NCBI RefSeq assembly: GCF_001194135.2
Contig: NC_068998.1
Coordinates: forward strand, 18,014,002 to 18,077,943
Length of the DNA stretch: 63,942 bases
From: Octopus bimaculoides
Taxonomy: Eukaryota
Direction: 5' to 3'
Both the position numbers and the translations under genes were made by a program. Below are positions 1 to 63,942 of the stretch, one piece after another. The notes beneath the pieces were generated by a model that saw nothing but the letters and a program-made list of their open reading frames with translations, searched no databases and was not told the DNA's origin. Numbering within the stretch: the stretch's first letter is position 1; every line of letters starts with the position of its first letter.

Positions 1-46
<46 letters not shown>

Positions 47-307
47 TCTTGCTACACACTGCATCAAGAGAGAAATCTCTCATTCTCTCATTGTTTCTAC
101 TATAAATATATATACATATATGTATGTATGCCTCTGTGTGTGTGTGTTATGCACCTGAAACTTTCTCTAAGCACTTGTCTCTGTCCTTGCTTTCCAAAGC
201 TCTACACACTTTGAATTACAGATCTCCAAACTGAACAATATCAGTAATATAGCAAAAAACTACTAGAATGATCATGATACCTCATCTCCTCTGGTTTCCT
301 AATAGTC

Positions 308-519
308 CTTTCTACTAAAAGCACAAGGCCTGAAATTGTGGGGGCGAGGGGTAGTCTATCACATTGACCCCAGTGCATAACTGGTACTTATTTCATCAAT
401 TCTGAAAGGATGAAAGGCAAAGTTGACCGCTGTGGAATTTGAACTCAGAACAAAAGACGAACAAAATGTCACTAATCATTTTGCCTGGTGGGCTAACGAG
501 TCTACCGGCTCACCACCTT
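308..519 (-). mobile_element. tRNA-derived SINE, family A (degenerate)
   Basis: Aligns by eye to the younger copy at 58712-58931 (GGATGAAAGGCAAAGTYGACC, TTTGAACTCAGAAC). Confidence 0.8.
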
Positions 520-906
520 CTGGTTTCCTAATAATACATTGCTTTTGTTATCATCATCATTTTTATGCCTGCTTTTCTCCCACATGCTGTCTTGAACTGG
601 ATGAGCCACATTGAAGCAGCTCTTTCTTTCTTGGCAAACCTTAACCTGTTTTTCAGGTAAGATGTGTTCATTCTACTGCTATTCACACATCAAAACCATC
701 AACATATTTTTTCACAGGAGGCTTAAGCATGTGTCACTATTTTTGCTCATTGACGGTGTGAAGGCATGCGTATACAAGCACTCATATACATACACACAGA
801 TGCAAAACATGCTAGGTGTGGGAGATAGAAACTGTACAGAAGCTCATTGTTTTATGTATGTATGTATGAAAGTGTGTGTGTATATATATTTATATATATT
901 TATATA

Positions 907-1267
907 CAGGGTGCAGGGAATAAATTGTCATCTGAATTACACAAAAATGAAAATAACATTGACATCTCATTTTAACAGATATATTTTCCAAAATTACATA
1001 AAAATATCTTGAAATATTAAAGAGTAAATTTATACAATAAAATCACCATTGGCTTCAGCCGACTTCAGAATCTCCTGCAACTCTTCTGGGCAGTCTCCTT
1101 GTTTAAGTTGGTGAATGCTGTCATAATCCTTGCCTTCAGTTCATCTTTGGTGTTACAAGTTTTGTTGGTCTCTTGCTCAACTGCACTCCACACATAATAG
1201 TCAAGGGAGTTGCAGTCTGGCGAGTTAGGTGGCCAGATGTTTGGGGTGATGTGGTCACAGAAATTGT
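907..1267 (-). mobile_element. Tc1/mariner (DD37D-type) 3' fragment
   Basis: TA+CAGGGTGC terminus; minus strand encodes NIWPPNSPDCNSLDYYVWSAVEQETNK...KSCRRF; homologous to the 3' end of 44957-46217. Confidence 0.9.
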
Positions 1268-1440
1268 ATTTCAAAGGGCCAGCCTTGTCACATTTTGTGC
1301 CATGCTGAATCTCTCTGAGAATTATGTTGAGGGTACATGTGCCTGTGGAGTGCTCAGCCACATGCATATTAATTTCATTTTCAAGCTGTTCCATTGATCA
1401 GATCAACTGGAGCCCTTGTTGTCATAACCAGTGGAGTGCC
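1265..1440 (+). mobile_element. SINE 3' tail T1 fragment
   Basis: Matches the reverse complement of ~5700-5880 (TATTTCAAAGGGCCAGCCTTGTCACA...GGAGTGCC). Confidence 0.8.
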
Positions 1441-1454
1441 AGATAGTCCTCTGT

Positions 1455-1721
1455 AGTCTAAGAGAGACAGTTCTACAATTTCTTGCTGAACAACCTGCAT
1501 AAAATGATTTGTTTCTAGTGATCAAATTTTTGTGCTGTTCATTAGCTCACTCCCTCCATCAAAAATTGACCTGCACGCGTGCATGTTGTGTCGAAATGAT
1601 TGCAGAGCTCTGTGAGATTAAGTGTTTTGCTCAAGAATACAACACACCACCTTGTCCAGGAATTGAAACCACACTCTTGCAATTGGGAGTGCAACATCTT
1701 AACCACTAGGCCATGGGCTCT

Positions 1722-1723
<2 letters not shown>
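1455..1723 (-). mobile_element. tRNA-head, CORE-like SINE with tail T3
   Basis: Minus strand has TGGCCTAGTGG (A box), GGTTTCAATTCC (B-box-like) and TTCTTGAGCAAAACACTTAA; tail shared with 5395-5665. Confidence 0.75.
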
Positions 1724-1761
<38 letters not shown>

Positions 1762-2598
1762 NNNNNNNNNNNNNNNNNNNNNNNNNNNNNNNNNNNNNNN
1801 NNNNNNNNNNNNNNNNNNNNNNNNNNNNNNNNNNNNNNNNNNNNNNNNNNNNNNNNNNNNNNNNNNNNNNNNNNNNNNNNNNNNNNNNNNNNNNNNNNNN
1901 NNNNNNNNNNNNNNNNNNNNNNNNNNNNNNNNNNNNNNNNNNNNNNNNNNNNNNNNNNNNNNNNNNNNNNNNNNNNNNNNNNNNNNNNNNNNNNNNNNNN
2001 NNNNNNNNNNNNNNNNNNNNNNNNNNNNNNNNNNNNNNNNNNNNNNNNNNNNNNNNNNNNNNACACACACACACACACACACACACACATCTATATATAT
2101 ACTCACATACACATGCAATTATGTGGCACCAGTTGAAGATTGGGCTCACCAAATCTTAATCTCAAACAAAAAATACAAAAATGAAATATAATAATATAGA
2201 AAATTTTAGTTCTTTTCATTGATCAATTTGGTGATTCACACAGTAAATTTCAGTGGCCATGTCTTATATATAAAACAGAGATAAAGTTGAAAACCCATTT
2301 ACACAGTATTAACAGAAGAAATTAATCATTAAAAGCAGTGACCATGTGGTAGACACTAGTTTACGTATTCTCTTGTCTTCTTCATCGAACTTTCTCTTAT
2401 TGAATTAAATGACTTCTTCCTATTGTAATACTTATTTCTTTTGACCAATTTCTTGTCATTAGTTGGAACTTTGTTCACTTCTGAGATTATTCTTTATCCC
2501 TCATTCTTACTTGAATTTCTTATACCATTCATTAACTACACAAAATCTCCACAATAAACATAAATTAAATTGTTATTAAAAATATTAATGATGGAGTG

Positions 2599-2811
2599 AA
2601 GGTGGCAAACTGGCAGAATCGTTAGCACACCTGGCAAAATGCTTTGCTGCATCTTCACATTCTTCACATTCTGAGTTCAAACTCCATCAAGGTCAACTTT
2701 ACTTTTCATCCTATTGTATTCAATGAAAAGAGTACCAGTTGAGCACTAGGGTCTATGTAATTGTCTTACTCCCTCCCTCGAAATTGCTGGCTTTGTGCCA
2801 AAATTTGAAAT
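2599..2811 (+). mobile_element. SINE family A
   Basis: TGGCAGAATCGTTAGCAC head, TTCTGAGTTCAAA, AGTACCAGTTGAGCACT. Confidence 0.8.
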
Positions 2812-2874
2812 CACTGTGATGGATTGAAATGGGAGAAATCTTGTTTCATCTCTAATCTTTGCCCACTTATTCAT

Positions 2875-3195
2875 AGGGTTGGGGTGACTGCAAGGGCAAA
2901 GTCCTCAAGTACACCTTCCATTAGGTCCTGTCAAATGCAATCGTCTCCAGTTGATTTGGCTGGATCCCCAAGTTAGACCAACCAAGCTCATCGATGTTAT
3001 CTACCCATCTTGTTTACAGTCCACACCTGGGTCTCCTGCCAATCAGTTTTGCCCATAAAACCTGTCCAGCAGTTCTTTCCTGAGACATTCTTACTACATG
3101 TCTATAGTATTAGGGCTGTGATCACTCAATAGAAGAAATCAACTTATTATTTTGTTGTATGAGATTGTCCAAAAGATTTTCTGTTGATCTGAGGC
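2875..3195 (-). mobile_element. Degenerate LINE 3' fragment (RTE-like)
   Basis: Minus strand translates to HVVRMSQERTAGQVLWAKLIGRRPR...TRWVDNI, resembling the RTE-clade ORF C-terminus; stops present. Confidence 0.6.
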
Positions 3196-3224
3196 ATACT
3201 AGATCTAACATTAAAGTGTGCTTA

Positions 3225-3386
3225 AACCTTTACTTCTCAACCACATGGTTCTGAGTTCAGTCTCACTGTGTGGCACCTTGAGCAAGTGTCTTCTACTATA
3301 GTCTCAGGCCAATCAAAGCCTTATGAGTAGATTTGATAGAAACTGAAAGAAGCCCACCATATATATGTGTGTGTGTGTGTGTGTGT
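3225..3386 (+). mobile_element. SINE family D 5' part (CORE-like)
   Basis: GGCACCTTGAGCAAGTGTCTTCTACTATAG...GAAACTGAAAGAAGCCC, then (TA)/(TG) microsatellite. Confidence 0.75.
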
Positions 3387-3644
3387 ATCTAACACACCTG
3401 CTTGCTCCCTGACCTGTCTTTGTTTTGTGAACATTTGAACTATCAGATGCTCATATCATCAGCCTCTAAGGGACATGTTCAACTGATTATGGTTGAGCAA
3501 CTGAATGCAAATCTGTGGTCTTGAGCAGAATATTATCTGTAGCTCATCCTTTACCCCAAGACAAAACATGTACATGTTAACACTTCCAATCAGTTAAGAT
3601 CAAAAGCCTTGAGAGTCTTTGCTTGGTTTATTATTACTATTATT

Positions 3645-3852
3645 GGCAAGCTGGCACAACTGTTAGCATGCTGGACAAAATTCATAATGGTATTTCGCCG
3701 GTCTTTACCTTCTGAGTTCAAATTCCACTGAGGTCGACTTGGTCTTTCATCCTTTCTGGGTCGATAAATTAAGTACCAGTGAAACACTGGGTCAATGCAA
3801 TTGACTAGTCCCCTCCCACCAAATTTCAGGCCTTGTGCCTATAGTAGAAAGA
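3645..3852 (+). mobile_element. SINE family A with (TTA)n tail
   Basis: GAGGTCGACTT...TTTCATCCTTTCTGGGTCGATAAATTAAGTACCAG. Confidence 0.85.
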
Positions 3853-3859
3853 ATTATTA

Positions 3860-3894
<35 letters not shown>

Positions 3895-4131
3895 TATTAT
3901 TATTTCCATCTAAAAATAAATAAAATTGGTAGACAAAATGCTTGATGGTATTTAATTTACATTCCAAGTTCATTTCCTTCTGGAATCAACTTTGGCTTGA
4001 TAAACTAGGTACCAGCCCAGTACTAGGGTTGATTCACCATTAATCCTTACTATGGCTGGCCGGTAACATATTTTTCTGCAATGTATGGATAATTTATCCT
4101 GATCATGCGTTTGAGAATAAAAAAATTTATA

Positions 4132-4175
<44 letters not shown>

Positions 4176-4178
<3 letters not shown>

Positions 4179-4415
4179 GATGGGCTTCCACTCAGTTTCC
4201 ATTTACTAAGTTCACTCACAAGACATATATATATATGTATATGTATGTATATATGATGGGCTTCCATTCAGTTTCCATTTACTAAATTCACCGACAAGAC
4301 ATTGGTTGGGCTGGAGCTATAGTAAAAAATACTTGCCCAGGTGCTGTGCAGTGGCACTGAACCCAAAACTGCATAGTTGCAAAGTAAACTGCTGATCTAC
4401 ACAGCCTGCCTGCAC
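4176..4415 (-). mobile_element. SINE family D 5' part with a local ~50-70 bp duplication
   Basis: ATATGATGGGCTTCCA(C/T)TCAGTTTCCATTTACTAA occurs twice (~4176 and ~4252). Confidence 0.7.
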
Positions 4416-5394
4416 TTATATATGTGTGTGTGTGTGTGTGTGTAGTTGTGTGACTGAATGTTGATGTTTTGCTGCTTCACTTGTCATCATCTCAGTGAAA
4501 CAGTGATATGGTATTTACGTCCCTCGTTGATAATATGACTGGCCACTGCGCTTGTGAAGACCAGTGGGAAAAAAAAAAAATTCTTTACTAGGAAATCAGG
4601 TAAAAGTTGGTGACAAGAAGGGTATTTGGCCAAATAAGTCCCCTCTTCAACCCTTTCTTGTATGAGAAAATGGGTGTTAAATAAAAAAAAACAAGTACAC
4701 CATTAAAAAGAAAGCATTATACATAAATGTACACACACACACACACACACCTCTTATTACACTTAACACATCACTAAACCTTATGAGATATTCCCATCCC
4801 ATTAATCATTATGTTATGCACCACTAACCATAAGACAAGACACACCCACATCTGTCATTATGAACTGCCTCCACCAATCATTACACATTAACCATAACCA
4901 CAAGCCAATGAAGGAGTCTTGACTTACTAAAATTTTCAAATAAATTTCCCTCAAATCACTCTTACCATCTTTAAAAAAATTGTGTTTGTATGTGTGTGTG
5001 TGTGTGTGTGTGTGTATGATGTTGTATGCCTTTGCTCAGTCAAGCATGATCTGGAGTTAAACAATAACAACACTATAGACGACTTACAATTATACAAAAT
5101 ACAATTATACAATCATTACAACACATCTCATTAACCATTGCTCTATACTTTTACAACAATTACATCACACACTTGTAATTACTAGACCACACTTCAGTGA
5201 TCATTGCATCACACACCAACAATTATTTTTACATGCACCATAAAGTAACAAGATAACTTCTACTTGATTGCTTGACCTGCTATAAATAGTAGCCAAATTT
5301 CCTTGCAAGTCACATTCTAAAATGAATTAAATAAGGAAGAGCACATTTGAATTAATGGCAGTCTTTCAAGTCTGAGGAAGATGGTTCTGTCACT

Positions 5395-5665
5395 TCTTGC
5401 TGGAGAACTGAGACAGATGATTTGCTTCTAGTGGTCAAGTGTTTGTGTTGTACATAAGCTCTCTTTCCATCAAATTGACATTGTCTGTACAGATGCACAA
5501 GTGTGCCATACATCAGATGTTGAAGTGATTACAGAACAATGTGAAAATGGAGTGTAAATGAAGTGTTTTACTCAAGGACACAATACTCCACCCAGTCTGG
5601 AAATTGAAACCATGGTCTCTTGATTGTGAGTGCAACAGCCTAACCATTAGACCATATGCCTTCAC
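5395..5665 (-). mobile_element. tRNA-head, CORE-like SINE with tail T3
   Basis: Homologous to 1455-1723. Confidence 0.7.
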
Positions 5666-5679
5666 ATTAGATTACATAT

Positions 5680-6078
5680 TGTTATTGTTGTTGTTATTGT
5701 CGGCACTCCGTCGCTTGCGACGTCAAGGGTTCCAGTCAATCCGATCAACGGAACAGCCTGCTCGTGAAATTAATGTGCAAGTGGCTGAGCACTCCACAGA
5801 CACGTGTACCCTTAACGTAGTTCTCGGGGATATTCAGCGTGACACAGTGTGACAAGGCTGGCCCTTTGAAATACAGGTACAACAGAAACAGGAAGAAATA
5901 GTGAGAAAAAGTCATGGTGAAAGAGTACAGCAGGGTTTGCTACCATCCCCTGCCAGAGCCTCGTGGAGCTTTAGGCGTTTTCGCTCAATAAACACTCACA
6001 ACGCCCGGTCTGGGAATCGAAACCGCGATCCTATGACCGCGAGTCCGCTGCCCTAACCACTGGGCCATTGCGCCTCCA
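5680..6078 (-). mobile_element. Young full-length tRNA-derived SINE (head + central domain C2 + tail T1)
   Basis: A box TGGCCCAGTGG, B-box-like GGTTTCGATTCC, (AAC)n tail, 7-bp TSD TACATAT at 5673-5679 and 6079-6085. Confidence 0.9.
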
Positions 6079-6259
6079 TACATATAGTTATATGCTCCTA
6101 AAATAGACAAGATTGCCACAGCTGGAATATCTGTGATCATAGGTATACTCAATCAGAGTTAAACAACATCACCTCTAACTATTAATCCACTAATCCATCA
6201 AACCAATGATAACTGAATCATTCCTTACTTTTATTATATTGCCTTCAATTTGTTTACAG

Positions 6260-6296
6260 TTGGAGAACAAATGTTTGAACTATGCTGTGAACATTG
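6260..6296 (+). CDS. Possible internal exon (LENKCLNYAVNI or GEQMFELCCEH depending on frame)
   Basis: Pyrimidine-rich acceptor ttgtttacag and weak donor TTG|gtgtgt; no recognised homology. Confidence 0.25.
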
Positions 6297-6484
6297 GTGT
6301 GTGCATTGTGAAGTGTTTTGTATAGTATTTGTTTTGATAATAAATACCACATTAATAGTGTTATTTAGAGCGTTGTTGATCATATTAACTGAATTATTTG
6401 TGTTGTTTGACATCTTCTTGACTTCTGTTGCAATTGGATTCACATCCAGGATGCATTACTGAAATTGATTCAGTACTTGCCAAT

Positions 6485-6682
6485 AAGGCGGTGAGCTGGC
6501 TGAATTGTGCCATGAAGCATTTTGTCTGTCTTTATATTCTGAGTTCAAATTCCATTGAGGTCATCTTTGCCTTTCATCATTTTAGGGTCAATAAAATAAG
6601 TACCAGTTGAGTACTGTGGTCAATGTAATCAACTTATCCACACCTTTGAAATTGCTAGCCTTGTGCTAAAATTTGAAGCCAA
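6485..6682 (+). mobile_element. SINE family A (degenerate)
   Basis: AAGGCGGTGAGCTGGC head, TTTGCCTTTCATC, GATAA/CAATAAAATAAGTACCAG-type core. Confidence 0.8.
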
Positions 6683-7320
6683 TATAATTACTGACAGGCT
6701 GAAGAAAATGACTGGCATAGTATTTAAGCATTGAATGTGTTGTAAATTACATCAGAAAATTATGCTAGTTTTGTAAATACTATGTTAGCTAGTTTATTTG
6801 GTTATGTCACTAATATTGTTAACATTGTCTCAGCTATATTATTTGGTTGGAGTGTACTGAATTATATATTGACTGTTATATAGAACATCTATAATTTGTT
6901 TTCTTGTGTCCAAACATAAATGAGTTCTGTTACTTGACAAGCCCTTACTCAATGAACTTTATCCTACTGGAAGTTATCTTTCAATTTTTTCTTGTTTCTG
7001 TTTTTATTATTATATTTCAAATGTTTCTCTTAGCCAATGTCTCTTAAGTGCTATTTAAGCATTAGTTCAATAACTTCAGATATAATGTTAATCCTCTTGA
7101 TGGTATTTTCTTGAGCTGTGGGTACTTTCTATTGTTTATAATAAAAAATAATTTAAAAAATTAGCAACAAATAATTGTATTTTCTCCAAGATTGCATGTT
7201 GGAACTAAAACAGTAGCATTTATGATGAAAGACATTTAAAACACACACACACATGCATGCGCGCATGTTTTTTTTCTGTAATAGTATTCCAAGTGGAAAA
7301 GAATATAGCCATGTAGCATA

Positions 7321-7373
<53 letters not shown>

Positions 7374-7597
7374 TTATAAAAGAGCTTTTTGATACTTAAA
7401 TAATACATCTTACTATTATGAAATAAAAGTAAAATGAATATATCTCTGTCAAAATGCAAATAGCATTTGATCTATTACAAATTGTGTGAAGTTCTTGTTT
7501 TATTTGTTGTTAATTTTTCAGTCATTAATTCTCTTAGCATTTGCTCTGTTTAGCATTAAATTTGAAACTCAGAAATCTTATGAAAGAAAGAAATATA

Positions 7598-7765
7598 CTC
7601 TCTCGCTCTGTTGCTCTCTCTCTCTCTCTCTCACTTGCTCTCTCTCTCACTTGCTCTCTCTCTCTCTCACTTGCTCTCTCTCTCTCTCTCACTTGCTCTC
7701 TCTCTTGCTCTCTCTCTCTCTCTCTCTCTTCATCTTTCTTTCTCTTTTTCTCCCACTCTCTTTAC
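7598..7765. repeat. (CT)n compound repeat with recurrent TCACTTGC units
   Basis: Directly visible; CTCTCACTTGCTCTC occurs four times. Confidence 0.9.
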
Positions 7766-7998
7766 TTCTATTTCATTAGTCCAGACCCTGACTACATCAG
7801 TTGTGTTGTATTCCTAGGCAAAACATCCCTTTGATTGTTTTGGTTTGCCTAATTAGCAAAAAATAGATTTGACTCCTACTTTATAATCAAGTGGTTAGCA
7901 ATAGATGGTATTGCTTATTTTCCTTCTTTTAACATGTTTGACAATTATGATGTACTTCACAGTTTAAGGAATAAAAGATTAATTAAAATGATAAAGCA

Positions 7999-8032
<34 letters not shown>

Positions 8033-8545
8033 AAACTACACTTTTCACTGTCCAACCACCACCACCACCAAGGTTCAGTCAAAGTTATTAACCATTTGAG
8101 ATTATTTTCATTTCTTTTCAGTTCAGTTCAGCTACATATCTGCGTGTATATCTATTGATATATATCTCTCTCTGAATATCTGTTGATGTATCTGTAGACT
8201 CATCTCCCTACCTACCCCTCCTCTCTCTTAGTCTCCCCTTCTTCCCTGTCTGTCTATATCTCTCACTCTCTATATATATAGTTCTCCATTCGAGTTATTA
8301 GCTCCCTAGGCATAAGTGCAACACATGGACAAAGCAGACAAGAATGCATAGAATTATATAATTGTTAAGCAAATATTTAGAACATAAACTAACATGAAAT
8401 TTTGATGGAAAGTTATGATTTAGATCACTTTAAAGCAAGATGGTTGTATCATAGATCCAGGAGTGGTCTCAGGCAGGTTGGTATCAAAAGGATTAAATAT
8501 TCTTTGCAAATCAAACTTGGTTCTCTTTTTGTTTGTCTTTAACAG

Positions 8546-8554
8546 CCTGAGAGA
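8546..8554 (+). CDS. Candidate 9-nt microexon CCTGAGAGA
   Basis: Strong acceptor ttctctttttgtttgtctttaacag, consensus donor gtgagt, GCATG just downstream. Confidence 0.45.
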
Positions 8555-8851
8555 GTGAGTGGCATGTTTTTTTAAAACTCTCATTGCTCTCTTCATACAC
8601 ACACATACACACATGCTTAGTCTTTATTGATATAATTTAAGCAAAAGCAACATTAGTTAGTTCACATTACTCTGTAAAGAGCATAGGGCTGGTTTCCCAG
8701 TTTCTCTGAGATATGTATTCCTCCCTGGATGGGATGCTAGTCCATCTCAGTATTACTCATTTGGATAAATAATTCTCTTTATATTTACATGTTTTAGTTC
8801 CTTTTTTTTTATGCTTTTTTATTGCTTAATGCTACTTTGTAGTATCTTTTG

Positions 8852-9246
8852 TCTTTTACTTGTTTGAGTCATTAGGCTGTGGCCATGCTGGAGCACTGCC
8901 TTATGACATTTTAGTCGAACAAATTCACCCAAGTATATACTTATTTCTTTTTCTTTGAGCCTGGTACTTATTCTATCAGTCTCTTTTGCCAAACTACTAA
9001 GTTACGGGGACATAAACACACCAACACCAGTTGTCAAGCAGTGGTAGTAGTGGTGGTGGTGGGGACAAATACACACACACACACACACACACACACATGA
9101 TGGATTTCTTACAGTTTCGGTTTACCAATTCCACTCACAAGGTTTTGGTTGGCCTGAAGCTATAGTAGAAGACATTTGCCCAAGGGATTGAACTAGGAAC
9201 CATGTAGTTGGGAAGCAAACTTCTTATCACACAGCTACACCTGCAC
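8852..9246 (-). mobile_element. SINE family D, full length
   Basis: Collinear with 9582-9982; internal (CA)n tract. Confidence 0.85.
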
Positions 9247-9581
9247 TTAGTACAACTTCTAGATTTTCTGTCCCATTAAAGATATATTAGATTGCACATT
9301 GAGGTAATCATATTCTAACAAAAACCCTTTCCTTTTGTCTTGGCTCATAAAACATTTGCTGAACTATATATGCAGTGCTTTAAGTATAATATGTCAAATA
9401 CCTGCTATTGCTGCTTTTTAAATGGTAAATTTCATTTCAATTTCTGAAATGAGGAACTATCTTTTTTATTATATTCATTGATATATTCAGGCTAGTGTCC
9501 TCATCTTGGTTGTTATACTCACAATGTATCTGACAGCAACTGTTTTTACCAGCTTTCTTCGTGTGTTTGTTTTTATTTACC

Positions 9582-9982
9582 CTTTTACTTGTTTCAGTCA
9601 TTTGACTGTGGCCATGCTGGAGCAGCGCCTTTAGTCAAACAAATCGACCCCAGGACTTATTCTTTGGAAGCCTAGTACATATTCTATCGGTCTCTTTTGC
9701 CGAACCGCTAAGTTACGGGGACGTAAACACACCAGCATCGGTTGTCAAGCGATGTTGGGAGGGACAAACACAGACACGCAAACATATACACACACACATA
9801 CATATATATACATATATATGACGGGCTTCTTTCAGTTTCTATCTACCAAATCCACTCACAATGGTTTGGTCGGCCCGAGGCTATAGTAGAAGACACTTGC
9901 CCAAAGTGCCACACAGTGGGACTGAACCCGGAACCATGTGGTTGGTAAGCAAGCTACTTACCACACAGCCACTCCTACGCCT
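9582..9982 (-). mobile_element. SINE family D, full length, younger
   Basis: Minus strand: tRNA-like head GGCGTAGGAGTGGCTGTGTGGTAAG, GGTTCAGTCCC, CORE-like GGCACTTTGGGCAAGTGTC, internal microsatellite, 3' end GACTGAAACAAGTAAAAG. Confidence 0.9.
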
Positions 9983-10562
9983 GGTAATGTTCTTGAAAAC
10001 TGAATCCAAACTTTTTGATAACTCCACACACTAGACTGCTCTCATACCAGGGAAACACTGCTTAGTTATTCTACTAATTGTGATGCTATAATAGCTCGAC
10101 TAACTTGGGGCATTGAACTCACACCTAATACCAAAACTACTTCACTTAACACTTGACTATATTTACTATCCTTATTCAACAATAGGAATAGTGAATATAA
10201 GCATTAATTAATTGTTAAGTGCAATAGGTTAGTTAGTTGGTAGGAGTTCAGTTTCTCAGTTTGGCAAGCTGTAGATACTCTGGATGAAGCAGCACAAACT
10301 CAGAACACCACAAGTAGCAGAGTAACTAAGGAGAAGAACAACACTGATAAAAACAATAGAGTAAGAAAACTTTATCCTCATCACCTTATTAAAGGGTTTT
10401 CATCCAAATTCTGAGAATATTATCAAATTCAACAGGCATCTGAAAAATGGTGGAAAGGACAATGACCAAAATAATGTGACTACAACAACCAAGATGTGGA
10501 CAGTGGTCCTTATATACATCAGTGTATTATTTTTAAATAATGTATTTATGAGTCATTGGATG

Positions 10563-10717
10563 TTGTCATCATCATTATCATCATCGTTTAATGTCCGCTT
10601 TCCATGCTAGCATGGGTTGGACGATTTGACTGAGGACTGGTGAAACCGGATGGCAACACCAGGCTCCAATCTAAATTTGGCAGAGTTTCTACAGCTGGAT
10701 GCCCTTCCTAACGCCAA
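10563..10717 (-). mobile_element. Retroposon 3' tail E ending in (GAT)n
   Basis: Second copy at 46308-46433 (GTTTAAYRTCCGCTTTCCATGCT). Confidence 0.75.
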
Positions 10718-10801
10718 TGTGTATATATTTATGTGTATATTATCCTTTTTATCAATTTCAGTTTTTATTATTATTTGTTTATGTTTATGCATGTCATAAA
10801 G

Positions 10802-10806
10802 TTGTG
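10802..10806 (+). CDS. Candidate 5-nt frameshifting microexon TTGTG
   Basis: Perfect donor gtaagt at 10807; AAG acceptor after a 38-nt AG-free U-rich stretch; TGCATG at 10788-10793. Confidence 0.45.
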
Positions 10807-11116
10807 GTAAGTTTGTGTTAAACCAAATTGTCAGCAGCTTCTTTGATTTCAATTTCCAACTGAAACATATACAATTGTAGAACTAATATTCTTGAGGAAA
10901 ACATAAACATCACAACATCTTGTTTATATTATCAATGTTCTGAGAGAAAACATAACCATCACAACTTCCCCCACTTCCATCCCCTTGTAACTATGAAATG
11001 CCATTTATTTTTATAAAGAATTTTTTGTTTGTTTGTTTGTTTGTTTGTTTCTTTCTTTCTTTCTTTGTATCAAATTTTCTAATAAATGGAAAACCACTGA
11101 TTTCTTTTCTTTCCAG

Positions 11117-11313
11117 ACTCATTTATAGGCAGCTGTGATTATTCCTGTGTGTACCCTGGTGAAAAATGGCCGGCCAACAGTCTGCAGTCATTCTGTGATG
11201 TTGTCATGCAGGTTACTAATTCACCAACCAACAGAGCAGCAGCTGCAGCAGCAACACTTTCAGACAAAGACACTGAAGATGAATCTGATATGGTTACAAC
11301 ACCACAGAGTTGA
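11117..11313 (+). CDS. Putative terminal coding exon of an unidentified gene
   Basis: Acceptor ctgatttcttttctttccag; phase-1 frame is open for 64 full codons (SFIGSCDYSCVYPGEKWPANSLQSFCDVVMQVTNSPTNRAAAAAATLSDKDTEDESDMVTTPQS) and ends TGA TGA; phase 0 gives THL*, phase 2 gives LIYRQL*. Confidence 0.6.
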
Positions 11314-11393
11314 TGAGTTGATTGCAACAGTAGCATGTGACTGTTTAATATTTTAATTTCCATCTACTTTCTGCCATCAACCTCATTCAGATT

Positions 11394-11432
<39 letters not shown>

Positions 11433-11452
11433 GCTACCAATTTATCTATCTA

Positions 11453-11484
<32 letters not shown>

Positions 11485-23449: not shown

Positions 23450-24790
23450 AAAGGAGAACTAAGACATTATCTTTGTCATTGTTTAAAGCAGATTGTCAGC
23501 ACTGACAGAGCAAACTTATTTGCATAAACTTTGAAGGAGTTTGGCTGCTGAGTCAAGCACGTCAGTGGTTTGTGTGTTCTCTGGTAGCTGATCATTGATT
23601 TTGCTGGTTTGTTTTGTTGTTGCTGTTGTTGGCAATGGTCCCTGGCTTTTTGTTCTGTTTCCTTCATTCACAACTACAGTTTACCATGGGTAAATCAACC
23701 TCTTCTGTCTCTTCATTACTAGATGAGTATTTTGAGGAGGTGAAGAAGTCAGATGAGGTTGATCAAAAAGTTTTGTTGATGCCATTTGTCATCTCTTTTT
23801 TTTTTTTTTTGTTCTGAGAAGGACACTACTCAACTGTCAAACTCCTTAATACTCCTCTCCAGTATCTTAGAAAATTCAGCTTGAGTGGCTGCTGATATTA
23901 CTTCTACTGCACTTGTTAATTCTGCTGTTAATATTGTGTCTGTGGTGTCAACAACGCTGTAGATCCTTGTTGACTTGGCTTTTATTGTTGTTAGAAGCTT
24001 TCAGATAATCAATACTACCAGTTGTGTGGAATCTTGGTCTTCTACTTTCCACTATAATATGAAGTTAAGTGCAATTTGGTGGGTGGGGTCTATCTGGTTG
24101 GTTAATATCCTGGTTCCAGTTTTGCTTGAATCAGAACTTCAATGCCAATTGACTAGTCTTCTTGACAATATTTTCTCATAAGGAGCGAGTTCTCTTCATT
24201 TAGAAAAACACACACCACCAGCCATTGGATATTTAGTTCAGGCAATATATTTAAATTCTTTCACCTTTGACACTCACCAGAATGAGAGTAAATACGTCAC
24301 TTCTGCAAGGAGCTCTTCAGAGGAATTTCCCCTCCTCTCTTTCACATCACCTTGTGTAAATGACAAAGTATATATCACCCGCTATTTCTTGGAAATGTGT
24401 GGCTCTTTCCATTAGCCAGTTCTTCATGGGATCCCCTCTCAGCCCTGATGTTCTCTAGTTCATCGGCTCCTGGAGCTGGGGGCACTGAAGATGAAGCAAT
24501 TCCATTTCTTTCTTCTGATCTGGTTATCCTTGGAGTTGTAACTGGTTGTGACTATGAAACTGGTTGTGACTGTGGCTGCTGCTTGCTATTTTTACTGCTC
24601 CTACTATTTTTAGCTTTCCCTCTTCTCAGTAGAAGGTCTTTGCTACCACACTTGTAGCAACTAAGCATTTGTCTTGCACCGATCTCTTCTCTACTCTCAA
24701 TATGGTACAATTCCAGTATATCCTTGTGGTCTTACGGATCCACATGATGAGAGTCACTTCCACAAGCCCCACTAGCTCATACCGAGAAAA
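23450..24790 (-). pseudogene. Degenerate gag/ORF1-like coding remnant(s)
   Basis: Minus strand gives SCYKCGSKD, NILPELNIQWLV and an IVE..RPR..GSIDYL-like segment, resembling the ORF at 58280-61460; many stops. Confidence 0.45.
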
Positions 24791-25291
24791 CAATAACGAT
24801 TAGCAAAAATAATGATGGCAAATTAATTGTCGATTAAAAGCCAACGGAAATTCTTGGAATGCAATTTTTACAAATTTGTTTTCAACTGGTAGAGTTGTTG
24901 GAACGTGAGAATAAATGCTTCACAGTATTTTTTCCAACTCTTTACATTTTGATTTTGCATCTCATAGTGGTTAACGTTATCTTTCATCCTTCTAGGGTCG
25001 ATAAAATAAAGTACCCATCAAGTACTAAAGTCTAATTACTGGTATTGTTACTTAAATCAATAACAATTATTAATTAATTCATTTATTTATTTAATTATCT
25101 TTGCAAGAGCAGAGGAATCTACCTCGTGCTCCTATAACTCCTAGTTATTTCCTTTGTTACACTCTATTCTCAATTTCGTTCATTACAGAAAATTGCAGAG
25201 CCTTTCAATTTTTTACATACTTAGTCTGATGTAACAATGTTTATACTAGCTCTGATGATGGAAAGCCGAATACGATCACTCTGAAAACTAG

Positions 25292-25977
25292 GATCTTTTC
25301 TGTTTGGTTGCACCTGTGGAAATTTCAAAGTTTAATGAAAATTTAAAAAATTTGAAGTATTGATGTAATTTTCCACACTGAATCTCGGGAGATGTTTAAC
25401 TTTTTCCAGAAAGTTTTAGGAAAAAATTACAGAGGCTTAAAGTTTGATCATTTTTACCCAGTCAGAAAACAGGATTTGGAAGTTGTCATTTTGTGCTGAC
25501 AACACGTGTTGTCAACTGTAAGCAAATATTGGCGGAATTGTGCTTTACACACGCCATATAACCCCTCATAACTTCATTATTTTTTAGGAGTTTTCAGAAA
25601 ATTTTCGCGAATTTGCATTCTACACACAGGAATTCATATGATTATGCGAAAAAAATTTTTTTGCGTGATTTAAGGCCTATTTACCTATTATTTTAAGCAC
25701 ATCTCATAACCACCATATAATAAGCGAAAACTGACCGCGTGAGTAAACAGCTTGGCTTGTTACTATAGAAACATGTATGTGTCTGTGGCTTACAATTGAC
25801 TAAGATTATCCCAAATTTGCAAACTTTAAAAGCTATCAACTCTTTATTTATAGATTTATGGCGAAAATGAATTTCATGTCAATGATTTGTATACAAAACT
25901 ACATCATTTACACCTAATATGAAATCAATTGGAATAGAAATTGAAGAAACTGAAAAGTGGCAGCCAAACAAAAGATC
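25292..25977. mobile_element. Possible non-autonomous DNA transposon with imperfect ~20-bp TIRs
   Basis: Left GATCTTTTCTGTTTGGTTGC vs right GCAGCCAAACAAAAGATC; no clear TSD. Confidence 0.4.
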
Positions 25978-26244
25978 TGGAAACTATTTTTTAATAATGT
26001 CGATCAGCGCTATACGCGTTAACGTTGTTCATACTGGTCAAACTGTGATTTACAGTTTGACAAGCGCCAAATTTTTCAGATGATGATGAAAGTGATAATG
26101 ACAAAAACGATGTCTTTAATTTATACGACTTCCTAAACTTTCGCCAAGAAAGGCGTTGATGACAGCGATGATCAGGATATCACGAAAAAAAAAAAAAAAA
26201 AAAAAAAGTCGTGGCTTAGGAGCCAGCTACATCAAATCTGAAAA

Positions 26245-27000
26245 TATGGTGACCGGGAAAAAACGTCACAGAAAAACATGGCACTTTTAACTGGGGAAAA
26301 AACGCCACAGAAAAACACCGTACTTTTAACGGGAAAAAAAATCACTGGAAAAAAGTCTCATACGATAAACAATTAAAGCAAAACAAAAAACATTTTATAT
26401 TAGTTATCAACTGATAATACATGACTTGTTCACAATTTATATATGATGGTAGTACACATATGTGAAAAAAAAATCAAATCTTTTATTCAATTTCTGAAGT
26501 AAAATAAGACAATGAAACAAAGAATTTAAATCAGTCATATATTTACAATATATGACGTACAATATGAGACCATCTTACATATTAACATTAGATGTATTTT
26601 CAATATTTTTAATGTTGATGAATAAGACAATATTCTAGGTGCCGTCACGGAGAAGCTCTGTCACAGTCTTGAGGTATCCCGGATTTTCTTTCTTTTCTGT
26701 TACTTTTTCTTTGCTGGATTCGAAAATATTTCAAATGACGAAACTGACGACGAAGTGAATGTGATCGATAAATCTCCACAAGTTCTGCTGTCCCTGAAAA
26801 GTCGATATCTTTTGAGCTGAATCAAAACAATCGATTTTGATTTCATAAATTTTTTTTTTTAATTGGTAAGGAGTCTACTGAATGGTTGAACTTTTATTCT
26901 TGGTTTGCTTATGATACTAATAGGTATTAAGCTATCTGTTGCCTTTGTAAACTGTTCATGCATAGTAACATTTTTTTTTTCTTTTGAAACCTGGGTAAAG
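26245..27000 (-). mobile_element. MULE-like transposase C-terminal remnant with subterminal repeats
   Basis: Minus strand NLWRFID and QDCDRA...NIV motifs; repeated GGAAAAAA(C/A)(G)TCACAG-like units at 26245-26360. Confidence 0.45.
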
Positions 27001-27229
27001 TCAAACTGGTAGCTAAAGCATGCGAGAAGTGTTTGTCATCATGAGCAGGCCATAGTGAAGTGAAAAGAGTAGCGAGCGAATGCAAAAAGTACAAAATGTC
27101 GATATTAGGTCAAATGAATATTGTGTAAAAGCAGCAACTAGCGCAGAACCGAGAAAATCATTATTGAAACTTTGTTGTTTCACAATCAGTTCAGCGAGGT
27201 CACGCAGTTACTTAAGGTGAAGGTTCTGA

Positions 27230-28830
27230 TATGAAATGAGGTAAAGTTTCAGAGCTTCGGCAAAATTACAAAACATATTTCCAAGCCTACCACTTGTTTG
27301 GTTATACACCAGTCAATCTAATTAATCGATTCACGTTCACGTAAGTGTTAATGCCTCTTATTTCTCGTAGCTGGCCTTTGCTTATATGGCAGTGTAGTTG
27401 GGCCGTAATTCTAGTTAATGAAATATTAGAGGTCAATTCTGAGTCCAGTGTGTCACAATACACCTCATATTCATCACTGGAAGAGAAATCTGTCAAAGAA
27501 AGTGTTCTCTATGAATTAGTCAAAAATATTCTCAGGAAGCTGGTGATAAAATTGCTGGAAAATGTTTTCATGGTGCAGAAAGTATGGGCCGAGTTCTTTA
27601 CAAGTTTGACAATAAAAATAATGTGATGTTTGGACACGATTTAAATCTTACTAAGATGCAATAACACATACCAAACCACTTCGTTACACTTTGGGGACTA
27701 TTCAGAACCTTGACAACTTTCTCAGGATCTGACACAAACAATATGCTTTCATTGAAGAATAGACCTTGCAGATATTTATATATCTAAATGTAATAAGGTA
27801 GTCTTGTGGATATGAAATAGTGAAAACTGTGGTAGAGTAAATACATCGTATCGTAACGATATTGTTGTTTGACTCGAGAAATGATCACTGTAATCCGAAT
27901 ATCAAACAATGTACTGATAGCAGTGCATTACTGAATGCTAAATGCAGTTTTAACCTCTTAATTGTCAAACATAAGTATCAACGACAAATATCTCCAGGAA
28001 AAGGAACTGTTGGTATTGTAACAACTAAGAGAACAGCTGCAACAACCATGAAAACCCTCACCTGCAGAAATGAATAAAAATTTGAAGATGTTTGGAAATG
28101 CGCTAAAAACTATGGTGAAAACCATACATGATTCTCGTTCGTATAAGCAAGAGATTCACGGAAAAATATGTCTTATCAAGCCTTAGTTGATGAGTTAGCA
28201 ACAGAAGTCCCACTGGATCAAATTGCCAAAGATTAACATAGTATTGCATAAGGATATTCTGGAAAAGGATGGAATTTCATGTAGTTCCTCCAGTATATTT
28301 GAAAGAACAGAATCAGAGTGTACATACATAAAAGACAAGAAAAAGAAAACGCCATCAAAAATGTTACAAATCAAACCTTCCCTATGCATTGAAGCAAGTT
28401 ATGGAAAAGATTAAAAGAATAAAGTGGTAAATAAGACTCATGGTATAATAACGAGAAATTCAAAGGAGTTATGGTTAGTCATGTTACAAAGGCGAACTAA
28501 CTCATAAAATCAAAAGCGTATTAGACGAGGTGAAACTTAAAATTAAAGTAACTGAAATGAAGCAAATCCATTCGATCACAAATAAGTAAGACAGCCTTTT
28601 AATAACAGCTTTAAAGTATGCAAAATGAATCCAAAGATAAATTGTAAAACTAGAAATGTAATATAACCCATGAAATGCTCAGAAGAAGAATTCAAGAACA
28701 AACAACATAACTTACATACGGAAAACGGCTCGTGGCATAACAGCAATAATGAAGTAACACTGGCGCAAATATAAGTACCTAGGTACTCCACCAACATGCA
28801 AACGAGAAACATGACGGCTTGATTAACAAC
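27230..28830 (+). mobile_element. Degenerate hAT transposase
   Basis: Frame-broken motifs ESVLYELVKNIL, GKCFHGAESMG (cf. GQCYDGAxxMSG), GHDLNL (cf. AHxLNL), GTIQNLDNF/SGS, SALLNA. Confidence 0.5.
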
Positions 28831-29799
28831 ATTGATGTAAAATTTTTATCAATATAACCATATGACTTTACAGAAAAAGCGATATTCATATTAAAGATGG
28901 AAAATAATTCTGCAACCACGAAACCTTAAAGACATATATCCCATCACCACCACTATACATGTGCGTATGTGTGCATAAGTGTACGTGTGTGTATGTGTAT
29001 GTTTGCGTATGTATGTGTGAGTCAACGTACATATATGTGACGATAAGTTTATAAACATGATTATGATAACTTTGCTGTGAAAACAAAAGTCAAAATGTTA
29101 AGTATTCAAAATCACCGATGAACTGACTAACTTCCAAACAGTGACACACATGAATATATAACATACAATATATAACGTACACATACACGCGGACACTGAC
29201 CACGCAAAGTAAAAAAAGAAGCATTAAATAAAACTGCACACGCGCGCGCACACACACAATCAAAAGCTTCACAATAAATATTGAGGAAAATACTGGCAAA
29301 TCAGTTTGCAACAGAAGAGCAGATGCGAGTAAGTTGTTGATAATGTTGAAGATTGTGACAAAAGCACTCTGATGAACCAAATGGTTTATTGAGCAAACAA
29401 TTGATTAGTTAATTAGTTAATTTTCTGAGTGGCGATAATAACAAAGAGAACTGAAATATGCAACACGAACCCGCATGTTTTTTCTTCTTTTATTTTGCTT
29501 TTGCAGAATGATCCACTCAAAGCACAGCAACTCTTTCAACACAATTTCACATCATGAACCTTGCAAAGCAAATACAAAATGTGCGTGTGTTTATGTATGT
29601 GCGTGTGTGTATGTGTGTGTGGTTGTGTTTGTGTAGTGTGTAAGTAAGTGTTCATGTGTGTGCCTCTGTGTGTGTGTGTGTGTGTGTGTGTGTTTGTAAG
29701 CGTGTGTGTGTGTCTGTGTGTGCGCGAATACACAGACATCTCAAAAATAAACAGACACTATCGTGTTAGAAATATTCCTCGAGACAAAATAATGTTATG

Positions 29800-30314
29800 A
29801 CATGGAAAAATGCGAGCATGGAAAGTAATATTCTTAAGATTATAAACCTGGAAAAGTACAGGACAAGTTATTACACCTGGAAAAGTATAGGACAAACTAT
29901 TACTTCAAGTAAAGTAAAGAATAAGAAACTTTTTACTTAAAATATTGCAGCAAAGAATGACAGTTCTTCTAATTTATCACTCTTTACAGTTCACATCTTT
30001 TAAATTTATTGTACAAAATTGTTCAGCTAATTTGTAAGTTTGTCTAATTAGTCATTTTTTTCTCTATTTTAGGTAGTAAATTAGCCAGATTCTACTTAAA
30101 TAAGTATAGTGTTATTTGTAAACTATAATAAAATATATTTTAATATTCAAATTTTAATTTTAGCTGCAATATTTTACGTAAAAAGTTTCTTATTCTTTAC
30201 TTTACTAGAAGTAATAGCTTGTCCTATACTTTTACAGGTGTAATAACTTGTCCTGTACTTTTCCAGGTTTATAATCTTAAGAATATGACTTTTCATGCTC
30301 ACATTTTTCCATGT
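29800..30314. mobile_element. Foldback/MITE with ~152-bp TIRs
   Basis: 29800-29951 is the reverse complement of 30163-30314 with about ten mismatches; each arm has two 29-bp direct repeats. Confidence 0.85.
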
Positions 30315-31265
30315 AAGCCGTGATTCTTCCAGGCATTACTGTTATAAGATAATTAATAATGAGTCAATTAGTAAACTAAGATTTTACCTTATAAAATACT
30401 GAAAGATAATATTTCAATTTTTTTCATATTTAATTTAAATATACGTTGTGATTGAATTATTTGATATAACCCATCCACACCAAATTAATGGCAGGGATTT
30501 TTACCATGTTCTTGGTTGCACCATGGCTCACGAAAAGTTACAAACAACAAGATCCCAAAACCATCAGTTACCAGGTTCACCTTAAGTAACCTAATTTTGC
30601 AATATTAGGTCACAGGAATTCAATCAACGAAAAAAAATTCCAATGATTCCGGGATTGGGGGGACTCTGCTCATTTTTTCTGAACCAAAATAAGGGATTTG
30701 CAGCATTTTAGGAGGTCAGTGTACTTGATTCCACGCAAAAAATCAATTTTTTTTTCTTTGTGAAAATCGTGTGGATTTTAGAAATTGAACATAATGTTGT
30801 TATTTAGCCTCAAATCAACCCTGATACTGCAAACGTATCATCAAAGACATTCCAGCCTTCAGCAAACCGTCTTTTCAGGGATAATCTAAGACATTACATA
30901 CAATGGGCGTGTGATTTAGGTAGGGGGATTCTTTGGCTGCTATTTTTAGCGTGTCGAGCGACCAGGTAGAGGCTCTTTCATTGGTTCGATTGCGTGATGA
31001 GATTGTTTTACACATATATGTAATATGTATATATATCATCGGCAGAAGTTAGAGAGTAAGTCAAAAGCTGAGAGTTTCGTGTATTAGCACTTATCAAACA
31101 CAAATTTGTCCATTGTACCTCTGTAACTTCTGACGAAATATCTTCTAAAATACAAAATTTTGTCAAAAACGTTAAGAGTAAACCCTGTTCTACGTGACAC
31201 ATTCTACCAGTATCGGAAGTTTGAAAGTGCTTAGTTAAAAAAAAAATTAACTAAATAATCTGTAC

Positions 31266-31371
31266 GTCAAAGTCGACCTCGGTCAAATTTGAACTCAGAA
31301 CTTAAAGAAAGATGAAATACCGTTATGCAGTTCGCCCCGTGCGATAACGTTTCTGCCAGCTAGTCGCTTTA
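31266..31371 (-). mobile_element. SINE family A 5' fragment
   Basis: AAAGTCGACCTCGG, TTTGAACTCAGAAC, TTCTGCCAGCT. Confidence 0.75.
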
Positions 31372-32249
31372 GAATGCAAGTATTCATTTTAGAAATATAT
31401 TCTTTATTCTTATTGCTTGGGCGTTACTCCATTACTTCCTTACTTATTGACATTAAATTTCGTAACATTTTACCTCATAACTATTTTTCTACTAAGTTTT
31501 GTTCAATTCGACTAACGATTCTGAATTCCTCATGCATTTTCTTATCATTTAAGCCTTTACTTTTAATTTAAAATTAAAACTTTTATGTTAATTGAAGATG
31601 AATATCTGCCTTACTGCCCACTTGAGGTCTGACATATTGATGTAACTTTTTTTTCTACTGAACCAAATCTCAAACTATTTATGCCAAAGTGTAGCTGAGG
31701 AAGTGTCCTCTTTAAAACTATTAACAGTTTTCAATTTAGCTGAGAAATGAATTAGTGGTGAAGCTTGGAAGTTGCTGCGATTGACGAAATGGTAGACTTA
31801 AGAATATATTCAACCACCACCGTGGTTGAATGATTTAGTAGTAGCATGGGGCATGCTGTAATAGCACTTCGTGGCGTTCCCCCATTTGCTGGTGATTCCC
31901 TACTCCTGGCGGATGATACCTTTCCACCAAGCAGGCAACAACCCTCTAATCCATGGGGTCTGTTCTGGGCAGTCGCTTTTGGGGAGGGTTTTTGTTTTTT
32001 TGCGAGGTTGGAGTACAAATCCTACTTCAACCTCTTTTAGTCGTCCTCTTACAACACACAGAGGAAACGTTGGGTGTATTCTTTGACATGCCGGTCACCA
32101 CGTAGCATTTATGCTATTTGATGTATTTAGTAGACTTAATTGTGCTGTTTTTAATGATTTAACCCGTTAGTGCATCGTACTAATGATTAATGTTTGAACA
32201 AGTAAAACTGTACAGTGATAGTTTTTTTCCCGATGTCCCACATAAGTGC

Positions 32250-32925
32250 TACTGGTAACATGGAATCCAGTACAACTTGCTGCATGGTTGGATCATCAGC
32301 AACTAAACCAGCAACCTCATAAGGCTTGCCTGATAAGAAGGGTTGCTAGAAACACAGCAGGAATAAAAACAAGACCTGTCAAAAGGACGGATGGACCTAG
32401 TGTAGGTTCAACGACTATCTAGCAATAGCACAGGTCCTCAGATATTCTGGGTAGGTGTCCAGCGTGCAGTAAGACCACTGGAAATGAGGTACTCCTCAGC
32501 TTTCGTTAAAGTGTGTCTCTAGGAGAAGGTCACTCTGATATAAAAAGATATGCAGGGAATGGCACTGGACATTTTGCGGCTCTTTTTCTTGTACTTGAGG
32601 TCATAGCGCACCCACATTGCTGAGCCTGTGGCCCATATTGCCGCTGGACATCTTGCTCTGGCTTGCCTCTGGATCGAGTCAGTAGAGTGGAGAAAGTCTG
32701 TGAGGTGTTGTGCAAGCCTTATTGGACCTTGGTTGTTCGATCGCTGGCGAGGCAACTTTCAGATACCCAGTTGAATATGCAGGTGTCGCAGCGAGTATGA
32801 AAGCCGCGGGTGCCAACCTGGGTGAAGATGACCGCAGGTGCAATCATCTTATGCACGGGCATTACTGACGTTTTACATGGACAATGGTCAGTGATGGTCT
32901 TCCTAGGTCACTAGTAAACAGCCAT
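32250..32925. repeat. GC-richer unclassified segment, probably retroposon-derived
   Basis: Sharp compositional contrast with the flanks; ends in (TA)n; no recognisable protein motif. Confidence 0.3.
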
Positions 32926-34554
32926 CATATATATATANNNNNNNNNNNNNNNNNNNNNNNNNNNNNNNNNNNNNNNNNNNNNNNNNNNNNNNNNNNNNAT
33001 GAAATGTAACGTGTCTTGAATGGTACAACAATGCAGAGTGGACTATAATAGCTGTTATAAATAATTTAATTATTCATAGTCTAATATAATATTTCGGAAT
33101 TCCTTCTTCAGATATTGCTAGGAATTAATGGAGTCACTGTTATAATCAGTTTTCCGTCTTCCAAATTTTTGATCTCTCATTTCAGACAGTGTAGAAAAAG
33201 TGGAAGAGAAGATAAAAAAATAAAAATGGTGATGACCCGAGGCAATAGTAGAAGCCATTTGTCGCGCAGTGGGATTGAACCACGTGTTTGCAAAGCGAGC
33301 TTCATACACACACACACACACACACACACATACATACATGCGAATATATGAATGCGTGTGTCTCAGTATATAAGGGTTGCCAAACGAGTTAGGTAAGAAA
33401 ACTAGACTTATTGTTAATCAATGAGAAGACTATTAAATTAATATAAACAACAAGAAAGACAACAACGTGACCGCATAATCTATCACAATCCAATCACCAC
33501 CACCGACGTCTCCAACAGAAACAGTAGTAACGGCAACAATAACAATAGCTATTGATGCCCACTTTTTGCTGATAACCTTTGTTGGTGAGAAGCAGACTAC
33601 TGTCGACTTTTTGAAAGACAGCATAGTCGTAATATTAAATGATGCGTTGCAAAGACTAGACTTAGCCTTTAGAGCCAGAAGGCCAGAAGATAATTCAGTC
33701 CCGAATATCTGTTAACTTGAAAAAAGAAAAAAGAAAAAATCCACAAAACTCAAGAGAAATCCACAAAGTAATAGTGATCACGTACCCAGTGCGGTACTGC
33801 TATTACCACACACAGACACAGACACACACACACAGACACACACACACCACAGCACAGCACACCACACACAAAATGTCCTGGACAGCTGGCGAAAGAAAGC
33901 TATGCGATCGAATGGTATTGACTCATTTCTCAAACAAATTCCAGCCGTTGGCTTGTAGATATGCACTATTTCTCACTCTACTTCTTCTTCTATCGCTACT
34001 ACATCGATCTCGTCTCCTTTGAACGAGTTAGTTATCTCATCCTCCCCAAACTGTCCAAAACATATCTGACTCACGACTCACCGCTTCACTTCGCCGGTTC
34101 TGACTCATATCTCGTCTCCATACTAGCTACTTTAACACAAGAACGTCATCTCTTTTAGAGTCCTTTTATGCCTATGTTTCTCCAGCAGACGTTGTTCACT
34201 TACAGTTAATTTAATTGAAGTATAGGAAAGGCTGTCTATGTATGTATGTATGTATGCATGTATATATGTATGTATATATGTATGTAGAACTAACTGCAGA
34301 ACTCGAAGTAGATAAAGCTATAAATACTAAACATAAAGACGATTAATTTTACGTACTCTCGAAGTTTCTAAATTCTTATGACAAATATTCTATAATTATA
34401 TACATAATTATAATCAGGGCTCATCTAATTGCTCCGCCACGCACTGATTTAGAAATAGGAGCTCATTTTGCGAATGTGAAAGACTAGATCCCTTCGCTTC
34501 TATTACGGAAACATTGAAAACAGAGAAGGATATTTTTAAAATTAAAATCGAAAG

Positions 34555-34620
34555 TTAAATGTTTGTTTTTTAATGCTTAAATGTTTGTTTTTTAATGCTT
34601 AAATGTTTGTTTTTTTAAGC
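34555..34620. repeat. 22-bp tandem repeat x3
   Basis: TTAAATGTTTGTTTTTTAATGC repeated. Confidence 0.9.
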
Positions 34621-34645
34621 ATATTTTGTTCACTCTTATTTTCAC

Positions 34646-35045
34646 ACTAGCTGTTTTTCCCGGTTTCACTCGGGCAGTGTGGTGGATTTGGTTAAAGGCT
34701 ATTTCCTATGTATATTTTGAATAATAAAAAGAACTAAAAATAAAAAAAACAAAAATTCCAAAAACAAAAAAAAGTAAGAACAACCCAAAAACAATNNNNN
34801 NNNNNAAAGTTGCCCCTCCCCACTTTGAATGGGATATTCCTATCTTAAAATGTAATAATCGATTATCTCGGTAACCATGGGAGTTGGAGGGCAATAAAAA
34901 TTTCCTGAACATGAGCGGACCATGCTGCCGCTCTGTGCTGAATTTCACGCGATTCCACTGCACCGTTCTCGAGTGAATCTGCCGACACTCAGTCAATCAA
35001 TCAATCAATCAAGCAATCAAGAACACTGCAATTTATAGTATAGAT
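34646..35045 (+). mobile_element. Non-autonomous Helitron/Helentron-like element
   Basis: Starts ACTAGCTG...CCCGGTTTCACTCGGG (short hairpin), has an internal (TCAA)n and ends TTTATAGTATAGAT, an architecture known from invertebrate non-autonomous rolling-circle elements. Confidence 0.55.
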
Positions 35046-36269
35046 GTAACACATAAATATGTACATCATTTGGAACATTATCATTTTATAAGTTTTTGTT
35101 GGCAAATTCTTAAATTAACATAAATATTTATTTACATGACAGAAAATTCTTCCAAATCTTTCTGTTAAAAATTGTAATGTGTTTATCGCATGTAATGTGT
35201 TGTTTATCGCATTTGCATTAAATGCATATTGAATGCTTAAATGTTTGTTTACCCATTTCTTTTTGTCATTGAGCATTAAGGCGGTTGTGTTGTGTGCTAA
35301 AAATAACAGCTTAATAAGATTTTGGGGATAAATCTTTTAAATTAGCATAAACATTTATTTACATGAAAGAAAATTACCATGACATAACGTCCTTGACGCG
35401 ACGCTGGTCCGTCGCAGGCGAGCTGCTAGACGCAGGAGGAAAAAGTGAGAGAAAGTTGTGNNNNNNNNNNNNNNNNNNNNNNNNNNNNNNNNNNNNNNNN
35501 NNNNNNNNNNNNNNNNNNNNNNNNNNNNNNNNNNNNNNNNNNNNNNNNNNNNNNNNNNNNNNNNNNNNNNNNNNNNNNNNNNNNNNNNNNNNNNNNNNNN
35601 NNNNNNNNNNNNNNNNNNNNNNNNNNNNNNNNNNNNNNNNNNNNNNNNNNNNNNNNNNNNNNNNNNNNNNNNNNNNNNNNNNNNNNNNNNNNNNNNNNNN
35701 NNNNNNNNNNNNNNNNNNNNNNNNNNNNNNNNNNNNNNNNNNNNNNNNNNNNNNNNNNNNNNNNNNNNNNNNNNNNNNNNNNNNNNNNNNNNNNNNNNNN
35801 NNNNNNNNNNNNNNNNNNNNNNNNNNNNNNNNNNNNNNNNNNNNNNNNNNNNNNNNNNNNNNNNNNNNNNNNNNNNNNNNNNNNNNAAAAAAAAAAAAAA
35901 AAAGTAATATCAGTCATTGACTGATGTTTTTTATTCACCATATACTTGTTTCTATTTGGCTTTGTTCTTTGTATTAAATATATTAACATCAACTTTAATA
36001 ATAATTGCTCTTTTATAGCAACATTTAACTTTCTTTTGGTTGTAGATCACTATACTTTTCATATGACTTCTTTCTTGTTAAAACTAGATTCGATGCTACA
36101 AACACTAATATTGTTGTGAACGTAACGAGTTATTTATGACCTTTTCGAACCGATATAAACTCACAAAAGAAATTAATCTTCTCGTAAATCTCGAAGAAAG
36201 CTAATAATCTCACTTTCTCAACTGTCTAACATCTGTGTATCTATAGAATAAAAATAAAAACAAAAATAA

Positions 36270-36445
36270 AAGATCCACGCGGCTTCGGCAGAAGGTAAGG
36301 GCAAGCCTCTGCTGACTCTTTCGCCACAACTTTCTCTCGTTCTTTCCTCCTGCATTTAGCAGCTCACTTGAGACGGAGCGGCGTCCCGTCCAGGTGGGGA
36401 ACCTATACGCCAATGAAACCGGGAAGCCGGCCCTCATCTCTTCAT
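36270..36445 (+). mobile_element. SINE fragment, central domain C2 + tail T2
   Basis: C2 matches the reverse complement of ~5885-5965; an inverted partial copy lies at 35385-35460. Confidence 0.6.
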
Positions 36446-37734
36446 TTATCGGGCCATCGAGAAAAAAAAATGCTATGAAAATGACCGTTAAAACAAAAGG
36501 AAGTTACTGTGATTGACCGTTATTAAGACAAAAGAGCTATTAGAATGAGCGCTAAATAAGGGGAAGGAGTAAGAGAGCAAAAATGTTCATAGTAATCGCG
36601 TAAGCACACATGTCCATACATACACATGAGCGCCCGCACACCCACGTACATGCGCCTGCATGTATATACTCATCCACCCTCACTTGAAACACACACATGC
36701 TCACCCACACATTCACTAAAAAAATATATACATACCCGCATACATGCTCGCACATACACACACGCACAAAAAAGGTTCATACACACGTCTATATACACAC
36801 ATACTCGCACACACGCACACATCCACACGCGTGCACAAAAAATTCCATATATACGTCTATATACGCACAGGAAAAATGCAGGGTGGAAGGTAGAGTACAG
36901 AAAAATTATGTGTAAAAAAATATATGAGCAATAAAACTATAAATCAATATCTCTATAAANNNNNNNNNNNNNNNNNNNNNNNNNNNNNNNNNNNNNNNNN
37001 NNNNNNNNNNNNNNNNNNNNNNNNNNNNNNNNNNNNNNNNNNNNNNNNNNNNNNNNNNNNNNNNNNNNNNNNNNNNNNNNNNNNNNNNNNNNNNNNNNNN
37101 NNNNNNNNNNNNNNNNNNNNNNNNNNNNNNNNNNNNNNNNNNNNNNNNNNNNNNNNNNNNNNNNNNNNNNNNNNNNNNNNNNNNNNNNNNNNNNNNNNNN
37201 NNNNNNNNNNNNNNNNNNNNNNNNNNNNNNNNNNNNNNNNNNNNNNNNNNNNNNNNNNNNNNNNNNNNNNNNNNNNNNNNNNNNNNNNNNNNNNNNNNNN
37301 NNNNNNNNNNNNNNNNNNNNNNNNNNNNNNNNNNNNNNNNNNNNNNNNNNNNNNNNNNNNNNNNNNNNNNNNNNNNNNNNNNNNNNNNNNNNNNNNNNNN
37401 NNNNNNNNNNNNNNNNNNNNNNNNNNNNNNNNNNNNNNNNNNNNNNNNNNNNNNNNNNNNNNNNNNNNNNNNNNNNNNNNNNNNNNNNNNNNNNNNNNNN
37501 NNNNNNNNNNNNNNNNNNNNNNNNNNNNNNNNNNNNNNNNNNNNNNNNNNNNNNNNNNNNNNNNNNNNNNNNNNNNNNNNNNNNNNNNNNNNNNNNNNNN
37601 NNNNNNNNNNNNNNNNNNNNNNNNNNNNNNNNNNNNNNNNNNNNNNNNNNNNNNNNNNNNNNNNNNNNNNNNNNNNNNNNNNNNNNNNNNNNNNNNNNAA
37701 GTAGAATGTTCTCTATGTGGTTTGTGTGTTTTCT

Positions 37735-37951
<217 letters not shown>

Positions 37952-38202
37952 AGATAGATAGATAGATAGATAGATAGATACGACGGACTTCCGCAGTTAC
38001 CATCTATCCGTTTTGGCTTAGAAAACTTTCTTAAACCCGGAGTTATGTCAAAAGTCAGTTGTTGGGGTCCCATGGGGTCGAGAATGCACGTTATTGCTGT
38101 TGTTATTTAACCCGAGATCTGATTGTAAGCCTATGATCAAAAGTTTTCCAGCTATGGCCATCCAGTCTTTTTATAAGTATTGTGTACCTCAGACTACATT
38201 AT

Positions 38203-38255
38203 CGAATGTATCCTATTTTGGGAAGATAGCGAATGTATCCTATTTTGGGAAGATA
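38203..38255. repeat. 27-bp tandem duplication
   Basis: CGAATGTATCCTATTTTGGGAAGATA twice. Confidence 0.9.
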
Positions 38256-40967
38256 CCACATAGAGGTTCTCTCGTTGGTGCCCACCCCACTCAACTCTTC
38301 TTCCGTTTAACTTATTGAACTGGATACGGTGAACTAACGAGACACCCGTGAACTTTCGGTTCTACCATTCTACGCAAACCTTGGTATTTACCGCCGCTTT
38401 GAGTTAAGTGTAATTTGCAGAGAACAAGCCACATCATCGATTGTTACTCGTCGGTTCACTAGAATCATCTCTCGAGATTGGTGAATCTTCACGTCAGTGC
38501 TAGAGGTTGATGGGTGTTCTGCTCCCTCTTCGTGCTTCACGCTTGTCCGGCCATTTTAAAACTTCTCGATTCACTCATACACATTTCTATGCGGTAGAAT
38601 GCCGCTGAAATTTATCGCAGGCTTTCTGGTCTCTTAGTTTATGGTGAAAATAATGTAATAGATCAGATAAGCTGATGTAACGACAATATTGTGATTTTAA
38701 CTTTTGACGAATTTGAAATACGAAACATGATTAACGTCATCCTCTGAATAAGAAAGATTTTCACTCAAATAAAATACGTAACTCTCCTAACACAAGGCTG
38801 TAAATGATATTCATAGAGTTAAAAAAATGTTACTCTGCAAAGCAGATCAGCAAAAGTCACATGATAGTGTATCTGCGCCGACATCAAACAGATACAGGAT
38901 TTTGTGATTTCGTCACAAAAAAGAACAGTATAAATCGAACAAGCTGTTATGATTCTCGACAACAGAACTGCGATTTTAACTTTTGATAAACGAATAGCAT
39001 CCTATTCCTCCCATGAAAAAACCTAGTTTAATATCATCAGCCGAAGTAGACATTTTACTCGAATAAAATTGTTCAGCCTTGAAACTAAAGGGTGTGAAGT
39101 AGACGCATGAAAATCACATGATAGTGCTTCTTCGCCAGTATTAAAAGATCCGGGTGGCTACGATTTTATAAGAGAACAGCATGAATTTAAAACCCAGCGC
39201 CATATTTTCTCATTTTTATTCTCATGAAAGTCTTTTTTTATCGACTATATGTAAGTCACGGATTTCTGATCAATCACTCAGGTAAATCGTTTTTCTAAAA
39301 GAAAGTGGCGCCCCATTTTTCACTGCTTCAGCTATTGCATAAGCTTCTTTTTATATTTTGCCATGATTTTTCTTAGCAGAATTCAGTCAACGAGCAAAAT
39401 ATGCTATAGGTTTGTCATATTGAATCACAATTGCGGAATGACATTTGTTAGTTTACTTTAACCTTGACAGACATCGTAATAATAGCTGTTATTAAGTTAC
39501 TGACAGCAAGTAGAACTTTCTTTTCGAGCAGAAACTGAACATTGATTAATGGTCATATTTTTATTTGTCAGAGAAACAAGGACAAACACTAATCAAATAA
39601 GATAAGAATTGCTTGTTAACGGGCATGAACTTTTCTTTAAAAGGAGTTAAACTTGAGGGGTAAAGACACAATTCGTTATGGTTAATCTATTAACCTAGGA
39701 CACAGATGGATTTAGCTTAAAACGTACATTTATTGTGACTTGGAAAAGCAATTCTTTAAGAATTTAGATAAAGTTTTCTTATGTGTCTCTTTGATTTTAC
39801 CATATGAGTGACGTCATACTAAGTTGATGTACATAACACCCAACTCATTTTTACGATTAAAAATGTTTACTATTTGTCAGAAAAATAACTGTATATAAGA
39901 CCAAAACTGAAATGTTTAAACTGGAACAATTTATGGTCTGTCTCGAAAGCAGTAAACACTTCATCATCTGCACACAGTACAACACAGTACGTTAGACGAT
40001 TGTACTAAATAACATACACACAGATATTTCGCCAACTAGTTCGTCAAAGCTGGACAGCGGGTATGAGTCTGAGGAAGTGGATATATTAATAGTTGAGTTG
40101 TTGTCAATTCCTAGTCTTCTTTTGCTGCTACCATTAAAAGCATATTCGCCAGAGCCCGCCATTTGTGAGCATTTTATATCGTTCCGGTCGACTCAACTTG
40201 GCATCAGATTATTCAAATTGATGGAATTTCGTAATTGCAATTGTAAAATTTAGTGACACATTTTAAATAAGAGGAGAATCTCAACGGATTGATTGTGCGG
40301 GTGAGAGAGAGTCATTTAAATTCTACTTTGAGACAAATAATTGTTCAGAAAAGAAATATCAAAAATAGGCTACTTGTACATGTTGGGACATGTTAGTACA
40401 AGTTTTGGTAAATTAAAATCTGATTTAAATTAACTTCCATCTTACTTTCATCCTTTTGGGGTCGATGTAATTGACTTACCTCTTCCCTTACAATTGCTGG
40501 CTTTGTTCCAAAATTTGAAACCCGTTATTATATTAAATCTGATAAATCCATTAATGGAAAAATGATGTTTTAAATCAGTCCAAAAAATGCTTCTACGTTC
40601 GTTCATCTTGGCGATGAAATTTTTAAGGGCGATGTTCAAATCGTTTTCATTGATTCCTCCCCACACTACACTCACTGTTCTCGAGGTTATGTTTCTATTC
40701 TACTTGAGTAGCAGAGTCAGTAAATTGAGGGTCTGTATAGAAGGCTGAGAAAAGTTATAAGTTCTTTCGACTGCAGGCTTACATCGCGCAAAGACACAGA
40801 ATCAGTGTTTTAAAGTTACGTGAAACCTCATGAGTTGTCGGTAACCAAACCGAATATTTTCTGTTGCAATTCACATTCTATATCGATGACTAATTTTAGT
40901 AAAGAAAAATTTTACAAGGACAAGCGCATGTGTGTACATGTGTGTGTTTATGTGAGCGTGTGCAGTA

Positions 40968-41222
<255 letters not shown>

Positions 41223-41370
41223 GATGTCTAACGAGTGTACAAAAGTTTCGAAACCATGAAGTTAGAATCAAACAATATCTCATTAGAAACGAAGAACAGA
41301 AGACATTAAACGTAGGTGGAAAATGGGGTGGAAAACCCAGGTTGGGTTGTTTATTATTAAGAGGGGTGTC

Positions 41371-41421
<51 letters not shown>

Positions 41422-41800
41422 ACACATGTGTATGTATACATAGAGATACATGTGTGTGTGTATGCGTGTGCGTGCGTGCGTGCGTGCGTGTAATTTTAAG
41501 CAAATATAACATTATAATAACAATACGAATGGTTGATTTTCCACGAGATGCTTCAATTACGATTAACTATTGATACTTCTGTGAATCACATGTAAACTAC
41601 CATCCCTACAGGCTACTTGTACATGCTGAACATGTTAGTACAAGTTTTGGTAAATTAAAATCTGATTTAAATTAACTTCCATCTTACTTAATTTATACTT
41701 CAATTTAATTCAATCTCAATTATCGACATACAACGTAGACAACAGCTTTAGAAATATCGATGTGATACCGATAGCCCCTGTGGTTCGCGTAACTTTGAAC

Positions 41801-41955
41801 CAGTCGTGGCCAAACTGCGAACCGCGGAACATTCTGAATAGTATGCCTAACGAAAAATCAGCTTGAAATATTTTGTTTCACTGTAATGCAACCCGCCTGA
41901 CGATGATCCATGTCTCATGCGACCCGCTTCTCGAAAAAAGGTTTGCTCATGTCTG
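41801..41955. mobile_element. hAT-type MITE
   Basis: Imperfect TIRs CAGTCGTGGCCAAAC / GTTTGCTCATGTCTG; 8-bp flanks CTTTGAAC and CTTTAAGC (6/8 identical). Confidence 0.55.
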
Positions 41956-42526
41956 CTTTAAGCATTGGTTGTTTGTCATAGAAAGTTGTAAACTACATTC
42001 AAAGGAATTAATGGCTTTTGCCTCAGAATTCTGGTGAACTCCGAATTCCGCACTCTCACCCCACCAATCAAAATTATATTTGTCTGTGATGGCGCTTTAA
42101 CCGGTTAAAAAAAAAAAACAAGACAAATAAAATAAATAAATATATTTTTTAATTCAGTCAGCTAATGAAATCGTAACGCGACACAAGCAAACAAATAAGA
42201 AGGAGTTCTTTTCAAAAAATTCAGCTTAGACTATAACTTCAAAAGAGTCACGGCTGACTGAGACAAAAATATTTGTGACTCACTCATAACCGAAATTTTA
42301 TTTGTCTGTATATGAACCAGACAACAAGAAAACAAATCTTTATCCTATACAGATCTTCATTTTACTGACTCTGCTACTCAAGTAGAATAGAAGCATAGCC
42401 TAGCCTCGAGAACAGTGAGTGATTTGAACATCGCCCTTAAAAATTTCATCGCCAAAATGAACGAACGTAGAAGTATTTTTTGGACTGATTTAAAACATGG
42501 ATTTATCAGATTTAATATAATAACGG

Positions 42527-42695
42527 GTTTCAAATTTTGGAACAAAGCCAGCAATTGTAAGGGAGGGTGTAAGACAATTACATCGACCCCCAAAAGGATT
42601 AAAGGTCAAGTCGACCTCGGTGGAACATAAAGACAGACGAAATACCGCTAAGCATTCTGTCCAGCGTGCTAACGATTCTGCCAGCTCGCCGCCTT
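42527..42695 (-). mobile_element. SINE family A with internal deletions
   Basis: Intact head GGCGGCGAGCTGGCAGAATCGTTAGCACG on the minus strand. Confidence 0.85.
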
Positions 42696-43391
42696 AAATA
42701 TACAAATGTAATAATAATAATTACACAGTGGGAAAATTTTTTTACTTTGTTTTATCTTTGGTCAGTAAGTGTTATTTCCTACTTGCTTTTATCTAGAAAT
42801 AAAAGGAAATGACTGCTATTCCCTTCAAACTTTGCTTTTGTGACCTGAACATCAAAGTTTTGAAACCGTCCTATTTTCCATTACGTTTGAAACAGATTCA
42901 GCGCAGAGTTGCTGAAACAGAAGTCTCGTTCTAACAAACATTCTGCTCAATACCATAGATTTGCTTATCAGCAGCTTGACCATAATCACTTGCTGGAGTA
43001 GTGGGGGAGCATCATGGCCAAGTTTTGGGAGGGTTTCTTTGGGGTTTGAATAAATGAAAAACAAAGTTTGAAGAAAATAGTAGCCATTTTTCATACTTTC
43101 TAGGGGTAAGAGATGGTAACGGTTGCTGCTCAAGGACAAAAATCGTGTTACCCAGTGTTATTATTATACCTATGTTTGTTTTGATATTAAGATTGAAGAA
43201 CTCGACCTTGTTTGTAAAAATAATTTGGACCTCGGTTTGAACCTCCTTTTGAACACGCGCGCGCGCACACACACACATACATACATATACACTTAGCGGA
43301 TGTCAACTCATGACCACTATTTATATTCAGTTAAGTTCGTGTAAACGTTTCGAGAGTTCAAGGAGTTCCCATGCGTTTTGTTTGTGTTCCC

Positions 43392-43556
43392 GTGCTTAGC
43401 GGTATTTCGTCTGTCTTTACGTTCTGAGATCAAATTCCGCCGAGGTCGACTTTGCCTTTCATCCTTTCGGGGTCGATAAATTAAGTACCAGTTGCGTACT
43501 GGGGTCGATCTAATCGACTGCCCTACTCCCCCAAAATTTCCGGCCTTGTGCCTAGC
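43392..43556 (+). mobile_element. SINE family A, 5'-truncated, young
   Basis: GCCGAGGTCGACTTTGCCTTTCATCCTTTCGGGGTCGATAAATTAAGTACCAG. Confidence 0.9.
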
Positions 43557-44823
43557 GGCAAAACAGAGGTTGAGACGACTAGAAACCAACTACTTTAAGG
43601 TTTTTTTTTCATACGAGCTTACCTTCTCTTAGTAGAAAGTTCTAACGAGAACTAGAGATCCTCCACTGCCAGTGGTCCTCATGCTAATTAGCCCATTGCT
43701 GAGATCCAAACAGATGTTACTACTAGGTCAGCGTAGACCTGAGAAGAATAGTGCTTAAGAGGTAGTTCAAACCCTGGAACTCCTGTGTCAGGGGCCCACT
43801 ATCGGTTGTAGTGTAAATTTATACTCAGGACACATACTTATCCATCCATCCATCCATCCATCCAGCCATACATACATCCAACAAATTCGCTCAAAAACCT
43901 AGAAATATTCGATTTCATGGAGAAAGAGTAAAAAAAAAATGATGCTGATTTTCCAAATCCAATCTATTAGCGGCACAGTGGAGATTTATGAAGCATTCCA
44001 AAAATTCTCCATCTGAGATTCTTATGTGAATAGATGCACACACCTGGGTTTATGCATCGACAGTTCAACCAACACACTAACTCAACCACATATTTACAAA
44101 CACTGAGAAATATCTTAACTAAAAAAAGTCTTGTCGCTTTGTTAGCGACCAGCTTGAATTTTCTCAAGAAGAACTTAAATAAACTTAAAGAAAAAATCAT
44201 CCATCCATCCATCCATCCATCCATCCATCCATACATACATACATACATACATACATACATACATACATACATTCCATGCAAACTTTAGCCACTCCACAGC
44301 TCAGTAGTTGCGGCAACTAACATCTTTCTTTGCTTGGAAAATGACGGTCACAGACAGTAGTCAATATCTTGATTCCTGCGATGCTACTAAACTTTCTGAC
44401 AATATGCACAAAGTCTGTCCCTCGCGAAAAAAAAACGGGATTTGAAAAAAAAAATGAAAAAAAATATTATTGCTTTAATTAATTTTAATTAATTATTGCT
44501 TTAATTTAATTAAACTTGTGATCTTTAAATTATTCCCCTTCTATTACAATTGTTACATGCTTTCCGATATATTTTTTCCCCTAGTCTTGGAACGTCTGCT
44601 CTGCAGAGCGCGCTTTCAGGCGTGGTGCGTATTTCTCATATCGTATCTCCTTCGCTGCCTTCTGTCGTCTGATATCAGTGAACTTTCAGGATGGATTTCA
44701 ACTTCGAGAAAAAAAAATCACTGTGGAAGTTGTTTCGTATCTGGGTGTTATTGTGGTTCTGTTTGTCCATGCCTCAAATATTTTTATTCGTACTGCCTTT
44801 CTTAAAACCTCAATACTTTTTTC

Positions 44824-44916
<93 letters not shown>

Positions 44917-44956
44917 TGTGTGTGTGTGTGTATGTGTGCGCGCGTGTGTGTATATA

Positions 44957-46217
44957 CAGGGTGCGATGGGTAAATTGTCGCCATTTCATATTTTAAATTT
45001 CGCGTATGTGTATTGCTTGTTTTTGATTTTATCGGCTACACAGTATAGTAGGGTCAGCTGGATACCGTCTATGAGAAAACAGCACGATGACGCTATCCAT
45101 TCTGCCAGGAATTTGGAAACGACATGCTGTACAGCTTGGCATTCGCGCCGGAAGCTCTGATACGAACATTTCAGAGTGTTTGGGTGTCATTCTGAGGACA
45201 GTGCAAAGCATTTGGAAAGAGTTGGATGAGTCTAATGGTGATTACAAAGGTACGGCAGCTCGGAAAACTCACTCTGATCGCCCTGATAAGAAAAGAACTC
45301 CTGAATTTGTTGGTGGGACCCAGGCTATGATTGACAACGATCCTTCCAAGTCATTGAGGTTCATCACCAGGGACATGAGAGTGTCAGAGTTATCAAGCAA
45401 GTTTGCATGAAGACAATAGGTATTCTACATACAAGATGAGAAAGGGCCAATTTTTATCCCAAGCCACCAAGGACGAGAAGTGAGACCATGCTACGAAGCT
45501 TTTGAACAAAGCTCAAGCATCCCCTCCAACCGAACATGCTTTAGTTTTTCTCAGACGAGAAATATTTCTACGAGGATCAGATGGTGAACACACAGAAGGA
45601 CCGTTATGTACCGAGAGTAATAAAAATGAAACATCCAGTCAACATCATGGTGTTTGGGGTGATCATTATTGATGGCGATGTTATGCCTCTATTCATCTTC
45701 CCACGCGGCCTCAGACATAGCACAATGCCTGGAGGAGGTAATGCTGCCCTGGGTCAAGAGGGTGACTGTTACAAGACCCTATGTCTGGCAACAGGACTCT
45801 GCACCACGCCACACAAGCAGGGGAACCCAATCATGACTGTCAGACAATTTCTGCAACCACACCGCCCCTAACATCTGGCCACCTAACTCCCCAGACTGCA
45901 ACCTCCTTATTATGCATGGGGCGCAGTTGAGCGAGAGACCAACAGAATTCCTTGTAACGCCAAAGATGAACTGAAGGTAAGGATTATGGCAGCATTCACC
46001 AACTTAAACAAGGAGACTGCCCAGAAGAGTTGCAGGAGATTCGGAAGTCATCTGGAGGCCGTGTTTGAAGGCAATTGCGATTTTATTGAATAAATTTATT
46101 CTAGTATTTCAAGATATTTTAATGTGATTTTGGTAAATATATCTGTTAAATTGAGATGTCAGTGTTATTTTCATTTCTGCGTAATTTAGACGACACCAAT
46201 ATATTCAGTGCACCCTG
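44957..46217 (+). mobile_element. Full-length Tc1/mariner, DD37D (maT-like), inactive
   Basis: TA|CAGGGTGC...GCACCCTG|TA; motifs VFSDEK, WQQDSAP, WPPNSPDCN; 37-residue D-D spacing when completed with the 907-1267 copy; frameshifts. Confidence 0.95.
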
Positions 46218-46264
46218 TACGTGTGTGTGTGTGTGTATGTGTGTGTGTGTGTGTGTGTATGTGT

Positions 46265-46306
<42 letters not shown>

Positions 46307-47558
46307 TTCATCATTATCATCGTCGTCGTCATCGTCGTTTAACATCCGCTTTCCATGCTGGCATGGGTTGGACGGTTTGACTGAGGGCTGACGAGCCAGA
46401 AGGCTGCACCAATCTCCAATCTGATCTGGCTGGNNNNNNNNNNNNNNNNNNNNNNNNNNNNNNNNNNNNNNNNNNNNNNNNNNNNNNNNNNNNNNNNNNN
46501 NNNNNNNNNNNNNNNNNNNNNNNNNNNNNNNNNNNNNNNNNNNNNNNNNNNNNNNNNNNNNNNNNNNNNNNNNNNNNNNNNNNNNNNNNNNNNNNNNNNN
46601 NNNNNNNNNNNNNNNNNNNNNNNNNNNNNNNNNNNNNNNNNNNNNNNNNNNNNNNNNNNNNNNNNNNNNNNNNNNNNNNNNNNNNNNNNNNNNNNNNNNN
46701 NNNNNNNNNNNNNNNNNNNNNNNNNNNNNNNNNNNNNNNNNNNNNNNNNNNNNNNNNNNNNNNNNNNNNNNNNNNNNNNNNNNNNNNNNNNNNNNNNNNN
46801 NNNNNNNNNNNNNNNNNNNNNNNNNNNNNNNNNNNNNNNNNNNNNNNNNNNNNNNNNNNNNNNNNNNNNNNNNNNNNNNNNNNNNNNNNNNNNNNNNNNN
46901 NNNNNNNNNNNNNNNNNNNNNNNNNNNNNNNNNNNNNNNNNNNNNNNNNNNNNNNNNNNNNNNNNNNNNNNNNNNNNNNNNNNNNNNNNNNNNNNNNNNN
47001 NNNNNNNNNNNNNNNNNNNNNNNNNNNNNNNNNNNNNNNNNNNNNNNNNNNNNNNNNNNNNNNNNNNNNNNNNNNNNNNNNNNNNNNNNNNNNNNNNNNN
47101 NNNNNNNNNNNNNNNNNNNNNNNNNNNNNNNNNNNNNNNNNNNNNNNNNNNNNNNNNNNNNNNTATAAGAGTAATATGTCCATTCTGCTGAAATGAAATT
47201 TCAGTAAATTTTCTGTATCCTTGTGCAGCTGAGGATTGCTCTGCATTTTGCATTACTTAAATAAATGGAGTTGCATGAAACGTGCGTACTGCAATAACCT
47301 TGAAAACCCGTGTTGCTGTTTTTGATTTTATATATATATATATATACATGTATAATATTCGATTAGAGGTTGTGTTAACCTCATGAAGGGATGGTTTCAT
47401 CCAAGGAAAATACTGGTTTAATACCTAACTTCAAATAGAATTTAATAATTAACTTTTATTAGTTGCTCTAGTAATAAATATATATAAAAGGACTATACTG
47501 GCATAATGTAGCTAAATAAAATTGATATATATATAGATACATATATAAATTATATATA

Positions 47559-48763
47559 CAGGGTGCGTTAGGTATTTGAGGACATACCTTCTTTGGGTCA
47601 TTGCTGCATTTTTTGCTAACTCTGTATAATCTTTGTTTCAGAAAATGGCAGACACTCAGCTTATTCAAAAACTGAAGAGGCATGCTGTTATTGTGGTTAT
47701 AAAGGCTGAGCATAGCGATTTAGAAATATCTAGATTTTTAAAAGTTGCCAGATCTTACATCTACAAAGTTTGTAAGGAGCTAGAGACTGAAGATGGAAAC
47801 GTATCACCAGTATCAAAGCATAAAAAGTATCCTAAACACTCTGAAATCATCAGAACACCAGACCATTGATTACAATTCCAGAAAGTCCATGAGGTCAATT
47901 GCAAAAGATCTCCATGTATCAGAAGGAACAGTCAGAAATGATGTCCACGAAGACATCAGGTATAAATCTTATATGATAAGAAATGGTCAATTTGTCAGAA
48001 AAAGCAAAAGAAAATCGCTACATCAGATCTAAAATGCTCTTGAAGAAACTGAAAAATCCAGCAGAAGATTTTATTTGGTTTTCTCAAACGAGAAAAACTT
48101 CGACCAAGATCAAAAAGTTAACAGAAGAAATGACAGATTTCTGTTATGTGCAGACCCTTCTGAAGTTCTAAGTGTTATGCATACAAAATTTCCTGCAACT
48201 GTCATGGTTTTAGGGGTTGTCGGCAATTAAGGACATGTGATGCCGCCTTACTTCTTTCCACAAGTCCTTAGAGTTAACTCTGCCGCCTACATTGAGGTCT
48301 TAGAAATAATTCTTAAGCCATGGATAGACAATAAGTGTTTTAGTAAGACTCTTCAACATGCTCTAGTAACACAAGCATGGAAGGTTGAAAATTTTCATGA
48401 TCACATAACCCCTAACATTTGGCCACCTAATTTCCCAGATCTCAATCTATTGGACTATTACATGTGGAGCGTTGTTGAGAGAGAGAGAGAGGTCATTGAA
48501 CATGCCCATAACATCAAAGATCCTTTGAAAGCTGCCATAGTCAGAGTAATGTCCAAAATGAACCAGGACCACTTGATTCGAACTTGTAGATGATTTAGAT
48601 CTCATATACAAGCAGTTGTTGAAGCTGAAGGTGGCTTTATTGAATAACATTATAGAAAAGGTTTATTCTCATACCATTTTTTGATAAATAAAGTTATCTG
48701 TTGTTATATATCTGTTCTTTTTTTATAAACATAAATCTGTCCTCAAATATCTTACGTACCCTG
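47559..48763 (+). mobile_element. Full-length Tc1/mariner, second maT-like subfamily, inactive
   Basis: ~26-bp TIRs (CAGGGTGCGTTAGGTATTTGAGGACA vs CAGGGTACGTAAGATATTTGAGGACA), TA TSD; KFPATVMVLG, WPPNFPDLNLLDYYMW. Confidence 0.95.
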
Positions 48764-49486
48764 TATGTATATAGTATATAATTACATATAAATATAGNNN
48801 NNNNNNNNNNNNNNNNNNNNNNNNNNNNNNNNNNNNNNNNNNNNNNNNNNNNNNNNNNNNNNNNNNNNNNNNNNNNNNNNNNNNNNNNNNNNNNNNNNNN
48901 NNNNNNNNNNNNNNNNNNNNNNNNNNNNNNNNNNNNNNNNNNNNNNNNNNNNNNNNNNNNNNNNNNNNNNNNNNNNNNNNNNNNNNNNNNNNNNNNNNNN
49001 NNNNNNNNNNNNNNNNNNNNNNNNNNNNNNNNNNNNNNNNNNNNNNNNNNNNNNNNNNNNNNNNNNNNNNNNNNNNNNNNNNNNNNNNNNNNNNNNNNNN
49101 NNNNNNNNNNNNNNNNNNNNNNNNNNNNNNNNNNNNNNNNNNNNNNNNNNNNNNNNNNNNNNNNNNNNNNNNNNNNNNNNNNNNNNNNNNNNNNNNNNNN
49201 NNNNNNNNNNNNNNNNNNNNNNNNNNNNNNNNNNNNNNNNNNNNNNNNNNNNNNNNNNNNNNNNNNNNNNNNNNNNNNNNNNNNNNNNNNNNNNNNNNNN
49301 NNNNNNNNNNNNNNNNNNNNNNNNNNNNNNNNNNNNNNNNNNNNNNNNNNNNNNNNNNNNNNNNNNNNNNNNNNNNNNNNNNNNNNNNNNNNNNNNNNNN
49401 NNNNNNNNNNNNNNNNNNNNNNNNNNNNNNNNNNNNNNNNNNNNNNNNNNNNNNNNNNNNNNNNNNNNNNNNNNNNNNNNNNNNNN

Positions 49487-49526
<40 letters not shown>

Positions 49527-50657
49527 GCTAGACGTTGCCCTTCCAATAAAAACACGATCAATGTCACATTCACACTTGAGTGACATCTATAATTTTGTTT
49601 CGTCATCGTAGCTGTACGCCCGATTTTCCTCACCTATGCATCAGTTCTCCCCCAAGGCCCAGGCCTGGGAAAAATATCGTGAAAGATTAGCAGTTGCGAA
49701 TATATACATATCTTCCGTCTCCACGTCACCCATGTTGTTCAAAGGAAAGGCCAAGGCCGGTACTCAATGATCTTAGTATCGACTCAAAACAAATACCGTG
49801 TCAATAAAAACAGAATAGACACAGCAAGACATTTCGTCTGACGCTCTATCAATTTTATAAAATTCGTTTACACACCCACACCCACACACACACGCACACA
49901 TACACACACATACATTCAAAAACAAAAAGAACAAAAGTCCTTCAGAACTTTATCATGGATAAAAGAAAGAAACATTTGCATTTTTTAAGCATAATATGCT
50001 ACAGTTAAACATAATATGCTAATCGTTAGAAAAGCGATTTAGTTATGCTGAAACAAAAAGGGAAAATGAATTAAAATAAAATACATTTATCTTTCATGAT
50101 CAGTTCTGGAAGTTCACATGAATGCTGATCCATGGTAAAGTTCTCAAAGCATTTTCCTTTACTTTTTCAATATAAATTTACTCGTATGAAAACTCTGAAN
50201 NNNNNNNNNNNNNNNNNNNNNNNNNNNNNNNNNNNNNNNNNNNNNNNNNNNNNNNNNNNNNNNNNNNNNNNNNNNNNNNNNNNNNNNNNNNNNNNNNNNN
50301 NNNNNNNNNNNNNNNNNNNNNNNNNNNNNNNNNNNNNNNNNNNNNNNNNNNNNNNNNNNNNNNNNNNNNNNNNNNNNNNNNNNNNNNNNNNNNNNNNNNN
50401 NNNNNNNNNNNNNNNNNNNNNNNNNNNNNNNNNNNNNNNNNNNNNNNNNNNNNNNNNNNNNNNNNNNNNNNNNNNNNNNNNNNNNNNNNNNNNNNNNNNN
50501 NNNNNNNNNNNNNNNNNNNNNNNNNNNNNNNNNNNNNNNNNNNNNNNNNNNNNNNNNNNNNNNNNNNNNNNNNNNNNNNNNNNNNNNNNNNNNNNNNNNN
50601 NNNNNNNNNNNNNNNNNNNNNNNNNNNNNNNNNNNNNNNNNNNNNNNNNNNNNNNNN

Positions 50658-50723
<66 letters not shown>

Positions 50724-50724
50724 G

Positions 50725-51425
50725 CACTAAGATAGACACACAGACGACAGATCTGCAAGGCCTCCAGGAAAAGGCTCGCAAAGTGGAACAAGACTGGTTT
50801 CGAAACCACGTCAAATATTCGCTGACCCTTTCTTGGTTCTCTGGCCCCCATATCAATATACCAGCTGAACCCATCTCTTACAGACCCTGGATACAAACGA
50901 AAATTTCTCGCAAGAATATAAGGTTTGTAGTTTCTCATTTGTTATCTATAGATGTTCATATTTTCTCCAGTTTGGAGGAAGCATTCGCTACCACTGTTAC
51001 CTGATCTCTACCGTAGTGCTTGAGCTTCCTACCATCTCCGATAGCATAATATTAGACCCACTGAGTTTGCACTGGGTTCTGTTTTTATTGGAATGTTCTA
51101 CCTGTATCCCTCATTTTAAAGATGTGGATATATTTAACTTCTGTGTGCTTTGGGTATAGCCATCGGAACAATCCTTCTTGTGGACAACACTGTAAATGGT
51201 TTTAGTGACAATTTTGTGTCTCATGAAAAGGCAATACCTTGCGGGCATTTTTGGATGGATGATGGTGGTGATGATGTGGGTAATATCTACCATTCTGGCA
51301 CAACCAAGATTCATTTTGTATAACAATGTGGAGGTTTAGAGACTTCCCTATCTTTCTTATTGCAAAGGCATAGCCTTCGAGATGAAATGTGATGTGTCTA
51401 CCAGGAGAGGTTACTCTTCCTGTCA
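50725..51425 (-). mobile_element. 3' fragment of an RLE-type non-LTR retrotransposon (R4/Dong-like)
   Basis: Minus strand HF..EGYAFAI, ITHII, MRHKIVTKTIY, LQTLYSCEKFSFV, recalled as typical of the zinc-knuckle/RLE region; degenerate. Confidence 0.6.
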
Positions 51426-51449
51426 GTGCTATGTATGTATCTGTATGTA

Positions 51450-52050
51450 CTGTATATACTCGTGTAAAAGTCGAATTTTTTTACCATTTTTTAAGGTGAG
51501 ATTTATGGGGCTGACTATTACGTTGATACTACTTTTGAGGGGCTAAAATTCAAACTAGAATCTGAAGTACTGTGTCTGCAGCAGAAGCCCCAATGATCTC
51601 TAAGCGAATAAAAACAAAAACACAATGAATTACAGTAATATTATCAATTCTATGCATCAGAACACACGTCCTAGTAAATAACAAATAAAATAACAAATAA
51701 AACAGAAAGTGTAAATATTTACACTTTCTGTTTTATTTGTATCCATCAAACTTAATAGACTAGCTAAGTGAAATAAATTTATATCTCATAATTATGTTAT
51801 ATTACCACCGGTAACATATCTACCTGGTACCTGCATGCCACTGCCTACAGTAATGCGATGCCTACAACTGATACCCACTCGGCGTGTTTCACATCATAAC
51901 TCTTCAATAATATTACACTATTTTCATATTCATGATTAAAGTCACACTAATCACAAATGTATTATGGCACAGTATATTAGTGGTGAATTTTTATTTCTAA
52001 TTAATTAAATGCAACTTAATGTTTTAAATACCAAAATTCGTAAAAGAAGT
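51450..52050 (+). mobile_element. pogo/Tc2-like transposon left end, truncated
   Basis: TA+CTGTATATACTCGTGTAAAAGTCGA resembles pogo-type TIRs; right TIR not found. Confidence 0.4.
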
Positions 52051-52064
52051 AGATGCACAACGAG

Positions 52065-53130
52065 AACACTTATAGACAAAAATCTGGCATGGCGATGGGA
52101 ACGATGGTAGCCCCTACTTTTGCCAACCTTGTCATGGCATACTTAGAAGTCCAAATATACTTAACCAAAAAACTTAACCAACAGCATTAACCACAGTATC
52201 CAGTTCACAATGGAATACAGCAACAAACAATTACCCTTCCTGAACATCTTAATCATAAAAAGAGATACTGAAATTGAAACCGACATCTTCAAACCAACAG
52301 ACTCAAAACAATATCTTCTATTCTCCTCCTGCCACCCAAAACATTCTAAAATAAATATACCGTTCAACTTAGCAAGAAGAATTTTCACGATTGCATCAAA
52401 TCCCGAAACCCGAGAAAAGCGACTCCAAGAACGTAAAAACACATTACTAGATAGAAAATACCCCGGCCAGTCTAATCAAAAACGGAATAGAACGTGCAAA
52501 AATGATAAACATCCAAGAGTTTCGGAAAACAAGAAAGCACCATGACACACTTAAAAATTTATCTTGCGTATCATCACACAATCCGAGGAACAGGGAAGCA
52601 TACAACATCATCCACCAAAATATACCCTTACGAAAGACCTGCGAATGAAAAAGGCACTGGAAACATATAGGATTATCAAAAGCAAGAGACAACCGCAATT
52701 CCTAAAAATGTTACTCACCAGCGCCAAATTACCTACCAAAAATACAACCCCACTAGTCAAAAAGTGCAACCGCCCTAACTGCGGAACTTGCATCTTCCCC
52801 TTAGAGGGCTCAACATACAAATTTAAGTCAGGTCAAACATTTACCTGTGATTCGAAGAACTTAATCTATGTCTTCAAATGTGGAGGGTGTGGTGGAAACT
52901 ACATTGGTCAAACTAGTTTAACTTTGAGAGACTGACTAACGGTGTACAGGCAACAAATCCGGGACCCCACGACTAGGAAAATTTCCATAAGCAAACACCT
53001 AGACCAATGCCTTGTAAATATAAACTCGAAATGCCAAATCTTCCCTATCTATCAATGTACCGCAGACACTTTAACACGATTCCGTTTAAATAAGGAAAGC
53101 ATCCTTTAGAAAGAAGACAAAAAACACTAA
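52065..53130 (+). mobile_element. Penelope-like element, internally deleted, pseudogenised
   Basis: GMAMGTMVAPTFANLVMAYLE, LPFLNILI, SSCHPKH, KCNRPNCGTC, KNLIYVFKCGGCGGNYIGQT (GIY-YIG). Confidence 0.95.
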
Positions 53131-53604
53131 AGAGAAAAAGAAAAGGAGACTTAATTTCTCCACACAAACAATAAAAAATAACAACCAGGAACAACAGACA
53201 TATTTTAAAAGCATTAGTAACAGTCTTCCACGCGGTTTTCGAAACCGCAACTCCAAATCACCATACAATAACACGTACAAACACCAGTTATTGACATCAC
53301 CTATCTCTAGACCAATGAAATTTTACCTCCGATAAAAATAGAACTTCAGCATATACAACAAAATGACCCTTTAAGAGAATCAACCAACCAGAACGGCTGA
53401 TGATTGTTCCCCACAGGGAAGCCAACTAGGCAGAACGACAAACTTGACCACCGGAAAAACAAGATGTCACCAGTACTTTAACGAATCAAAAACCAGATCC
53501 GCTCGCGGAAAAAATTATAAATACAGCGGATTCCAAAACAAACTGTTACAAGTGAAAATTCCTCCAACGACAGAAAGAGAATCAGAGAAATTGTATTATT
53601 TATG

Positions 53605-53642
<38 letters not shown>

Positions 53643-53998
53643 GTATGCACACATACACACACACATATATGCTCATAAACAGACACTCATCCATATGTAT
53701 AAATATATTCATTTGCATACTCATCTATCCCCGCACTCCTCTCTCCCTCTCACAGACGCACGCATGCACATATACTCGCACTTGCTCTTACATATTCACA
53801 CTCATTCAGTAAATACAGAGCGTCTAACAAAATACTTTGCTGCTCAGGCTTTTCACGATCTGAATTCTCAGGCACGGATGATTGCTCTGTCCCAGTTTAA
53901 GTCGAATAACCACATCTAATCTACAGTTTCTCTCTCTCTCTCTCTCTCTCCCCATCTCCTTCTCTCTCTTTTCCTTTCTCTCTCTTTTCTTCTCTCTC

Positions 53999-54051
<53 letters not shown>

Positions 54052-54283
54052 TTTATTCACACTCTTACAAACACACAAACTTACCGACCCGCACGCACAA
54101 ACCCTCCCCATGCGCACATGTACTAACCGAAATACCAAACGCTGCCTCAAGTAAAAACTCAAAGTTATCCTTGTAGGCGAATCGACAGTTGAATAGTGAT
54201 GAAATTGTGTCGACAGGAACCGTTTTCTACCTCAAATATTTGCGAACTACTCCAATGAACTTCAGACTCAAGACACCCTGTGA

Positions 54284-54325
<42 letters not shown>

Positions 54326-54326
<1 letters not shown>

Positions 54327-54632
54327 GCGTACTCCGTCGGTTACGATGACGAAGGTCCCAGCTGATAGATCAACAGAACAACTTGCTCGTAAAATAAATG
54401 TGCAAGTGGCTGAACACTCCACAGACACGTGTAGCCTTGACGTAGTTCTCACAGAGTGTGACAAGGCTGGCCCTTTGAAATACAGCTACTACTTATTTTT
54501 TGCCAGCTGAGTGGACTGGAGCAACGTGAAATAAAGTGTCTTGCTCAAGGACACAACACATCACCTGGAATTGAACTCACGACGTTACGATTGTGAGCCG
54601 AATGCCCTAACCACTAAGCCACGCACCTTCAC
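54326..54632 (-). mobile_element. SINE: tRNA head + CORE-like C1 + tail T1
   Basis: Minus strand GTGTTGTGTCCTTGAGCAAGACACTTT; tail shared with 5680-6078. Confidence 0.85.
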
Positions 54633-55099
54633 TGTGTATGTATGTATGTATGTATGTATGTATGTATGTATGTATGTATATGAGAGTGGTCTGAGAAAAT
54701 TATATTTATCACTCCCAAAATATTATGCAGGTATGATTCACTGTAGAAATTCATGAAAAACAGCATTTCTTGTATAGAGATGAGGAGGTACTAACATACC
54801 TTGGCCTTCTGAATTTTGAATCTGTAATTTCAAAGTGTTCCTAACCCGAATCCAGATCAGGTCATTTCACAGCGTAAACTACAAATAAGGCGGTAGATCC
54901 TACGTTAAAGTAATGTCGAAATTTCTTATGACTGTTACATTGTCGGGCGAATCATCTGAATTTATGAATATTAAAACAGGAGATAATAAAGATAGCAGAA
55001 TGAACTTCCGAATACAAAAAAGAAACACGACAGGTCCAGTAAGTGAGTGGAAACCTTGTTTGAAAATTTAAGGAGAAAGATTTTTATTAGTCTCAATGA

Positions 55100-56395
55100 A
55101 AAAAAACTCAAATTAAACTGAAGTTCTATAGTATGGCAGCGACTTAGCTCAAAAGAATTGTTCAGATTATAATAATGATGAAGAAATCTCTTATAAATGT
55201 TGCGACGCACTGCAAATCATCAAACTTTATGAATATTAAGACATTAATTAAGCATTAAGAAAGCAGACTGAACTTTCAAATGCAAAAGACATGCAGAGCA
55301 ACTAAATAGAGACGCTGCTGCAGTAAGAAAGTAGAAACGGTGTTGGATAATTTAGAAGACTATAAACTGTTTCATTAAACATCATGAGACAAATAAACAA
55401 AATATAAACTGAACGATTCCAGCTTGTGACGAATGGTATAGAAAGTAAGTCGTATAAAGTGGAACAAAATCAACAGCTTCAAACGACAAAGAGCTACAAA
55501 AAAGTATATATGCAAAGACACGTAACGTATTACATATATTGATATTTAAGAAAGACTCGCCCCACTCAAAAGCATTGGTCTGTATAGAGATGACACTCGA
55601 GCCATTTCCAGTTTGGCGAATGGGCATACATTAGACAGCTTAAAATGAAAAAAAGTTATGGAAACTTTCAGATCCCTTGGCTTGGAAATTACTATAGGTC
55701 TTAGTTAATTTCCTAGATGTCACTCTATATCATAGCGAATGTCCGTAGCCTAGTGGTTAGGGTGTTGCACTCATGATTGCAAGATCATGTTTCGATTTCC
55801 GGACCGGGTGGTGCGTTACGGTCTTGAGAAAAATACTTCGTTTCACCTTGCTCCAGTTCACTCAGCCGTAAATGACTAACTGTGCGATGAATTGGCGTCC
55901 CTTTCATGGGATAATATTATGTTCTCGGTCACTTATACGCCGTGGAAACGAGGTAACCGGTCCCATCAGAAAGTACTCGCTTTATATTTTAGTACTGATC
56001 CTTTTACATTCTTTAGGAAATCCTTATGGAAAGCTCACATGCTTAAACGTAGGATGATGTCACTCAGTATTCAAAAGCCTCGTGAAAGGCGTTATCAAAA
56101 CAATTTTCAATGAATCATCCAGTAAAGAGTCTCTTACTACAACGACGCCTTGGACGTTAATGGGTCAAAAATACTGCCTGTGATTTCATCTGGTGTAAAA
56201 TCAAGGTAACACGGCGCAGGAAGATCCTCTAGTTTGCATACTTTTTTCGCTCAATATTAGGTCCAAAATCTTCCTAAGTTTCATATACTGCCATTTCTCA
56301 CAAGAACATAAATACACAAATTGTTCAGTAGGTATGCAGTTAAAACATCTATTGGCTACATCCCTAACATGAAACAAAGTATATCATACAATAAT
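55100..56395 (+). mobile_element. Third Penelope-like element (YRDD active-site type), degenerate, interrupted by a SINE
   Basis: IGLYRDD (YRDD at 55583-55594), LGLEIT, VNFLDVTL, then YNDAL, RRRKI, PNMKQ-like motifs after the SINE; 5' boundary uncertain. Confidence 0.65.
55735..55965 (+). mobile_element. SINE: tRNA head + CORE-like C1 + tail T2
   Basis: TAGCCTAGTGG, GTTTCGATTTCC, TTGCTCCAGTTCACTCAGC, GGCGTCCC...TATACGCC. Confidence 0.75.
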
Positions 56396-58021
56396 TCTTT
56401 TTTAAAAAAAAAACCCGTGACATTGAATTATCTAGACCAGTAGATTCTAAAACAAACAAAAAAAAACCTACACTACATTCTTAACATTCTTCGTTTAAAT
56501 ACAAATTACAAAAAAAACGTGAGCAAGAAACAAATGGTAGGAAATGTTAAGAAAATAATAGCAATACCACTACTACTAGCACCATCACCACCACTATCAG
56601 CACCTCCATCATCGCCACCACAATAGCTATCACCATCGACATTGCCAACAGCAACAATAATAGTAATTTCTTTATTTGCCTCAGCAGTGATGGGTGATTG
56701 TTACAAAGACAAGTAACAATTATAATAATCTATCTGTGTTAAAGATGTTAAAGGAGTATCAATTATAATCAGAGATCCATGATTGGTCAAGGATGTATCC
56801 CCACCCACATAATCTTGCCAGAGTTCTCCACTTACAATGCAAACAATAGTTCCAGCTATTCGTGATCTACATTTTACACAAAATGCTTTGAATTGAAAAA
56901 TACAACTGATGCACAACTGCTTCATGCAATGCTTACTCCACAAAATCGCCACACAATAAAATTACAAAACACAAATAGCACATATTCTATAAGAAATATT
57001 AACCAACACAACTTCCTCTACTTCAGTACAGTCAACACCAGCGTTACTCAAACGTTTTCTTTTATTCTTGTGGAAACTTGAAATACATTCCACGTCTTAA
57101 GAAACACCTACATAAAACCTTTTCTTTTTTTCTCACATTGTTATTAATCTTTTTCTTTTTCTTTCATAAAGTTAAATTTTATACGAAATGGAACAGATCA
57201 CAATACTATTTTTGAAAGTTTACCAGTACTAAATCCATCAGACACAAGAAAGCTTAAGAGATTATGTTTTCCCAATTAAGAAGTTATTTTACTTTAGGGT
57301 TGTTTTATTATTAGGTTGTGGCTCGTTGATTTTTGTTGTCACTTGAAACATGCAGAACTCGCAAGCAGCTTTTGCGGCCTTAGAACTTTGATTAAAAGCA
57401 AAAAGAAGGAGGTGTCGAAAATGCTCGTTTTTCTTAACTTGACACTCCATTTTAATGATCTGAAAATAATCAAAAATTATATAAAATTAACTAGAAAAAA
57501 AAAAACAAAAAACAAAATAGATTCCAAAATGATTCAAAAATAGAATTCTCGAAAAAAATAGATTCCAAAATTTAAAAACGCAATAAATNNNNNNNNNNNN
57601 NNNNNNNNNNNNNNNNNNNNNNNNNNNNNNNNNNNNNNNNNNNNNNNNNNNNNNNNNNNNNNNNNNNNNNNNNNNNNNNNNNNNNNNNNNNNNNNNNNNN
57701 NNNNNNNNNNNNNNNNNNNNNNNNNNNNNNNNNNNNNNNNNNNNNNNNNNNNNNNNNNNNNNNNNNNNNNNNNNNNNNNNNNNNNNNNNNNNNNNNNNNN
57801 NNNNNNNNNNNNNNNNNNNNNNNNNNNNNNNNNNNNNNNNNNNNNNNNNNNNNNNNNNNNNNNNNNNNNNNNNNNNNNNNNNNNNNNNNNNNNNNNNNNN
57901 NNNNNNNNNNNNNNNNNNNNNNNNNNNNNNNNNNNNNNNNNNNNNNNNNNNNNNNNNNNNNNNNNNNNNNNNNNNNNNNNNNNNNNNNNNNNNNNNNNNN
58001 NNNNNNNNNNNNNNNNNNNNN

Positions 58022-58066
<45 letters not shown>

Positions 58067-58074
58067 TTGTGTGT

Positions 58075-58275
58075 CTGTGTTTGTCCTCCTAGCATTGCTT
58101 GACAACCGATGCTGGTGTGTTTATGTCCCCGTAACTTAGCAGTTCGGCAAAAAGAGACCGATAGAATAAGTACTAGGCTTACAAAGAATAAGTCCCGGGG
58201 TCGATTTGCTCGACTAAAGGCGGTGCTCCAGCATGGCCGCAGTCAAATGACTGAAACAAGTAAAAGAGTAAAAGA
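58075..58275 (+). mobile_element. SINE family D 3' half
   Basis: GCTTGACAACCGATGCTGG...GACTGAAACAAGTAAAAG; another copy at ~62462-62665. Confidence 0.9.
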
Positions 58276-58711
58276 GTAAACACCTTTTGAAGACATTTTG
58301 CGCTCTGTTCTGTCATCTTTAGAGAGACCATTGATGTACCCAGGCCGCGTACTGCCTACTCTAAGCAATACCATACTGGATGATGGGAATGTGTGACAAG
58401 TAGCAGAGAGCTACTTACCAAGGATTTGCAGGGGAGTGGGAGTGCTTACTCCGTCCCTCTCGTTGGATGTGGGTTTTTTCTCTAGCAGTTCCTTGTAAAG
58501 TCTGATGTTGAGGTCCCTTTGAAAGTCACCTACAAACTGGGATATCTAGATTTTAAAATTTTGTAGTCGCTTTGAGTAGCTTTGAATATTTTTATGTGTG
58601 CCGGTATATTTGTGGTTGGTGTGACATAATTGTATTCATTAATATCCATGTGCTTGTGGATGTGTTCTATTAATTCGTCATTTTTTGTACTTATAGCGTG
58701 AGATTTATAAT

Positions 58712-58931
58712 CCTTTCTACTGTAGGCACAAGGCCTGAAATTTGTGGGGAGGGAGTAAGTCGATTTCATCGACCCTAGTGTTTCACTCGTACTTAATTTA
58801 TCGACCCCGAAAGGATGAAAGGCAAAGTCGACCTCGGCGGAATTCGAACTCAGAACGTAGCAACAGACGAAATACCGCTAAGCATTTCGCTCAGCATGCT
58901 AACGATTCTGCCAGCTCGTCACCTTAGTCGA
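58712..58931 (-). mobile_element. Full-length young SINE family A with a 12-bp TSD
   Basis: GAGATTTATAAT at 58700-58711 and 58932-58943. Confidence 0.95.
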
Positions 58932-60199
58932 GAGATTTATAATGTCTGGTTTATCATCATTTGATTGAATGCAGTCAATCTGTTGTGTATGTAGGCTATG
59001 TTGTGTTTGTGGTGGGAGTGGCGGAGATGACGTTATTGTTGTCTGTGTGTGTGTAGGTGAGTTTATGTAAGGTGTACTGTTGTTCCTGTTCGTTCCCTCC
59101 TCCATTTTCTCGTACCTGCCTGTTTTTTTGTTTTTTTTTCTTGTTATTGTTTGTGCCCTTCCGGTTTTTCCTTCCTTTTCGTGTGACTGTTTGCCATGCT
59201 TGTCCCTCCCTATTTCCGTTGTTCGAATAGGGGAGGGGTATTTCTTCCGCAGGTATTTGTTTCACTGTTGGCGTTGTTAATCGTGTCATTATTTTTGTTG
59301 CTGTTTGTGATGTGGTTGTTGCTGCTGCTGTTGTGCGTTCTACTTGACGCTGTGCAGTTGTTTCCACTCCAGTCGTTGTTGTAGCTGCAGCTGCTGCCGG
59401 TGCTGTAGCGATTTTTGTGGAGGCTGTTGTGTCCAATTGTCTCTGTTGGTGTTGTTGCTGTTTCTGCTGATGCTACTACTGCTGCTACCCTTGTTGTGGT
59501 GTCTGCTGTCGTGGTTGTAGTGGTGTTAACGGTTGCTACGGCTCATTTCTCCCTCTTTCTCTCTTTCCTTCGGGCAATAGACTCTGATGTGACCTGAATC
59601 ACCACAGAAGTAACACCGTGGCCTTCTTCCTTCCACGATCACCTGCAGATGCTGGCCTCCAAGGATTTCTATTGGATCGGGAATTTCCTCTACAGTCTCT
59701 GGTTTTACTTACAATAGAATGTCCAACTATCCCAACCCAGTTCTTTTTGGATTTTTGGATTTCTAGGAGACTTCTAGGAACATCCAGTACCATGGCTTTC
59801 ACAACCCACCAGAAATCGATTTCTGGTGGTATGTTACTTATTTTTATTTGGATCACTCTCTGTCCCAGATAGATGGGAATTAAAGTGACCTCCGTTTTTA
59901 ACGGGACAGTTGAGTGTTTTTGTACTAGTGGTTCCGACCGATATGACCTTGATGTAGCTGAACTTTGGGGCGTGGCATACAAAACTGGTATCCTCCCATA
60001 TATTTTTCAGGCAGAGCTCGGCTTGGTTGGTGGTATTTTTTCCAGTCTTCTTCTTTTCATGGCCAGACATCTATCTGTACATGATTGTTATTTTTTCGGT
60101 CGCCTCTAGCAGGTTTTGAGGCTTTCTTTAAACGTTCTTCCTTATCCTTTAACGACATAACTTCAAACTTATTTGTCACTTCTGCGAAGGAAACGTTAT

Positions 60200-61122
60200 G
60201 GATCTATTTTAAAACGGGGGCGCCAGTTTTCATTTATGTTTTATGTAGTGTTTTTGGTACGGAAAGACTTTAAAACTTCGTATACTTATCTATTTTGTGT
60301 TATAGAACAGAAAAATATTTTTGTATTCGAATTTATTTCATGTAAAAAATTGTCTTATTTCGATAATTTCTACTAATCACTGACGTCTATTCAGTTGAAA
60401 ACAGTTAGCGCTGTAACGGTGTATATCGTATTAATCCCCTAACCCTAACTAGACTGTTAACCGTAACCGTAACCCTAACCCTAACTCTAAAACTAACCCT
60501 AACTCTAGAATCCGAACTCTAAAATTGTTACACACATAGATNNNNNNNNNNNNNNNNNNNNNNNNNNNNNNNNNNNNNNNNNNNNNNNNNNNNNNNNNNN
60601 NNNNNNNNNNNNNNNNNNNNNNNNNNNNNNNNNNNNNNNNNNNNNNNNNNNNNNNNNNNNNNNNNNNNNNNNNNNNNNNNNNNNNNNNNNNNNNNNNNNN
60701 NNNNNNNNNNNNNNNNNNNNNNNNNNNNNNNNNNNNNNNNNNNNNNNNNNNNNNNNNNNNNNNNNNNNNNNNNNNNNNNNNNNNNNNNNNNNNNNNNNNN
60801 NNNNNNNNNNNNNNNNNNNNNNNNNNNNNNNNNNNNNNNNNNNNNNNNNNNNNNNNNNNNNNNNNNNNNNNNNNNNNNNNNNNNNNNNNNNNNNNNNNNN
60901 NNNNNNNNNNNNNNNNNNNNNNNNNNNNNNNNNNNNNNNNNNNNNNNNNNNNNNNNNNNNNNNNNNNNNNNNNNNNNNNNNNNNNNNNNNNNNNNNNNNN
61001 NNNNNNNNNNNNNNNNNNNNNNNNNNNNNNNNNNNNNNNNNNNNNNNNNNNNNNNNNNNNNNNNNNNNNNNNNNNNNNGTTTCGTTAAGAAAATACTGGC
61101 GCCCCCGTTTTAAAATAGATCC
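60200..61122. mobile_element. Young TIR DNA transposon (Merlin-like) with internal telomere-like repeats
   Basis: Perfect 28-bp TIR GGATCTATTTTAAAACGGGGGCGCCAGT; perfect 8-bp TSD AACGTTAT (60192-60199, 61123-61130); (CCCTAA)-like array at ~60437-60522; centre in a gap. Confidence 0.9.
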
Positions 61123-61657
61123 AACGTTATTTCTATTTGAACCTTTTTTTTTTCCTTTGTTCGAAATTTTACTGATCTGTGTAGTGGTCGTAGTGGTGGT
61201 GATGGTGATGGTGGTGGTGGTGGTGGTGATATTTTCCGTGCACAGTTGTCTGCTGCTAGTTATATTTCGTGCTTCCTTGATCGAATTCTCATTACTCCTG
61301 ACACTTCCACTGTGGTTGTTGTTGTCATTGCTGTTGCTACTCCTCCTGCTACTACCACTATCATTTACATCTCTTCCCACTTCCCTCTCTTGTTGACTCG
61401 CTGACAAAGACGACGACGCGATATTGAATTTTGCAAAGTTTGAAAGGAAAATTAATTTTCTTTTCGTGTGATTTTTGCCACACAAGGCAAAAAAAAAAAA
61501 AGATAATAATAACATAACACTGTTAATCAGACCAATATGGTCTAGATTAACTTAGTCACAAGTTATAACAATGAAATATAACAATAACAATATTTTTAGA
61601 GGTAATCAAGGCACACACTTATGGAGCACCGAAATACACGCCTAGCTCCGGCTACAA

Positions 61658-61726
<69 letters not shown>

Positions 61727-61899
61727 TAATAATGATGATGATTTCTTTATTGATCATTAAGAAAAACATTAGGGACGGTACAGGACAAAACAAAGTATGT
61801 GTGTGTGTATGTGTGTGTGTGTATGTGTGCTGTTGTGAGGGTTTTACGTGTAAACAAGTTTAACATAATGGGGGGGGGGGAGAAAAAGAAAACAAATTA

Positions 61900-61985
61900 T
61901 TCCAAATTTTGGCGCAAACGCGGTAATTTAGGGGCAGGAGTTAAGTCGATTACACCCCAGTATTCAACTGGTACTTATTTTAGCG
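61900..61985 (-). mobile_element. SINE family A 3' fragment
   Basis: AAGTCGATTACACCCCAGTATTCAACTGGTACTTATTT. Confidence 0.7.
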
Positions 61986-62143
61986 ACGCACACACACACA
62001 CACNNNNNNNNNNTACTCTATTATTATTTTTTTTGTCTACGTTTTGTTTGCAATGTCCTGTATCCAGATATGCACCTATATATACAGGTAGACGTAGATA
62101 TGCACATACCTGTACGTATATATGCATATACTCATTTATTATT

Positions 62144-62216
<73 letters not shown>

Positions 62217-62382
62217 CATACATACATACATACATACATGCATACATACATATACATATACATATATAAACAGCGAGGCGCAGTATAATACCATAAGGGA
62301 AAAATTTAATTGTCACTAATAGTGACCGAGGGCGCCACAACAGCTACATTGCTAAAAATAAGAGTTAAAAACTATTAATGCT

Positions 62383-62469
<87 letters not shown>

Positions 62470-63565
62470 TGTTTGTTCTCTTGCCATCGCTTGACAACCG
62501 ATGCTAGTGTGTGTATATTCCTGTAACTTAACGGTTCGGCAAAAAACACCAATAGTACTAGGCCTACAAAGAATAAGTCCTAGGACCAATTTCTTTGATT
62601 AAGACCCTTTAAGGCGGTGCTCCAGCATGACCGCAGTGAAATGACTGAAACAAGTAGAAAAATAAAAGAATAAAAGAACGTAGACCACAATACCTAAATA
62701 AATAAATGAATAAATAAATAAACTGCCTTTCTGCTGTTAACGGTGAGAAATTTCGGAATGATTTTCCCAGTCGCATTTGCGCATCTGGCGACAATGTCTG
62801 GAGCTTGACTCATTTTTTTTAAATAATATACACTGTCAAATATCAAGTGTTGATTGTGACTCTGGAGGTCGGTTATGTCTCGACCCGACAAAACGCCCAG
62901 CTTCCTAAAATGGAAGTCACTTCTGTCATTGCATATTTGTCAGGCAGATGAATTTCGGATATTATTGGCCACATCCCACTTGCCAAACTCAGTAAAATAA
63001 AAAAAACTTTCGTATGTAAGTCTTTCATAGAAATCAATGTTTATTTCTCCTCGACAATGCTTCAAACAGTCCTTTAGTACATTGACATTCCTGTTTCACA
63101 CCAATCTTGTTTAGAATGCGAATGAAGCTAATTTTCATAAATTATCATATTAATAACCACACACACACCCACACTCACACAAAAGAATCACGGATCTTCC
63201 GTTTAGCTTTATCACGTTTATCACGTTTAAGGAATCGTGCATAGGTGCTGCAATTTTCAGAGGAAAATGTGAATTAAGAGAGCGATCTGATACTGTTTCA
63301 AATTCCCACCTACTTCTCACTAAACAAAGGTTAAGATCATCTACATGTGCCAAAGTCATGTGCCACTGTAATATAGAAAAACTAAAAGTACCACTGCCGC
63401 CACCTGGACATTATCAATTGTAACAACAACAACTGTTTTGATAATGAACCTAATAGTAATCACTCTTCCACCACCAAAGCATTCGCTAACACGAAGGACG
63501 TACACGTGCTTGTATAACTTAACACAATTCCAGCCATTACAGTTTGTATGTTCAAAAATGTCCGG

Positions 63566-63942
63566 GGATCTTTTTTAAAACGGGGGCCACATTTTTCATT
63601 AACGAAACACTTTGAAACTTGGAACACTGGTAGAATGTGTCATATAAAACATCTTTTTCTCTTAGTTTTCTTTAAAAAAAAAGAAATCCATAAGTTATTC
63701 CATGTTAAAGTTGTCGTATTTCTGTAATTTCAACCAATCACTGACGTCCATTCAGCCGATATACATTAAGTGCCGACTACATAAACAAACGATTCTGAAA
63801 CAATTAACCCTAACCCTAACCCTAACCCTAACCCTACGGTTAGGGTTAGGGTTAAAGCAAATTTAAAATGAAAAAAGCAAATAAAACGAAGGTATGGAGA
63901 TTAAATACGCTTTACATCGCTTAATCAGCCAAAGGAGTAAAT
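63566..63942 (+). mobile_element. Left part of a relative of the 60200 element
   Basis: GGATCTTTTTTAAAACGGGGGCCAC start, shared AATCACTGACGTCYATTCAG, (TAACCC)5; right TIR not in the window. Confidence 0.75.

Follow-up and report, generated by a model that had tools for sequence, protein, structure and literature searches.

A candidate five-nucleotide cassette exon with two predicted C-terminal ends in an octopus type I PIP5K gene

Introduction

In a stretch of 63,942 nucleotides from Octopus bimaculoides (contig NC_068998.1; hereafter the window), the pentanucleotide TTGTG is placed between an acceptor-like AAG and a donor-like GTAAGT, a short distance in front of a terminal exon that is open in two frames. 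The locus raises the question of whether five nucleotides can serve as an exon which, by being included or skipped, decides between two C-terminal ends of one protein. Such a toggle had been proposed in an initial annotation of this DNA, in which the gene was left unnamed. Type I PIP5K, to which the gene was assigned in the present analysis, makes PI(4,5)P2, and the location of the enzyme decides where the lipid acts. In vertebrates, this location is set by C-terminal splice tails and a PDZ motif. The segment at 10802-10806 was judged to be, with good probability, a real exon that is used alternatively.

Sequence features of the TTGTG site

The window belongs to a repeat-rich draft eukaryotic assembly and contains 14 N gaps. 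The site was read directly from the + strand, with AAG at 10799-10801, TTGTG at 10802-10806 and GTAAGT at 10807-10812. All positions given in the initial annotation for these three elements, for the 38-nt AG-free zone, for UGCAUG and for the 310-nt distance were correct on re-reading of the sequence. The features are as follows.

10759-10761, + strand: competing strong CAG acceptor; with the donor at 10807 it would bound a 45-nt exon, 10762-10806
10762-10799, + strand: AG-exclusion zone of 38 nt (no AG between 10761 and 10800), 61% T and 66% pyrimidine
10781 and 10787, + strand: candidate branch-point A residues within 10762-10799; the branch point is probably in the U-rich tract
10788-10793, + strand: UGCAUG, 7 nt 5' of the acceptor AG; its TGC begins 12 nt ahead of the AG
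10800-10801, + strand: acceptor AG (AAG) of the 5-nt exon, a weak 3' splice site
10802-10806, + strand: candidate 5-nt cassette microexon TTGTG; when included, it would complete the codons xTT-GTG and place the terminal exon in the T-H-L-stop frame
10807-10812, + strand: donor GTAAGT, fully complementary to U1 (G/GUAAGU)
10807-11116, + strand: last intron, 310 nt, with the strong acceptor ctgatttcttttctttccag at its 3' end
11117 onwards, + strand: terminal exon, starting with ACTCATTTATAG and preceded by a strong pyrimidine tract and CAG
11117-11128, + strand: dual-coded 12 nt, ACT CAT TTA TAG (T-H-L-stop) in the included form and (x)AC TCA TTT ATA G (D-S-F-I) in the skipped form
11119-11313, + strand: tail reading frame, SFIGSCDYSCVYPGEKWPANSLQSFCDVVMQVTNS, followed by a poly-Ala and acidic region and TTPQS; stop at 11311-11313

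The short intronic segment AAG/TTGTG/GTAAGT at 10799-10812 is bounded by AG and GT and thus has the outline of a cassette microexon (3-27 nt). UGCAUG at 10788-10793 combines UGC in the position of an SRRM-type enhancer (10788-10790) with the Rbfox-type motif GCAUG. The 45-nt exon starting at 10762 had been described as frame-neutral. This did not hold: in the phase assumed in the initial annotation it reads x-FIIICLCLCMS-stop, and it is not neutral in effect because of an in-frame TAA at 10797-10799.

A SINE-like repeat with a (CAT)n-like start is present at 10563-10720 and again at 46314-46433, the copies being approximately 81% identical. The first copy stops about 80 nt 5' of the microexon acceptor, and part of the context upstream of the microexon is therefore young; the second copy enters an N gap.

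Identification of the gene

The tail frame was used for a HMMER scan of 1.84 billion representatives, which returned protein P0001 (E = 1.2e-09, 69% identity over residues 11-52). P0001 originates from Logan assemblies of sequencing runs, in which it is carried by ten contigs from ten runs and two accession series. These contigs stem from a related species and are spliced mRNAs. A single ORF of 857 codons in contig L002 contains the PIP5K domain PF01504 (E = 2.4e-95). Its product matched the structure of zebrafish PIP5K1A (4tz7) with E = 2.4e-159 and type II kinases with approximately 1e-42, and the named relatives of the contig-encoded protein are mollusc PIP5K type-1 proteins. On these three grounds the gene was assigned to type I PIP5K, so that the gene left unnamed before can now be identified by the orthologous terminal exon on a PIP5K-coding mRNA.

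In blastn comparisons, positions 675-815 of contig L001 aligned with 11116-11256 of the window at 79.6%, and no alignment was obtained upstream of 11116. Since homology ends exactly there, the acceptor at 11116/11117 is a confirmed exon boundary. No PIP5K coding exon was found in 1-11116 of the window, which implies an intron of more than 10.8 kb on the 5' side of 10802. Contig L008 starts with 24 nt of Illumina adapter, which were rejected as an exon boundary.

Word-index protein searches with the tail gave no match in a database from which cephalopod proteins are apparently absent; with the C-terminus of the kinase, the best matches in the same database were gastropod proteins (45-54%). In the locus of the snail Candidula, kinase exons were traced to residue 774, and no recognisable T-x-L terminal exon or tail was found within 10 kb past the annotated end. 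The terminal-exon pattern had 0 matches in a metagenome scan, and neither Rfam families nor tRNAs were detected in 10000-12000. A match of the tail to P0002 (264 aa, E = 1.9e-4, 37% identity to the first 42 residues) was set aside as probably spurious, its score being summed over repeats; P0002 consists of four tandem repeats (SFLASALFTCLRGAKWHADELQQFSRLSFVHMP...).

Four contigs (L003, L005, L012 and L013) have a common start base just ahead of ...NSAFKKTQTPLKHSPSKK. The oyster isoforms P0010 and P0016 diverge at the same place (IPTPLKHSPSK vs IPTHLRQKMALKHSPSK). The common contig start and the oyster isoform difference together hint that a second region, located behind the kinase domain, is alternatively spliced.

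C-terminal end of the included form

In all ten contigs the long ORF runs through ...CCGGAGGAAGTG into ACTCATTTATAG and closes with EEVTHL-stop. The codons at its end are GAC AGG CCG GAG GAA GTG / ACT CAT TTA TAG, corresponding to ...DDRPEEVTHL-stop; written across the junction, the related-species ORF ends in ...GAGGAAGTG/ACTCATTTATAG. GTG directly precedes ACTCATTTATAG in each of the ten contigs, and the frame of P0001 comes next, out of register. The x-V-T-H-L end that had been predicted for inclusion is thus the actual end of the long ORF in the RNA contigs of the related species. At the place where the window has TTGTG, that is before ACTCATTTATAG, the related transcripts have AAGTG, with three of five bases matching. 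For the source species, the expected included form would be ...TTGTGACTCATTTATAG, with the protein end ...VVTHL. All ten assembled runs show the VTHL form, and inclusion may therefore be the default and not a special case.

The form of a class I PDZ ligand, also predicted before, was recovered in the window and in the related mRNAs, where T-H-L-stop agrees with [S/T]-x-hydrophobic; judged by its form, the VTHL end is a putative ligand. Comparable T-[RH]-L ends were found in 9 of 120 PIP5K1 relatives (ETEMTRL, ETEITHL, DETVTRL). Among the nine are a nematode and marine-metatranscriptome sequences, the latter probably of arthropods. Contig L010, a transcript with a T-[RH]-L end, has no tail ORF after the stop. 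From the distribution of T-[RH]-L ends and the single ORF of L010, it follows that the T-x-L end is old and the tail lineage-specific.

Invertebrate PIP5K1 proteins from metatranscriptomes (P0031, P0039, P0040, P0042 and others) have the ends ...ETEM, ...ETEMTRL, ...ETEMVSQRP... and ...ETEMVYLYP.... The variation behind ETEM points to an identical exon boundary just before T-R-L-stop, where other phyla would have ends that are alternative or retain the intron.

Coding potential of the tail frame

Skipping after a phase-1 exon had been expected to yield an acidic tail of about 65 residues. Translation of the terminal exon in this frame gives D-SFIGSC...TTPQS-stop, i.e. 65 aa with 10 acidic and 3 basic residues; an example of the tail-frame peptide is SFIGSCDYSCVYPGEK. 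An ungapped block of 106 nt from 11117 was compared with its counterpart in the related species. Of the 21 differences, 5, 0 and 16 are at tail-frame codon positions 1, 2 and 3, and dN/dS is 0.05 in the tail frame vs 1.4 in the THL frame beyond its stop (binomial p = 7e-5). The tail frame of the related species stays open over 141 codons despite a large insertion (p = 2e-4). TT(P/L)QS and the stop are conserved at the tail end, after which similarity ceases. By these comparative measures, the tail is genuine coding sequence under strong purifying selection in its own frame. As this selection acts on coding sequence, both C-terminal ends would have to be made, and from it we infer a skipped isoform.

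The dual-coded 12 nt at 11117-11128 are identical in the related species; elsewhere in the block, 52% of third positions differ. The first difference between the species in the terminal exon occurs immediately 3' of TAG.

Other reading frames of the terminal exon were rejected as coding. The frame-0 ORF at 11129-11353 (+ strand, 75 codons) meets a stop after 24 codons in the related species, and an ORF of 74 codons on the minus strand (11139-11363), open across the terminal exon, was likewise discarded. Exact look-ups of window ORFs in three frames gave no match. Look-ups of seven guessed skipped-form fusion proteins also gave no match, and a search for fused proteins with P0001 returned only P0001 itself; both kinds of search have low power.

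Entry into the tail frame

The tail does not contain a Met, and in the related mRNA a stop codon interrupts its frame 6 codons ahead of the junction. For these two reasons the tail can be entered only as a C-terminal extension, by a change of frame at the junction. Independent translation of the tail was rejected, since a Met is lacking, and so was A-to-I editing of the stop codon, which would extend the wrong frame.

When AAGTG was deleted from the related mRNA, the upstream sequence ended in phase 1, and ...RPE-D-SFIGSC... was continuous in the tail frame. The phase-1 upstream exon assumed in the initial annotation is therefore what the related-species ORF has after removal of five bases. 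Other ways of changing the frame at this place were considered. An alternative acceptor is not possible in the window, because 11101-11115 contains no AG and a tail-frame TGA is located at 11098-11100. A frame-shifting alternative donor GT was not found in the last 21 nt before the junction of the related mRNA, nor was a canonical -1 slippery heptamer (X_XXY_YYZ) in ...GAA GTG ACT CAT TTA TAG. The core of the earlier proposal, a 5-nt frame toggle between two ends, is supported by the VTHL mRNAs, the selected tail and the fit of the phase.

Chance expectation and alternative explanations

Taken by itself, the splice motif is near chance level, and so is the 64-codon ORF behind TTGTG. For AG-N5-GTAAGT, the single-strand expectation is 0.17 per 10.7 kb, and a second + strand instance is located at 55032. 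Features resembling those of eMIC exons discriminate weakly: a short 'exon' with 20 nt or more free of AG and a pyrimidine content of 60% or higher was found at 6 of the 25 GTAAGT sites of the window, and TGC within 20 nt at 8 of the 25. TGCATG occurs 41 times in the window, with 41.4 expected from shuffles. ORFs of at least 64 codons number 209, vs approximately 100 in Markov simulations, and ORF length was for this reason rejected as evidence for the tail. The TTGTG site gains significance solely through the cross-species transcript evidence.

GTG, taken from the related-species mRNA, was therefore required in the motif count as an independent constraint. The number expected per 10.7 kb is 0.0014 for AG-NN-GTG-GTAAGT and 0.01 when GTRAG is allowed. 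The sole match to AG-NN-GTG-GTRAG(T) on either strand of the 64-kb window is that at 10800, 310 nt before the terminal exon. With a probability of coincidence of about 0.001-0.01, we infer that TTGTG supplies the GTG in the source species.

These figures bear on the explanation that TTGTG is a chance motif and that the penultimate exon ends with ...GTG and is spliced straight to 11117. The tail frame would then be reached by a phase-1 junction between 11117 and another upstream exon or promoter, by skipping of the penultimate exon or by ribosomal frameshifting. The expectation for AG-N5-GTAAGT and the many GTAAGT sites with like surroundings speak for this explanation, and the related transcripts are compatible with it, as AAGTG, which differs in its first two bases, could be the end of the penultimate exon and not a separate exon. 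The mRNAs on which the microexon model draws all come from the related species. Against chance stand the rarity of a GTG match with consensus sites on both sides, the failure to find a frame-shifting GT, an alternative acceptor or a slippery heptamer, and a phase that fits the removal of 5 nt exactly. This explanation was considered unlikely.

Less probable still, and very improbable in absolute terms, is a microexon that is real but constitutive, with the tail ORF as a conserved untranslated element or relic and no switch. The included form in 10 of 10 assembled runs and the failure of the low-power look-ups to find the skipped form would agree with it. The ratio of 16:0:5 differences at tail codon positions 3, 2 and 1, together with the low dN/dS, the frame kept open despite the insertion and the conserved TTxQS with its stop, argues against it, because codon-position bias, open frame and conserved end are the signature of a translated sequence and not of an RNA element.

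Pairing of the donor at 10807 with the CAG acceptor ending at 10761, which is much better than AAG, lies 40 nt further 5' and has the better pyrimidine tract, would give the 45-nt exon and a truncating poison or alternative end; it is scarcely credible, since the U-rich insertion is present in 0 of 10 related transcripts, just five bases separate the coding sequence from ACTCAT, and the product would be without both conserved ends.

Proposed model

The explanation regarded as probable in its entirety is that the last intron of a PIP5K1 gene harbours TTGTG (10802-10806) as a cassette exon of 5 nt. All exons further 5' would be situated outside the window, past its 5' end, and the penultimate one would close in phase 1. 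With the microexon included, the terminal exon from 11117 would be read as Thr-His-Leu-stop, and the kinase would end with ...x-V-T-H-L-COOH; this [T]-x-L end, which PIP5K1 of other invertebrates has as well, conforms to the class I PDZ-ligand pattern. With the microexon skipped, the same exon would be read one base out of register, giving the 65-residue tail, predicted to open with a conserved module (about 35 residues, Cys-containing) and to continue with poly-Ala, an acidic segment and TTPQS. Neither form is expected to be a target of nonsense-mediated decay, because both stop codons are in the last exon.

The candidate regulatory elements would be the UGC/UGCAUG 7-12 nt upstream, the weak AAG, the long AG-free U tract and the perfect donor. 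These elements are consistent with a regulated choice between inclusion and skipping. It is possible but doubtful that the choice is a regulated binary switch of neurons or muscle, driven by Srrm-eMIC or Rbfox and conserved in cephalopods, which swaps an ancestral bilaterian PDZ-ligand end for a lineage-specific tail in a role like that of the splice-specific PIPKI-gamma 90 tail in vertebrate synapses and adhesions. If this were so, neuron-type C-terminal isoforms of PIP5K would have arisen convergently, and 12 nt would be selected in two frames.

A single exon of 5 nt would choose between the ancient T-x-L end of arthropod-like and nematode orthologues and a conserved lineage-specific tail. 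As a frame-shifting microexon both of whose products have evolutionary support, it would be a clean case; exons of this kind also tend to escape standard aligners and pipelines for annotation. Were the choice tissue-specific, it would offer a handle on the localisation of phosphoinositide synthesis in cephalopod neurons or muscles.

Comparison with known systems

Vertebrate PIP5K1C owes its variants to cassette exons that keep the frame or to alternative terminal exons, tens of nucleotides in length. The octopus gene belongs to the same enzyme family as PIP5K1C gamma 87/90 and, under the proposed model, would resemble it in alternative splicing at the 3' end and in identical catalytic cores with different targeting tails. 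PIP5K1C differs in that it is not known to have a 5-nt frame shift by which one exon is re-read, and homology of the tails is not demonstrated. A conserved YxxV in the octopus tail presumably recalls the YSPL of gamma 90. PIP5K-gamma 87 and 90 are the two major C-terminal variants of PIP5K1C (PMC10572892), and targeting of PIP5K gamma 90 to the uropod was described (PMC3757496).

A C-terminal PDZ-binding motif of PIP5K1B was reported (Manes et al. 2010, FASEB J 24:3381, as cited in PMC3757496). PIP5K1B is likewise of type I, and the kinase is localised by its last residues, which serve as a PDZ ligand. The vertebrate motif tells paralogues apart and is not reported as splice-switched, whereas ...VTHL is a putative ligand here.

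Exons regulated by eMIC proteins (SRRM3/4, Srrm234) have a long AG-exclusion zone, a U-rich tract and UGC near a weak 3' splice site (PMC8797185). The UGC architecture of such microexons had been claimed for the TTGTG site, and the 38-nt AG-free zone, AAG and UGC at 10788-10790, within about 15 nt of the 3' splice site, match this list. The likeness comprises the tiny exon, the AG-exclusion zone, the U tract, the UGC by a weak 3' splice site and the short downstream intron (PMC8797185). It differs in that the length here is not a multiple of three, and the donor is perfect as opposed to the weak 5' splice sites in the fly. UGCAUG, whose position by the 3' splice site is no more than suggestive, could equally be an Rbfox site. 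Where such a site lies 5' of an exon, its usual effect is repression of that exon.

The C-terminal switch of JNK p46/p54 is a 5-nt splice difference produced by alternative 3' splice sites, and REST4 contains a 16-nt neural exon that truncates the protein. Both resemble the octopus case as frame-shifting exchanges of the C-terminus by a few nucleotides; REST4 truncates, whereas two conserved ends are predicted here. GluA2-long and GluA2-short differ by a small change at the final junction, through which the reading frame is carried on into the last exon and the PDZ-binding end is lost (PMC8257547). This frame-switching splice choice over a PDZ ligand is comparable to that proposed here, but it is made by an alternative donor in the penultimate exon and not by a cassette microexon. 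Alternative frame-shifting microexons and alternative C-termini are of a kind already known. The octopus case would be distinguished by the combination of a 5-nt cassette, one terminal exon read in two frames and selection on both products.

Other features of the window

The last intron contains a 35-nt direct repeat (10885-10919 and 10934-10968) with the core CAUCACAAC. This core is complementary to AAGUUGUGGU, which comprises the microexon and both splice sites (10799-10819). RNA folding of 10780-10975 placed the pairing of repeat and microexon in both the MFE and the centroid structure; with z = 0.29 vs shuffles it was not significant and was not used as evidence.

Downstream of the terminal exon, (TC)n and (TATC/TGTC)n microsatellites occupy 11395-11498, starting about 80 nt past the tail stop. 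The first AATAAA is located at 12642; in the related mRNAs, the poly(A) site follows the tail stop by about 430 nt.

Three regions (1068-1397 on the - strand, 45075-46090 and 47630-48590 on the + strand) contain ORFs that by eye resemble remnants of Tc1/mariner-type transposases (...HITPNIWPPNSPDCNSLDYYVWS...), and a Pfam search of these ORFs gave no match at E <= 0.01. Two related retroelement remnants with RT-like ORFs are located at 16648-18082 and 52165-53106 on the + strand. As in Penelope-like elements, a GIY-YIG nuclease domain is also encoded by the first of them (PF01541, E = 2.9e-06, 17804-18082).
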